DNA of 53,315 bases from the NCBI GenBank assembly GCA_017533425.1, contig JAFXIE010000109.1, positions 1 through 53,315 on the forward strand. The letters run 5' to 3'. Shown piece after piece: positions 1 to 53,315 of this stretch. Positions within the stretch are counted from its first letter, which is position 1; each line of letters opens with the position of its first letter. The translations under genes were made by a program, and so were the position numbers. This DNA comes from Clostridia bacterium (lineage in GTDB: Bacteria > Bacillota > Clostridia > Oscillospirales > QAMX01). The notes beneath the pieces were generated by a model. That model saw only the letters and a list, made by a program, of their open reading frames with translations. It did not search any database and was not told the DNA's origin.

Positions 1-88
1 TATCATTAATCTCATTTGTCATTTTTTCGCAAACGATAGATATTTCAGTTTCCTTTATATTGGGGTCTTCAACAATTGTAACCTTCAA
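1..88 (-). CDS. LytTR-type transcriptional regulator, N-terminal fragment (gene runs off the left edge)
   Basis: TTG at 88-86 with GGGAG 8 nt upstream. It reads MKVTIVEDPNIKETEISIVCEKMTNEIND, which resembles N-termini of small stand-alone LytTR-domain regulators of Firmicutes as I recall them. Only 29 codons are visible. Confidence 0.35.
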   Translation of the reverse strand, partial: MKVTIVEDPNIKETEISIVCEKMTNEIND

Positions 89-119
89 AAAAACATCTCC
101 CTTCCTTTGTTGTAGCTCT

Positions 120-148
120 GTTATACAAGACTTAAAAATAAAAGTCAA
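120..148 (-). promoter_or_regulatory. sigma-A-type promoter for the LytTR-like gene
   Basis: Minus strand: TTGACT (148-143), 17-nt spacer, TATAAC (125-120). Confidence 0.4.
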
Positions 149-244
149 GCGATTTTTCTTGTCTTGCAAATGTACGAGGGTAAGATGCATTTTAATAGTT
201 TGGAGTGTAAAAAGATTGACGTACCTGCTTTATCGCAGGTACGC

Positions 245-267
245 CAAGGCGTGCTTTTTGCTTTGGA
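245..267. repeat. distal copy of the tRNA-Gly-proximal junction sequence
   Basis: caaggcGtgctttttgctttgga at 245-267 versus caaggcCtgctttttgctttgga at 804-826 (22 of 23 identical). Confidence 0.8.
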
Positions 268-331
268 AAGGTTGTACAAATTCGAAGTGGTTTGAATTTT
301 TGACCTATGTGTTCGAACCTCTACAGTTTTT

Positions 332-506
332 AGTGATATTCTGTTCTAACGAACAGAGTGATATTTTCGCGTTGCGAAAGTGATATTGAAACCTGCGGTT
401 TCAGTGATATTATATTCGCCATAAAACTGGGCGAAGCCCAATATCACTCGGCTTTAGCCGAATATCACTGCGTAGCAATATAACTCGCCGAAAGGCGAAT
501 ATAACT
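332..506. repeat. mirror-symmetric array of eight 9-nt motifs with hairpin spacers
   Basis: AGTGATATT at 332, 357, 379, 403. Exact reverse complement AATATCACT at 440, 461. Variant AATATAACT at 477, 498. Each spacer is self-complementary. Confidence 0.9.
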
Positions 507-507
507 G

Positions 508-539
508 AAAAACCGACTTGTCAAAACAAGTCGGTTTTT
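508..539. terminator. bidirectional rho-independent terminator-like hairpin
   Basis: Perfect 13-bp stem aaaaaccgacttg / caagtcggttttt with loop tcaaaa. The A-run and T-run lie inside the arms. Confidence 0.7.
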
Positions 540-540
540 C

Positions 541-822
541 TGGAGCGGGAAACGGGATTCTGAACCCTGCCCGTTCGCTAACGCGAAGGGCATAAATTTG
601 CTTGCGCAAATTACAAGGCGATTTCTGCTTACCCAGTTGCCACTCCAAAGCAAAAAGCAGGCACAAGGCCTGCTGAAAGCAGAGGAAGGAAACGGGATTC
701 TGAACCCTGCCCGAACGCTTGCGCGTTGGGCATAAATTTGCTTGCGCAAATTACAAGGCGGCTTCTGCTTACCCGGTTGCCACTCCAAAGCAAAAAGCAG
801 GCACAAGGCCTGCTTTTTGCTT
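541..822 (-). repeat. two tandem ~140-bp units (541-680, 681-822) carrying copies of the tRNA-Gly 3' end
   Basis: Unit 1 starts tggagcgggaaacggg, identical to the first 16 nt (plus-strand text) of the tRNA-Gly gene at 823. Both units share the hairpin aaatttgc-ttgc-gcaaatt and a terminator-like hairpin. Confidence 0.85.
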
Positions 823-825
823 TGG
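785..825 (-). terminator. terminator hairpin directly after tRNA-Gly
   Basis: ccaaagcaaaaagcaggc-acaa-ggcctgctttttgctttgg, a long perfect inverted repeat overlapping the CCA end. Confidence 0.7.
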
Positions 826-897
826 AGCGGGAAACGGGGTTCGAACCCGCGACAGCCTGCTTGGGAAGCAGGTGCTCTACCACTGAACTACTCCCGC
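823..897 (-). tRNA. tRNA-Gly (anticodon CCC), CCA encoded
   Basis: Sense strand is gcgggagtagttcagtggtagagcacctgcttcccaagcagg...gggttcgaaccccgtttcccgctcca. Anticodon loop is ttCCCaa. The acceptor gcgggag pairs with ttcccgc. Confidence 0.95.
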
Positions 898-912
898 GTG
901 GGAACATTATCT

Positions 913-941
913 ATTATACTGCGAACTTTTGCATTTTGCAA
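913..941 (-). promoter_or_regulatory. promoter of tRNA-Gly
   Basis: Minus strand: TTGCAA (941-936), 17 nt, TATAAT (918-913), about 15 nt upstream of the tRNA 5' end. Confidence 0.6.
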
Positions 942-1045
942 GAGGGTCTTTTCGACAAAAGCGGGCGGGACACAACGGCTTGCGGCAGGAAGGGACAAAA
1001 TCTGCATATATTGTGCAGGTGCGCCAAACAATCCCGGCCTTTCTC

Positions 1046-1075
1046 TTGACAAGCTATGGCGGGATGGTGTAAAAT
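1046..1075 (+). promoter_or_regulatory. candidate promoter of rny
   Basis: TTGACA (1046-1051), 18 nt, TAAAAT (1070-1075). Confidence 0.4.
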
Positions 1076-1126
1076 GTATCTGTACCATTGCATTTACATA
1101 GATTTGGAGGAAACAAGCTTAAAAAA

Positions 1127-2680
1127 ATGGATACAGCAATTTGGATACTGATTCTTGTGGCAGCCGCAGCTGTCGCAGCCGTCGTCAGTTTTGCCGCCGG
1201 CGTCGCCTATCGCAAGAAGGTCGCGGAGAAGGAAATCCGCGGCGCTGAAGAAGAAGCCACCCGCATCGTCAATGAGGCCGTCAAGGCCGCCGAAGCCAAG
1301 AAGCGCGAAGCCCTCGTCGAGGCCAAGGAGGAGATCCTCCGCACCCGCAATGAGGCCGAGCGCGAGATCAAGGAGCAGCGCGTTGAGCTGCAGAAGCAGG
1401 AGCGCCGTCTCCAGTCCCGCGATGAGCTGCTGGAGCGCAAGTATGACAACCTGGAAGCCCAGAAGGCGCAGCTGGAGCAGAAGCTGAAGGATGCCGACGC
1501 CGTCCGCGAGGAGGCCGAGCGCCTGAAGAAGAGCGAGCTGGATCTGCTGGAAAAGATCTCCGGCTATTCCCAGGAGGAGGCCAAGCGCTACCTTTTGGAG
1601 ACCCTGCAGTCCGCCGTGGAGCATGAGGCTGCCCTCAAGATCCGTGAAATCAATCAGAACCTGAAGGACACCGCCGAGCAGAAGGCCAAGGAGTATATCT
1701 CCCAGGCCATCTCCAAGTGCGCCTCCGACTATGTCAGCGAGGCCACCGTTTCCGTGGTGCCCCTGCCCAATGATGATATGAAGGGCCGCATCATCGGCCG
1801 CGAGGGCCGCAATATCCGCGCCCTGGAGACCCTCACCGGCGTCGATCTCATCATCGACGATACCCCGGAGGCCATCACCCTCTCCTGCTTTGACCCCGTC
1901 CGCCGCGAGATTGCCCGCCTTGCCCTGGAGAAGCTCATCTCCGATGGCCGCATCCATCCCACCCGCATCGAGGATATGGTGGAGAAGGCCCGCAAGGAAG
2001 TGGAGGCAACCATCCGTCAGGAGGGCGAGCGCGCCATGCTGGAGGTGGGTATCCACGGCATGAATCCCGAGCTCATCCGCCTCATCGGCCGCCTGCACTA
2101 CCGTTCCAGCTACGGCCAGAATGTGCTGCGTCACTCTCTGGAGGTTGCCCACCTCGCCGGCCATCTGGCCTCCGAGATCGGCGCCGATGTGATGCTGGCA
2201 AAGCGCGCAGGTCTCCTGCACGATATCGGCAAGGCCCTTTCCCACGAGGTCGAGGGCTCCCATGTCGACATCGGTGTGGATGTCGCCAAGAAGTACCGCG
2301 AGCATGAGGAGGTCATCCACGCCATCGCCGCCCACCACGGCGATGTGGAGCCCACCACCGTCATTGCCTGCCTGGTGGATGCCGCCGACGATATCTCCGC
2401 CGCCCGTCCCGGCGCCCGCCGCGAGAACATCGAGGCCTACATCAAGCGCCTGGAGAAGCTTGAGGAGATCGCCTGCAGCTTCAAGGGCGTTGAGCGCTCC
2501 TTCGCCGTTCAGGCCGGCCGCGAGATCCGGATCCTGGTTCGTCCCGAGGAAGTCAGCGACGACGGTCTTGTGCTGCTCGCCCGCGATGTGGCCAACAAGA
2601 TCGAGGCTGAGCTGCAGTACCCCGGCCAGATCAAGGTCAACATCATCCGCGAGAACCGCGCCGTCGATTACGCAAAGTAA
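1127..2680 (+). CDS. rny: ribonuclease Y
   Basis: N-terminal TM helix, long coiled-coil (E/K/A-rich), KH domain ([15 protein letters not shown]) and HD domain (LLHDIGKA). ATG at 1127 chosen over the upstream TTG of the ORF track. Confidence 0.95.
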
Positions 2681-2697
2681 GCAGAAGAAAAACACTG

Positions 2698-2733
2698 CGG
2701 CACCGCCCGAAAGATCTCCGGGCGGTGCCGTTT
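2698..2733 (+). terminator. hairpin between rny and ymdB (weak terminator or attenuator)
   Basis: 12-bp stem cggcaccgcccg / cgggcggtgccg followed by only TTT. Confidence 0.45.
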
Positions 2734-2761
2734 GCATAAGTCAGGTTGGGAGGAAAAGGAA

Positions 2762-3541
2762 ATGAATATCCTCTTCATGGGCGATGTGGCCGGGGAAAGC
2801 GGCCTGCGGGGGCTTGAGAAGACCCTGCCGGAGCTTCGGCGCACCTACGGGGCGGATCTGACCCTGGTCAATGGGGAAAATGCCGCGGGTGTCGGCATGA
2901 CGCCGGCGCAGGCCGAGCGCATTTTTTATGCCGGAGCCGATGTCATCACCCTCGGAAACCATGCCTTTGACCGCCGGGAGATCCTCAATGTCATCGATTC
3001 CGATGCGCGCATCCTTCGCCCGGCAAACCTGCCCCGCCTGCCCGGCCGCGGCAGCGGAATTTTTGAGGCAAAGCACAGAGATGTGGGCGTTTTGGTGCTT
3101 TCCGGCCGCGTTGGCATGGATTACAGCCCGGACAATCCCTTCATCACGGCGGAAAAAGAGGTGGCCGAGCTGCAAAAGAGTTGCCGGGTGATCCTGGTGG
3201 ACTTCCACGGGGAAGCAACCAGCGAAAAGGTGGCCATGAAATTTGCCCTCGCCGGCAAGGTTTCCCTCCTTGTGGGCACGCACACCCATGTGCAGACGGC
3301 GGATGAGCAGATCTGCAGCGGCACGGGGTATATCACCGATCTTGGCATGTGCGGGCCGGAGGAATCGGTCATCGGCGTTGATCCCGCCTGGGCACTGGAG
3401 CAGTTCCGCTGCGGAAAGGCCTTTACCGGCAAAAACTGGCCGGAGGGAGATGCCGTCATCAGCGGCGTTTTCTGCGAGATCGGCGATCATGACGGAAAAT
3501 GTGTGCGCATTGCGCGCATTTTGAAGACAGTAAAGCTGTAG
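2762..3541 (+). CDS. ymdB: YmdB-family metallophosphoesterase (2',3'-cyclic-nucleotide phosphodiesterase, TIGR00282-like)
   Basis: MNILFMGDVAGESG...VNGENAAGVGMT...GNHAFD motifs. Conserved position downstream of rny. RBS GGGAGG. Confidence 0.9.
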   Translation: MNILFMGDVAGESGLRGLEKTLPELRRTYGADLTLVNGENAAGVGMTPAQAERIFYAGADVITLGNHAFDRREILNVIDSDARILRPANLPRLPGRGSGIFEAKHRDVGVLVLSGRVGMDYSPDNPFITAEKEVAELQKSCRVILVDFHGEATSEKVAMKFALAGKVSLLVGTHTHVQTADEQICSGTGYITDLGMCGPEESVIGVDPAWALEQFRCGKAFTGKNWPEGDAVISGVFCEIGDHDGKCVRIARILKTVKL

Positions 3542-3551
3542 GACAGATATC

Positions 3552-4229
3552 ATGGAAGAAAATTTGATTGCCCTGGCGGAGGCTCTCCGCCGGGAGGTGG
3601 AAGCCCTCTGCCGCGAGATCGGGCGGGATCCCCGAGAGGTGACGGTGCTTGCCGCTACCAAGGTGCAGTCGGCCCAGCGGGTTCGCGCCGTGCTCCCCTT
3701 TGTGGATGCTTGCGGCGAGAACCGCGTGCAGGAATTCTGCGAAAAGTATGATGCCGGGGCATATACCGGCAAGCCGGTGCATTTCATCGGCCATCTGCAG
3801 ACCAATAAGGTGAAATTTCTGGTGGGTCGGTGCGATCTCATCCAGTCGGTGGATTCCGTCCGGCTGGCAAAGGCCATTTCGGATCGCGCCGCGGCGCTGG
3901 GGATCGTGCAGGATATCCTCGCAGAGCTCAACATCGGCCGGGATGAAAATAAGACCGGCTGCCTGCCGGAGAATTTGCCGGAGCTCCTTGCCGCCATCCG
4001 GGAGCTTCCCGGTCTGCGCCTGCGGGGGCTGATGTGCGTCCCGCCCCGCGGCACGCCGGAGGAGACCGCCCCCTGGTTTGCAAAAACCCGCGAAATTTAC
4101 GAGACCTACGCCCCGGAATGGGGCTTTGACACCCTCTCCATGGGCATGAGCGGCGACTGGGCCGCAGCCATCCGGGAGGGAAGCACCCTCATCCGTGTCG
4201 GCACCGGCATTTTCGGGCCGCGCGGCTGA
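3552..4229 (+). CDS. YggS-family pyridoxal-phosphate homeostasis protein
   Basis: GENRVQE and HFIGHLQTNKVK motifs; 225 aa. Confidence 0.9.
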   Translation: MEENLIALAEALRREVEALCREIGRDPREVTVLAATKVQSAQRVRAVLPFVDACGENRVQEFCEKYDAGAYTGKPVHFIGHLQTNKVKFLVGRCDLIQSVDSVRLAKAISDRAAALGIVQDILAELNIGRDENKTGCLPENLPELLAAIRELPGLRLRGLMCVPPRGTPEETAPWFAKTREIYETYAPEWGFDTLSMGMSGDWAAAIREGSTLIRVGTGIFGPRG

Positions 4230-4259
4230 CAACGCTTAACCAAATATAAAGGAGACACC

Positions 4260-4745
4260 ATGAGAAACACTGCGAAAAACCTTGCCCGGGCTGCTGTGCT
4301 GGCGGCCATCATCTTCTGCCTGACCTATTTTATCAAGATTCCCTTTCCCGGCGGCTATGTCCATCCCGGCGATGCAGGCATTCTGCTGGCGGGACTGTGG
4401 CTGCCGCTGCCCTGGGCAGCAGGAGTTGCCGCCGTGGGCGCAGGCCTTGCGGATCTTGCCGGCGGCTATGCCGTTTATGCGCCCATCACCTTTCTGACCA
4501 AGGCGGCGATGGCGCTGGCGGCGGGCGCTGCAATGAGAAAAAAGCACACCCTCGCCACCTTCTGCCTTGCCGGTATTGCAGCGGGTATTGTCAACGTGGC
4601 GGGCTATTTGATTGGAGACTGGATCCTTTCCGGAAATGCCTTAACGGCGCTGGCCTATGCGCCGGCAAATGCCCTGCAGTCCCTGGCGAGCCTCGCCATC
4701 TTTGTTGTGGCGGCAAAGCTTTTGGATAAAAAAATCAGGTTTTAA
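4260..4745 (+). CDS. ECF-transporter S-component-like membrane protein
   Basis: 161 aa, about 5 hydrophobic helices, G/A-rich. The family call is by overall resemblance only. Confidence 0.6.
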   Translation: MRNTAKNLARAAVLAAIIFCLTYFIKIPFPGGYVHPGDAGILLAGLWLPLPWAAGVAAVGAGLADLAGGYAVYAPITFLTKAAMALAAGAAMRKKHTLATFCLAGIAAGIVNVAGYLIGDWILSGNALTALAYAPANALQSLASLAIFVVAAKLLDKKIRF

Positions 4746-4769
4746 TACAAAACAGAGGAGAAACAGGAT

Positions 4770-4931
4770 ATGAAACGGGTTGCCTATGCCATCGGCGCCG
4801 GTGTCGGCGGAGGAATCATCGGGATCTTTGCGGATCAGCTCAGTACCCCCATCGGCGCAAATATGATGGTGCTCGGAGTGGCGGTGCTGGTTTTCTGCGT
4901 GGTTAAGAGCAAATCGGCTTCGGGAAAATAA
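4770..4931 (+). CDS. small membrane protein (53 aa), absent from the ORF track
   Basis: ATG at 4770 with GAGGAG 9 nt upstream. Reads MKRVAYAIGAGVGGGIIGIFADQLSTPIGANMMVLGVAVLVFCVVKSKSASGK. High-GC codon usage like its neighbours. Confidence 0.5.
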   Translation: MKRVAYAIGAGVGGGIIGIFADQLSTPIGANMMVLGVAVLVFCVVKSKSASGK

Positions 4932-5016
4932 AGCAGATCCGAATTACAAAATGAGGCACGACATTTTTTAAGTGAACTCCAAAGTGTAGACGGAATTAAG
5001 CATTAACTTGCCTGTG

Positions 5017-5050
5017 AATGAGTTCGGTATTGCACCGAACTCATTTTTTT
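5017..5050 (+). terminator. rho-independent terminator
   Basis: 11-bp stem aatgagttcgg / ccgaactcatt followed by a T7 run. Confidence 0.85.
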
Positions 5051-5095
5051 AAAAGAGATTCTATAGGCTCCGCTGCCTTTTCATGCAGCGCCCTA

Positions 5096-5124
5096 TTGAA
5101 GTGTTTTTTCCAAGCTGATATAAT
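5096..5124 (+). promoter_or_regulatory. promoter of the low-GC three-gene island
   Basis: TTGAAG, 17 nt, TATAAT (5119-5124) with TG at the extended -10 position. Confidence 0.5.
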
Positions 5125-5151
5125 AAAAAAGATATACGGGGAGGATTGACT

Positions 5152-5874
5152 ATGGAATTTCAGAACAAAACCGTCATAATTACAGGCGCATCTGTTGGAA
5201 TCGGCAAGGCGACGGCCATCGAGTTTGCAAGATGTGGCGCAAATGTATGCATTGTTGATATCAATGCCGAAGGACTTGATACACTTGCCGGGGAAATCAA
5301 AGCAATTGGAGCAAATGTATCATCCTACATTTGTGATGTGAGCGATGAGGAGAGAGTACGCGGGATAACGCAGGAAATCATTGCCCGATACAGAAAAATT
5401 GATATACTGGTTAATAACGCAGGGCTTTGGAGAGCGTGGAAGCCATTTGCAGAAACAACAAGCGATGAATGGAAGAAGAAAATAAGCGTAAACATTTTAG
5501 GCCTGATGTATTTTACCCATGAGGTTCTTCCGAATATGATCGAAAACGCGTATGGCCGGATTATCAATATCGGCTCGGTTGCGGGGGTGTACGGCAATGC
5601 GAACATGGCCGATTACTCAATGACAAAGGGTGCGGTAAGCTCATTTACAAAAGCGCTGGCAAAAGAGGTTGCCAACAAAGGAATTACAGTAAACAATGTG
5701 GTTCCCGGAAGTGTCAGAAATGAGGGAACAGGTCGCGAAACAGAGCTTTGCTACATGGGCAGAAATGGAGAATTGGAAGAATATGCATATCTGATTTGCT
5801 TTTTGGCCAGCAATAAGGCGGCATATATTTCCGGGCAGGATTATCAGATTGACGGTTGCAGAAAGAAGCTTTAA
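5152..5874 (+). CDS. short-chain dehydrogenase/reductase (FabG-like SDR)
   Basis: TGASVGIGKA cofactor motif, NNAG, and the YSMTKGA catalytic Y-x3-K. ATG at 5152 with GGAGG 7 nt upstream. Confidence 0.9.
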   Translation: MEFQNKTVIITGASVGIGKATAIEFARCGANVCIVDINAEGLDTLAGEIKAIGANVSSYICDVSDEERVRGITQEIIARYRKIDILVNNAGLWRAWKPFAETTSDEWKKKISVNILGLMYFTHEVLPNMIENAYGRIINIGSVAGVYGNANMADYSMTKGAVSSFTKALAKEVANKGITVNNVVPGSVRNEGTGRETELCYMGRNGELEEYAYLICFLASNKAAYISGQDYQIDGCRKKL

Positions 5875-5978
5875 AGGGAAAAGAGCAAATTATAGATTTT
5901 ATTCTGTGTATGGCAGCGGATAAAGGTCAGCTTATAAATGGCAAAAAAACCATGGCCGAGGGCAGGAGGCGCGGATAT

Positions 5979-6773
5979 ATGAAGCCTACATTTTCAACTC
6001 AAAGTCGCCCGTTGATTGCAGGTATGATATTGAGGGATGATCCCGACAGCATCATATTTGCGGTAAAGAATTCCATCCGTGATGGGGCGGACTGCCTTGG
6101 CATACAGTTGGAATACCTGAAAAAAGAATATAAAAGCGAAGAAATCTACAAAAAGATTTTTGCTGCGTGTTCCGGGCTCCCAATATATATAACCAACTAC
6201 CGGGGAAAGGAAAACAACGGGTGTTCGGACCGGGAAATTTCAGACGAACTTCTGATGGCACTCTCCTGCGGTGCAACACTCGCTGATGTGCCGGCAAGTT
6301 GGTTTGATTCAGATAGCGAAATGGGCATAGGTCTTGAGCTTTCCATGAAACAATCTGCCATTGATAAGCAGATGCATTTGATTGATAAAATTCATCAAAT
6401 GGGCAAGGAGGCTTTAATGTCATCCCATGTTCTAAGGTTTATTTCGGCAGAAACTGTTCTGGAAATTGCCTGTGAACAACAACGAAGAGGTGCCGATGTT
6501 GTTAAAATTGTAACAGCGGCAAATTCGGACGAAGAACAAATGGAAAATTTAAGACTAACCACGCTGTTAAAAAAGGAGTTAAAGGTTCCGTTTTTGTTCT
6601 TATCCTCCGGCACACATTCTAAAATCCATAGAATGATCGGACCTCAGCTTGGTTGCGCGGCTTACCTTGCGGTCAAAGAGCATGATGAACGCGCGATTAT
6701 CACGCAGCCCACAATCCGGGCGGCAAAGGCTGTACGGGATCATCTTGATTTGTGGTCGGATTCCGCAGTTTAA
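5979..6773 (+). CDS. type I 3-dehydroquinate dehydratase-like protein
   Basis: AroD-like pattern. Candidate catalytic His in MSSHVLRF and Schiff-base Lys in GADVVKIVTAANS. ATG at 5979 with AGGAGG 9 nt upstream. Confidence 0.65.
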   Translation: MKPTFSTQSRPLIAGMILRDDPDSIIFAVKNSIRDGADCLGIQLEYLKKEYKSEEIYKKIFAACSGLPIYITNYRGKENNGCSDREISDELLMALSCGATLADVPASWFDSDSEMGIGLELSMKQSAIDKQMHLIDKIHQMGKEALMSSHVLRFISAETVLEIACEQQRRGADVVKIVTAANSDEEQMENLRLTTLLKKELKVPFLFLSSGTHSKIHRMIGPQLGCAAYLAVKEHDERAIITQPTIRAAKAVRDHLDLWSDSAV

Positions 6774-6785
6774 CAGGAGGTATAT

Positions 6786-7763
6786 ATGAAAGCAATACTT
6801 GTAAATCAGGATAAGAGCTTAAGGTGGGATGAGGTTCCGGATCCTGTTCCTCTCGAAGATGAGGTTTTGATAAGGGTTGAATATGCGGCGCTGAACCGTG
6901 CCGACCTTATGCAAAGAGAAGGGGATTATCCTCCGCCCGCCGGATGTCCGGAATGGATGGGGCTTGAAGTTTCGGGCGAAATTGTTGAAATGACAGAGGG
7001 CGCGAAAGCAAAATCAAGTTACAGAATCGGTGATAAGGTATGCGCACTGCTCGGCGGCGGCGGTTATGCAGAATTTGTTGCTGTCAGATATGATATGTGT
7101 ATGCCTGTGCCCCAAAACTGCACCATGGCGGAAGCAGCGGCAATTCCGGAAGCCTTTGCAACGGCATATTTGAAGCTGTTTGTTGAAGGCCATGCCAAAG
7201 CGGGAGATACATTGCTTATGCAGGCAGGTGCAAGCGGACTTGCCAGCGTTATTATCCCCATGGCAAAGGCATTTGGCTTGCGGGTGATCACAACGGTCAT
7301 CCGTGATCCGGAAAGCATTCGGCATCTTGGTGCTGACCTCGTGGTTGACACAAGAGAGCAGAATTTGCCTGCAATACTCAAAAAAGAAGAAGATGAAGGC
7401 AGAGCCGTTGATATTGCGATAGACTGCCTTGGCGGTCAGAATCTTGGCGATTGCCTGCCGTATGTGAAATACGGATGCCGTTGGATTGTCATTGCGGCGC
7501 TTGCCGGAGCAACTGCAACCGTTGACCTGAAAAATATTTACAAAAAGAACATCAGAATCATTGGCAGCACACTTCGCTCGCGCACGCCGGAAATGAAAGC
7601 TGGAATTCTTTCCGGCCTGGTCAATGAAGTTTGGAAAAAGGTGGCGGATGGTGCGATAAAGCCTACCGTATATAAGGTTCTCGCAATTACAGAGGCCGAG
7701 GAAGCACACGACATTCTTTACCGCGGCGAAAACATTGGCAAGGTCATACTGAAGGTACGGTGA
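6786..7763 (+). CDS. NAD(P)H:quinone oxidoreductase / zinc-type alcohol dehydrogenase superfamily (MDR)
   Basis: LIRVEYAALNRADLMQREGDYPPP and GASGLAS Rossmann motif; 325 aa. Confidence 0.85.
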   Translation: MKAILVNQDKSLRWDEVPDPVPLEDEVLIRVEYAALNRADLMQREGDYPPPAGCPEWMGLEVSGEIVEMTEGAKAKSSYRIGDKVCALLGGGGYAEFVAVRYDMCMPVPQNCTMAEAAAIPEAFATAYLKLFVEGHAKAGDTLLMQAGASGLASVIIPMAKAFGLRVITTVIRDPESIRHLGADLVVDTREQNLPAILKKEEDEGRAVDIAIDCLGGQNLGDCLPYVKYGCRWIVIAALAGATATVDLKNIYKKNIRIIGSTLRSRTPEMKAGILSGLVNEVWKKVADGAIKPTVYKVLAITEAEEAHDILYRGENIGKVILKVR

Positions 7764-7828
7764 AGATCGCTGCATTAAGGCCGCAAAAATTTGCAGGGAA
7801 GGGTTAATCCATTCTGTTGGCAAAAACG

Positions 7829-7869
7829 GATATGCACCCCAAAAGCGTCTGGCTTTTGGGGTGCATATC
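7829..7869. terminator. bidirectional terminator between convergent genes
   Basis: 18-bp perfect stem gatatgcaccccaaaagc / gcttttggggtgcatatc. Confidence 0.8.
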
Positions 7870-7890
7870 TCATTTACTGCTGTGCTTATT

Positions 7891-8220
7891 TTATATTCCG
7901 AAATGGATGATCCATTTTTCTTCTCCTGCGGCGGTCTCGAGCAGTGCGCGGAAGGAGGCCGGATGCGCATGATCGGAAAGCAGGGCGGATATCCTCGCCG
8001 CGGTGGCGGGCGGGATGAGGGTGATGCCGGTGTAGGCAAGCCCCTTTGCCGGGACATCGGTGGAGTGCCAGTAAAAATCCAGCCCGGACAGGGCGGGGCA
8101 GAGGGACTCGATACAGGCATCCTCCACCCGGATGCAGGCATATTTTTCCGGCGTGTATGTATCGTAGCGCTGTCCCGGAAGGGGCGGCGCGGGCATAAGC
8201 CCGAATTCATGGGCGGCCAT
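7891..8220 (-). CDS. hypothetical protein (109 aa), translationally coupled to the WYL regulator
   Basis: Its ATG at 8220 overlaps the WYL gene stop (ATGGCCGCCCATGA). Reads MAAHEFGLMPAPPLPGQRYDTYTPEKYACIRVED...EKWIIHFGI. No family recognised. Confidence 0.55.
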   Translation of the reverse strand: MAAHEFGLMPAPPLPGQRYDTYTPEKYACIRVEDACIESLCPALSGLDFYWHSTDVPAKGLAYTGITLIPPATAARISALLSDHAHPASFRALLETAAGEEKWIIHFGI

Positions 8221-9214
8221 CGGGCAGATCTCCGTACATTCCGCCGACCCCGGCGAGATATTCCGCAAAGTCCTCCCGGATATCGGCGGGGGAGAGGATC
8301 TCCGCCTCGGTGCCGAAGCCAAAGACCCAGGCGAAAAACTGGGGGCTGACCACCACGTCCAGCGCGGCGTCAAAATCGCCGTCCGGGCGGGGAATGAGGG
8401 TGCAGTCCTCACCGAAGCGGTCGATGAGGGCGCCGGCAAGGTGGGCGGCAAAGCGGATGCGCACCCGGCGCTCCTCGCCGGTGAACATGCCGAAGGTTTT
8501 GGTGGTGTAGAGGGACGTATCGATGGTCTGAAAGACCTCGGCGCCCTCGCGGGGCTCCTCCGTTGTGCGGATATCGGCCATTTTGTCCACGCGGAAGTGT
8601 TTCATGCGGGCGGCCTCGCTGTCGTAGGCCAGCATGTAATAATTTTCATCGTCCCAGATGAGGGCGAAGGGGCTTAAGGCGTAGAGGGCGCCGTCCCGGC
8701 GGAAGATGCGCTCCCGCCGTGCATTGCGGGAAAAATAGCGGAAGGTGATGCGCCGGTTGGAAAGAATGGCGCCGGAGATCTCGTCCACGTTGTAATAGAC
8801 GCTTTCGTTCATGCTCTTGACGCGGTTGCGAACATAAACCTGGCGGGAGAGCTCCTTGGCCTGATGGGTGCTCGCAAGCCCTTCGATCTTCTCAATGAGG
8901 GCGAGGGTCTTCTGCCGGGTGATGAAGCGGGAGGACTGCACGCTGTCCACCAGCAGCTTGAGCTCCGGCAGCTCAAATTCCCGCGAACCGATGTAATAGC
9001 CCGTGCGGCGCCCCTTGGTGCAGATGACATCCAGCCCGAAGGTGCGCAGCGCCTCCATATCGTCATAAAGGCTCTTGCGCTCGGCGGAGATGCCGCAGGC
9101 GGAAAGAGCCTCCGTCAGCTCCGCGAGGGTCATGGGATGGGCCTCGTCGGTGCGCTCGGTGAGAATTTTTGCAAGCCAGAGAAGCTTGAGCTTCTGATTG
9201 GGGGATTTCGGCAT
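8207..9214 (-). CDS. WYL-domain transcriptional regulator (N-terminal HTH, WYL, C-terminal extension)
   Basis: HTH segment is MTLAELTEALSACGISAERKSLYDDMEALRTFG. WYL-type core is ITFRYFS...NYYMLAYD...HFRVDKM. Confidence 0.85.
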   Translation of the reverse strand: MPKSPNQKLKLLWLAKILTERTDEAHPMTLAELTEALSACGISAERKSLYDDMEALRTFGLDVICTKGRRTGYYIGSREFELPELKLLVDSVQSSRFITRQKTLALIEKIEGLASTHQAKELSRQVYVRNRVKSMNESVYYNVDEISGAILSNRRITFRYFSRNARRERIFRRDGALYALSPFALIWDDENYYMLAYDSEAARMKHFRVDKMADIRTTEEPREGAEVFQTIDTSLYTTKTFGMFTGEERRVRIRFAAHLAGALIDRFGEDCTLIPRPDGDFDAALDVVVSPQFFAWVFGFGTEAEILSPADIREDFAEYLAGVGGMYGDLPDGRP

Positions 9215-10521
9215 CAGTCGGTGAGGGTGAAGGTGCAGATCTGCTGGCGGCGCATCTCTGTGCCGGGCATATCGCGGGTGTAGGCAACCTTTTTACCGTC
9301 CGGGGAGACCACCACGGGCCCGCCGTGGATGGGATGTGCGCCGGGGGCCAGCAGAATGTCGGTATAGCCCTCCTCCATATGGGTGCGCACCAGCTGTCCG
9401 CCGGCGGCATAGTACATATAGAGACCGTCGGGGGAGAGGGACATCTGGCTTTCGGCGCTGAAGGTGTTGCGGGAGACCTGCACCACGCGGCCGGTGGCAA
9501 TTTCTGCCTTGAAGGCCTGCAGAATGCCCGCATCATCCATGGCAAAGAAGGCCACCCAGCGGCCGTCGGGGGTGGTACGCAGCCAGTGGCGGGTGCCGCG
9601 GATGCCGGGGATCTTCCGCTCGGAGAGATGGGTCAGGCGGATCTGCTCGCAGCCGGCGGGAGGCAGCGGACGGGTTCTCTCCGTGCCGGTCATGGGGCCG
9701 TCGCCGTCGCGGATTTCTCCCTCGGGCAGGTGGATGAGGAAAACCTCCTGCACCGGCTCGCCGTCCTTTGAACGCACCTCGCCGATGGCGGCCAGGGCGT
9801 GGGCATGGCGGATGCCGCAGGCATCCACATAGCCGTTGCGGCCGATGAAGGTCTCCTCCTCGCAGGTGCGGATCTCATCGCTTCCGGGCTTGGGGTCGGA
9901 ATGCAGCCGCGCAACCACATAGGTGAAGGCGGAGCCGCTGTGGTTTCCGGGAAGATCGGGCACGGAAACGGGGGTATCCAGAATGTTGACCTGCACATTG
10001 CGCAGGTTTGCCTCTCCCTCGTGGCCGTCGTGCTCCACCTGCAGGCGGTGGCAGACGGCGTCGTCATAGGTGTCGCTGATATACCGTCCGTCCGGGGAGA
10101 AAACGTGTACATGGGAGCCGCCGCGCAGGGCGCCGGGGGTGTAGGGCGCATGGATATCGCGGGCGTCGATGTTGCAGAAGTCGGTCATGTCATCGAGGTT
10201 CACGATGCCGCCCTGACGGCAGGTGAGATGGTATTTTCCGTTGATCTCCGGATGATCCAGACCCTTGATGAAGCAGGCCTTGCGCTCGGTGGGGTGGCAG
10301 GTGACCACCGCGCCCCGGGCGCCGGTATCGTTTTTGTAGACAAGGCGGATATTCCCCGTATCGCAGCTGACCGATTCGATGACGGATTCATCCTGGTTGC
10401 GGCCGCGGGTGCGGGTATCGTAGAGAATCTCCGCGGAATCGCAGGAGAAGACGTTGGTGCAGGTCAGCTGATGGTCGTAATCACCGGAGGTGAGAATGCG
10501 CTCATAGCCAAAGCTTTTCAT
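9214..10521 (-). CDS. DUF3748-like beta-propeller protein (E. coli YidR-like)
   Basis: The motif APYTPGALRGGSHVHVFSPDG and repeated SPDG blades match my recollection of YidR/DUF3748. The stop overlaps the WYL start (TGATG). Confidence 0.6.
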   Translation of the reverse strand: MKSFGYERILTSGDYDHQLTCTNVFSCDSAEILYDTRTRGRNQDESVIESVSCDTGNIRLVYKNDTGARGAVVTCHPTERKACFIKGLDHPEINGKYHLTCRQGGIVNLDDMTDFCNIDARDIHAPYTPGALRGGSHVHVFSPDGRYISDTYDDAVCHRLQVEHDGHEGEANLRNVQVNILDTPVSVPDLPGNHSGSAFTYVVARLHSDPKPGSDEIRTCEEETFIGRNGYVDACGIRHAHALAAIGEVRSKDGEPVQEVFLIHLPEGEIRDGDGPMTGTERTRPLPPAGCEQIRLTHLSERKIPGIRGTRHWLRTTPDGRWVAFFAMDDAGILQAFKAEIATGRVVQVSRNTFSAESQMSLSPDGLYMYYAAGGQLVRTHMEEGYTDILLAPGAHPIHGGPVVVSPDGKKVAYTRDMPGTEMRRQQICTFTLTD

Positions 10522-10533
10522 AGGGAGCCTCCT

Positions 10534-11529
10534 TTAGCCGACAATGGCCCGGATGCGGGCGCAGACCTCGTCGGAGGGGATGTATGTGCCGGCGACGGCA
10601 TTCTGCTCCAGCTGCGCAACGGTGGAGGCAGCGGGAATGACAGGACCCATGCCGGGCAGGGTCATCATATAGGAAAGGGTGAGCTGCGCCATGGTAACTC
10701 CCTCTGCGGCGGCGATTTCGCCCAGGGCGCGGAGCTTCTCAAAGACCTCCGGACCGTAGGAGGCGAGGGTGTTTTCGTCCACCAGGCGGTTGCCGGCGCC
10801 CACGGCGGCGGGGTCGTTGTACCGGCCGGTGAGCAGGCCGCAGGCCAGGGGACTCCAGGCAATGTAGGAAAGCCCCTCCTCGGCGCAGAGGGAGAGCACG
10901 CCGGGCTTGTCGGCGGCTTCCTTTGCGATGATGTCGTAGCGGTTCTGAATGGCCACGGGACGGCAGCGGCGGGACATCTGCCCCGAAATGCGCAGATTAT
11001 CGCGGATGCCGTCGGCGGTGTAGTTGGAAACGGCGAAATAGCGCACGATATCCTCCCGCACGAGATCCTCCACCGCCTCAAGGCTTTCCTCCAGGGGGGT
11101 GGTGGGATCCGGCCAGTGGAAATAGAGCAGGTCGATATAGTCAAGGTTCATGCGATCCATGCTGGCATAGACCGATTCAATGATATTGGTGCGGGAAAGA
11201 CCGGCGTGGTTGGGGGTTTTTCCGTCCATCTCGCCGGCCAGCTTGGTGGCGAGGACGATATCCCGGCGGCTCTCGGGATGGGCGGCAAACCACTCGCCGA
11301 TGACCCGCTCGGAATTGCCCGTGCCGAAATTATAGCGGTTGGCCGTGTCCCAGAAGGTGACGCCCAGCTCCAGCGCACGGTCGAAAATGCGCATGGCCTC
11401 CTCCCGGCCGACGCGGGAGGCATCCCCCGTCTCCGGATAGCCGAATTTCCAGGTTCCGAGACCGACGCTTGAAACCTTCAGGCCGCTGCCGCCAAGGCTT
11501 TTATACGGCATACCGTTGAATGCACCCAT
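10534..11529 (-). CDS. aldo/keto reductase
   Basis: LGTWKFG...FWDTANRY...DLLYFHWPD motifs. ATG at 11529 with GGAGG 9 nt upstream. The longer ORF-track N-terminus is rejected. Confidence 0.9.
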   Translation of the reverse strand: MGAFNGMPYKSLGGSGLKVSSVGLGTWKFGYPETGDASRVGREEAMRIFDRALELGVTFWDTANRYNFGTGNSERVIGEWFAAHPESRRDIVLATKLAGEMDGKTPNHAGLSRTNIIESVYASMDRMNLDYIDLLYFHWPDPTTPLEESLEAVEDLVREDIVRYFAVSNYTADGIRDNLRISGQMSRRCRPVAIQNRYDIIAKEAADKPGVLSLCAEEGLSYIAWSPLACGLLTGRYNDPAAVGAGNRLVDENTLASYGPEVFEKLRALGEIAAAEGVTMAQLTLSYMMTLPGMGPVIPAASTVAQLEQNAVAGTYIPSDEVCARIRAIVG

Positions 11530-11736
11530 GATACATGACCTCCAGAAAATATGAAATCGGGCAGAGAAATACAATTTGCTCTTTAAGGCAATTATAGCAA
11601 ACGCCCCGGCAAAAAACAACCGTTCCGGCGGAAAAAGCCCGCCTTTTTCCATCTGCAGACCGGGCGTCGGCCCTTTGCATAGGATGATGTGAAGCGGCCG
11701 CTTTGTATATGCTTTAGGAAAGGATGTAGACAGGTA

Positions 11737-11907
11737 ATGTATCAGCAAAATCCCGGCATGTATCCTCCTCTGCAGCTGGCCATCGCAACGGTTCCCTCCC
11801 AGCGGTACGAAAAGCTCTATCCCGTGGAAAAGGCGCTGTCCCGGGGTACACTCTTTGAGGCGCTGTATCTGCCCTTTGAAGGGGGACGGGAGGGTCGCCA
11901 TGTATAA
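11737..11907 (+). CDS. cotJA: spore coat-associated protein CotJA
   Basis: MYQQNPGMYPPLQLAIATVPSQRYEKLYPVEKALSRGTLFEALYLPF is a typical CotJA sequence. Confidence 0.85.
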   Translation: MYQQNPGMYPPLQLAIATVPSQRYEKLYPVEKALSRGTLFEALYLPFEGGREGRHV

Positions 11908-12163
11908 CGGAAATGCCGGAGCCCGCAATCTCCTGCGCGAGATTGACGATGTCAGCTTTGCCATGGATGAGGTGCGCCTCTTTTTGGATACCCATCCCAA
12001 GGATACCGAGGCGCTGGCGAATTTTATCGCCCTGCGCAAAAAGCGGGAGGGGCTGCTGGAGGAATACCGGGCTGCCTACGGCCCCATTTGCGCCTACAGC
12101 GCCGGCGGCCGCACCGCATGGAACTGGGTGGAGGGCCCCTGGCCCTGGGAAGGAGAGGCATAA
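11900..12163 (+). CDS. cotJB: spore coat protein CotJB
   Basis: LLREIDDVSFAMDEVRLFLDTHP motif. The start overlaps the cotJA stop. Confidence 0.85.
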   Translation: MYNGNAGARNLLREIDDVSFAMDEVRLFLDTHPKDTEALANFIALRKKREGLLEEYRAAYGPICAYSAGGRTAWNWVEGPWPWEGEA

Positions 12164-12166
12164 AGT

Positions 12167-12775
12167 ATGTGGACCTATGAGAGAAGACTGCAGTACCCCG
12201 TAAAGATCAAATGCCCCAACGCCGCCGCGGCCAAGGTGATCATCTCCCAGTACGGCGGCCCGGACGGTGAGATGGGGGCGAGCATGCGCTATCTTTCCCA
12301 GCGCTATGCCATGCCCTACCGCCCGGCAGCCGGACTTCTCACCGACATCGGCACGGAGGAGCTGGCGCACCTCGAAATTGTGGCGGCCATCGTCCATCAG
12401 CTCACCCGCAACCTGACCCCGGCGGAGATCAAGGCGCAGGGCTTTGCGGATTATTATGTGGATCACACCGTCGGCATCTGGCCGCAGGCGGCGGGCGGGG
12501 TGCCCTTCAGCGCCACCGCCTTCCAGTCCAAGGGGGATCCCATCACCGACCTTGTGGAGGATATGGGCGCCGAGCAGAAGGCGCGCACCACCTACGATAA
12601 CATCCTCCGCCTGATGGACGATCCCGATGTCATCGATCCCATCCGCTATCTGCGCCAGCGGGAAATTGTGCACTTCCAGCGCTTCGGTGAGGCCCTCGGC
12701 ATGGTTCGGGAGCATCTCAACCCGCGCAATATCTATGCCTGCAATCCCGCCTTCGACAAGGGCTGCGGAAAATAA
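12167..12775 (+). CDS. cotJC: manganese-catalase-family spore coat protein CotJC
   Basis: QYGGPDGEMGASMRYLSQRY and EELAHLEIV motifs. Confidence 0.9.
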   Translation: MWTYERRLQYPVKIKCPNAAAAKVIISQYGGPDGEMGASMRYLSQRYAMPYRPAAGLLTDIGTEELAHLEIVAAIVHQLTRNLTPAEIKAQGFADYYVDHTVGIWPQAAGGVPFSATAFQSKGDPITDLVEDMGAEQKARTTYDNILRLMDDPDVIDPIRYLRQREIVHFQRFGEALGMVREHLNPRNIYACNPAFDKGCGK

Positions 12776-12789
12776 GAGAATACCCTCCG

Positions 12790-12826
12790 GAGGGCGGCAG
12801 GCGTGCCGCCCTCTGTCCTTTTTTCT
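12790..12826 (+). terminator. rho-independent terminator after cotJC
   Basis: Stem gagggcggc / gccgccctc, then tgtccttttttc. Confidence 0.7.
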
Positions 12827-12854
12827 TGCGAAACGGCTGTGCGCGTGGTACAAT
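12826..12854 (+). promoter_or_regulatory. promoter of the SGNH hydrolase gene
   Basis: TTGCGA, 17 nt, TGgTACAAT (extended -10). Confidence 0.5.
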
Positions 12855-12882
12855 AAAGGAAAGAAAACCGGGAGGGTCGTTC

Positions 12883-13560
12883 ATGTCCTTTGATGAATTG
12901 AAGAAAAACACCGTTTCCGCCCGGGAGCAAATGGCAGACCTCGCCCACATCCGCTTTTTGGGGGCGGAAAATGCGGGACTGCGTATCCTGATTGCAGGCA
13001 ATTCCATCACCCTCCACGGTCCCAAGGCAAGCATTGGCTGGCAGGGGGACTGGGGCATGGCGGCGTCTGCGGCGGATAAGGACTTCGTCCATCTTTTATG
13101 CCGCGAGGTTCTTCGGCTGCGAAATGATGCCGGTTTCTGCATCTGCCAGGCCTCGGATTGGGAAACACACTACCGGAATCCGGAGGGCTGCACGGCGGAT
13201 TTTTCTCCGGCGGTGGATTTTGGAGCGGATATCCTTGTGCTGCGGCTGGTGGAAAACTGCCCGACGAAGGATTTTCAGCCCGACATCTTCCGACAGTCCC
13301 TGCAGCGCTTTGCGGAGAGCTTTGGCGCCGGGCACGTGGTGGCTACCACCGGCTTTTGGCGGCATCCGGCGGATGAAAGCATCCGACAGCTTGCCGCGGC
13401 GGAGGGCTGGAGCCTTGTGGAGCTGGGCGATCTTGGCCAGCGGGATGATATGAAGGCCGTCGGCCTCTTTGAACATACCGGCGTTGCCGCCCATCCCGGC
13501 GATGCAGGGATGGAAGCCATCGCCCGCCGCATTCTGAATGCCCTGATTCCCATCATCTGA
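12883..13560 (+). CDS. SGNH/GDSL-family hydrolase
   Basis: ILIAGNSIT block I and a C-terminal HPGDAG block. ATG at 12883 with GGGAGG upstream. Confidence 0.75.
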   Translation: MSFDELKKNTVSAREQMADLAHIRFLGAENAGLRILIAGNSITLHGPKASIGWQGDWGMAASAADKDFVHLLCREVLRLRNDAGFCICQASDWETHYRNPEGCTADFSPAVDFGADILVLRLVENCPTKDFQPDIFRQSLQRFAESFGAGHVVATTGFWRHPADESIRQLAAAEGWSLVELGDLGQRDDMKAVGLFEHTGVAAHPGDAGMEAIARRILNALIPII

Positions 13561-13607
13561 TGCGCATTTTTCATACACTGACCGATTAGCAGATAAAGGA
13601 AGAAAAC

Positions 13608-14534
13608 ATGATCTACACAGTTACCTTAAATCCCGCCATCGACAAGACGGCGGTTATATCCGGCTTCCGCGCCGGGACACTCAACCGCATGGAGAGCCTG
13701 CGGGCGGATGTGGGCGGCAAGGGCATCAATGTTTCCCGCTGCCTTTCCGCCCTTGGGGCGGAGAGCACGGCCGTGGTCATTCTTGCGGGCGGTGCAGGAC
13801 GGAAATGCCGGGAATATCTGGAGGGCGCCGGCATCGGCGTGCTCTGCAGGGAGGTGCCGGGGGAGACCCGCACCAATCTGAAGATCGTCGACCCCGCCCG
13901 GGGAGAGAATACCGATATCAACGAGCCGGGGCCGGAGGTGCCGGCGGAGGTGCTTGCGGGGCTGTGCGCAGAGCTCTGCGAGCGCCTGCAGGCGGGAGAT
14001 ATCGTTGTGCTCTCCGGCAGCCTGCCCAAGGGTACCGACAAGGGGCTGTATGCCGCCTGGTGCGAGGCGCTGTCCGCCCGGGGCGCCCGGGTGATCCTGG
14101 ATGCCGACGGCGAGGCGCTGCGCCTGGGGCTTGCGGCAAAGCCCTGGCTCATCAAGCCAAATCATGAGGAGCTTTCCGCCCTCTGCGGCATCAAGGCCGA
14201 GGAGGAGGCGCTGCTTGCGGCCGGCAAAGAGCTGCAGGCCGCCGGAATTTCCCGGGTGGTCATCTCCCGGGGCGGCGCGGGGGCGATTTTCCTTGCGGAG
14301 GCAGGCGCCTTTTGCGCAGAACCCCTTTCCGTGCCGGTGAAGAGCACCGTCGGCGCCGGAGATTCCATGGTGGCTGCCCTGGCCTATGCCGCCGAGCGGG
14401 GGCTGGATGCGGAGGAGACGGTACGCCTTTCCATGGCCATGGGCGCGGCCTCTGTCATGCTGCCCGGCACCGATGCGCCGGATATGGACACGGTGCGCAG
14501 CCTTTCGGAAAAAGTGCGCATAAAAAATCTCTGA
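13608..14534 (+). CDS. pfkB: 1-phosphofructokinase-family hexose kinase (PfkB family)
   Basis: MIYTVTLNPAIDKT, GGKGINVS and GAGDSMVAA motifs. Confidence 0.9.
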   Translation: MIYTVTLNPAIDKTAVISGFRAGTLNRMESLRADVGGKGINVSRCLSALGAESTAVVILAGGAGRKCREYLEGAGIGVLCREVPGETRTNLKIVDPARGENTDINEPGPEVPAEVLAGLCAELCERLQAGDIVVLSGSLPKGTDKGLYAAWCEALSARGARVILDADGEALRLGLAAKPWLIKPNHEELSALCGIKAEEEALLAAGKELQAAGISRVVISRGGAGAIFLAEAGAFCAEPLSVPVKSTVGAGDSMVAALAYAAERGLDAEETVRLSMAMGAASVMLPGTDAPDMDTVRSLSEKVRIKNL

Positions 14535-14541
14535 AAAACTC

Positions 14542-14570
14542 TTGTAATGCGCCCGGTTTCCCCGTATAAT
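14542..14570 (+). promoter_or_regulatory. promoter of the yegP-like gene
   Basis: TTGTAA, 17 nt, TATAAT. Confidence 0.5.
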
Positions 14571-14606
14571 AGATATATACCTTTAAAAAATGAGGAGGAT
14601 CAAAAC

Positions 14607-14975
14607 ATGGGTAAGTTTGTGATTCGCGAGACCGCTTCGGGCTTTAAGTTCGATCTGAAGGCCGCTAACGGACAGGTTGTTGCCACCTCGGAGGTCTATG
14701 CAACCCTCGCCGCCTGCAAGAACGGCGTTGAGAGCGTGCAGAAGAATGCCCCCGTGGCCGGTGTTGAGAACCAGACCAAGGAAGGCTATGAGACGGTCAA
14801 GCATCCCAAGTTCGAGGTCTACACCGACAAAGCCGGTGAGTACCGCTTCCGCCTGAAGGCCACCAATGGTGAGATCATCGCCGTCAGCGAGGGCTACAAG
14901 GCTGAGGACAGCTGCCTCAACGGCATCGAATCCACCAAAAAGAACGCCGCAGAGGCTGAGGTCGTTACCGAGTAA
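14607..14975 (+). CDS. YegP-family protein (two DUF1508 repeats)
   Basis: Duplicated F.F.LKA.NG..I..SE.Y....... pattern. RBS GAGGAGG. Confidence 0.85.
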   Translation: MGKFVIRETASGFKFDLKAANGQVVATSEVYATLAACKNGVESVQKNAPVAGVENQTKEGYETVKHPKFEVYTDKAGEYRFRLKATNGEIIAVSEGYKAEDSCLNGIESTKKNAAEAEVVTE

Positions 14976-14999
14976 GCCGAAAGCGCAGATCCCCTTTCC

Positions 15000-15030
15000 G
15001 GGCAGCAGATTTCTGCTGCCCACTTTTTTT
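15000..15030 (+). terminator. rho-independent terminator
   Basis: gggcagcag-attt-ctgctgccc, then acTTTTTTT. Confidence 0.85.
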
Positions 15031-15041
15031 GCCTCCTCCCC

Positions 15042-15070
15042 TTGACAAAGGAAAAAAAGAATGATATCAT
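15042..15070 (+). promoter_or_regulatory. promoter of the SPFH-Arc operon
   Basis: TTGACA (15042-15047), 17 nt, TATCAT (15065-15070). Confidence 0.55.
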
Positions 15071-15080
15071 TATGATATCA
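15061..15080. promoter_or_regulatory. tandem palindromic operator candidate
   Basis: ATGATATCA at 15061-15069 and 15072-15080. Each contains the palindrome TGATATCA. The centres are 11 bp apart and overlap the -10 element. Confidence 0.5.
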
Positions 15081-15106
15081 CAAAGATTTCCAAGGGAGGA
15101 AGAATC

Positions 15107-16129
15107 ATGAAAGAAATTGTTTTGACGCAGAAAAAGAACGGTATGCTCGTCATGCTTTTGACCATTCTGCTTTGGCTTGTATCCATCGCCGGCGTTGTTT
15201 TCGGCGGGATGATGATGGATGCCGGCGTGGGCATTGTGGGCGTTCCGGTCTTTGTTATCAGCATGATCTGGATGTGCCTTGGCTGGATCCCCCTGCTGGG
15301 ACTGAAGGTCGTCGGCCCGCAGGAGGCGCTGGTGCTCACCCTCTTTGGCAAGTATGTCGGCACCCTGAAGGGGGACGGCTTCTTCTTTGTCAATCCCTTC
15401 TGCACCGCCGTCAACCCTGCCGCCAAGACCAAGCTCAACCAGAGCGGCGATGTGGACAGCGGCGCCAAGCGCACCCCGGTCGGCACCGTGAACGGCCAGT
15501 CGGTGGAGATGGTCAATAAGAAGATCTCCCTGAAGGCCATGACCCTCAACAACAGCCGCCAGAAGATCAACGACTGCCTGGGCAACCCCGTGGAGATCGG
15601 CATCGCCGTCATCTGGCGGGTGGTGGACACGGCGAAGGCCGTCTTTGAGGTGGATAACTACAAGGAATATCTTTCCCTGCAGTGCGACAGCGCCCTGCGC
15701 AACATCGTCCGCCTCTACCCGTATGATATCGCGCCCAACGTGGATACCACCGGCGACGGTGTGGCCGATGAGGGCAGCCTCCGCGGCTCCAGCGAGGTGG
15801 TGGCCGGCCGCATCAAGGATGAAATTCAGCAGAAGGTGGCCGCCGCCGGTCTGGAGATCATCGAGGCGCGCATCACCTATCTTGCCTACGCCCCGGAGAT
15901 CGCCGCCGTCATGCTGCAGCGTCAGCAGGCCTCTGCCATCATCGATGCCCGCAAGATGATCGTGGACGGCGCCGTCGGCATGGTGGAAATGGCGCTGGAG
16001 CGCCTCAATGAGAAGGAAATTGTCCATCTGGATGAGGAGCGCAAGGCTGCCATGGTCTCCAACCTCCTCGTGGTGCTTTGCGGAAACCACGATGCACAGC
16101 CCGTGGTCAATTCCGGCAGCCTGTATTGA
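15107..16129 (+). CDS. SPFH/band-7 domain membrane protein
   Basis: N-terminal TM segments followed by a stomatin/prohibitin-like core ([23 protein letters not shown]). Confidence 0.85.
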
Positions 16130-16326
16130 TGGACGGCGATAAGAAGCAGGTTCCCCTGCGCCTGTCGGCAAAGCTTTATGCCGCCATTGCGGCCTGGGCG
16201 GAGGATGATTTCCGCTCGGTCAACGGGCAGATCGAATATCTGCTGACGGAATGCGTCCGCCAGCGCAAAAAGGACGGAAAATACGTCTCCGAGGAGCTGG
16301 ATAAGCCCATCGAACTGGATATCTGA
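16129..16326 (+). CDS. Arc/ribbon-helix-helix family DNA-binding protein
   Basis: The ATG overlaps the SPFH stop (TGATG). [32 protein letters not shown] fits a beta-strand plus two helices RHH pattern. Confidence 0.7.
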
Positions 16327-16331
16327 AAGGT

Positions 16332-16360
16332 GCCCGGCAGAGCCCTGTGCTCTGCCGGGC
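16332..16360 (+). terminator. hairpin after the Arc-like gene
   Basis: 12-bp stem gcccggcagagc / gctctgccgggc with a poor T-run. Confidence 0.45.
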
Positions 16361-16379
16361 CTGTCATTTGCGGCGGGGA

Positions 16380-16407
16380 TTGACTTTGCCGGAAATGCCG
16401 CTATAAT
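16380..16407 (+). promoter_or_regulatory. promoter of the MATE transporter gene
   Basis: TTGACT, 16 nt, TATAAT. Confidence 0.6.
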
Positions 16408-16437
16408 ATATAAGTCTGTGTATTTTTTCTGAAAGAG

Positions 16438-17829
16438 GTGGTAAATTTGCGAAGCGCAACGGAAGAAATGTATGCGGCGATGAAGCCCTGGCGTCTTTTT
16501 TTCACGGTGGCCATGCCCGGTATGATCAGCATGTTTGCCATGTCGCTTTACAGCATTGTGGAGGGTATTTTTATCGGCCAGACCCTCGGCGAGAGCGCCT
16601 TTGCGGCCATCAATATTGCCATGCCGCTGGTTATGATCAACTTCTCCCTGGCCGATCTCATCGGCGTCGGCGCATCTGCGCCCATATCCATTGCCCTGGG
16701 GAAAGGAGATCACGAGAGCGCAAACAATGTCTTTTCCTGCGCGGTGATCATGATCTTCCTTGCGGCGGTGCTGATGGGCAGCATTATGTTCTTTGCGGCA
16801 GAGCCCCTGGCGCGCATGATGGGCGCGGACGATCAGCTGCTCATCACCTCGGTCAAATATCTGCGCACCTGCGCCGCCTGCGGCCCCCTTGCCACCCTCT
16901 TTTTTGCGGCGGATAACTTCCTGCGCATCAGCGGCTTTGTCAAAACGAGCATGATCATCAATGTCGGCTCAAATCTTCTGACCATGGGGCTGCTGGCCTT
17001 CCTGCTGCTGGTCTGCCATATGGATGTGGTGGGTTCTGCGCTGGCGGTGTCCCTCTCCATGTCTCTCTGCGCCATCGTTGCCATGATCCCCTTTATCCGC
17101 GGCGAGGCTCTCCTGAAGTTTGCCCGGCCGCGCTTCAGCCTTCGGATGCTCCGGGAGATTGCGGCCTGCGGCTCGCCGGTGTTTTTGAGCAATGTTTCCG
17201 GCCGCGTGACCACCATCCGCATGAATATCTCCCTGATTACCCTCGGCGCGCAGCTGCTGGGGGAGGGCGGCGGCACCACGGCGGTGGCCGTCTATGCGGT
17301 GCTGATGTATGCAAGCGATCTCTGCTGGCCGCTGCTGTATGGCATTGCCGATTCCCTCTCGCCCGCCCTGGGCTTCAACTGGGGGGCAAAAAACTACGGA
17401 CGGGTGCGGAAAATTGCCGGCTGCGCCTATATCGGCACGGCATTCATCGGCCTGGTTTCCACCTCCTTCCTCTTTTTCTTCCCGGGAACGGTGGCCGCAT
17501 GGTTTGTCAGCGCGGAGGATGCGCGCCTGCTGGCCATGTCCACCCACGGCATCCGCCTTTTCTGCTTTGCCTATCTCTTCCGGTGGATCGCGGTGACCAC
17601 CCAGAGCTTTTTCAGCGCCATCGGAAAGCCCCTGCAGGCGACGGTCATGTCGGTGGCGGTGGCCTTTGTGTTCCCGGTGGTGCTGCTGGGCGCTTTGTGG
17701 AGCTTTGGGCTGGACGGGATCTGGTTCAACTTTGTCGGCGTCAATGCCCTGGCGGCGGTGCTTGCCGGAGGGCTGCTCATTCCCCTGCTGCGGGAGATCC
17801 GAAAAAAGGAAAAAGAGCTGCATGCATAA
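16438..17829 (+). CDS. MATE-family efflux transporter
   Basis: 12-TM profile and a typical MATE N-terminus (PGMISMFAMSLYSIVEGIFIGQ). The start is uncertain: GTG 16438, TTG 16447 or ATG 16468. Confidence 0.85.
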   Translation: MVNLRSATEEMYAAMKPWRLFFTVAMPGMISMFAMSLYSIVEGIFIGQTLGESAFAAINIAMPLVMINFSLADLIGVGASAPISIALGKGDHESANNVFSCAVIMIFLAAVLMGSIMFFAAEPLARMMGADDQLLITSVKYLRTCAACGPLATLFFAADNFLRISGFVKTSMIINVGSNLLTMGLLAFLLLVCHMDVVGSALAVSLSMSLCAIVAMIPFIRGEALLKFARPRFSLRMLREIAACGSPVFLSNVSGRVTTIRMNISLITLGAQLLGEGGGTTAVAVYAVLMYASDLCWPLLYGIADSLSPALGFNWGAKNYGRVRKIAGCAYIGTAFIGLVSTSFLFFFPGTVAAWFVSAEDARLLAMSTHGIRLFCFAYLFRWIAVTTQSFFSAIGKPLQATVMSVAVAFVFPVVLLGALWSFGLDGIWFNFVGVNALAAVLAGGLLIPLLREIRKKEKELHA

Positions 17830-17830
17830 G

Positions 17831-17865
17831 AAAACCCGGACTGACGGCAGGTCAGCCCGGGTTTT
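17831..17865. terminator. bidirectional terminator between MATE and putP
   Basis: aaaacccgg-ctgac-ggcag-gtcag-cccgggtttt. Confidence 0.75.
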
Positions 17866-17878
17866 GTATTGTATACGT

Positions 17879-19420
17879 TTAGTTTTCTGCCTTGACAGCC
17901 TCGAAGGTTTCGACGATCTCTGCCTCCGGCTTTTTGCCGAGCAGGGAGACGACGACGATGACAGCGGTGGCCAGCAGGAAAGCGGGGAGAAGCTCGTAAA
18001 TATCCAGCCAGGTTCCGGCGAAGGCCGTGCGGATAACAAACTTCCAGAAGAAAACCATCACGCCGCCGGAAACCATACCGGCGATGGCGCCCCACTTGGT
18101 GGTGCGCTTCCAGAAGAGGGCGAAGAGCACCACGGGACCAAAGGCTGCGCCAAAGCCCGCCCAGGCGAAGGAAACGATCTTGAAGACGGAGCTGTTGGGG
18201 TCGGCAGCGAGGAAAATGGCGATGATGGAAATGATGACCACGGAGATGCGGGCAAGCCACACGGAGGCCTTGTTGGAGAGCTTGACGCCGAAGGATTCCT
18301 GCACCAGGTTCTGAGAGATGCTGGAGGCAGCAGCCAGCAGCTGGGAGTCAGCGGTGGACATGGTGGAGGCAAGAATACCGGCGAGAATGACACCGGCCAC
18401 GACGGCGGGCAGGATGCCGTTGCCGCTGATGACCTTGGCGATATCGACGATGATGGTCTCGGCGGCGGAGGCGGAGCCATAGGTGGGAACAACGCCCTTC
18501 TGCATGAGGCTGTAGCCGATAACACCGATGAGAATGGCAACGCCCATGGAGATGACCACCCAAACGGAGGCCACGCGGCGGGAAAGGGCGAGCTTTTCCT
18601 TATTCTTGATGGCCATAAAGCGCAGCAGGATGTGGGGCATGCCGAAATAGCCGAGACCCCAAGCCAGGGTAGAAACCACCGGCAGTGCGCCGTAGCTCAT
18701 AACGCTTCCGGAGGCGACATTGTAGCCGCGGAAGAGATCGAGATAGCCGTCAAGTCCGGCAACATTTTCCACCACGCTGCCAAAGCCGCCGGTGGTGACG
18801 GCGCCGAAACCGACCACAACGAGGAGGGCGATAGTCATAACGATGGACTGGATAAAGTCGGTGGTGGAGGCCGCGAGGAAGCCGCCGAGGGCGCAGTAGA
18901 TGATGATGACGGCGGCGCTCAGGACCATGGCGAGCATATAATCCATGCCGAAGAGGGAGGCAAAAAGCTTGCCGCAGGCGGCAAAGCCGGAGGCGGTGTA
19001 GGGAACAAAGAAGATGATGATGAAAAGGGCGGCAATGACGGTGAGGATCTTCTTTTTATCCCCGAAGCGGCGGCTGAAGAAGTCCGGCAGGGTGAAGGCA
19101 TCCACCTTCTGGGTGTAGGCGCGCAGGCGCTTTGCCACCACCAGCCAGTTGACATAGGTGCCGATGGCGAGGCCGACGGCTGTCCAAACCGCCTCGGGAA
19201 GGCCGGTCATCAGGGCGACGGCGGGCAGGCCCATCAGAAGCCAGCCGCTCATGTCGGAGGCCTCGGCGCTCATGGCGGTGACCAGGGGGCCGAGGGAGCG
19301 GCCGCCGAGGTAGAAGTCGCCGGAGGTGGCGTTCTTCTTGGAGACCTTAAAGCCGATCATGACCATCATGGCCAGATATAAGAGAATGGTGATGAGAATG
19401 GTGATGAGATTGCGATCCAT
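17879..19420 (-). CDS. putP: sodium:proline symporter (SSS family)
   Basis: DFYLGGRSLGPLVTAMSAEASDMSGWLLMGLPA is a typical PutP N-terminus; 513 aa. Confidence 0.9.
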   Translation of the reverse strand: MDRNLITILITILLYLAMMVMIGFKVSKKNATSGDFYLGGRSLGPLVTAMSAEASDMSGWLLMGLPAVALMTGLPEAVWTAVGLAIGTYVNWLVVAKRLRAYTQKVDAFTLPDFFSRRFGDKKKILTVIAALFIIIFFVPYTASGFAACGKLFASLFGMDYMLAMVLSAAVIIIYCALGGFLAASTTDFIQSIVMTIALLVVVGFGAVTTGGFGSVVENVAGLDGYLDLFRGYNVASGSVMSYGALPVVSTLAWGLGYFGMPHILLRFMAIKNKEKLALSRRVASVWVVISMGVAILIGVIGYSLMQKGVVPTYGSASAAETIIVDIAKVISGNGILPAVVAGVILAGILASTMSTADSQLLAAASSISQNLVQESFGVKLSNKASVWLARISVVIISIIAIFLAADPNSSVFKIVSFAWAGFGAAFGPVVLFALFWKRTTKWGAIAGMVSGGVMVFFWKFVIRTAFAGTWLDIYELLPAFLLATAVIVVVSLLGKKPEAEIVETFEAVKAEN

Positions 19421-19452
19421 GGTAAAACCTTCTTTACAGGAAATTATTCATT

Positions 19453-19481
19453 AGTTTACCATGCTAAAGCGATAAAGTCAA
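19453..19481 (-). promoter_or_regulatory. promoter of putP
   Basis: Minus strand: TTGACT, 17 nt, TGgTAAACT. Confidence 0.5.
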
Positions 19482-19527
19482 GAGCCTGCTATAAATTTCA
19501 TGCAGAAAAACGCTCGGAATAAAAAAT

Positions 19528-19542
19528 GTCCGCGTAGCGGAC
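19528..19542 (-). terminator. small terminator hairpin
   Basis: Minus strand: gtccgc-tac-gcggac followed by aTTTTTTa. Confidence 0.5.
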
Positions 19543-19554
19543 TCCTTGGAACTT

Positions 19555-19635
19555 CTTCACGCTTCACTATTACGTATTACTTCCGCCAAAATCGACTTTT
19601 AAGATAATAGTGAAAAGTGAAGAGTTAATAGTGAA
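19555..19635. repeat. inverted and direct copies of a TAATAGTGAA motif
   Basis: TTCACTATTA at 19563-19572. TAATAGTGAA at 19605-19614 and 19626-19635 (21-bp period). 18-bp inverted repeat cttcacgcttcactatta / taatagtgaaaagtgaag. Confidence 0.8.
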
Positions 19636-19640
19636 AAAGT

Positions 19641-19676
19641 AAAATCGACAAGGCTCTGTCGAACCTTGTCGATTTT
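19641..19676 (-). terminator. rho-independent terminator downstream of the tRNA-Ser pair
   Basis: 13-bp stem aaaatcgacaagg / ccttgtcgatttt. On the minus strand it is followed by acTTTTTc. Confidence 0.7.
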
Positions 19677-19860
19677 GGCAGGGATTTGAAGTGCTTCGCA
19701 CCCCTCTTGCGGTGCCCGGAAAAATCTTCGGGCTTACGCTGATCCTCGATTTTTCCGACCGCTGCGCCTGCAGCCCCTCGCTGTATCGTCCGCCGGACGC
19801 GCTCGGGTCTGCAGCCCGCGACGGAACCGTCGCTCGGGTTCAAATCAACTGCATCAAAGA

Positions 19861-19892
19861 CAAAAGGCATACCCGGATGGGTATGCCTTTTG
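19861..19892 (-). terminator. hairpin immediately after tRNA-Ser(GCU)
   Basis: 14-bp stem caaaaggcataccc / gggtatgccttttg. Confidence 0.7.
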
Positions 19893-19895
19893 CCT

Positions 19896-19985
19896 TGGCG
19901 GAGAAGGAGGGATTTGAACCCTCGCGACGGTCACCCGCCCTACTCCCTTAGCAGGGGAGCCTCTTCACCACTTGAGTACTTCTCC
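19896..19985 (-). tRNA. tRNA-Ser (anticodon GCU), CCA encoded
   Basis: Sense strand is ggagaagtactcaagtggtgaagaggctcccctGCTaagggag, then a long variable arm, then gggttcaaatccctccttctccgcca. Confidence 0.95.
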
Positions 19986-20065
19986 ACGGTGAAAATATAT
20001 ACGCATATGTATCTCGCTTCCGGCACGGAAAAACCTGCTCCGGCGCCGGGGCGCTGGATCTCGTT

Positions 20066-20152
20066 TGGCGGAGAGAGAGGGATTCGAACCCCCGGCCCTT
20101 TCGGGTCACTGGTTTTCAAGACCAGCTCCATAAACCGCTCGGACATCTCTCC
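20066..20152 (-). tRNA. tRNA-Ser (anticodon UGA), CCA encoded
   Basis: Sense strand is ggagagatgtccgagcggtttatggagctggtctTGAaaaccag, then a variable arm, then gggttcgaatccctctctctccgcca. Confidence 0.95.
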
Positions 20153-20174
20153 GTGTCTCTGAAAGCGCTAAGTT

Positions 20175-20203
20175 ATGATAGCACAAAGAAGCGAGGTTGT
20201 CAA
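20175..20203 (-). promoter_or_regulatory. promoter of the tRNA-Ser pair
   Basis: Minus strand: TTGACA, 17 nt, TGcTATCAT. Confidence 0.55.
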
Positions 20204-20215
20204 CCTCACAGAAAG

Positions 20216-20245
20216 AAAAATCGGCATTTCCTGCAGGAAATGCCG
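20216..20245 (-). terminator. terminator after the GntR gene
   Basis: cggcatttcc-tgca-ggaaatgccg, followed on the minus strand by aTTTTTc. Confidence 0.75.
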
Positions 20246-20257
20246 AAAAAAGCCGGG

Positions 20258-20917
20258 TCAGATGGTGGCCATGACGTTTTCCTTGGCCTTGAGGATGTGC
20301 GCCTTGGCGGCGGCCTCCGCTGCGGCGCTGTCCTTTGCCGCAACAGCCTCGTAAATGCGCCGGTGTTCTGCCACGGAGACGGCGGCGCGGCCCTCTGCCT
20401 GGACGGAAAGCTCCCGCACCCGGCGGGTGTAGGTGCTGAAGGCGGCGAGGGAATGGCGCAGGGGACGGCTGCGGCAGGCATCGTAGAGGCTGGCGTGGAA
20501 GGCGGAGTCCAGCTGCCGCACCTGCAGGGCATTATTTTTGCTGACGTAGTATTCCTGCAGCTCCACAATCTCCCGCAGGGCGGAAAGCTCCTCCGGCGTG
20601 GCCTTTTCCGCCGCCCAGCGGGCGGCAAGCCCCTCCAGATTGATGCGGATATCGTAAATATCCGCGATATCCTGCTCGGAAATGCCCACAACGATGGCGC
20701 CCTTGTTGGGAATGTTGTGCACAAGCCCCTCCCGCTCCAACTGGCGAAGGGCTTCCCGCACGGGGGTGCGGGAAACACCGAGCTCCGAGGAAAGCCGCAG
20801 CTCGGACAGGCTCTCACCGGGGGCATAGGTTCCGTCGATGATGCGCTGCTCCACCTCCCGGAAGACCTTGGCGCCGAGGGAGGTGTCCTGCTCGGCGCCG
20901 GGGATACGGGGGCTCAA
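20258..20917 (-). CDS. GntR-family (FadR/FCD subfamily) transcriptional regulator
   Basis: Winged HTH LSELRLSSELGVSRTPVREALRQLEREGLV plus a C-terminal FCD-type helical domain. Confidence 0.9.
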   Translation of the reverse strand: MSPRIPGAEQDTSLGAKVFREVEQRIIDGTYAPGESLSELRLSSELGVSRTPVREALRQLEREGLVHNIPNKGAIVVGISEQDIADIYDIRINLEGLAARWAAEKATPEELSALREIVELQEYYVSKNNALQVRQLDSAFHASLYDACRSRPLRHSLAAFSTYTRRVRELSVQAEGRAAVSVAEHRRIYEAVAAKDSAAAEAAAKAHILKAKENVMATI

Positions 20918-22299
20918 CGGCTCTGAGACGCAAAGCGTCCCGGGGCGAGGGTTTCAATGAGGTTTTCCAGCTCCACCGTGGCGATGACCGTCTGGCGGCC
21001 GGTGGCATACTGGGCGTCCACCCATTCCTTGACCTGCGCAACCAGGGGATCGGCCTTGGTCAGGCGGGCGTTGCCGCGGGGACGGTAATGGTCGTTGATC
21101 CAATAGGCGATGCCGGCAAGGCCGGAGGTGGCGCTGACGGAAACGGCCGCGCCGCGGTTGAGAATCTTCTTGGTGTCGAAAATGTTGTAGATCTCCTCAT
21201 CCTTGAGCAGACCGTCGGCATGGATGCCGGCGCGGGTCATGTTGAAATGCTCGCCGACGAAGGGAGTCATGGGCGGGATATCGTAGCCGATCTCGTTGCG
21301 GTAGTAATCGGCGATCTCGGTGATGACGGTGGTGTCCATGCCGTCGGTGGTGCCGCGCAGGGCGGCATATTCAAAGACCATGGCCTCCAGCGGCACGTTG
21401 CCCGTGCGCTCACCGATGCCCAGCAGCGAGCAGTTGACGGCGCTGGCGCCGAAGAGCCATGCCGTGGCCGCGTTGGCCACCGCCTTGTAGAAATCGTTGT
21501 GGCCGTGCCACTCCAGCTGCTCGGAGGGAACGCCGGAGAGGTGCTGCAGCGCGTAGATGAGACCCGCCACGGAGCGGGGCAGGGCAACGCCGGTGTAAGG
21601 AACGCCGAAGCCCATGGTGTCGCACACGCGCAGCTTGACGGGAACATCGGCCTCCTCGGCCAGCTTCATGATCTCGTTTGCAAAGGGAACCACAAAGCCG
21701 TAAATGTCGGCGCGGGTGATATCCTCCAGATGGCAGCGGGGAATGAGACCGGCATCCAGCGTCTCCTTGATGACGCCGAGATAGTGATCCATGGCCTGAG
21801 AACGGCTCATGTTGAGCTTTTTGAAGATGTGATAGTCGGAGCAGGAGACGAGAATGCCCGTTTCCTTGATGCCGATGTTCTTGACCAGCTCAAAATCCTT
21901 CTTGGAGGCGCGGATCCAGGTGGTGATCTCCGGGAAGGAATAGCCGAGATCCATGCAGGTCTGCAGCGCCCGGCGGTCGGTCTCGCTGTAGACGAAGAAT
22001 TCCGTCTGCCGGATGATGCCCTTGGGGCCGCCAAGGCGGTGGAGCATCTTATAGAGGGTGACCATCTGCTCCAGGGTGTAGGGGGCGCGGGACTGCTGGC
22101 CGTCGCGGAAGGTGGTGTCGGTGATCCAGAGATTCTCCGGGGTGTTCTGCGGCACGCGGCGGAAGTTGAAGGCCGTTTTCGGCACCTCGTCGTAGGTGTA
22201 TATCTCGCGGAAAAGTTCCGGCTCGGTGACGTCCTGCAGGGTGTACTTATAGGGGTCGCGCTCCAGAACGTTGGATTTTTTGTTCAGCTCCAAAGGCAT
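20914..22299 (-). CDS. HMGL-like (pyruvate carboxyltransferase) family synthase; homocitrate / 2-isopropylmalate / possible Re-citrate synthase
   Basis: TDTTFRDGQQS and WHGHNDFY metal-site motifs. ATG at 22299 with AGGAGG 9 nt upstream. The stop overlaps the GntR start. Confidence 0.8.
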   Translation of the reverse strand: MPLELNKKSNVLERDPYKYTLQDVTEPELFREIYTYDEVPKTAFNFRRVPQNTPENLWITDTTFRDGQQSRAPYTLEQMVTLYKMLHRLGGPKGIIRQTEFFVYSETDRRALQTCMDLGYSFPEITTWIRASKKDFELVKNIGIKETGILVSCSDYHIFKKLNMSRSQAMDHYLGVIKETLDAGLIPRCHLEDITRADIYGFVVPFANEIMKLAEEADVPVKLRVCDTMGFGVPYTGVALPRSVAGLIYALQHLSGVPSEQLEWHGHNDFYKAVANAATAWLFGASAVNCSLLGIGERTGNVPLEAMVFEYAALRGTTDGMDTTVITEIADYYRNEIGYDIPPMTPFVGEHFNMTRAGIHADGLLKDEEIYNIFDTKKILNRGAAVSVSATSGLAGIAYWINDHYRPRGNARLTKADPLVAQVKEWVDAQYATGRQTVIATVELENLIETLAPGRFASQSR

Positions 22300-22338
22300 G
22301 ATGGGTTTCCTCCTTGAGGGTAAGTGTATGGTTGTATA

Positions 22339-22350
22339 ATTGTATACAAT
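22339..22350. promoter_or_regulatory. candidate GntR operator
   Basis: Perfect 12-bp palindrome ATTGTATACAAT with a GT..AC core and an adjacent half-site TTGTATAA (22332-22339). It lies just downstream of the -10 element. Confidence 0.5.
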
Positions 22351-22369
22351 CTGCGGGGGTGTTGGGGAT

Positions 22370-22398
22370 ATTATATACGCAGGGCTTCCGCTTGTCAA
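22370..22398 (-). promoter_or_regulatory. promoter of the synthase-GntR operon
   Basis: Minus strand: TTGACA (22398-22393), 17 nt, TATAAT (22375-22370). Confidence 0.65.
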
Positions 22399-22480
22399 TG
22401 GGGTATTCGCATGATTTTAAAAATATTAGGGAAAATGCGCATAATATGCATAAAAACTGTGCAAGCTCTCTCCTTCCGTC

Positions 22481-22567
22481 TTTTTGCCTTGCGGCAAAAA
22501 ACCGACCTCCCTCGTCAGAGGGAGGTCGGGAAACAAAAAGCCACCCCGGAGGGAATCCGGGGTGGCT
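22481..22567 (-). terminator. three consecutive terminator hairpins downstream of gpmI
   Basis: 22539-22567 agccaccccgga / tccggggtggct. 22502-22529 ccgacctccctc / gagggaggtcgg. 22481-22500 tttttgcc / ggcaaaaa. T-runs follow on the minus strand. Confidence 0.75.
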
Positions 22568-22614
22568 TCGGCAGGAACTTTTCGGTTAATTTCAAAAGAA
22601 AGCCCCGGATTACA

Positions 22615-24183
22615 TCAAATAATGCTTTCTTCCCAACATTCCGGTGGAGCTAATCCTAAAATTCTTGCTATCGTGGGCGCAACATTGGCAAGTCCGAAGG
22701 AACCATCGCGAAGTTTATATTCGGTATTTCTGTCATATATGATGAAAGGGACAGGATTAAGAGAGTGAGCTGTACGGATCTGCAGTTCTCCCGCTTTGTT
22801 CTTTTCCAGCATTTCATCCGCGTTGCCGTGATCGGCGGTAATAATCAACGTCATATTGTGGGCATCTGAAGCCTTCAGCAACCGTGAAAGTGCAAGATCT
22901 ACAGCTTCAACGGAAGCAATAGCGGCATCGATATTACCCGTATGGCCAACCATGTCGCCGTTGGGGAAATTACAACGGATAAAATCGTATTTTTCCGATG
23001 CGATCACCTTGATCAGATCATCGGTGATCTCGGCAGATTTCATCCACGGGCGCTCGTCAAAAGGAACCTTGTCAGACGGGATCTCATTGAACATTTCCAG
23101 TGTTTCGCTGAACTTTTCACTTTTGTTTCCGTTCCAGAAGTAGGTAACATGACCGTATTTCTGAGTTTCGGAGACCGCATATTGGTACAGCTGATTGTCA
23201 ACGAGAAGCTCGGAGAGGGTATTGTGTATTTCGGGCGGGGCTACAAGGTATCGCCGGGGTAAATTGAGGTCACCGTCATACTGAAGCATGCCTGCATATA
23301 CGACATCAGGCCGGTATTCTCTGTCAAATCCGCTGAAAATGTCCTGATCAAAGGCCATGGAGAGCTCAAGAGCCCGGTCGCCCCGAAAATTGAAAAGAAT
23401 GACACTGTCTTTATCCACAATTTTTCCGATGGGAAGGCCGTCTTTGGCAATGACGAAAGCAGGCAGATCCTGATCTATGACATGCAGCTCTTTGCGATAT
23501 GTATCAATTGCGGAACGTGCGCAGTCGAACTGCCTGCCAATTCCCAATACATGCGTTTCCCATCCCCGTTTTACCATGGACCAATCGGCTTCATACCGAT
23601 CCATGGTGATTTGCATGCGACCGCCGCCGCTGGCAATCCGGGCATCAAATTCGGCATCATTCAATTGCGCCAGAACTCCTTCAAGCTGCGCAATATACGT
23701 ATGTGCGCTTTCTGCCGGAACATCGCGACCGTCAAGCAGGACGTGAATGCGCACTTTTTGGATGCCGGAATCTTTTGCCTTTTTCAGCATGGCGATGAGA
23801 TGAGAAATGTTTGAATGTACGTTGCCGTCGGAAAGGAGACCGATAAAGTGGAGCGCGGAACGGTTGTTGATACAGTTATCAATGACTTCCTTCCATGCTC
23901 CGGATGAAAACATTTTGCCGCTTTCGATGGATTCATTGACCAGCTTGGCCCCCTGAGCGTATATCTGTCCGCAGCCAAGCGCGTTATGGCCGACTTCACT
24001 GTTGCCCATATCGTCATCGGAAGGGAGGCCGACAGCCTGGCCGTGTGCTTTCAGCCGAGTGTTCGGAAAGGCGGACAGCAACATGTCCAGTGTTGGTGTG
24101 TGTGCCTGCGCGATGGCATCGCCGAGTCCGGTTTTGCTGAAACCGATTCCGTCCATAATTACAAGAAGAACTCTTTTTTTCAT
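22615..24183 (-). CDS. gpmI: 2,3-bisphosphoglycerate-independent phosphoglycerate mutase
   Basis: VLLVIMDGIG...MGNSEVGHNALGCG and ITADHGNADEM motifs; 522 aa. Visibly lower GC than its neighbours. Confidence 0.9.
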   Translation of the reverse strand: MKKRVLLVIMDGIGFSKTGLGDAIAQAHTPTLDMLLSAFPNTRLKAHGQAVGLPSDDDMGNSEVGHNALGCGQIYAQGAKLVNESIESGKMFSSGAWKEVIDNCINNRSALHFIGLLSDGNVHSNISHLIAMLKKAKDSGIQKVRIHVLLDGRDVPAESAHTYIAQLEGVLAQLNDAEFDARIASGGGRMQITMDRYEADWSMVKRGWETHVLGIGRQFDCARSAIDTYRKELHVIDQDLPAFVIAKDGLPIGKIVDKDSVILFNFRGDRALELSMAFDQDIFSGFDREYRPDVVYAGMLQYDGDLNLPRRYLVAPPEIHNTLSELLVDNQLYQYAVSETQKYGHVTYFWNGNKSEKFSETLEMFNEIPSDKVPFDERPWMKSAEITDDLIKVIASEKYDFIRCNFPNGDMVGHTGNIDAAIASVEAVDLALSRLLKASDAHNMTLIITADHGNADEMLEKNKAGELQIRTAHSLNPVPFIIYDRNTEYKLRDGSFGLANVAPTIARILGLAPPECWEESII

Positions 24184-24205
24184 AAAAATATCTCCAAACC
24201 AAAGA

Positions 24206-25165
24206 TCATATCATCGCCCGCAGCACCTGCAGGGCGGCGCGGGCGTCGCGCAGGTCGGCGGACTGGAGGGCGGAGCCGAGACCGCGCACGGGCAGGGCGA
24301 GAATGGCGGTGGGGATTCCGGCGGCGGAGAGCTGGATCTGGCCGGCATCGGAGGTGCGGTCGGGGCAAAGCTCCTCCTGCAGGGAAATTCCTGCCTTTTC
24401 TGCGGCATTCCGCAGGGCATCCAGGGCGACGGGGCTGCAGATGCAGCCCTTATCCATCAGCCGCAGCACGGGACCCTTGCCAAGAGCCGCGCCGTCGGCG
24501 CCGGGGACATCCCCCGCGGGGGAGCAGTCCAGCAGGATGGCAAGCTCAGGCGAAACTGCACCCGCGGCAGCGCGCACGGCGCCGTGCTCCACCTCGGCGG
24601 CCGCGGAGAAGCAGAGGGTCACATCGGCATCGCCGGGCATTTCCTCCGCCAGGGCACAGAGAAGGGCGCCGGGCAGGGCGGGATCGATATAATTTGCCGT
24701 GAGGCGATTGCCCAGGCGGCGGGGAGCGTCGCAGAGGAGGGCGGGATCGCCGGGCTTGACGCGGCGGGCGGCATCGGCGCGGCTCCGGGCGCCGATATCG
24801 ATATAGAGCTCGGAGGACAGGGTGGGAGCCTCTTTTTCTGCCCGGATAATTCCCCGCAGGCCGGAGAGGAAGCGAACCTCCCGGTCACACAGGGCGGCGG
24901 GGGAAAGGCGACCCAAAAGACCGAAGCGGACAAAGCCGTCCTTGTCGATATGGGAGGCCATGATGCCGGAGGCATCGGCATGAGCCACAAAAAGCAGCCG
25001 GCGACCCTCTCCGCGGCGGCGGATGAGGAGCTGGCCGAGGTTATCGGCGGAAATTTCCGCCCCGGCGGGCAGAAGCGCCCGGAGGAGGGCATGCCCCTCG
25101 GCCTCAAAGGCGGAGGGAACAGGGTTGGCAGCCAGACGGCTGTAGGCGGAATAGAGATCAGACAT
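24206..25165 (-). CDS. M42-family peptidase paralogue with degenerate active-site motifs
   Basis: Aligns to the two upstream M42 genes but has AHADAS, IDPA, AAAEVEH and VRGLGS where they have HxDE, DDRAG, GEE and H. The ATG at 25165 overlaps the upstream stop. Confidence 0.75.
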   Translation of the reverse strand: MSDLYSAYSRLAANPVPSAFEAEGHALLRALLPAGAEISADNLGQLLIRRRGEGRRLLFVAHADASGIMASHIDKDGFVRFGLLGRLSPAALCDREVRFLSGLRGIIRAEKEAPTLSSELYIDIGARSRADAARRVKPGDPALLCDAPRRLGNRLTANYIDPALPGALLCALAEEMPGDADVTLCFSAAAEVEHGAVRAAAGAVSPELAILLDCSPAGDVPGADGAALGKGPVLRLMDKGCICSPVALDALRNAAEKAGISLQEELCPDRTSDAGQIQLSAAGIPTAILALPVRGLGSALQSADLRDARAALQVLRAMI

Positions 25166-26183
25166 TGTAGATTTCCTCACTTTCGGTGCAGGCGCGGGCG
25201 ATGTCGCACATGGCGCGGATATCCGCAAGGCTTGCGGTGGAGGCGGAAGAGTGAATGGAACGAACGGCAACGGCGATGCCGCCGCAGCGCACGCCCCGGG
25301 CGGAGATATGGATGGCGCCGGCATCGGTGCCGCCGGAAATGTATTCCTTGACCTGGTGGGGCGCGCCGATCCCCTCCGCCGCGGCGCAGAGGGCGCGGAA
25401 CATGGCGGGATGGTAGACGGTGCGGTTGTCCATATAGACCAGCACGGCGCCCTCCCCCTGGCGGCAGACCTTGCGGTGGTCGGGGGTGCCGGGCAGATCG
25501 GCAGCGGTGGTGCCTTCGCAGATGATGGCCCGGTCGGGGCAGAGGGTGTCCGCCAGGAAGGCGGCACCGAGACCGAGCTCCTCGCCGACGGTAAAGCCAA
25601 ACCAGGTGTCATAGGGAAGCTCGCCCTTGCAAAGCTCCATCAGCGCAAGGCAGCCGGCGCGATCGTCCAGAGCCTTGGCCAGCACCCGCCCGTCGCCGTA
25701 CTCGGTGTATTCCGTATCAAAGACCGCCCAGTCTCCGGGGGAGACGACGGCCTCCGCCTCGGCGCGGCTGGTTGCGCCGATATCCACCGAGAGGGAGGAG
25801 AGCTTGGGCACATTCTCCCGCTCTTCCTTTTCAAAAAGATGGATGGCCTTCAGGGAGATGACGCCGGGAACCGCCTTCTCGCCGATGAGAATGCGGCGGC
25901 CGATGAGCACCCGGGGATCAAAACCGCCCACAGTGCCGAATTTCAGCAGGCCGTCCTCCCGGATATGGGTGATGAGAAAGCCCACCTCGTCCATATGGGC
26001 GGCAAAAAGCACGCGATTCTGGGGGCGGTTTTTGCCGCGCTTGAAAACCACCAGGTTTCCGGCGGCGTCGGTGTGCATTTCATCGGCAAAGGGAGCAAGC
26101 TCGGCGCGGATAAAGTCCCGCACCGCGTCCTCATAGCCGGAAATGCCCGGCAGCGCGCACAGGGTGCGCAAAAGCTCTTTCAT
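25158..26183 (-). CDS. M42-family metallopeptidase (glutamyl aminopeptidase / TET-like)
   Basis: AAHMDEVGF, ALDDRAG, VGEELGLG and RSIHS motifs. ATGA overlap with the upstream gene. Confidence 0.9.
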   Translation of the reverse strand: MKELLRTLCALPGISGYEDAVRDFIRAELAPFADEMHTDAAGNLVVFKRGKNRPQNRVLFAAHMDEVGFLITHIREDGLLKFGTVGGFDPRVLIGRRILIGEKAVPGVISLKAIHLFEKEERENVPKLSSLSVDIGATSRAEAEAVVSPGDWAVFDTEYTEYGDGRVLAKALDDRAGCLALMELCKGELPYDTWFGFTVGEELGLGAAFLADTLCPDRAIICEGTTAADLPGTPDHRKVCRQGEGAVLVYMDNRTVYHPAMFRALCAAAEGIGAPHQVKEYISGGTDAGAIHISARGVRCGGIAVAVRSIHSSASTASLADIRAMCDIARACTESEEIYNV

Positions 26184-27217
26184 TTTGCCGCCTCTCTTTC
26201 TGCCAGACCGGCCACGGATACGCAAAGCAGCTTTGCCGCCGCCTCAATATCCGAAAGACAGGCCGTTTCATAGGGAGTGTGCATATATTTGATGGGAATG
26301 GAGATGAGGGCTCCCGTCAGACCGCAGGCGCGGTGCATGGCGGAAAGATTGGTGCCCGTGCCGCCGGAAAGGGGCTCCAGGGTGTAGGGAATCTGCGCCT
26401 CCTCCGCCGCCCTGCGGCAGAGGGCGGTGAGTTCCCGGCCGATGTGCGGACCCGTGCCGAGGGTGGGGCCTTCGCCCATGGGGAAGGTTTCCTCGGGATC
26501 GCTGTCCGGGGTTCTGGCATGGGTCACATCCACCACAAAGCTCCAGGCAGGGGCAAAGCGGTGGGCTGCGGTGCGGATGCCGCGCAGGCCGACCTCCTCG
26601 CCAAAGGAGGCGCAAAGCACCAGATTGAAGGGAAGCGCCTTCTCGCGCAGACCCTCCGCTGCCCGGAGCAAAACATAGAGACCTGCCCGGTCATCCAGCG
26701 ATTTTCCGCAGATCCGGTCGCCGAGCAGGGGCGTCAGCTCCCCACGCAGGGTGACGGGGGAGCCGAGGGGAACCAGTTCCCGCAGCCGATCCTCGGACAG
26801 ACCGGTGTCGATGGAAAGATCCTCCGGCCGGAAGGCCTTCTGCATATCCTCCCGGCGCTGCACATGGGGCGGCAGGCTGGCGATGGAGCCAAAAAGACGC
26901 TCCCGGCCATGGATAATGACCTCCCGGGCGGGCAGCGTCCGCGGATCCAGCCCGATGACGGTAAATTTCAGAAAGCCGCCGGGGGCATAGCCGGTGACGA
27001 GCATGCCGATCTCGTCGGCATGGGCATCCAGAAGGCAGGTGGGTCTGGAAGGGTCAAAGGAATTGACATAAAGCAGGGTGTTGCCAAGACAGTCCCGCTC
27101 TGCGGTGAAGCCCAGAGCCTCTCCCGCAGCGGCAAAGACGGACGCAGGGGCATCCTCCCGGCCGCTGACGCCCTCTGCGGCGCACAGGCGGGACAGAAGT
27201 TGTGGAATTTTTGGCAT
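26180..27217 (-). CDS. M42-family metallopeptidase
   Basis: DAHADEIG, SLDDRAG, FGEEVGLRG and KYMHTPYE motifs. ATG at 27217 with AAGGAG 6 nt upstream. Confidence 0.9.
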   Translation of the reverse strand: MPKIPQLLSRLCAAEGVSGREDAPASVFAAAGEALGFTAERDCLGNTLLYVNSFDPSRPTCLLDAHADEIGMLVTGYAPGGFLKFTVIGLDPRTLPAREVIIHGRERLFGSIASLPPHVQRREDMQKAFRPEDLSIDTGLSEDRLRELVPLGSPVTLRGELTPLLGDRICGKSLDDRAGLYVLLRAAEGLREKALPFNLVLCASFGEEVGLRGIRTAAHRFAPAWSFVVDVTHARTPDSDPEETFPMGEGPTLGTGPHIGRELTALCRRAAEEAQIPYTLEPLSGGTGTNLSAMHRACGLTGALISIPIKYMHTPYETACLSDIEAAAKLLCVSVAGLAEREAAK

Positions 27218-27247
27218 GGGACGCTCCTTTCGCACGGAGAGAGGGGG

Positions 27248-28516
27248 TCATTTCTCCGGGGGAGGCATGACGCTCTTTCCGAATTTGGAATAGATGAAGT
27301 GCTGGCTTGTGTAAAGGCTGTGGGAGCCGGAGAAAATATAGGAAGCAAAGCAGGCCACGGCCAGGGGCAGGAAGGCTCTGCCGCCGAAGAGCTCAACCCC
27401 CAGAATCAGGGAGGCCACGGGGGCGTTGGTGACTCCGCAGAAGAGGCTGACCAGCCCGATGGCGGCGCCAAAGGCGGGGGAGAGGCCGAGGAGGGGAGCA
27501 AGGGTGCAGCCCAGGGTGGCGCCGATGCAGAAGGAGGGAACGATTTCGCCTCCCTTAAAGCCGGTGTTCATGGTAATGGCCGTGAAGCAGAGCTTCAGGG
27601 CAAAGGCGCCGGCGGGAAGGGCGCTGCCGGCAAAGGCGGCATCGATAAGCTCGCTGCCGGTGCCGCTGTAGGCGGTGGTGCCGAGGGCGAGGGTGAGCCC
27701 GAGGAGAAGAAGGCTGCCGGCAAGCACCCGCAGAAAGGGATTGGGGAAGAGCCTGCGGCCGGCGTGGGCAACTCCCTCCGACAGCAGGCAGAAGAGGATG
27801 CTCACCAGCGCGGCGGCAAAGGCGATGAGCCCGACCTTCAGCACAAGCAGGGGAGAGAGGTTGGGAATTGCGCCGATGGCATAGGCGGTGGCGTGTACGC
27901 CAAGCTTTCCGGAGATGTAGGCGGCGGTCAGCGCCGTGAGAAGCCCCGGAAAGAGGGCTGCATCGTAAAGGATGCCCACGCAGACGAATTCAATCACAAA
28001 AATCACCGCGGTGACCGGGGTGCCGAAGACGGCGGCAAAGAGACCGGCCATGCCGCAGAGCATCATCACCCGCCCGTCATCCGCAGAGAGGCGGAACAGG
28101 CGGGAAAGCCATGAGCCGATGGCGCCGCCCATCTGCAGCGCGGCACCCTCCTTGCCGGCGGAGCCGCCGAAGAGGTGGGTGATGGCGGTGCTGATGAAGA
28201 TGAGGGGCGCGATGAGGGGCGAAAGCTGCTTCTCATCCCGCACGGCGTCGATGATCTCGTTGGTGCCCTTGTTGTTTTCAAGCCGCAGCAGGCGGTAGAA
28301 AAGCACGATGAGCGCGCCGGCGGCGGGCAGCAGAAAGATGAGCTTTGGCCGGGCGGAAAACTGCGCGGCGGCAAAATGCAGAAGATGCCAGAAGCCGGCG
28401 CCGACGGCGCCGCAGAGCAGTCCCAGCAGGGCGGCAAGGGCTGTCCATTTCAAAATAGAGCCGCAATAGCGGAAAAAGCGGCCGGCATGCCCGCCGATCC
28501 GGGAATGGAGAGACAT
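27248..28516 (-). CDS. CLC-family voltage-gated chloride channel / anion:proton antiporter, short form (422 aa)
   Basis: GKEGA (gating Glu) and GGEIVPS selectivity-filter-like motifs; about 10-12 TM helices. Confidence 0.8.
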   Translation of the reverse strand: MSLHSRIGGHAGRFFRYCGSILKWTALAALLGLLCGAVGAGFWHLLHFAAAQFSARPKLIFLLPAAGALIVLFYRLLRLENNKGTNEIIDAVRDEKQLSPLIAPLIFISTAITHLFGGSAGKEGAALQMGGAIGSWLSRLFRLSADDGRVMMLCGMAGLFAAVFGTPVTAVIFVIEFVCVGILYDAALFPGLLTALTAAYISGKLGVHATAYAIGAIPNLSPLLVLKVGLIAFAAALVSILFCLLSEGVAHAGRRLFPNPFLRVLAGSLLLLGLTLALGTTAYSGTGSELIDAAFAGSALPAGAFALKLCFTAITMNTGFKGGEIVPSFCIGATLGCTLAPLLGLSPAFGAAIGLVSLFCGVTNAPVASLILGVELFGGRAFLPLAVACFASYIFSGSHSLYTSQHFIYSKFGKSVMPPPEK

Positions 28517-28544
28517 GGGGAAAAACCTTCTTTTAGCGGAAATA

Positions 28545-28570
28545 TCGGGCCGTCGCAGAGGACGGCCCGA
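28545..28570 (-). terminator. hairpin after the sugar isomerase gene
   Basis: tcgggccgtc-gcagag-gacggcccga with a weak T-run. Confidence 0.45.
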
Positions 28571-28582
28571 AGGTGGATTTGC

Positions 28583-29305
28583 TTATTTCTCGAGGCTCTT
28601 TAAGTAGGCAAAGCAGGTGGTGACCTCGGTCACGCTGTCGGGCTGGTGGTTCTCGCTTTCCACCACCATGGGCAGACCGAGCTCGATGGCCTTGGCATAC
28701 ACGGCGGCCACGGGGGCATCGCCCTGGCCGAGGGGTGTTCCGGTGCCGTCGGGATGGCCGTCCTTGACGTGGATGGAGACCAGGCGATCCTTCAGACGCT
28801 CCATGAGGGCAACGGGATCCTGACCTGCCTTGAAGGCCCAGAAGGTGTCGATCTGCAGGGTGATATTGGTGCGGGCGATGAGCTCCTCCTCCACAATTTT
28901 GCCGTAGGAGGTGGGGATGAACTCGCGGGAATGGTTGTGGAAGGAGAGACGCATACCCTCGGCAGCAAGCTTCGGGCCGTAGACATTGCAGAAATCGATG
29001 AAGGCATCGAGCTTCTCCTCGGTGGAGAAGTCAAAGCCGGGAACGATGATATCGCGGGTGCCGATGGTCTTGTGGAAGGCGACCTGACCCTCGAAATCGG
29101 CCATGATAAGCTCATGGGGGGTGTGGGTGCTGCTGCAGGTGAGGCCGTATTTATCCAGCCAGCCGCGGACGGTTTCGGCGCTGTGACCGAAGAAGCCGGC
29201 AAATTCCACGGATTTGTAGCCGATCTCCGCCACGGTGCGAAGAACGCCCTCCAGATCCTTATCGGTCAGATCGTAGAGACTGTAGAGCTGAATGCCGTAA
29301 TTCAT
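28583..29305 (-). CDS. sugar phosphate isomerase/epimerase (xylose isomerase-like TIM barrel)
   Basis: MNYGIQLYSL...GYKSVEFAGFFGH and IHVKDG motifs. Confidence 0.85.
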   Translation of the reverse strand: MNYGIQLYSLYDLTDKDLEGVLRTVAEIGYKSVEFAGFFGHSAETVRGWLDKYGLTCSSTHTPHELIMADFEGQVAFHKTIGTRDIIVPGFDFSTEEKLDAFIDFCNVYGPKLAAEGMRLSFHNHSREFIPTSYGKIVEEELIARTNITLQIDTFWAFKAGQDPVALMERLKDRLVSIHVKDGHPDGTGTPLGQGDAPVAAVYAKAIELGLPMVVESENHQPDSVTEVTTCFAYLKSLEK

Positions 29306-29442
29306 AGTTTTTTATACCCCTTTACTATAGACGGATTTGCTTTTGCAGGTATATAATATACCCTCGGCGCTTTTTTTGCAATATGCCAAAAGAGAAAAAT
29401 CGGCGGCGGCGGATATTTGTGCAAATCACTTTAACGATTTAG

Positions 29443-29471
29443 TTGACTAAAGCGCTAAAGTATGGTATGAT
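29443..29471 (+). promoter_or_regulatory. promoter of the his operon
   Basis: TTGACT (29443-29448), 17 nt, TATGAT (29466-29471). Confidence 0.6.
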
Positions 29472-29534
29472 ATCCGGTATATAATAGAGAAGTGTACCGT
29501 CCTGCGGACGGCGGAAAGGATTTGAGCACCGGCT

Positions 29535-30638
29535 ATGAAAGAGACAGAGAAGGTTCTGCGGGGCAGAGAGCTGCTGGAGCTGCGCCTGCGCAGCCTCTAT
29601 GAGCGTTACGGCTATTGCAAATACCGCATGAGCCGATTTGAGGAATACAGCCTCTATCTGGAAAACCGAAATTTCCTCAAGAGCGACCGGATCATCACCT
29701 TTACCGATGACCGCGGCAAGCTTTTGGCCTTGAAGCCGGATATCACCCTCTCCATCGTCAAGGGCGCGGGGCGGGATGCCGCGGCGCGGGTCTATTACAG
29801 CGAGAATATCTTCCGTGCCGCCTCCGGCTCCGATGAGATGCGGGAAATGCGCCAGGTGGGTCTGGAGCATATCGGCCGGGTGGATCTGTACACCGAGAGC
29901 GAGGTGCTCATGCTCGCGCTGGAAAGCCTTGCCGCCGTGGGGCGGGATTACATCATGGGCATTTCCCACCTGGGACTGGTGACGGGACTTCTGGATGCCA
30001 CCGAGCTTCCCGCCGCGGAAAAGGAGAAGCTTTCCCTCTACATCGGCAGTAAAAATGCCCATGAGATCGCGGCGCTGTGCGCCGCCTCGGGCGTCGGTCC
30101 GGCTCTTGCGGAAAAGATCTGCGCCCTTGCCGGCATTTACGGCACCTTCCCGGAGCGCATGGATGCCCTGCGCGGGCTGGTGGTCAACAAATCCACCGAA
30201 TCGGCGGTGGAGGAGCTGTGCGCCCTGTATGAGATCCTTGCGGAGGCGGGCTACGGCGATCGGATCCGGGTGGATTTCTCCGTGGTCAATGATCTTTCCT
30301 ATTATAACGGTATCACCTTCCAGGGCTTTGTGGAGGGCGTGCCCGAGAGCGTGCTTTCCGGCGGCCGGTATGACAATCTGCTCCACCGCATGGGACGCAG
30401 CGGCGAGGCGCTGGGCTTTGCCCTCTATATGGATGCGCTGGAGCGCACCCTGGAGGCGGAGGCGCTGCCGGAGGCGGACATTCTCTTCCTCTATCCGGAG
30501 GATGCGCCGGCGGCGGATGTGGCCAGAGCCGTGCGGCAGCTTTCCCGGGAGGGGCGGGTATACGCCGCCCTGACGGAGCCGGAGAATATGAGCTTCTGCC
30601 GCAGGGTTGTCTATGCGGCGGGGGAGGTGCAGGAATGA
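29535..30638 (+). CDS. hisZ: ATP phosphoribosyltransferase regulatory subunit
   Basis: HisRS-like fold without an anticodon domain (LRSLYERYGY, LALKPDITLSIVK). It sits immediately upstream of a short-form hisG. Confidence 0.9.
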   Translation: MKETEKVLRGRELLELRLRSLYERYGYCKYRMSRFEEYSLYLENRNFLKSDRIITFTDDRGKLLALKPDITLSIVKGAGRDAAARVYYSENIFRAASGSDEMREMRQVGLEHIGRVDLYTESEVLMLALESLAAVGRDYIMGISHLGLVTGLLDATELPAAEKEKLSLYIGSKNAHEIAALCAASGVGPALAEKICALAGIYGTFPERMDALRGLVVNKSTESAVEELCALYEILAEAGYGDRIRVDFSVVNDLSYYNGITFQGFVEGVPESVLSGGRYDNLLHRMGRSGEALGFALYMDALERTLEAEALPEADILFLYPEDAPAADVARAVRQLSREGRVYAALTEPENMSFCRRVVYAAGEVQE

Positions 30639-31264
30639 AAATGCTCAATATTGCCCTGCCCAAGGGTCGTCTCGGCGAAAAAGCCTACGGTATTTTTGAA
30701 AAAATCGGCTACGGCTGCCCGGAGATCCGGGAGGACAGCCGCAAGCTCATCTTTGAGAATGCGGAGAGCGGCGTCCGCTATTTCTGGGCAAAGCCCTCGG
30801 ATGTTGCCATCTATGTGGAGCGCGGCGCGGCGGATATCGGCATAGTCGGCAAGGATATTCTGCTGGAATACGGGCCGGATGTTTACGAGCTGCTGGATCT
30901 CGGTCTCGGAAAGTGCCGCATGGCGGCGGCGGGCCCCAAGGGGCGCCGTCCCAGTCCCGACCGCACCCTCCGGGTGGCCACCAAGTTTTCCCGCATTGCC
31001 CGGGCCTATTACGAATCCCGGGGACGGGAGATCGATATCATCCATTTAAACGGCTCCATCGAGATCGCCCCGCTGCTGGATCTTTCCGATATCATCGTGG
31101 ATATCGTGGAAACGGGCAGCACCCTGCGGGAGAATGATCTGGAGGTTTATGAGGAGATCGTTCCCATCAGCGCCCGCCTTGTGGCAAATAAAGCGGCATA
31201 CAAGTTCAAAAGCGCGGAGATCGAGCGCATCTGCGCCGCCCTGCGCGGGGAATTGGAGAAATAA
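30635..31264 (+). CDS. hisG: ATP phosphoribosyltransferase, short form
   Basis: MLNIALPKGRL...DIGIVGKD...VDIVETGSTLREN. Confidence 0.95.
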   Translation: MKMLNIALPKGRLGEKAYGIFEKIGYGCPEIREDSRKLIFENAESGVRYFWAKPSDVAIYVERGAADIGIVGKDILLEYGPDVYELLDLGLGKCRMAAAGPKGRRPSPDRTLRVATKFSRIARAYYESRGREIDIIHLNGSIEIAPLLDLSDIIVDIVETGSTLRENDLEVYEEIVPISARLVANKAAYKFKSAEIERICAALRGELEK

Positions 31265-31267
31265 AAA

Positions 31268-32548
31268 ATGATTTCAGTATACGATCTGACCCGGGGGGAC
31301 ACCCCGGAGATCTTTGACAGAACGGCAGAGGCCGCGATGGTCACCGAAAGGGTGGCGGAGATCCTTGCCCGGGTGCGGGCGGAGGGCGATGCCGCGGTGC
31401 TGGAATATGAGCGCCGCTTTGACCGGGCGGAGATGACCGCGCCGGAGCTTTCCCCCGAGGCATGGGAAGAGGGCGCCGCTGCGGTGGAGCCGGAATTTGT
31501 GGAAATTCTGCGGGAGGCGGCGGAAAACATCCGCGCCTTCCATGAAAATCAGCTGCGCCGGGGCTTTGAAACGCGCCGCGAGGACGGCGTGGTGCTGGGG
31601 CAGTGCGTGCGCCCCCTCGCCCGGGTGGGCATCTATGTCCCCGGCGGCACGGCGGCCTATCCCTCCACGGTGCTGATGAATGCCATTCCCGCAAAGCTTG
31701 CGGGGGTGGAGGAGGTTATCATGACCACCCCGCCGGGACCGGACGGGAAAATTACCCCGGCCATCCTCGCGGCGGCCAAGATCGCCGGCGTGGACCGCAT
31801 CTTCCGCATGGGCGGTGCCCAGGCGGTGGGCGCCCTCAGCTACGGCACGGAAACGGTGCCCCGGGTGGATAAAATCGTCGGCCCCGGCAACTGCTATGTG
31901 GCCGAGGCAAAGCGCCAGGTTTACGGCCTGGTGGATATCGATATGATCGCCGGCCCCAGCGAGATCCTCGTCATTGCCGACGGGGCATCCAACCCCGCCT
32001 TTGTGGCGGCGGATCTCCTCTCCCAGGCGGAGCATGACCGCATGGCCAGCGCCGTTCTCGTTACCGAATCGGCAGACCTCGCAGCGGCCGTATCCGCAGA
32101 GCTGGAGCGGCAGATCCCCCTGCTTTCCCGGGCGGAGATCGCGCGGGAATCCATCGACCGGCGGGGACGTATTCTCATCACCTCCGACATCGCCGCGGCG
32201 GTGGAGCTGGCAAACGAGCTGGCGCCGGAGCATCTGGAGATCTGCACCGAGGATCCCTTCCGCTGGCTTCCCGCGGTGAAAAATGCCGGGTCGGTCTTCC
32301 TGGGACGCTGGTGTCCCGAGGCGCTGGGCGATTATTTTGCCGGCCCGAACCACACGCTGCCCACCTCCGGCACGGCACGCTTTGCAAGCCCCCTGTCGGT
32401 GGATGACTTTATCAAAAAATATTCCTATACCTATTACACGAAGGATGCCCTTGCGGAGGTGTATGAAAAGATCGGCCGCTTTGCCGACCGGGAGGGTCTC
32501 GGCGCCCACGCAAAGAGCGTGCGCATCCGCTTTGAGGAGGAGAAATGA
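31268..32548 (+). CDS. hisD: histidinol dehydrogenase
   Basis: YVPGGTAAYPSTVLM and SQAEHD motifs. Confidence 0.95.
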   Translation: MISVYDLTRGDTPEIFDRTAEAAMVTERVAEILARVRAEGDAAVLEYERRFDRAEMTAPELSPEAWEEGAAAVEPEFVEILREAAENIRAFHENQLRRGFETRREDGVVLGQCVRPLARVGIYVPGGTAAYPSTVLMNAIPAKLAGVEEVIMTTPPGPDGKITPAILAAAKIAGVDRIFRMGGAQAVGALSYGTETVPRVDKIVGPGNCYVAEAKRQVYGLVDIDMIAGPSEILVIADGASNPAFVAADLLSQAEHDRMASAVLVTESADLAAAVSAELERQIPLLSRAEIARESIDRRGRILITSDIAAAVELANELAPEHLEICTEDPFRWLPAVKNAGSVFLGRWCPEALGDYFAGPNHTLPTSGTARFASPLSVDDFIKKYSYTYYTKDALAEVYEKIGRFADREGLGAHAKSVRIRFEEEK

Positions 32549-33609
32549 GCCGCTTTCTCGATGCCCGCTTTGCGGGGCTGACGCCCTATGTTCCCGGCGA
32601 GCAGCCCCGGGGCTTTGATTATATCAAGCTCAACACAAACGAGCTGCCCTATCCCCCGGCGCCGGCCGTTGCCGCTGCCGCGGAGATGGAGGCTCGCCGC
32701 CTGCAGCTCTATTCCGACCCGGAAAGCCGGGAGCTCAAGGAGACCCTGGCCGAGGTCTACGGCCTTTCTCCTCAGGAGGTCTTTGTATCCAACGGCTCCG
32801 ATGAGATTCTCTCCTTTGCCTTTATGGCCTTCTGCGGAGAGGGGCGGGGAGCCGCCTTTCCCGATATCACCTACGGCTTTTACCGGGTTTACGGCGAGCT
32901 TTACGGCGTGGATTGCGACATCCGCCCCCTGCGGGAGGATTTCAGCATAGATCCGTCGGATTATTTCGGCAACGACCGCATGGTGGTCATTGCAAACCCC
33001 AATGCCCCCACGGGCATGTGCCTTTCCCTTGCGGATATCCGGGAGATCCTGCGGCACAATCCCGATGTGCCGGTGCTCATCGACGAGGCGTATGTGGATT
33101 TCGGCGGGGAAAGCGCCCTGGCGCTTCTGCCGGAGTATGACAATCTGCTGGTTGTCCGCACCTTTTCCAAATCCCGGGCGCTGGCCGGTGGCCGGCTGGG
33201 CTTCTGCTTTGGCTCGGAGGGGCTGATCCGGGATCTTGAGACCATCAAGTTCTCCACAAATCCTTACAATCTGGATCGCATGACCCAGGCGGCGGGCATC
33301 GCCGCCCTGCGGGATGGTGAATATTTTGAAAAAACCGTGGGCGCGGTCATCAAAACCCGCGAGGAGACGGCGGAAAACCTCAGAAAGCTGGGCGCGCGGG
33401 TGCTGCCCTCCCGGGCAAACTTCCTCTTTGTCTCCCTGCCGGGCATTCCCGGCGCGCAGGTGCTTGCCGCCCTGCGGGCGCGGGGGATCCTCGTGCGGCA
33501 TTTTTCCGCCCCCCGCATTTCCGATTTTGTCCGCATCACCGTCGGCACGCCGGAGCAGATGGATAAGCTCTGCGCCGCCCTGGCCGATATCATCAATTCG
33601 GAGGAATGA
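32545..33609 (+). CDS. hisC: histidinol-phosphate aminotransferase
   Basis: KLNTNELPYPP and RTFSKSRALAGGRLG (PLP lysine) motifs. Confidence 0.95.
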   Translation: MSRFLDARFAGLTPYVPGEQPRGFDYIKLNTNELPYPPAPAVAAAAEMEARRLQLYSDPESRELKETLAEVYGLSPQEVFVSNGSDEILSFAFMAFCGEGRGAAFPDITYGFYRVYGELYGVDCDIRPLREDFSIDPSDYFGNDRMVVIANPNAPTGMCLSLADIREILRHNPDVPVLIDEAYVDFGGESALALLPEYDNLLVVRTFSKSRALAGGRLGFCFGSEGLIRDLETIKFSTNPYNLDRMTQAAGIAALRDGEYFEKTVGAVIKTREETAENLRKLGARVLPSRANFLFVSLPGIPGAQVLAALRARGILVRHFSAPRISDFVRITVGTPEQMDKLCAALADIINSEE

Positions 33610-33614
33610 TCACT

Positions 33615-34202
33615 ATGCGTACTGCTGAAATCCGCCGCGACACGGCGGAGACCCGCATCGCCCTCTCCCTGACGCTGGAGGGAAGCGGCACCGCCGGAAT
33701 TTCCACGGGCTGCGGCTTCTTTGACCATATGCTGACCCTCTTTGCCGCCCATGGCCGCTTTGATCTTGCGGTGGACTGCGACGGCGATATGGAAGTCGAT
33801 GCCCATCACACCGTGGAGGATGTGGGCATTTGCCTTGGCCGTGCCTTTGCCGAGGCGCTGGGCTCCAAGGCGGGCATCACCCGCTACGGCGATATCCTGC
33901 TGCCCATGGATGAGAGCCTGGTGGCGGTGGCGGTGGATATCTCCGGCCGCGGCGGCGCCTTTGTCTCCCTGCCCACACCGGCCTGCAAGGTGGGCGATTT
34001 TGACTGCGAGCTCGCCGAGGAATTCCTTGTGGCCTTCGCCCGGGAATCGGGCATCACCGTCCATGCGCGCCTGCTGTGCGGCGGCAATTCCCACCACATT
34101 CTGGAGGCGGCCTTCAAGGGCCTCGGCCGTGCGCTGAAGGCGGCGGTGGCGGAGGATGCCGCCCTTTGCGGCGGTCTGCCCTCCACCAAGGGAGTGCTGT
34201 AA
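33615..34202 (+). CDS. hisB: imidazoleglycerol-phosphate dehydratase
   Basis: RDTAETRI...GFFDHML...DAHHTVEDV...NSHHILEA. ATG 33615 is preferred because the RBS GGAGG lies 10 nt upstream; 33606 is also possible. Confidence 0.9.
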   Translation: MRTAEIRRDTAETRIALSLTLEGSGTAGISTGCGFFDHMLTLFAAHGRFDLAVDCDGDMEVDAHHTVEDVGICLGRAFAEALGSKAGITRYGDILLPMDESLVAVAVDISGRGGAFVSLPTPACKVGDFDCELAEEFLVAFARESGITVHARLLCGGNSHHILEAAFKGLGRALKAAVAEDAALCGGLPSTKGVL

Positions 34203-34820
34203 ATGGTCGGCATTGTGGATTACGGAGTGGGAAATCTCTTTTCCCTGCAGAGCTCCTTTGCCTACCTCGGCTTTGAAACGGCCGTTTCCGGCGATCCGGA
34301 GGTACTGCGCCGCTGCGGGCATATCATTCTGCCCGGTGTGGGCGCCTTCCGGGATGCGGCGGACAAGCTGCGCCGGACGGGGCTGGATGCATACATTCAG
34401 GAGGAGGCCGCGGCGGGAAAGCCCCTGCTCGGCATATGCCTGGGTATGCAGCTGCTTTTTGAAAAAAGCTATGAATACGGCGAGTGGCAGGGCCTTGGGC
34501 TCATTCCCGGCGCCGTACGGCCCATTGCCGAGGTCTGCGGCGAGGGGCTGAAAATTCCCCACATCGGCTGGAATGGGCTGGATTTCCCCGCGGAGCGGGA
34601 GAGATGCCCCCTGTTCCGGGAGCTTTCGCCGGGGGATGCGGTTTATTTTGTCCATTCCTACCATGCGACGGACTGCGGGGATTATATCACCGCCACTTCC
34701 GAATACGGCGCGCCGCTGACGGCTGCCGCCGCGAAAGAGAATGTCCTCGGCACCCAGTTTCATCCCGAAAAGAGCGGCGAGGTGGGGCTTTCCATCCTGA
34801 AGGCCTTCTGCCGGCTTTGA
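34203..34820 (+). CDS. hisH: imidazole glycerol phosphate synthase, glutamine amidotransferase subunit
   Basis: GICLGMQLL (catalytic Cys) and GTQFHPEKS. Confidence 0.95.
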   Translation: MVGIVDYGVGNLFSLQSSFAYLGFETAVSGDPEVLRRCGHIILPGVGAFRDAADKLRRTGLDAYIQEEAAAGKPLLGICLGMQLLFEKSYEYGEWQGLGLIPGAVRPIAEVCGEGLKIPHIGWNGLDFPAERERCPLFRELSPGDAVYFVHSYHATDCGDYITATSEYGAPLTAAAAKENVLGTQFHPEKSGEVGLSILKAFCRL

Positions 34821-34844
34821 TTCGAGAAAGGTTTTTATTAAAAA

Positions 34845-35579
34845 ATGCTGATTTTTCCTGCAATTGATATTTACGAGGGGCGGGTTGTGCGCCTGGAAAA
34901 GGGTGACTATGCCCGCATGACGGTCTACGGAGAGGATCCCGTCGCCAAGGCGGCGGAATTTGCGCAGAGCGGGGCGGAGTGGCTCCATCTGGTGGATCTG
35001 GAGGGTGCGCGCACCGGCGACACCCCCAATCTCCCGGTGATTGCCCGCATCGCCGCCGAAACCGGCATGAAAACCGAGGTGGGAGGCGGCATCCGCTCGG
35101 AGGAAACGGTGCGCCGTTATCTCGATGCGGGCGTATCCCGCGTCATCCTCGGCACGGCCGCCGTGCGTCAGCCGCGTTTTTTGGCGGATATGATCAACCG
35201 CTATGGGGAGCGCATCGCCGTCGGCGCCGACATCCGGGACGGATATGTGGCCGTCAGCGGCTGGACGGAGCAGGCGGAGCTTTCCTGTGAGGATTTCTTC
35301 CGCCGCATCTGCGATTTCGGCGGCTCCACCGTCATCTGTACCGATATTTCCCGGGACGGCATGCTCGGCGGGGCAAACCGCGGGCTTTATCGCGATCTGA
35401 TGCGAGAGTTCCAGGTGGATATCATTGCCTCCGGCGGCGTCTCCAGCCTGGAGGATGTGAAGGCCCTCGCGGAGATGGATATGTACGGCGCCATTCTCGG
35501 CCGCGCCCTGTATGAGGGTCGTGTGGATCTGGCCGAGGCCGTTCGCCTGGCGGATAAGCTCTCAAAGGAGAGAAAATGA
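34845..35579 (+). CDS. hisA: 1-(5-phosphoribosyl)-5-[(5-phosphoribosylamino)methylideneamino]imidazole-4-carboxamide isomerase
   Basis: IFPAIDIYEGRVVRL and GGGIRS motifs. Confidence 0.95.
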   Translation: MLIFPAIDIYEGRVVRLEKGDYARMTVYGEDPVAKAAEFAQSGAEWLHLVDLEGARTGDTPNLPVIARIAAETGMKTEVGGGIRSEETVRRYLDAGVSRVILGTAAVRQPRFLADMINRYGERIAVGADIRDGYVAVSGWTEQAELSCEDFFRRICDFGGSTVICTDISRDGMLGGANRGLYRDLMREFQVDIIASGGVSSLEDVKALAEMDMYGAILGRALYEGRVDLAEAVRLADKLSKERK

Positions 35580-35580
35580 T

Positions 35581-36342
35581 ATGATTTCCAAACGAATCAT
35601 CCCCTGTCTCGATGTGCGGGACGGCCGCGTGGTCAAGGGCGTGCGCTTTGAGGGCCTTGCGGATGTTTCCTCTCCGGTGGAGCTGGCAAAATATTACAGC
35701 AGCGCCGGGGCGGATGAGCTGGTTTTTTACGATATCACCGCCTCCGCCGAGGGGCGGGGCATCTTTACGGAAATTCTACGGGAAACGGCGCGCAATGTCT
35801 TCATTCCCCTGACGGTGGGCGGCGGCATCAACACCCTGGAGGATTTTGACCGGGTGCTCAAATGCGGCGCGGACAAGGTCAGCGTCAATTCCGGCGCCAT
35901 CCGGAATCCCGGGCTCATCGGCGAGGCCGCAAAGCGCTACGGCGACCAATGCGTGGTGCTTTCGGTGGATATCCGCCGGGTGGGGGAGAGCTGGCATGTC
36001 CATGCCAAGGGCGGCCGCGTGGATACCGGGCTGGATGCCATTGAATGGATCCGCCGCGGGGTGGCTGCCGGCGCGGGAGAGCTGGTCATCAACAGCATGG
36101 ATACCGACGGTGTGCGGGAAGGCTTTGACCTGCCCCTCCTGAAGGCCGTCTGCGAGGTGGCGGATGTGCCTGTCATTGCCTCCGGCGGCGCGGGCTGCAT
36201 GCAGGATTTCACCGAGCTTTTCCGGGCGGTGCCCGGGGTGGATGCGGGGCTCGCCGCCTCTATTTTCCACTTCGGCGAGGTGGACATCCGCGAACTGAAG
36301 GAAAAACTGCACGCCGACGGCATTCCCGTCCGGCGGAGATAG
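35581..36342 (+). CDS. hisF: imidazole glycerol phosphate synthase, cyclase subunit
   Basis: KRIIPCLDVRDGRVVKG and TVGGGI motifs. ATG at 35581, one nt after the hisA stop. Confidence 0.95.
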   Translation: MISKRIIPCLDVRDGRVVKGVRFEGLADVSSPVELAKYYSSAGADELVFYDITASAEGRGIFTEILRETARNVFIPLTVGGGINTLEDFDRVLKCGADKVSVNSGAIRNPGLIGEAAKRYGDQCVVLSVDIRRVGESWHVHAKGGRVDTGLDAIEWIRRGVAAGAGELVINSMDTDGVREGFDLPLLKAVCEVADVPVIASGGAGCMQDFTELFRAVPGVDAGLAASIFHFGEVDIRELKEKLHADGIPVRRR

Positions 36343-36355
36343 GAGCGAAGGAACA

Positions 36356-37006
36356 ATGATCGATCTTAACAGCCTGAAATTTGACGAAAAGGGTCTCATT
36401 CCCGCCATTGTGGTGGATGGGGAGAGCGGGCGCGTGCTCACCCTTGCCTATATGAACCGCGAAAGCCTGGAAATCAGCATCGCGGAGGGGCGCACCTGCT
36501 TCTGGTCCCGCTCCCGCAAGGAGCTGTGGCGCAAGGGGGAAACCTCCGGCAACATCCAGCATATCATCCGCATGGAGGCCGACTGCGACGGCGATGCCCT
36601 CACCGTCTATGTCCGCAAGGAGGGGCCGGCCTGCCATCTCGGAGGCGATTCCTGCTTTGCGCGGGAGCTTTGGCGCAACGAGGAGGAGGCGGAGCCCTTC
36701 TCCATCGATGGTCTCGCTGCCCTCATCGCCGAGCGCAAGACGGTGAAAAAAGAGGGCTCCTACACCAACTATCTCTTTGAGAAGGGCATTGACAAAATTC
36801 TCAAAAAGGTGGGAGAGGAGACCACCGAGGTCATCGTCGCCGGCAAGGGCGGCGACCGCGCCGAGACGGTCTATGAGATCGCCGACCTCGCCTATCACGT
36901 TCTCGTGCTCATGGCGCAGATGGATATCTCCTGTGATGAGGTGCGCCGCGAGCTGGCCTCCCGCCATGTCATCGAGCATAAGGTCAAGCAGGAAAAAATG
37001 AAATAA
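36356..37006 (+). CDS. hisIE: bifunctional phosphoribosyl-AMP cyclohydrolase / phosphoribosyl-ATP pyrophosphatase
   Basis: LIPAIVVD...WSRSRKELWRKGETSGN (HisI) plus SYTNYLFEKGIDKILKKVGEE (HisE). Confidence 0.95.
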   Translation: MIDLNSLKFDEKGLIPAIVVDGESGRVLTLAYMNRESLEISIAEGRTCFWSRSRKELWRKGETSGNIQHIIRMEADCDGDALTVYVRKEGPACHLGGDSCFARELWRNEEEAEPFSIDGLAALIAERKTVKKEGSYTNYLFEKGIDKILKKVGEETTEVIVAGKGGDRAETVYEIADLAYHVLVLMAQMDISCDEVRRELASRHVIEHKVKQEKMK

Positions 37007-37018
37007 AATAGACAGAAG

Positions 37019-37055
37019 CACCCCCGGAGAATTTGCCCCCGGGGGTGTTTGATTT
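37019..37055 (+). terminator. his operon terminator
   Basis: cacccccgg / ccgggggtg stem followed by tttgattt. Confidence 0.7.
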
Positions 37056-37071
37056 GCGTCCCCGACTGTCC
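37054..37071. repeat. direct repeat copy 1 (TTGCGTCCCCGACTGTCC)
   Basis: Matches 37367-37384 at 17 of 18 positions, 313 bp away. Confidence 0.8.
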
Positions 37072-37142
37072 AAAAGTAGGGGCGGCAATCTGCCGCCTGC
37101 TTTTCCAATAAATCGATATACGGATAACAAGAAGGGGCTTTC

Positions 37143-37168
37143 GTACCTTTCTTTCGGAAGAAAGGTAC
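37143..37168. repeat. perfect 11-bp-stem palindromic hairpin
   Basis: gtacctttctt-tcgg-aagaaaggtac. Confidence 0.85.
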
Positions 37169-37366
37169 CCCAAAGACCGCCAAAAGGAGGTGGGCTTACG
37201 CCCCCTCCCGAGGATGCCCACCCCCAGACGGATATATCGGCCAATCCCAGCCTCTTGACTCTGGCGCTATGGTACTTGACGGATAAGGCATTCGCCGGGG
37301 GACGGCAGTGCCTGTGCGGATACCACGAAACTTCGGATAGGCGAAATCGTTCTCTCATAGTAGGGA

Positions 37367-37384
37367 TTGCGTCCTCGACTGTCC
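37367..37384. repeat. direct repeat copy 2 (TTGCGTCCTCGACTGTCC)
   Basis: See copy 1 at 37054-37071. Confidence 0.8.
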
Positions 37385-37497
37385 GCACATCTTGCCTCTC
37401 CCCCTGGGAGAGGTGGCCGAGCGCAGCAAGGCCGGAGAGGGAAAAAGAGAGCCCTCTCAGTCGGCTTCGCCGACAGCTCTCCCGGAGGGAGAGCCAA

Positions 37498-37563
37498 GGC
37501 AATAAACGAAACCAATCCGGCCGGAAAGGACTGCTCCTTTCCGCGCCGCGGATTTTTATTGCC
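37498..37563. other. 66-nt nested stem-loop of unknown function
   Basis: Three nested pairings: ggcaataaa/tttattgcc, aatccg/cggatt and ggaaagga-ctgc-tcctttcc. No flanking T-run. Confidence 0.6.
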
Positions 37564-37604
37564 GGAGAAGAGGGAGGATTTGTGCAAGTCTTTTCCACAA
37601 CCGA

Positions 37605-37633
37605 TTGCCATCGGCGGGAAAGTATGCTACAAT
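37605..37633 (+). promoter_or_regulatory. promoter of galT-galK
   Basis: TTGCCA, 17 nt, TGcTACAAT (extended -10). Confidence 0.55.
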
Positions 37634-37663
37634 ATAGGGTATAAAGTATGGAGGTCAATAGCT

Positions 37664-38641
37664 ATGTCTGAACTTCGTTACCATCCCCTGATTGATGATT
37701 GGATCATGATCGCGGCGAGCCGCCAGGGTCGCCCCCAGATGCCCAAGGACTGGTGTCCCTTCTGCCCGGGCTCCGGCAAAGTGCCCGATCAGTTTGACGT
37801 TTTGAAATACGACAACGATTTCCCCGCCCTCTCCCAGGATGCGGAGGAACCCTCCGATGCGCTCTGCGGCCCCCTTTTCCGCAATGCGGAGGCGCACGGC
37901 AAGTGCGAGGTCATTCTCTACTCCCCGGAGCACACCGTCACCCTGCCGGAGCTGCCGGTGCCTCACATCCGCAAGCTGGTGGATCTCTGGTGCGACCGCT
38001 TTGCGGATATCTCCGCAGACCCCAAGGTGAAATATGTCTTCATCTTTGAAAACCGCGGTGCTGCGGTGGGTGTCACCATGCCCCATCCCCACGGCCAGAT
38101 CTACGGCTACCCCTGGGTGCCCAAGAAGATCGAGCTGGAGACGGAAAACTGCGCCAAGTACCACGCAAAGAACGGCCGCTGCCTCATCTGCGACATGCGC
38201 GCCGAGGAGGAGAAGGCGGGTGACCGCGTGGTCATCAAGAACGACAGCTTCACCGTCGTCCTGCCCTATTTCTGTGAGTATCCCTACGGCGTTTACGTCG
38301 TTTCCAATGCCCACAAGCAGTTTATCACCGACCTGACCGACAAGGAGCGCGACGACCTTGCCGCCATCCTGCGGGAAACCGCCGGCACCCTGGACAGCCT
38401 CTTTGGCTTTGCCTTCCCCTACATGATGTGCATGCATCAGGCGCCGGTCAACACCGATAAGGATTACAGCGAGAATTACCATTTCCACATTGAGTTCTTC
38501 CCGCCCATGCGCGCAGCGGACAAGATCAAGTACAATGCCTCCTCCGAGACGGGTGTCTGGGCGCACTGCAACCCCACCTCCCCCGAGGAAAAGGCCGAGG
38601 AGCTCCGCGCAGCCCACGAAAGATTCATGAAGGGTGAATGA
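37664..38641 (+). CDS. galT: galactose-1-phosphate uridylyltransferase (HIT superfamily type)
   Basis: CPFCPGS zinc motif and HPHGQIY (H-x-H-x-Q active site). ATG at 37664 with GGAGG 9 nt upstream. The 99-codon ORF-track extension through the repeat block is rejected. Confidence 0.9.
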   Translation: MSELRYHPLIDDWIMIAASRQGRPQMPKDWCPFCPGSGKVPDQFDVLKYDNDFPALSQDAEEPSDALCGPLFRNAEAHGKCEVILYSPEHTVTLPELPVPHIRKLVDLWCDRFADISADPKVKYVFIFENRGAAVGVTMPHPHGQIYGYPWVPKKIELETENCAKYHAKNGRCLICDMRAEEEKAGDRVVIKNDSFTVVLPYFCEYPYGVYVVSNAHKQFITDLTDKERDDLAAILRETAGTLDSLFGFAFPYMMCMHQAPVNTDKDYSENYHFHIEFFPPMRAADKIKYNASSETGVWAHCNPTSPEEKAEELRAAHERFMKGE

Positions 38642-38644
38642 GAA

Positions 38645-39829
38645 ATGATGAATTATAAAGCACTGGAAGAAAAATTCCTCCGCCTCTTCGGCGGCGACGC
38701 TGCGGATATCCGCGTCTTCTGCGCTCCCGGCCGCGTCAATCTCATCGGCGAGCATATCGATTACAACGGCGGCCGCGTGCTGCCCGCCGCCATCGAGCGG
38801 GAAAACTGCATCCTCTGCCGTCCCAATGCGGAGGGAAAATTCCGCCTCGCGGCGGACGATCTGGATCTTTTCGTGGTGGCCGATCCCGCAGAGCTGGAAA
38901 ACTACCGCGGCAAGGCCTGGGAATCCTATCCTCTCGGCATCGCCTGGGCGCTGAAAGAGGCCGGCTATGAGATCCGCGGCCTCGATATGCTCTACTGGGG
39001 CAATGTTCCCTTCGGCGCAGGCCTGTCCTCCTCCGCCTCCATCGAGGTGGCCACCGCCCTGTGCATGGCGGTGATGGGCGGCTGCGAGAATCCCGACCTG
39101 GTCAAGCTCTCCCTCATCAGCCAGAGATGCGAGAATGCCTTTGTGGGCGTCAACTGCGGCATCATGGATCAGTTTGCCTGCGCCATGGGCAAAAAGGATG
39201 CCTGCATCCGGCTGGACTGCGCCACCCTTGCCTATGATTACGCCCCTCTGAATCTCGGCGAGTACCGCATCGTCATCGGCAACACCAACAAAAAGCGTTC
39301 CCTGGCCGACTCCAAGTACAACGAGCGCCGCGGCGAGTGCGAGGCTGCCCTGGCCGACATTCAGAAGGCCGATCCCGCGATCAAGGCTCTCTGTGAGCTG
39401 ACGCCTGCCCGCTTTGCGGAGCTTGCGGCCAATATTTCCGATGAGACCTGCCGCCGCCGTGCCCTCCACTGCGTGGAGGAGAACGACCGCGTCAATCGCT
39501 CCTGCGAGTGCCTTGGTAAGGGGGATCTCGCGGAGTTCGGCCGCCTGCTCAATGCCTCCCATGCCTCTCTGAAGGATCTGTATGAGGTCACCGGCGCGGA
39601 GCTGGATGCCCTCGCGGAGACGGCGCAGAAGGCGGAGGGCTGCATCGGCAGCCGCATGACCGGCGCGGGCTTCGGCGGATGCACCGTCAGCCTCGTCCGG
39701 CAGGACTGCGTGGAAGGCTTTATCGCCTCCGTTGGCGCAAAATACACCGAAATGACCGGCCTTGTGGCGGATTTCTACGTTACCGGCGCTGCTGACGGCG
39801 CCCGCGAGATCACCGCCGAGGTTCGCTGA
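38645..39829 (+). CDS. galK: galactokinase
   Basis: APGRVNLIGEHIDYNGG signature and GAGLSSSAS (GHMP kinase motif). Confidence 0.95.
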   Translation: MMNYKALEEKFLRLFGGDAADIRVFCAPGRVNLIGEHIDYNGGRVLPAAIERENCILCRPNAEGKFRLAADDLDLFVVADPAELENYRGKAWESYPLGIAWALKEAGYEIRGLDMLYWGNVPFGAGLSSSASIEVATALCMAVMGGCENPDLVKLSLISQRCENAFVGVNCGIMDQFACAMGKKDACIRLDCATLAYDYAPLNLGEYRIVIGNTNKKRSLADSKYNERRGECEAALADIQKADPAIKALCELTPARFAELAANISDETCRRRALHCVEENDRVNRSCECLGKGDLAEFGRLLNASHASLKDLYEVTGAELDALAETAQKAEGCIGSRMTGAGFGGCTVSLVRQDCVEGFIASVGAKYTEMTGLVADFYVTGAADGAREITAEVR

Positions 39830-39853
39830 TTACATATTCTTTGGAGGAAGTCC

Positions 39854-40405
39854 ATGTCGTCTAAGGGTTATGTGCGCACCGAGAAGGATATGAAGCTTCT
39901 GGTGCTGTACGTTCTCAATCACGTGCAGGATGCGCTGCCGCTGGATGTCATTGTCTATGCGGTGACCACCGATCCTGCGGTGGAATATATGCCGCTGATG
40001 GTTGCCATCCGGGAAATGGTGGAGAGCGAACACATCCGCCTGCTTTCCGATGAGGGAAAGGAGCTTTACTGCATCTCCAACCTCGGCCGTCAGACGCTGG
40101 AGGCCTGCATCGATGAGATCCGGCCCTCCGTGCGCGCCAAGGCGGGCATTGCGGCGGTGACTTCCTGGCGGCATATGCGCAGCGGCTCCGGCATCACCAC
40201 TTCCACCCGCGAAATCGGGGACGGAAAGCTGGAGACAGTCATGTCCATGGTGGATGGCGACGAGACCCTGCTGGAGGTGCGGATGCTGACCGTCAGCCAT
40301 GAGCTGAGCGATTTTCTGGAGAATAACTTCCGCCGCGGCGGAGACAAGCTCTACAACCGCATTCTTGCGGCACTGCTTGATGAATACCGGGATAATGACC
40401 GATAA
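39854..40405 (+). CDS. DUF4364-family protein (predicted winged-helix regulator)
   Basis: 183 aa. The N-terminal KLLVLYVLNHV...PL pattern recalls DUF4364 proteins of Clostridia. Confidence 0.55.
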   Translation: MSSKGYVRTEKDMKLLVLYVLNHVQDALPLDVIVYAVTTDPAVEYMPLMVAIREMVESEHIRLLSDEGKELYCISNLGRQTLEACIDEIRPSVRAKAGIAAVTSWRHMRSGSGITTSTREIGDGKLETVMSMVDGDETLLEVRMLTVSHELSDFLENNFRRGGDKLYNRILAALLDEYRDNDR

Positions 40406-40417
40406 AAGGAAGAAATT

Positions 40418-41566
40418 ATGAAAAAAACAGCCTTTGTATGGATGCTTGTGCCGGCGCTTGCGCTGATGCTGCTTGCCGGCTGCGGTACGGACACCCCCGA
40501 TCCCAGCCTTCCCCCCGTGTCGGAATCTGTCGGGATGATCAGCTCGGCTCCCTCGGCAGAGCCGACGGATATCCCCGATGCGCCCACATCGGCGACTACC
40601 CCCGGGGCAACCCCCACTCCTGCGCCGGACAACTTCACCATGAAGGTGACGGAGGCTCCCGCTGTGGCAAATCCGCTGACCGGCCTTGCGGCGCAGCGCA
40701 CCGATGCCCGCCCCGTGGCGGTGATGATCAATAACATCAAAAAGGCTCTGCCCCAGCACGGCCTGAAGGATGCCGATATCCTCTATGAGATCCCGGCGGA
40801 GGGCGGCATCTCCCGCCTGCTTGCCATCTACAACGATGTCTCCAAGGTGGGAGTCATCGGCTCGGTGAGATCCTCAAGACCAATCTTTATCGATGTGGCC
40901 GCCTCCTATGATGCCGTGTATATCCATCACGGCGGCAGTCCGGAGGCCTATGAGATGCTCAATGCCGGCAAGGTTTACCATCTGGACGGCATCTATCTGG
41001 AGGGCTCTGTCTTCTACCGCGATGCAGCGCGCCGCAAGACCATGGGCTATGAGCACAGCTCCATGACCACCGGCGCGAAGATCACCGCAAAGCTGCTGAA
41101 ATCCCAGGTCCGCATGACGGCCAATGCCCCCGCCCCCGCCTTCCGCTTCAGCTACAATGATATTGTGCCGGCCGGAAATGCTGCGGAGAGCTTTACCGTC
41201 CGCACGGGAAATTACGAGGCAAGCTACGATTTCCTGCCGGAATACGGAACCTATATGCGCACCCAGCACGGCTGGTCCAGCGATGCCAACGGCACCGGCA
41301 AGCTGGATTTCCGCAATGTTTTCGTTCTGCAGATGAAGTACAGCGTCATCTCCGGCGATGCCAAGGGCCGCCTGAAGTTTGAAAACATCGGCAGCGGCAA
41401 GGGCTATTACATCACCAACGGAAAAATGCAGGAGATCACCTGGAAGTGGTCTGCCGCCAATGCCCGCATGAAGTATTACGCCGCCGACGGCTCGGAGCTT
41501 TCGGTCAACGCGGGCAAGAGCATGATCCATTTTGTTTCCTCGCTGGGCAATGTCAAGGTAAAATAG
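40418..41566 (+). CDS. DUF3048-domain lipoprotein (YerB-like)
   Basis: Lipobox LLAGC, a low-complexity linker, then NPLTGL...RPVAVMINN...ADILYEIPAEGGISRLLAIY. Confidence 0.8.
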   Translation: MKKTAFVWMLVPALALMLLAGCGTDTPDPSLPPVSESVGMISSAPSAEPTDIPDAPTSATTPGATPTPAPDNFTMKVTEAPAVANPLTGLAAQRTDARPVAVMINNIKKALPQHGLKDADILYEIPAEGGISRLLAIYNDVSKVGVIGSVRSSRPIFIDVAASYDAVYIHHGGSPEAYEMLNAGKVYHLDGIYLEGSVFYRDAARRKTMGYEHSSMTTGAKITAKLLKSQVRMTANAPAPAFRFSYNDIVPAGNAAESFTVRTGNYEASYDFLPEYGTYMRTQHGWSSDANGTGKLDFRNVFVLQMKYSVISGDAKGRLKFENIGSGKGYYITNGKMQEITWKWSAANARMKYYAADGSELSVNAGKSMIHFVSSLGNVKVK

Positions 41567-41616
41567 GCAGCGGAGCGGAAAGTCGTAAAAAATTTGTTAA
41601 GAGTTTGAAAGTTTTG

Positions 41617-41645
41617 TTGCACGTGGCTTTGTGCTGTGTTACAAT
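41617..41645 (+). promoter_or_regulatory. promoter of the 41678 gene
   Basis: TTGCAC, 17 nt, TGtTACAAT. Confidence 0.5.
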
Positions 41646-41677
41646 CACAGAAACCGATGATTAACGGAGGATGAATT

Positions 41678-42142
41678 ATGGAAGAAAAGAATGTTTCCCT
41701 CCTTACCGTGGAGGAGCTGGTGGCACTGCTGAAGGGCAATGCCGATGAGGATCGCAAGATCGAGGCCGAGGGTGAGCTCATCAAGCGCATCAAGGCCGGC
41801 GAGTGCGATGTTTCCGTGCTGGACGGAATTGAGCTTCCCTCCATGCGGGAGGAAGCCGAGGAGGAAGCGGAGGCAAAGCCGCAGTCGAATCCCTTCATCC
41901 TGCCCGGTGCCTATGCCTTCCCCTCTGTGGTGGCGCTCATTGTCATGCTGATGAGCGTGGTGGTCTTTGCGCTGAACCTGTATGCCCTCATCAGCGGCAA
42001 CTATTTCTCCGATCTGATGAGCGTTCTCTACTACGGCGTCACCGTGCTGCTGGTGGAGTTCGGCAAGGTCTTCCTGGTGGGTCTCGCCATCCATTTACTG
42101 ACCGATATTGCCTACAATACCGCCAAAGCCCGCAAAAAATAA
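41678..42142 (+). CDS. hypothetical membrane protein (acidic N-terminal domain, 2-3 TM helices)
   Basis: RBS GGAGG. Codon usage is native-like. No family recognised. Confidence 0.6.
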
Positions 42143-42153
42143 GAGATAACGCA

Positions 42154-42185
42154 ACCCGCGGGGTCGAAATTCCGATCCCGCGGGT
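42154..42185. terminator. 13-bp-stem hairpin after the 41678 gene
   Basis: acccgcggggtcg / cgatcccgcgggt. There is no T-run on the plus strand and an A-run follows it. Confidence 0.45.
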
Positions 42186-42214
42186 AAAAAATGACCAAAT
42201 ACTTGAAAAAAGTA

Positions 42215-42243
42215 TTGACAAACGGAGAGATATAGGGTATAAT
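42215..42243 (+). promoter_or_regulatory. consensus sigma-A promoter of rpmG-secE-nusG
   Basis: TTGACA, 17 nt, TATAAT. Confidence 0.75.
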
Positions 42244-42336
42244 ACAGGAACCTATCTAAGCGGGTTCTTTTTTTATGCCCGCAAATTTCCCCAAATGGGG
42301 GATAGGGAGGCAATTTTAACAAGGAGGTGCCGTTAC

Positions 42337-42486
42337 ATGAGAGTAAAGATTACCCTTGCCTGCACGGAGTGCAAACAGCGCAACTATGACACGATGAAGA
42401 ACAAGAAGAACGACCCCGACCGGCTGGAGATGAAGAAGTACTGCCGTTTCTGCCGCAAGCATACCCTTCACAGAGAAACGAAGTAA
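42337..42486 (+). CDS. rpmG: 50S ribosomal protein L33
   Basis: [49 protein letters not shown]. Confidence 0.95.
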
Positions 42487-42515
42487 TCTTTGTATTTGTG
42501 TAAAGGAGTAAGATT

Positions 42516-42779
42516 ATGTCGGAAAAGGAAACTGGCGCACTTAAGGCTCCCCTGAAGGCTGAAAAGCCCGCGAAGAAAGAGCCCAAGAAGCCCGGCAAGA
42601 TGAAAGCCAGATTTGCTGAGCTTAAAAGCGAGATCAAGAAGATCCGCTGGCCCGGCCCCAAGCAGGTTGTGAACAATACCCTCGTGGTTATTGCCACCGT
42701 TCTGCTGGTGGGTATCATCATTTGGCTGTTTGATTTCCTGGTTGGTCTGCTCAACACCGGTATCCACAACCTTCTGTAA
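42516..42779 (+). CDS. secE: preprotein translocase subunit SecE
   Basis: Basic N-terminus, EIKKIRWP motif, single C-terminal TM helix. Confidence 0.9.
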   Translation: MSEKETGALKAPLKAEKPAKKEPKKPGKMKARFAELKSEIKKIRWPGPKQVVNNTLVVIATVLLVGIIIWLFDFLVGLLNTGIHNLL

Positions 42780-42815
42780 TCACAGAGGTTCAAGGACTGC
42801 GGAGGAGAACAGAGA

Positions 42816-43340
42816 ATGGCTGAACAGGCAAAATGGTATGTCGTTCACACCTATTCCGGTTATGAGAACATGGTCGCCGCCTCCATCGAGAAGGCTGTGA
42901 AGAACCTGCACCTGCAGGATCAGATCTTCGCCGTCAGCGTACCGATGGAGACCGTCACCGAGATCAAGGACAACAAGCGCAAGGAAGTCGAGCGCAAGGT
43001 GTTCCCCGGTTATGTTCTCGTCAAGATGGTTATGAACGATGAATGCTGGCACGTTGTCCGCAACACCCGCGGTGTTACCGGCTTTGTCGGCCCCGGATCC
43101 AAGCCCGTCGCCCTTACGGAGGACGAGGTTATGGCTCTCGGCGTTGATAAGCACGAGATCGTCGTGGAATATGCCGTGGGCGACAATGTCAAGATCACGG
43201 ACGGTCCTCTGGACGGCTTTATCGGCCTGGTGGAGGAGATCGATATCCCCAAGAACCGCGTCAAGGTTATCGTATCCATGTTCGGACGTGAGACCCCTGT
43301 GGAGCTGGAGCTTGCACAGGTTGAGCCGATGGACGACTGA
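42816..43340 (+). CDS. nusG: transcription termination/antitermination factor NusG
   Basis: KWYVVHTYSGYEN plus a KOW motif (VGDNVKITDGPLDGFIG). Confidence 0.95.
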   Translation: MAEQAKWYVVHTYSGYENMVAASIEKAVKNLHLQDQIFAVSVPMETVTEIKDNKRKEVERKVFPGYVLVKMVMNDECWHVVRNTRGVTGFVGPGSKPVALTEDEVMALGVDKHEIVVEYAVGDNVKITDGPLDGFIGLVEEIDIPKNRVKVIVSMFGRETPVELELAQVEPMDD

Positions 43341-43401
43341 GTCCCCCCGGCTTTGAAAAACAGATAGCAAATTGCGGTAGTACTCCCCTCGGGGAGGTTT
43401 T

Positions 43402-43435
43402 GTGGGAGGACATGCAGGGCATCGTCCGAAACCAC
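43402..43435 (+). ncRNA. candidate L1-binding leader element upstream of rplK
   Basis: GTGGGAGGAC...GTCCGAAACCAC. It shares the GTGGGAGGA...CCGAA(A/T)ACCAC frame with 43914-43940. Confidence 0.3.
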
Positions 43436-43464
43436 CACATTTTATCAAGGAGGTGCACACTAAA

Positions 43465-43890
43465 GTGGCACAGAAAATTACCGGTTATGTTAAACTGCAG
43501 ATCCCCGCAGGTAAGGCGACTCCCGCCCCCCCTGTCGGTCCTGCACTGAGCCCCTACGGCATCAATATCGCTGCCTTCACCAAGGAATTTAACGAGCGTA
43601 CCAAGGCTGACATCGGCATGAAGGTTCCCGTTGTCATCACCGTTTATGCAGATCGCTCCTTCACCTTCGTTACGAAGTCGGTTCCTGCTGCCCTTCTCAT
43701 CAAGAAGGCCTGCGGCATCGAGAGCGGTTCCGGTGTTCCCCAGCGCGACAAGGTCGCCAAGATCAGCCGCGAGGAAATCCGCAAGATCGTTGAGATCAAG
43801 AAGAACGACCTGAACGCCGCTTCCGAGGAAGCTGCCATGAGCATGATCGCCGGCACCGCCCGCAGCATGGGCGTTGTCGTTGAGGACTAA
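43465..43890 (+). CDS. rplK: 50S ribosomal protein L11
   Basis: GTG start. (M)[27 protein letters not shown]. Confidence 0.95.
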
Positions 43891-43913
43891 ACCCCAAGGG
43901 TTTGTCCAATTAC

Positions 43914-43940
43914 GTGGGAGGATTTAGTTCCGAATACCAC
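43914..43940 (+). ncRNA. candidate L1-binding element upstream of rplA
   Basis: GTGGGAGGATTTAGTTCCGAATACCAC. Confidence 0.3.
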
Positions 43941-43957
43941 AACAGGAGGATAAGAGA

Positions 43958-44659
43958 GTGAAAAGAGGCAAGAAATATATTGAAAGCGCGAAGCTGATCG
44001 ACCGCAGCCGTCTCTACGACGTCGATGAGACCATGGATGCCGTCATCAAGAGCGCTAAGGCTAAGTTTGATGAGACCGTTGAGGTCCATGTCCGTCTGGG
44101 CGTTGACTCCCGTCACGCCGATCAGCAGGTTCGTGGCGCCATCGTGCTGCCCCACGGTACCGGCAAGAATGTCCGCGTGCTCGTCTTTGCCCGCGGCGAC
44201 AAGGCTGAGGCTGCTACCGCTGCCGGCGCTGACTATGTCGGTGCTGAGGATATGCTGGAGCGCATTCAGAAGGAAAACTTCTTTGATTACGATGTGGTCA
44301 TCGCGAGCCCCGACATGATGGGTATCGTCGGCCGCCTCGGTAAGGTCCTCGGCCCCAAGGGCCTGATGCCCAACCCCAAGGCCGGTACCGTCACCCCCGA
44401 TGTCGCCCGCGCCGTCACCGAAGCCAAGGCCGGTAAGATCGAGTACCGCCTGGACAAGACCAACATCATCCACTGCGCCATCGGCAAGGTTTCCTTCGGC
44501 GTTGAGAAGCTCGAGGAGAACTTCAACACCCTCCTCGGTGCCGTCATCAAGGCGAAGCCCGCTGCTGCCAAGGGCCAGTACATCAAGTCCTGCGTCGTGA
44601 CCTCCACCATGGGCCCCGGCGTCAAGGTCAACCCCGCAAAGCTCGGCGAGAACGCGTAA
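43958..44659 (+). CDS. rplA: 50S ribosomal protein L1
   Basis: GTG start with AGGAGGA upstream. [30 protein letters not shown]. Confidence 0.95.
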
Positions 44660-44680
44660 GCGGTATTTCCGAAACTTCAA

Positions 44681-44711
44681 AGCACCCCGACCTCCGTCGG
44701 GGTGCTTTTTT
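44681..44711 (+). terminator. rho-independent terminator after rplA
   Basis: agcaccccgac / gtcggggtgct stem followed by TTTTTT. Confidence 0.85.
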
Positions 44712-44814
44712 GCGCTGCGTATTGAAAGGCGGGCGCCGGTATGCTATAATAAAGCGACCGATGACAAATGCGCTTTTGGCGCGCACAAAGACTGCGAAAG
44801 GTGGGACTTGAGAC

Positions 44815-45300
44815 GTGAAAAAGATCACTCTGAAGGATGTGGGTCTGTATGCCGTTATGGGACTGCTCACCACGCTGCTTTCCTCCGGCATTGTCGGGCT
44901 CATTTCCCCATTTGCCGCGAAGCTGCTTCCCCAGGTGGTGCATCTGCGCTTTGTAAATAATTGCCTGATTTTGATCCATGCCATCCTCTATCCGCTGATT
45001 TGGAGCCGTAGACAGTGCGTTGCCATGATGCGCGGAGAGAGCGGTGCGGATGAAAAAGTGCTTGTGGCGCGGTTTATGCGGGAGTATATCTTCCCACAGG
45101 TTGCGGTGCAGTTTGCCATGTATGGGCTGATCTGTATTCTTGCCTTCGTAACAAAGCAGACTTCGCCCGTATCCAACCTTGAGATGTACATGTGGTCCCT
45201 CGGGATACCCATTCCCCTTTTGCTGAGCTGCCGCATCGTTGCGCGCCGGGAAATCCGGAGCATCCTTCAAATGCGGGATAGGGGCGCGCAGGCGAAATGA
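44815..45300 (+). CDS. hypothetical membrane protein (161 aa)
   Basis: GTG start with AAAGGTGGGA upstream; 4 predicted TM helices; no family recognised. Confidence 0.55.
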   Translation: MKKITLKDVGLYAVMGLLTTLLSSGIVGLISPFAAKLLPQVVHLRFVNNCLILIHAILYPLIWSRRQCVAMMRGESGADEKVLVARFMREYIFPQVAVQFAMYGLICILAFVTKQTSPVSNLEMYMWSLGIPIPLLLSCRIVARREIRSILQMRDRGAQAK

Positions 45301-45731
45301 AGGCAAAGCCCTCCGTCTGCGAGGGCGTTCTCCGTAAGAAAGGCGGTAAAAACCTCATGAAAAGCATCAAGCCCGGCCGCGGGCCCTCATTTTTCTCAGG
45401 CATCGTCAGCATACTGGTGGCGCTTTTCGGTGTGCTCTGGATTGTCATCACCGCGTCGATGGGCGCCGGTCTATTTTCCCTTTTTGGGCTGATTTTTGTG
45501 GCCGTTGCCGGAGGCCAGGCCTATATGCACTTCAAAAATGCCACCTCGGAGAAGCGCTATTCCGCCTTTGATATCGTGGACGAGACGGAGGAGCCCGATC
45601 CCCTGAACGAGCGCTTCGGATCGGCCGAAAAGACCGAAAAAGCGGACGCCGGCAAGGCCTTCTGCCCCTGGTGCGGGGCGGAGGTGGAAAAGGAGCATAA
45701 ATTCTGCTCCGCCTGCGGAAAAGAACTGTAA
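45297..45731 (+). CDS. membrane protein with C-terminal zinc-ribbon
   Basis: ATGA overlap with the upstream gene. Two TM helices, then CPWCGAEVEKEHKFCSACG. Confidence 0.6.
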   Translation: MKAKPSVCEGVLRKKGGKNLMKSIKPGRGPSFFSGIVSILVALFGVLWIVITASMGAGLFSLFGLIFVAVAGGQAYMHFKNATSEKRYSAFDIVDETEEPDPLNERFGSAEKTEKADAGKAFCPWCGAEVEKEHKFCSACGKEL

Positions 45732-45834
45732 AGAAGGTCTGCATTTGACATGACAGGCTCGGCGGAGGGATCTGCTGTGCCTGTTTGTGCGTTTGCGAAG
45801 AGTTTCAGGGAGCCGGAAATGGCCGAGGTTTGCG

Positions 45835-46350
45835 ATGAAAACGAGACGGGTTGTGGTTTTGCCGTATGATCCCAAATGGAAATCGGATTTTGAAGCGATC
45901 CGACGGGAAATTGAAGATGCGGTCGGGGATTTGATCGTTGGGATAGAGCACGTAGGCAGTACATCGGTGGAAGGACTGTCCGCAAAGCCCTGTATTGATA
46001 TTGATGTGGTCATCAAAGACTACTCTGTTTTTGCGGAGGTTGTTGAGAGGCTCGCGAAAAACGGATATACCCACGAGGGAAACCTCGGAATTGAGGAGCG
46101 GGAAGCCTTCGGATATGCAAACAAACCGCACCTGCAGGCGCACCATCTGTATGTGTGCCCCGAGAAATCCAAAGAGCTGCATCGGCATATCACCTTCAGG
46201 GATTTTTTGAGGAATACGCCCGAGGCGGCAAAACGCTACGGCGCAGTCAAGGAAAAGGCGGCACAGCTGTTTCCGGACAGCATAGAGAAATATATCGAGT
46301 ACAAGTCTCCCTGCATTGCGGAGCTATATAAGCAGTGTGGGCTCAAATGA
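45835..46350 (+). CDS. GrpB-family protein (nucleotidyltransferase-like)
   Basis: IEHVGSTSVEGLSAKPCIDIDVV and HHLYVC motifs. Confidence 0.85.
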   Translation: MKTRRVVVLPYDPKWKSDFEAIRREIEDAVGDLIVGIEHVGSTSVEGLSAKPCIDIDVVIKDYSVFAEVVERLAKNGYTHEGNLGIEEREAFGYANKPHLQAHHLYVCPEKSKELHRHITFRDFLRNTPEAAKRYGAVKEKAAQLFPDSIEKYIEYKSPCIAELYKQCGLK

Positions 46351-46379
46351 TTGCGAGTCCGCATCAGAGAATTACAGAA

Positions 46380-46415
46380 AAATCCGGCCTGTGATTTCAA
46401 TCACAGGCCGGATTT
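46380..46415. terminator. bidirectional terminator shared by grpB-like and typA
   Basis: aaatccggcctgtgat / atcacaggccggattt. Confidence 0.8.
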
Positions 46416-46429
46416 AACGGTTTGCGGTG

Positions 46430-48259
<1,830 letters not shown>

Positions 48260-48347
48260 AATCGTACTCCCTTACGGTAATCTAAAACAACAAGAGATAT
48301 TATATAACCTTTTGCGCAAAAAAACAATATTTTTTTCAAAAAGAGTA

Positions 48348-48376
48348 TTGACACCTGTGATAAATTTGAGTATAAT
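48348..48376 (+). promoter_or_regulatory. consensus promoter of rplU-prp-rpmA
   Basis: TTGACA, 17 nt, TATAAT. Confidence 0.75.
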
Positions 48377-48382
48377 AATTGA

Positions 48383-48460
48383 GCCGCATTTTGCAGGTTT
48401 TGATAAAGCGGAGTTTTCCCGCCTGCCGAAGCGAGACTCATTCAGATAAGAGGTAACCGA
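48383..48460 (+). ncRNA. possible L21-leader-type 5' UTR
   Basis: About 80-nt leader between the consensus promoter and rplU, with nested pairing gcagg...gcgg...ccgc-ctgc. The call rests on position only. Confidence 0.3.
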
Positions 48461-48772
48461 ATGTACGCAATCATCAAGACCGGCGGAAAGCAGTATCGCG
48501 TTTCCGAAGGCGACATCATCTATGTCGAAAAGCTCGCCGACGAGCTTCCCGAGACCTACACCTTCACCGAGATCCTGGCTGTCTCCAAGGGTGACGAGCT
48601 GGTGGTCGGTGCTCCCGTTGTCGAGGGCGCTTCCGTTGAGGCTTCCGTCGTTAAGAACGGCAAGGGCAAGAAGATCATGGTCTTCAAGTACAAGCCCAAG
48701 AAGAACGAGCGCCGCCGCAAGGGCCATCGTCAGCCCTACACCAAGCTGCAGGTCACCAAGATCAACTTCTGA
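48461..48772 (+). CDS. rplU: 50S ribosomal protein L21
   Basis: [18 protein letters not shown]. Confidence 0.95.
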
Positions 48773-49101
48773 TGACCCGGGTGGCATTGATCCGGCATTC
48801 CGGCAGGCCTGCGGGCTTTGCGGTGTCGGGCCACAGCGGCTATGCCGACGCAGGAGAGGATATCCTCTGCGCGGCCATCTCCATGGCCGTCTCGCTGGCA
48901 GAATGTCAGCTAAATGACGTTCTTGGAGCCGGTGCCGAGGTTCTGGTGGATGAGAAAAAAGCCCTCATCCGCGTGGAGCTTCCCCAAAAGAGCACCGATG
49001 CAGTCTATCAAAAATGCGCCCCGGCGCTGCAGGCCTTTGAAATGGTTCTGCGGCAGTACGCGGCGGAGTATACCGATTATATTTCGATTTCGGAGGAGTA
49101 A
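48772..49101 (+). CDS. prp: ribosomal-processing cysteine protease Prp
   Basis: GHSGYADAGEDILCAAIS (His/Cys dyad), located between rplU and rpmA. Confidence 0.9.
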   Translation: MTRVALIRHSGRPAGFAVSGHSGYADAGEDILCAAISMAVSLAECQLNDVLGAGAEVLVDEKKALIRVELPQKSTDAVYQKCAPALQAFEMVLRQYAAEYTDYISISEE

Positions 49102-49104
49102 ATC

Positions 49105-49389
49105 ATGCTGAGAATCAGTCTTCAGTTCTTTGCACATAAGAAGGGCGTCGGTTCTACCAAGAACGGTCGCGACAGTGAATCCAAGCGCCTCGGCGTCAAG
49201 CGCGCCGACGGTCAGTTTGTCCTCGCCGGCAACATCCTTATGCGCCAGCGCGGCACCAAGATCCATCCCGGCACCAACGTGGGTATCGGCAGCGACGACA
49301 CCCTCTTCGCTCTGAAGGACGGCGTTGTCCGCTTTGAGCGCGTGGGCCGCGACCGCAAGAAGGTCTCTGTCTACACCGTTGAGCAGTAA
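49105..49389 (+). CDS. rpmA: 50S ribosomal protein L27 with cleavable N-terminal extension
   Basis: [30 protein letters not shown]. Confidence 0.95.
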
Positions 49390-49411
49390 GCTCGCGAATT
49401 TTCAGGTCTGA

Positions 49412-50752
<1,341 letters not shown>

Positions 50753-50770
50753 AGTAAGGAGAGCTGGAGC

Positions 50771-51688
50771 ATGAAAACCTATATTTCCGAATTTTGCCGC
50801 TACTGCGACTATCCCGCGGAGGCAGAGGCCGGATTCCTTGCCGCCTGGGATACCATTATGGCAAATGATGAGGCCGCGAAGGTCTATCTTTCCTGCATTG
50901 AGGAATATGATCGCCTCGGTGTGGAATTCAACTACGGCGAAAACCTGCGCATCAGCCGTGAGGCAGGTGTGAGCGCCGGTGTGCACGAGTACATCTCTGA
51001 TCTTCTCTATGCCATCTGCCTCTGCCGCCATATGAAAGAGCTTTACGATCTCGCCGGACTTCCGGAGGAGCTTTACAAGACCTCTGTTTTCGACCTGAAA
51101 TACAAGCTCTTTGAGTGCAAGAAGGTCTATGACATCTGGGGATCCTTTGTTGCCGGATGGTTCGGAGGCTTCTTCTATCTCAAGCGCTTTGCCTTTGGCC
51201 GTCTGCAGCTGGAGCTGGAGACCTACCGCATTGAAACGCCCTACACCTGCGCCGGTGTGACGGTGCAGAAGGGGGATAAGGCGGTCAATATGCACATTCC
51301 TTCGGCCGGCCCCCTGCTGGCGGAGGATTGTATGGACTCCTTCCGTCAGGCCTACAAGTATTTCCGCCCCATGTTTGATGGCGATAAGATTCCCTTTGTG
51401 TGCTACTCCTGGCTGCTCTACCGCGAGCATTATGAGTTCCTGCCGGAGAATTCCCGCATCCGCGACTTTATGGATTTCTTCGATATCGAGTTCAGCAAGC
51501 AGTCCCCCGCCTTTGGCGATTGCTGGCGTATTTTCAACCGGAAGTATGAGGGCAGCCTGGAGGGCTTCCCCAGAGAGACCAGCCTGCAGCGCGCATATCT
51601 GGACTGGTACGCCAAGGGCGGCGTTGCCGGCTGCGGCGAGGGCGTCTTCATCTTCGACGGCGAGAAGATCCACCACAAGAACGACTGA
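50771..51688 (+). CDS. acyltransferase-domain protein (NAT_N/GNAT_C-like, DUF5596-type)
   Basis: The overall pattern (NMHIPSAGPL...FVCYSWLL) recalls this Clostridial family. The call is from memory only. Confidence 0.5.
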   Translation: MKTYISEFCRYCDYPAEAEAGFLAAWDTIMANDEAAKVYLSCIEEYDRLGVEFNYGENLRISREAGVSAGVHEYISDLLYAICLCRHMKELYDLAGLPEELYKTSVFDLKYKLFECKKVYDIWGSFVAGWFGGFFYLKRFAFGRLQLELETYRIETPYTCAGVTVQKGDKAVNMHIPSAGPLLAEDCMDSFRQAYKYFRPMFDGDKIPFVCYSWLLYREHYEFLPENSRIRDFMDFFDIEFSKQSPAFGDCWRIFNRKYEGSLEGFPRETSLQRAYLDWYAKGGVAGCGEGVFIFDGEKIHHKND

Positions 51689-51736
51689 ATATAAGAAACA
51701 GGCAAAGTCCCGGAGAATCTCCGGAGCTTTTCTATG

Positions 51737-51770
51737 CAAAAAAAGCCGCCTCCGGGAAGTGGAGGCGGCT
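51737..51770 (-). terminator. terminator of the pyrophosphatase gene
   Basis: agccgcctcc / ggaggcggct stem with T7 on the minus strand. Confidence 0.8.
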
Positions 51771-51792
51771 TTGTGCGTGAAATGGGGTTTTC

Positions 51793-53315
<1,523 letters not shown>

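Follow-up and report, generated by a model that had tools for sequence, protein, structure and literature searches.

Positions 332 to 540 of the window (the whole stretch of DNA that was analyzed, 53,315 nucleotides) are one complete Gut-1 element (Rfam family RF01706), made of two inverted copies of its arm. In gut and rumen Clostridia, the canonical order is a tRNA, a GC hairpin termed P0, the element, a sigma-70 promoter, and a gene of the PF05635 family. This linkage suggests that the PF05635 protein may be the partner of the element.

Four copies of AGTGATATT lie on the forward strand of the window, starting at 332, 357, 379, and 403; its exact reverse complement follows at 440 and 461, and a one-mismatch form, AATATAACT, at 477 and 498. 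All eight motif positions given in the initial annotation proved exact on rechecking. The six exact copies in the 53 kb all fall inside the array. When one mismatch was allowed, the window held 17 matches against 4.6 expected (the maximum of 100 shuffles was 10), and 8 of the 17 were packed into 175 nt. Both strands, when folded as the annotation had advised, did far better than shuffled sequence (z = −9.3 and −10.4). On the minus strand of the window, the element reads as P0, a short-spacing arm (S arm), a linker or center, and a long-spacing arm (L arm), with the following parts:

507..540, minus strand: P0, a 15-bp GC hairpin (stem 507-521 / 526-540) flanked by an A-run and a T-run
440..506, minus strand: S arm, motifs GTTATAT, GTTATAT, GTGATAT, and GTGATAT (forward-strand positions 498-506, 477-485, 461-469, and 440-448), spacing 21/16/21 nt
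486..497, unstranded: hp1, CGCC-GAAA-GGCG on the forward strand, invariant in a 23-copy alignment
470..476, unstranded: hp2, a minimal hairpin, GC-GTA-GC on the forward strand (TGCGTAGCA with its closing T-A pair)
449..460, unstranded: hp3, CGGC-TTTA-GCCG, 96.5% paired, with both-side changes at 4 of 5 pairs
428..440, unstranded: hp4, the central hairpin, TGGGC-GAA-GCCCA, 98% paired, with GC/CG swaps
410..423, forward strand: center segment TATATTCGCC, able to pair with motif 1 and the hp1 arm (494-504)
332..411, forward strand: L arm, four strict AGTGATATT motifs (ATATCAC on the minus strand), spacing 25/22/24 nt
341-356, 366-378, and 388-402: L-arm hairpins
386..413, forward strand: candidate promoter TTGAAA-16-TG-n-TATTAT, inside the L arm and center (10 of 12 matches plus the TG)
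541..573, minus strand: copy of the tRNA-Gly 3′ end (...CCCGCTCCA), abutting P0 and equivalent to the tRNA-CCA/GAAAAA-P0 junction of relatives
823..897, minus strand: tRNA-Gly(ccc), the co-directional upstream tRNA

Seven self-complementary spacers had been described; six are real and conserved in relatives, whereas the central one, placed at 415-435, is not conserved, and the conserved hairpin there is 428-440. The downstream hairpin, reported as 13 bp at 508-539, is present but has 15 bp and spans 507-540. On the forward strand its stem is preceded by an A-run and followed by TTTTTC (1 nt of which is shared with the last stem pair), that is, a GC-rich stem and then a T-run, as in an intrinsic (rho-independent) terminator. 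Because an A-run precedes the stem and a T-run follows it, P0 is terminator-like in both directions. We agree that the array is more than a simple terminator, that it contains no open reading frame, and that it is not a CRISPR array. The latter would need repeats of at least 23 nt, unique spacers of similar length, and cas genes; the repeats here are 7 to 9 nt and the spacers are palindromes of 7 to 16 nt.

The Rfam search that the annotation had proposed was decisive. RF01706 matched positions 436 to 507 on the minus strand with 54.2 bits (gathering score, 50) and positions 331 to 415 on the forward strand with 46.8 bits (E = 2.6e-8), just under the gathering score. The model, of family type ‘sRNA’, consists of four GUGAAAU heptamers with three hairpins between them, and the window shows four GUGAWAU-type heptamers with three covarying hairpins. 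A feature class therefore exists for a layout that had been said to have none. The window had no match to other Rfam families, including ROOL, GOLLD, and guide RNAs; only Gut-1 and tRNA were found. Gut-1 was reported from human-gut environmental sequence only, with 43 examples and a rating of “RNA: Y,” and its source paper gives neither function nor gene context (Weinberg et al. 2010, PMC2864571). In some rows of the published alignment, a tRNA end lies upstream and an inverted second half lies downstream (PMC2864571). Our literature search on the heptamers and Gut-1 found only Weinberg 2010.

When one genome per species was scanned for the motif pattern, at least 120 loci were recovered. Most of the matches listed are metagenome-assembled genomes (MAGs) of gut or rumen Clostridia (Oscillospiraceae, Acutalibacteraceae, and Christensenellaceae), and some are Akkermansia. 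The data came almost entirely from MAG contigs, on which genes were called crudely as longest open reading frames. A bipartite element of ~210 nt was present in ~30 of the at least 120 loci listed. It opens with P0, a GC hairpin ending in a T-run and then CA, directly before motif 1 (GTTATAT or ACGAAAT); such a hairpin stands in this position in nearly all relatives, and P0 is the conserved first module of the element. Four hairpins then alternate with the S-arm motifs at a spacing of 16 to 21 nt. After the S arm and linker comes a segment complementary to motif 1 and the first hairpin arm, and finally the L arm, with four ATWTCAC motifs at a spacing of 22 to 25 nt and three longer hairpins. 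The L-arm motifs are strict, whereas those of the S arm are degenerate (GTNNTAT). Some copies deviated from this plan: one arm alone, additional units in an arm, or, in a few, a second arm whose motif was noncomplementary. A BLAST search of the array against 72,556 plasmids gave no match, and against phages it gave one unverified fecal contig only. A pattern scan of viral contigs returned chiefly chance repeats and four true arrays.

We examined the structure in an alignment of 23 copies of the GTGATAT class, in all of which the S arm was kept. Every pair of the three L-arm hairpins had changed on both sides, and these hairpins were 88 to 97% paired; two S-arm hairpins had compensatory changes at most pairs. 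The hairpins are thus selected structures, as their complementarity in the window had suggested. The rod of four nested 9-bp helices that had been proposed between the arms fared differently. Its outer two rungs were paired in 78% and 86% of alignment cells, their central positions were paired in only 3 and 10 of the 23 sequences, and the inner two rungs were merely invariant; all rung pairs together yielded a single both-sides change, in one sequence. The rungs thus lack consistent compensation, and in some relatives the second arm carries a noncomplementary motif. Motif 1 covaries with the center instead. Motif 1 plus its hairpin arm was 97% paired with the center, the variable position exchanging AU, UA, and CG in step, and the complementary run averaged 10.2 nt against 6.4 nt in a cross-locus control. 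In the window, hp1 and motif 1 can likewise form this alternative long-range pairing, since positions 410-420 and 494-504 are complementary over all 11 nt (100%).

The array of the window is an orphan located in a rearranged flank of tRNA-Gly, and it is unrelated to the adjacent LytTR gene. We call it an orphan because the PF05635 gene and promoter are absent beyond the L arm: tblastn found no PF05635 homologue in the 53-kb window, and the minus strand past position 332 showed no promoter. The tRNA adjacency noted in the initial annotation is real, and co-directional tRNAs recur in relatives, where the tRNA CCA end is followed directly by GAAAAA and P0. In the window, the gap between tRNA-Gly and P0 is filled by two 140-bp repeat units, each starting with a copy of the tRNA 3′ end. 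In the closest relative, identified via RNase Y, an array lies downstream of the same tRNA-Gly(ccc); it belongs to the GTGAAAT class and has a different neighboring gene. Among the 80 rny orthologue loci listed, this relative is the only one with an array downstream of that tRNA, and therefore no clean empty site was obtained.

The array had also been read as an operator for the neighboring regulator. The gene at 88..1 does encode a true LytTR protein (PF04397, 79 bits), with a membrane protein gene next to it, and the motif period of 21 to 25 bp resembles that of LytTR sites. The association with the array, however, is not conserved. The LytTR module is 96 to 98% identical in four metagenome contigs up to position ~250, where, before the array begins, the sequences diverge and the module is joined to unrelated DNA. 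A terminator-like hairpin at 216-247 stands between module and array, no LytTR gene was found beside the other array loci, and the closest relative has another gene in this place. Comparative data thus largely refute the operator reading, the chance of which we put close to nil.

In an all-against-all comparison of array-flanking genes, a PF05635 protein of ~115 amino acids recurred in 7 of ~75 loci, including Akkermansia, and was the only notable recurrent neighbor family beyond generic ABC-transporter and XRE genes. PF05635 is the 23S rRNA intervening-sequence (IVS) or Avd-like four-helix-bundle family. It is related to Avd, the accessory protein of diversity-generating retroelements (DGRs); among solved structures, its closest relative is 2RLD, whose deposited entry has five chains. 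We know of no role for PF05635 proteins outside DGRs, and to our knowledge neither they nor Avd proteins are recognizers of specific sequences. Six array-linked proteins were used as queries to list the 80 closest relatives, a set that describes one subfamily because it was so chosen. With an L-arm motif definition broadened to take in the ATGAAAT/ATTTCAT variant, 77 of these 80 loci had chained L-arm motifs in the 330 nt before the start codon. RF01706 matched directly upstream in all 20 PF05635 loci tested, reaching the gathering score in 17, and most of the 20 had a tRNA just before the element. A co-directional tRNA within 420 nt was present in 47 of 71 PF05635 loci listed (13 tRNA identities).

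Promoters completed this arrangement. After the last motif, 37 of the PF05635 loci listed carried a sigma-70-type promoter; in 22 the −35 element started at offset 0, directly behind that motif, and an extended TG was present in 28. Among the PF05635 loci listed, start codons clustered at 49 to 53, 33 to 34, and 15 to 16 nt past the last motif, with ~25 loci in the range of 15 to 38 nt. In the 33- to 34-nt class, a promoter would overlap the last repeat unit; 15 to 16 nt leaves a promoter no room, so that at least part of the L arm must be transcribed in short-distance loci. The motif variants and the N-terminal classes of the protein were matched, in counts that ignore shared ancestry: SKLR-type proteins accompanied ATTTCAC/ATATCAC motifs in 33 of 33 loci listed (none with ATTTCAT), and ENKL-type proteins accompanied ATTTCAT/ATATCAT in 34 of 39 (3 with ATTTCAC and 2 with ATTTAAT). 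One MAG holds both protein/motif pairs (loci L381 and L395). No conserved genes were found downstream of PF05635 in the loci listed. Large cassette arrays around the gene are rare, most loci having a single element (57 of 79 PF05635 loci listed, within ±10 kb).

The element is polar: on its P0 side it follows a co-directional tRNA or the 3′ end of a gene, and its other side usually meets the 5′ end of a gene. Directly before P0, co-directional tRNAs of many identities were present in many loci (16 co-directional versus 0 opposed). In 28 full elements, the S side faced a gene 3′ end 18 times versus 3, and for the L side, facing the 5′ end of a gene with the same direction was the outcome in 16 cases versus 5. 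Genes of Firmicutes are mostly co-oriented with replication, and the polarity could therefore follow either transcription or replication.

We next consider whether the hairpins carry the signature of RNA or of DNA. Across 255 distinct spacers, there were 1,405 Watson-Crick, 14 G.T, and 20 A.C pairs; G.U thus makes up ~1% of pairs and, pooled over arrays, is no commoner than A.C. The closing pair was C-G in 212 of the 255. Loops were markedly one-sided; they read TTC, TGC, TAC, TTGC, and TTAC in the GTGAWAT sense, and on the ATWTCAC strand the counts were GAA 44, GCA 24, GTA 13, GCAA 12, and GTAA 12 (of 255 spacers). Short Watson-Crick stems with a C-G closing pair and a GNA or GNNA loop are the mark of mini-hairpin DNA (GCGNAGC / GCGNNAGC), and the spacers have these features. 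In the window, the forward-strand loops are GTA in hp2, GAAA in hp1, and GAA in hp4. As RNA, hp2 is not predicted to be stable (+0.4 kcal/mol in the nearest-neighbor model), and it fits the DNA consensus GCGNAGC (PMC13037366). DNA of this consensus melts at 70 to 76°C, compared with 39°C for r(GCGAAAGC), and mini-hairpin DNA is known at single-strand priming sites and N4 hairpin promoters (PMC13037366). Nearest-neighbor folding is unable to tell DNA and RNA apart in the case of GNA loops, whose special stability is absent from the parameter sets.

The few wobbles were unevenly placed. On the gene-sense strand of the 77 PF05635-linked elements listed, an independent set, the S arm had 9 A.C and 1 G.T, and the L arm had 13 G.T and 2 A.C. 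Pooled with the filtered array set, 39 wobbles favored the strand with GNA loops in their arm, against 16 that did not. The arms thus seem to work on opposite strands, both of which point outward from the center, and because their favored strands are opposite, no single transcript suits both. On these statistics, a DNA-level structure is favored over RNA for the element as a whole. An RNA leader role of the L arm may remain compatible with them.

Given the conserved linkage, the reading we prefer, at somewhat less than an even chance, is that the heptamers are bound by an oligomer of the cognate PF05635 protein, with the hairpins acting as DNA and the adjacent promoter being affected. The heptamers would be recognition sites that the hairpins present; the active form would be DNA, with hairpins extruded from the duplex or formed on a single strand, as suggested by the near absence of wobbles, by loops of the C-GNA-G type, and by functional strands that are opposite in the two arms. 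The array would then control or insulate the promoter starting right after the last motif, and orphan copies would be extra binding sites. A more specific version, in which Gut-1 elements would be no sRNAs but the DNA partner of a DGR-independent, Avd-like PF05635 oligomer, is tentative and on balance doubtful. In this version, extruded mini-hairpins on opposite strands would present two inverted heptamer arrays between a tRNA terminator and a promoter, protein subclasses would be matched to the motif variants, and the many orphan arrays would be additional sites. Binding by PF05635 is made less probable by the fact that the motif/protein match could reflect joint inheritance as a cassette, and by the fact that only ~10% of pattern-found arrays adjoin the gene. 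The DNA reading is weakened because at least part of the L arm must be transcribed in short-distance loci, because the gene-sense L arm has GNRA/GNA loops and more G.U than A.C (13 to 2), because Rfam's authors judged Gut-1 to be RNA, and because extruding palindromes of 9 to 19 bp from duplex DNA costs much energy.

The structured noncoding RNA implied by Rfam, in which one or both arms would be transcribed and the heptamers, left single-stranded between the hairpins, would bind a protein (possibly PF05635) or another RNA as a sponge or 5′ leader, is an unlikely alternative. It draws on the Rfam matches and the original call, on the strong compensatory changes in the hairpins, on folding of both strands with z of about −10, and on the A-run and T-run of P0, which would terminate the opposite strand too. 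Some orphan copies have a terminator after them, an L arm 15 to 16 nt from a PF05635 start codon must sit in the mRNA, and in the phage-like contig L219, half arrays lie within an operon and run in its direction. For the window, we likewise think it unlikely that a forward-strand RNA of ~125 to 210 nt ends at the terminator 507-540. Promoter-like sites precede it at 300-327 and 386-413, and use of the latter would yield a transcript of ~125 nt with its end at P0. The −10 part of the 386..413 site is invariant in the GTGATAT class (TG-n-TATTNT in the center); no counterpart was found in the GTGAAAT class, and thus no promoter conserved across motif classes. The scarcity of G.U pairs and the predicted instability of hp2 as RNA also count against a transcript, as does the usual position of the element between a strong terminator and a promoter. 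Moreover, on the strand that Rfam reads as RNA (GUGAAAU), mismatches take the form of A.C and not of G.U, by the same 39 to 16.

Distinctly less probable is a mobile or recombinogenic module that spreads, alone or together with promoter and cargo gene, to tRNA 3′ flanks and other terminators, resembling a MITE or REPIN or marking a cassette boundary, whose hairpin arrays would serve as single-stranded recombination or end-recognition sites. Copies do follow at least 13 different tRNAs, in every case starting right after ...CCA, and those on one contig are sometimes nearly identical (L053 and L107). In a few loci, tandem [P0-array-promoter-gene] units carry other cargo behind the same promoter and ribosome binding site (RBS), and non-PF05635 open reading frames stand behind the conserved promoter and RBS in L026 and L021. 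The window copy, with its tRNA-Gly 3′ fragment at 541-573, lies in a rearranged hot spot, and Watson-Crick-only stems with GNA loops resemble sites that act as single-stranded DNA. The initial annotation had raised an arm-site region or an origin of a mobile element. In an att-region check, tRNA 3′ fragments were present at 541-573 and 681-713 of the window; among the genes flanking arrays, no integrase, transposase, HUH, reverse transcriptase, Rep, or LytTR gene recurred. Target-site duplications were not identified, most PF05635 loci listed have their single element within ±10 kb, and PF05635 is a nonenzyme. Very improbable, finally, are paired single-strand initiation (priming) signals exposed when the center unwinds, as with ssiA/ssiB of RSF1010 or the G4 origin. 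The strands with GNA loops run 5′ to 3′ outward, as lagging-strand templates do in a bubble, and mini-hairpin DNA is typical of such sites; the elements, however, are chromosomal, occur in several copies, lack a Rep, primase, or iteron partner, and are absent from the 72,556 plasmids, with one unverified phage record.

The outcome for the window is modest, namely one orphan copy. More broadly, the near-constant pairing of tRNA, Gut-1, promoter, and PF05635 gene links two uncharacterized families, a connection strengthened by the match between motif and protein. Gut-1 has been in Rfam since 2010 without context past “human gut only,” and its model covers half of the element. If the more specific version, with PF05635 binding to extruded DNA hairpins, is true, it would amount to a new protein/hairpin-array system at tRNA flanks and would give a function to Gut-1 and to a large family of ‘23S rRNA IVS proteins.’ A sequence annotated as RNA that carries a DNA-hairpin signature also bears on how motifs from metagenome scans are interpreted.

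The element can be compared with several known systems. With Gut-1 as modeled in Rfam, the window shares the four GUGAWAU heptamers, the three variable covarying hairpins, and a gut-associated source; the model, however, has one arm only, whereas the element is bipartite and inverted, with P0, a center, and polarity, and its wobble and loop statistics argue against the annotated RNA orientation. Like REP/BIME elements and REPINs with their RAYT protein, it is an intergenic, multicopy set of inverted palindromes after gene 3′ ends or terminators, and, like REPINs with RAYT, it has one protein-linked copy and many orphans. In REPs, however, the palindrome is conserved and the flanks vary, whereas here the hairpins vary and the 7-nt linkers are conserved; RAYT is an HUH transposase, whereas the partner here is a four-helix bundle. 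We rejected a REP/BIME assignment because the hairpins differ inside one element and no HUH gene was found among the neighbors. The G4 origin, RSF1010 ssiA/ssiB, and N4 virion-RNAP promoters have the same C-GNA-G or C-GNNA-G loops on short Watson-Crick stems (PMC13037366), and ssiA and ssiB are also inverted on opposite strands. Those sites consist of one hairpin each, belong to the origins or promoters of plasmids or phages, and have dedicated enzymes, whereas the element has three to four hairpins per arm, is chromosomal, and repeats its heptamers.

Avd with the DGR RNA offers, as here, a small Avd-like four-helix bundle beside a structured nucleic acid that it may bind. The present loci differ in having no reverse transcriptase, template repeat, or variable repeat nearby and in placing the element upstream of the gene's promoter. 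The sponge sRNAs CsrB and RsmZ likewise repeat a short single-stranded motif among hairpins; they differ in that their motifs lie in loops, they have their own promoters, and G.U is common in them. Integron attC sites likewise conserve structure over sequence and work as a folded single strand at cassette boundaries. An attC site, however, is one long imperfect hairpin with R and L boxes and extrahelical bases and is used by IntI, whereas the element lies 5′ of a gene with its promoter, with no integrase.

The array, the window copy of Gut-1 (Rfam RF01706), lies within a 555-bp block that also holds two tandem units and is flanked on both sides by a short direct repeat. The features of this region, together with the more distant tRNA-Ser genes, are as follows.

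245-267 and 804-826: 23-nt direct repeat, with one mismatch
300-327 and 386-413, plus strand: two promoter-like sites, both directed at the terminator at 507-540
541-680 and 681-822, described on the plus strand: two 140-bp tandem units
19896-20152, minus strand: a pair of tRNA-Ser genes (gct and tga) next to each other

In each 140-bp unit, the first 33 nt reproduce the tRNA-Gly(ccc) 3′ end, and a terminator-like hairpin is also present. The 23-nt direct repeat combines the tRNA terminator's right half with TGGA. The 140-bp units could be what is left of small elements that integrated here, or the tRNA flank may have been duplicated locally. At the tRNA-Ser pair, no exact copies of the array motif were found.

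To the left of the array, positions 1 to 259 form a module consisting of a LytTR gene and a small membrane-protein gene, which is common to four metagenome contigs (L322 to L325) at 96 to 98% identity. The boundary of this module falls just past a hairpin at 216-247. A closely similar hairpin, GGCGCACCTGC-TTTATC-GCAGGTGCGCC, serves as P0, the terminator-like first module of the element, in the Gut-1 loci L027, L033, L091, and L017. Of the two promoter-like sites, the one at 386-413 reads TTGAAA-16-TG-n-TATTAT, with its −10 hexamer coinciding with the invariant center of the GTGATAT heptamer class; a counterpart of this site was not found in the GTGAAAT class.

Gut-1-type arrays were also detected in phage-like and verrucomicrobial contigs. 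The IMG/VR contig L219, which encodes portal and capsid proteins, carries two half arrays (about 3773-4397) in intergenic gaps of the late operon, codirectional with the genes. In a metagenome-assembled genome of Akkermansia, Verrucomicrobia (L005; 2190-3400 and 5745-6518), some arrays are paired with a second array of another motif, ACGAGATT, and one adjoins a gene of the Avd-like family PF05635.

Where an upstream tRNA is absent (L341, L394, and L383), a sequence of about 42 nt, TACTTTTACCTCAATTCTGCTCCGTTTGGTTACTCTTAGGCA, is conserved just upstream of P0. Units composed of P0, a Gut-1 element, a promoter, and a gene occur in tandem within single loci (L394, L341, L344, and L107), and the units differ from one another in both motif class and cargo, the latter comprising PF05635, NUDIX-like and leucine-rich-repeat-like proteins (both assigned by eye), and small unknown genes. 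In the published Gut-1 alignment (Weinberg Gut-1.sto; PMC2864571), contig BAAZ01000130.1 contains four Gut-1 matches with a 240-nt period, which indicates that Gut-1 elements can be tandemly repeated.

Follow-up and report, generated by a model that had tools for sequence, protein, structure and literature searches.

The 650-base gap between hisIE and galT in the stretch of DNA analysed here (53,315 nt; hereafter the window) is probably a pile-up of small REP/BIME-like hairpin repeats, framed by terminators and by the galT promoter. The block is neither a gene nor a recognisable RNA, and is ordinary in kind. Comparison with other DNA shows that it is not one element: it splits into a mosaic in which terminators are combined with at least four repeat families unrelated to one another (Table 1), and all modules bar the last hairpin (37498-37563) recur elsewhere. 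At this locus the modules are repeated, palindromic and extragenic, their layout is BIME-like, and their stems are selected to pair. Of the REP/MITE-like character that an earlier note, made from the sequence alone, had proposed for the block, the REP-like part holds over most of its length, in that modules B and C are dispersed, REP2 and REP3 are GTAG-tagged hairpins and the core is repeated, whilst the MITE-like part does not, terminal inverted repeats (TIRs) and a target-site duplication (TSD) being absent.

Layout of the hisIE-galT gap

Domain searches confirm the identities of the flanking genes, i.e. hisIE (with PRA-CH and PRA-PH domains), galT and galK; the 325-aa GalT has no exact match on record. 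Read from left to right, the gap appears to be ordered as the hisIE terminator, a truncated REP3, REP2, the ~260-nt core, a second REP3, the B-C doublet, a terminator-like hairpin and the galT promoter.

Table 1. Features assigned between hisIE and galT (positions in the window; nt, nucleotides).
Feature	Position	Strand	Description
hisIE intrinsic terminator	37019-37056	+ (terminator-like on - too)	GC-rich hairpin CACCCCCGG...CCGGGGGTG then TTTGATTT
REP3 copy 1, 5'-truncated	37054-37071	+	Full unit GTAGGGACAGGCGTCCYCGACTGTCC; first arm of the 18-nt direct repeat
REP2	37076-37100	+	GTAG-tagged hairpin with 7-bp stem, GTAGGGGCGGCA-ATC-TGCCGCC; followed by a T-run on + and by CCTACTTTT on -
Core repeat, ~260 nt	37101-37359	.	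Holds the 11-bp palindrome and five CGGATA copies
REP3 copy 2	37360-37384	+	GTAGGGATTGCGTCCTCGACTGTCC; second arm of the 18-nt direct repeat; with 37054-37071 brackets the core in direct orientation
Module B	37392-37443	+	TTGCCTCTCCC-CCT-GGGAGAGG-TGG-(inner hairpin CCGAGCGCAGCAAGG)-CC-GGAGAGGG
Module C	37452-37498	+	CCCTCTCAG-(inner hairpin TCGGCTTCGCCGA)-CAGCTCTCCC-GGA-GGGAGAGCCAAG
Long nested hairpin	37498-37563	+	Ends in GC-rich stem plus TTTTTATT; terminator-like
galT promoter	37605-37633	+	TTGCCA, 17-nt spacer, TG-extended TACAAT; 10/12 consensus matches
galT start region	GGAGG 37650-37654; ATG 37664	+	Downstream of the promoter

Three hairpins on the + strand are followed by T-runs in the manner of intrinsic terminators (37034-37047, 37081-37094 and 37540-37552), and REP2 is terminator-like on both strands. 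The triple-nested stem-loop described previously at 37498-37563 is present, folding at -33.1 kcal/mol (z -4.15); the one further copy, in L001, has diverged. A galT promoter had likewise been placed at 37605 and was found there, and it is self-sufficient; the modules would contribute two more terminator-like hairpins between the his operon and this promoter. A permissive E-value search of Rfam returned a weak match to His_leader, which was set aside as merely the hisIE terminator hairpin at 37019-37056.

Comparison of the junction in relatives, which had been suggested as a means of scoring the block as present or absent, gave a partial answer: the hisIE-galT junction is not conserved, and homology ends at the hisIE stop codon. 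In four contigs (L207-L210) with a his operon of ~85% DNA identity, similarity is gone at 37008, directly after that codon, and three different downstream neighbours occur among them; galT lies downstream of hisIE in none of 80 more distant hisIE loci. The exact loss of homology at the stop codon marks a synteny break, which the block fills in a lineage-specific manner. Over 4067 nt L001 matches the window at 100% identity; the match breaks off abruptly at 37423, within module B's inner hairpin, and past ~37565 the two sequences are unrelated. This break suggests that paralogous copies of a repeat have recombined, or else that an assembly was joined at a repeat.

Dispersed hairpin modules

The hairpins first noticed at 37395-37413, 37460-37474 and 37476-37494 are all present, and belong to a B-C doublet of a repeat family spread across genomes of the Oscillospirales. 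With copies aligned by eye, the family consensus for B is TTGCCTCTCCC-NNN-GGGAGAGG-TGG-(variable hairpin)-GAC-GGAGAGGG and that for C is CCCTCTCAG-(variable hairpin)-CAGCTCTCCC-NNN-GGGAGAGCCAAG; since C approximates the reverse complement of B, the B-C segment (37392-37498) is an inverted doublet. In the window this doublet is predicted to fold as one long stem with three capping hairpins, the energy being -67.5 kcal/mol for RNA (z -5.5) and -34.6 kcal/mol for DNA (z -5.1). A search with TTGCCTCYCCCNNNGGGAGAGGTGGC against one genome per species gave at least 118 matches; among the matches listed, almost all are from Oscillospiraceae, Faecalibacterium, Faecousia, Acutalibacteraceae and other Clostridia, several lie within one MAG, and many lie at contig ends. 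Copies were also found in contigs from a viral collection (L004-L006), and TTCGCCGACAGCTCTCCC gave 0 matches in viral contigs.

B and C alternate in 72 of the 74 adjacent module pairs that lie within 200 nt of each other, and the intervening gaps cluster at 16-19 nt (8 nt in the window), so that the modules show the alternating orientation and regular spacing by which BIMEs are recognised. Their inner inserts vary widely, with 84 distinct forms among 121 copies of B, yet pairing is retained: at least 4 bp can form in 94% of B inserts, against 35% of shuffled inserts, and in 86% of C inserts, against 29%. On inspection, the inner insert looks alike among copies from one MAG and unlike between genomes, as would be expected if a REP family evolves along with its host.

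The earlier note had suggested BLASTN of the block against its own genome as a way to count copies. Self-BLAST against the remainder of the window gave no further copy, and a later cross-search gave a variant module of B/C design, CCTCCCTC-TGAC-GAGGGAGG..., at 22466-22530, in an ORF-poor gap beside a terminator-like hairpin. Strict B/C patterns numbered 0 in 421 kb of relatives' hisIE loci, indicating that the families are patchy and not universally abundant. Module B has 18 nt in common with the 5' end of class II tRNAs (L002, L003), and bears no resemblance to this genome's tRNA-Ser genes. ARAGORN found no tRNA or tmRNA in the block.

REP2 and REP3 are short (20-40 bp) imperfect palindromes with a conserved GTAG at one end, as in GTAG-class REPs. 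The string GTAGGGGCG had 44 matches in ~1.3 Mb of related DNA, and most of the copies listed consist of GTAG plus a hairpin whose stem varies between copies with pairing kept. Exact and stem-compensated copies of REP2 occur in L012, L029, L041, L070, L074, L096, L114, L117 and others, often as inverted doublets (L048, L074, L096 and L114). Full copies of REP3 run GTAG then GGACAG..CTGTCC, a variant in L083 (GGACCG...CGGTCC) has a compensated stem, and a complete REP3 stands at the position of the truncated copy in L213, L214 and L215. The 18-nt direct repeat reported at 37054 and 37367 is borne out, with 17 of 18 nt identical at a distance of 313 nt; as its arms are two members of the REP3 family, it is not a target-site duplication. 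Its 2 matches in viral contigs are both due to chance, lying within unrelated coding DNA. Both of the repeat clusters found in this genome's 53 kb (37054-37498 and 22466-22530) are intergenic, i.e. extragenic in the sense applied to REPs. Within one genome, the copy number of a REP family is typically >100.

RAYT genes were sought with approximate sequences of IS608 TnpA and E. coli RAYT as baits, and the matches were re-checked against Pfam and NCBIfam. Two RAYT-like ORFs were found in related genomes (L162:1498-2058 and L010:1616-2170). Both contain HUH and YxxNP motifs, and they score ~65 bits against NCBIfam REP_Tyr_transpos (cut-off 80) and ~20 bits against Pfam Y1_Tnp (cut-off 23). Each also carries an inverted pair of GTAGGGG-plus-hairpin units, in frame and flanking the HUH motif, whose stems are unrelated and self-complementary; these pairs tie the REP2 class physically to RAYT-like genes in related genomes. 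The arrangement is reminiscent of REPINs and their RAYT/TnpA_REP (HUH Y1) partners, in which inverted doublets likewise fold as one long hairpin and GTAG hairpins are physically associated with the RAYT gene. However, in the two cases seen here (L162 and L010) the hairpin pair lies inside the RAYT-like ORF and not to either side of it, the ORFs fall below the curated cut-offs, and the link is seen for REP2-class hairpins only. No RAYT gene was found within the 53-kb window, and it is accordingly by inference that we attribute mobilisation of the modules to a RAYT.

The core repeat and alternative readings of the block

Copies of the core were found in four short ENA contigs (L212-L215), at 85-91% identity and in other contexts, L214 and L215 carrying two each. 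Every copy is bracketed by REP3 in direct orientation, and REP2 is optional, being cleanly missing from the copies L214b and L215a. The perfect 11-bp-stem palindrome described earlier at 37143-37168 is indeed there (arms 37143-37153 and 37158-37168); both it and the CGGATA copies are simply parts of the core repeat, and not of a locus-specific regulatory array. Near the core ends the only inverted match is one of 7 nt (TTTTGCC/GGCAAAA), uncompensated among copies, and neither the TIRs nor the TSD by which a MITE is recognised were found. BLAST of 37054-37392 against plasmid and phage collections gave no match. Among the six core copies, 37155-37209 is invariant and 37276-37318 has one variable position, and these two blocks could reflect a function; two invariant strings from the core gave 0 matches in viral contigs.

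Since the six copies otherwise differ by 9-15%, the two blocks stand out, and they are the kind of evidence that would lead one to take the core (37101-37359) for a structured small-RNA gene, possibly read from the - strand, with its end at hairpin GGGAGGGGGCGTAAGCCCACCTCC plus TTTT (~37212 to 37180) and with the REP hairpins incidental. Predicted folds of the core are stable (z -2.9 on +, -2.3 on -), and a hairpin followed by a T-run is visible in the sequence on the - strand. Nevertheless, we consider an RNA gene unlikely. The cmsearch against Rfam that had been suggested as a check, covering the whole window, gave no relevant family: the block has no match at the gathering threshold and, even at E<=10, yields just hairpin-type noise of <=20 bits, and the L212-L215 copies of the core show no consistent match. 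A compensatory change was seen in 1 of 68 predicted pairs, with an unfavourable covariation term (+1.83). Inspection by eye showed no promoter-like hexamers shared by the copies, whether on + or on -, and a promoter scan of the block returned sites at 37605-37658 only, outside the core. The copies in L214 and L215 stand head-to-tail in arrays with REP modules, a better fit to repeat DNA, and the core is extremely rare in public data, whole-database protein searches having given just the L212-L215 contigs. The structured RNA that the earlier note had offered as its second possibility is thus unsupported, positive evidence from Rfam and from covariation being absent.

The constant bracketing of the core by REP3 in one orientation invites comparison with IS200/IS605 elements, whose left and right end hairpins are also in the same orientation, and, given that the core is multi-copy and found in differing contexts, REP3-core-REP3 could be read as a non-autonomous derivative of a specific insertion sequence (PATE-type, of the IS200/IS605 kind, with direct subterminal hairpins) or as a decayed IS end, independent of REP/RAYT. 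This seems quite unlikely. Neither 1.3 Mb of related DNA nor the plasmid and phage collections yielded a parent element with a transposase, the lack of TIRs and TSD noted above also tells against it, and REP3 bears the GTAG tag that is typical of RAYT-associated REPs. An IS30-family transposase gene does lie beside the L213 copy, but by inspection it appears to lie within a neighbouring B' module and not to be related to the core.

The earlier note had also drawn attention to the hexamer CGGATA, which occurs on the + strand at 37121, 37229, 37280, 37317 and 37334; its count of five and four of its positions are correct, the second copy lying at 37229 and not at 37230. Its claim that this is far above chance is right as to enrichment, but the enrichment is modest. 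Of 5000 shuffles of the block that preserved dinucleotides, 47 (~1%) contained at least 5 copies of one hexamer or another, and 0 contained that many of CGGATA; a density of 5 copies per 220 nt is attained somewhere in the window by 8 different hexamers, and CGGATA is over-represented throughout (52 observed against 22 expected). Five such sites within 220 nt upstream of galT, at the ~1% level for any hexamer in shuffles, might suggest transcription factor operators, the block then being a galTK regulatory region or an attenuator-like tail of the his operon. We regard this as highly improbable: other contigs carry the CGGATA-bearing core between unrelated flanks, L001 has the same core with different DNA downstream, the sites are set apart from the galT promoter by two terminator-like hairpins and >260 nt, their spacing is irregular (108, 51, 37 and 17 nt), and 3 of the 5 are retained in all core copies.

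The ORFs drawn through the block are non-coding, as the earlier note had supposed. GC content at codon positions 1/2/3 is flat in the block (0.57/0.54/0.56, the genes on either side having ~0.65/0.43/0.77), all six frames have negative codon log-odds, neither long ORF has a Pfam match, and core substitutions between copies fall 19/23/18 over the codon positions, with no 3-base periodicity. One frame on each strand is nevertheless open across essentially all 657 nt, and a second frame of that length arose in 0 of 3000 shuffles. The conserved portions of B and C are seen on inspection to be stop-free in all frames, and such stop-free GC-rich palindromes explain the open frames in part, though they do not obviously account for all of their length. 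When the two long ORFs and the core's - frame were used in protein-space searches, just translations of the same repeats were returned. The remark that elements of this type give rise to spurious hypothetical proteins in gut Clostridia therefore applies here, the called database 'proteins' being translations of exactly these modules. That either long ORF (37033-37644 on + or 36984-37658 on -) encodes a real low-complexity protein, as the paired open frames and the similar ORFs called in other contigs might be taken to mean, can be dismissed for practical purposes, its database 'homologues' being the same repeats translated in either orientation and in shifting frames.

Relation to known repeat systems and significance

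Two published accounts describe REPs as short extragenic imperfect palindromes with a 5' GTAG tag (PMC2817692, PMC3733652), and one of them describes BIMEs as regularly spaced REPs in alternating orientations (PMC2817692). The modules described here resemble the REP/BIME of Enterobacteria and Pseudomonas (Y/Z subtypes) in being short extragenic palindromes of two alternating subtypes (here B and C), regularly spaced and often just downstream of genes, and REP2 and REP3 share the 5' GTAG tag with REP classes. Unlike the proteobacterial elements, however, they reside in a gut Clostridium (Oscillospirales), and per-genome abundance looks patchy. B and C are also longer than classical REPs, at ~50 nt with two hairpins each, lack the GTAG tag, and have an inner hairpin that is hypervariable between genomes yet still pairs.

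Two repeat systems of Firmicutes offer looser analogies. The pneumococcal BOX repeats are built of boxA, boxB and boxC modules in the fixed order A-(B)n-C, with complementary outer modules and a stable fold. Like these, the B/C arrays may be viewed as modular composite intergenic repeats with complementary outer modules and a stable structure, but there is no sequence relationship, and B and C merely alternate whereas the order of BOX modules is fixed. The Bacillus cereus group harbours bcr repeats and MITE-like elements of 100-400 nt, which the core may be said to resemble as a low-copy, lineage-restricted, hairpin-rich intergenic repeat of 260-310 nt; it differs in that no TIRs or TSD were found for it and in that its flanking direct repeats are REP3 units. 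The kind of element is thus well known, whilst for these families no published description in Oscillospirales was found: literature searches combining REP, RAYT or MITE with Faecalibacterium, Oscillospiraceae or Firmicutes returned none, and the GTAG/CGTC survey (PMC3733652) makes no mention of Firmicutes or Clostridia.

Taken as a pile-up of REP/BIME-like repeats, the block would have arisen by the accumulation of non-autonomous palindromic repeats in a dispensable gap whose start coincides exactly with the end of the his operon, a synteny breakpoint. Such repeats would collect where insertion does no harm, as past an operon terminator. The modules probably spread as single-stranded DNA hairpins, and may be handled by a RAYT-type HUH/Y1 enzyme whose gene lies elsewhere in the genome; REP3-core-REP3 may be, or may once have been, mobile as a single unit. 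The net local effect is probably just to add termination and to insulate galTK from the his operon.

A more ambitious proposal, which we hold to be doubtful, is that the B/C modules constitute an undescribed structured DNA (or RNA) element distributed across Oscillospirales, with arms conserved across families and an inner hairpin re-invented in each genome with pairing kept, co-evolving with RAYT-like enzymes that bear their own REP pair in the ORF. The REP3-bracketed core would then be a passenger mobilised by its hairpin ends, or an unrecognised ncRNA. The hypervariable but compensated inner hairpin, and the hairpin pair within the RAYT-like ORFs, are potentially worth further work.

For this locus, the message is that the block conceals neither a gene nor a regulator: galTK is served by a promoter of its own, and three terminator-like hairpins insulate it from the his operon. 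The modules explain a class of spurious 'hypothetical proteins' containing the strings PLGEVAERSEDGEG, PLSRLRRQLSQRESQG and VGTGVLDCP, and are likely to be behind many contig breaks in metagenome assemblies of gut Clostridia; recognising them would give cleaner annotation. To our knowledge, REP/BIME biology is known almost entirely from Proteobacteria. An analogous system in Oscillospirales, with RAYT-like genes embedding their own hairpin pair, would extend the REP/BIME model to abundant gut anaerobes, and would offer a handle on genome plasticity at operon ends.

Open frames and promoter likeness in the hisIE-galT spacer

One stop-free frame per strand (654 and 630 nt) spans nearly all of the spacer (window 37007-37663), and a second frame of such length was obtained in none of 3000 dinucleotide shuffles of the block; a coding signature is nevertheless absent from the block despite its two long open frames. 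The galT promoter region (window 37578-37655) shows 66% similarity over 79 nt to window 29415-29493, upstream of an ORF starting at 29535, and the strings common to both are ATTTGTGCAA... and AAAGTATGNTA..ATAT..GGTATA. This likeness may reflect either a common promoter architecture or a common operator.

Sequence breaks and matches within module B

Comparison of the window with L001, a contig sharing the core of the block, reveals 4067 nt at 100% identity followed by a break (L001:4068-4236 against window 37423-37565), past which there are 13 mismatches and 3 gaps within 128 nt and then unrelated sequence. The divergence begins within the inner hairpin of module B, and the break is attributable either to recombination between repeat copies or else to an assembly chimera. 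Eighteen nucleotides of the same module, GGGAGAGGTGGCCGAGCG (window 37406-37423), are matched exactly in two viral-collection contigs (L002:1146-1163 and L003:5599-5616), where they make up the acceptor and D arm at the 5' end of genes that, by inspection, resemble tRNA genes; the tRNA-Ser genes of the window itself differ from this 18-nt sequence. In L213, a contig carrying the approximately 260-nt core, an ORF (L213:3-974) whose translation looks like that of a putative IS30-family transposase appears to have inserted into a B'-type module, the two halves of which are at opposite ends of the contig.

Related modules, RAYT-like ORFs and other loci

Features identified in the window and in the compared contigs
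Feature	Location	Orientation or period	Remarks
Rfam Gut-1 RNA match	window 436-507	- strand	54.2 bits, narrowly over gathering score 50
Variant B-family module, second in window	window 22466-22530	- orientation	CCTCCCTC-TGAC-GAGGGAGG...GACGGAAGGAGAGAG
Three tandem B modules	L076:831-1290	period 217 nt	Candidatus Limiplasma MAG
C-like module array, GGGGAGCCAAG type	L139:4771-5134		just 3' of hisIE
Half of B'-type module	L213:975-1045
Half of B'-type module	L213:1420-1490
RAYT-like ORF	L162:1498-2058		~65 bits vs NCBIfam REP_Tyr_transpos, under cut-off
RAYT-like ORF	L010:1616-2170		~65 bits vs NCBIfam REP_Tyr_transpos, under cut-off
HisIE-containing product P0001, 345 aa	L211:1006-2043		called in NCBI metagenome contig

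The HisIE-containing product P0001 is far longer than the usual 215-217 aa, and may therefore be a fusion or have a mis-called start.

Both RAYT-like ORFs contain two GTAGGGG-plus-hairpin units, in frame and inverted relative to each other, which flank the HUH motif; the stems of these units are unrelated between L162 and L010, yet self-complementary in each. The L162 gene lies immediately downstream of hisIE, whilst that of L010 is arranged gyrB - RAYT-like gene - gyrA.

The second B-family module of the window occupies an ORF-poor gap adjoining a terminator-like hairpin. The L076 tandem arranges the B/C unit into an array of higher order, and the array in L139, a relative whose HisIE is 71% identical, is an independent accumulation of C-like modules at the same kind of site.
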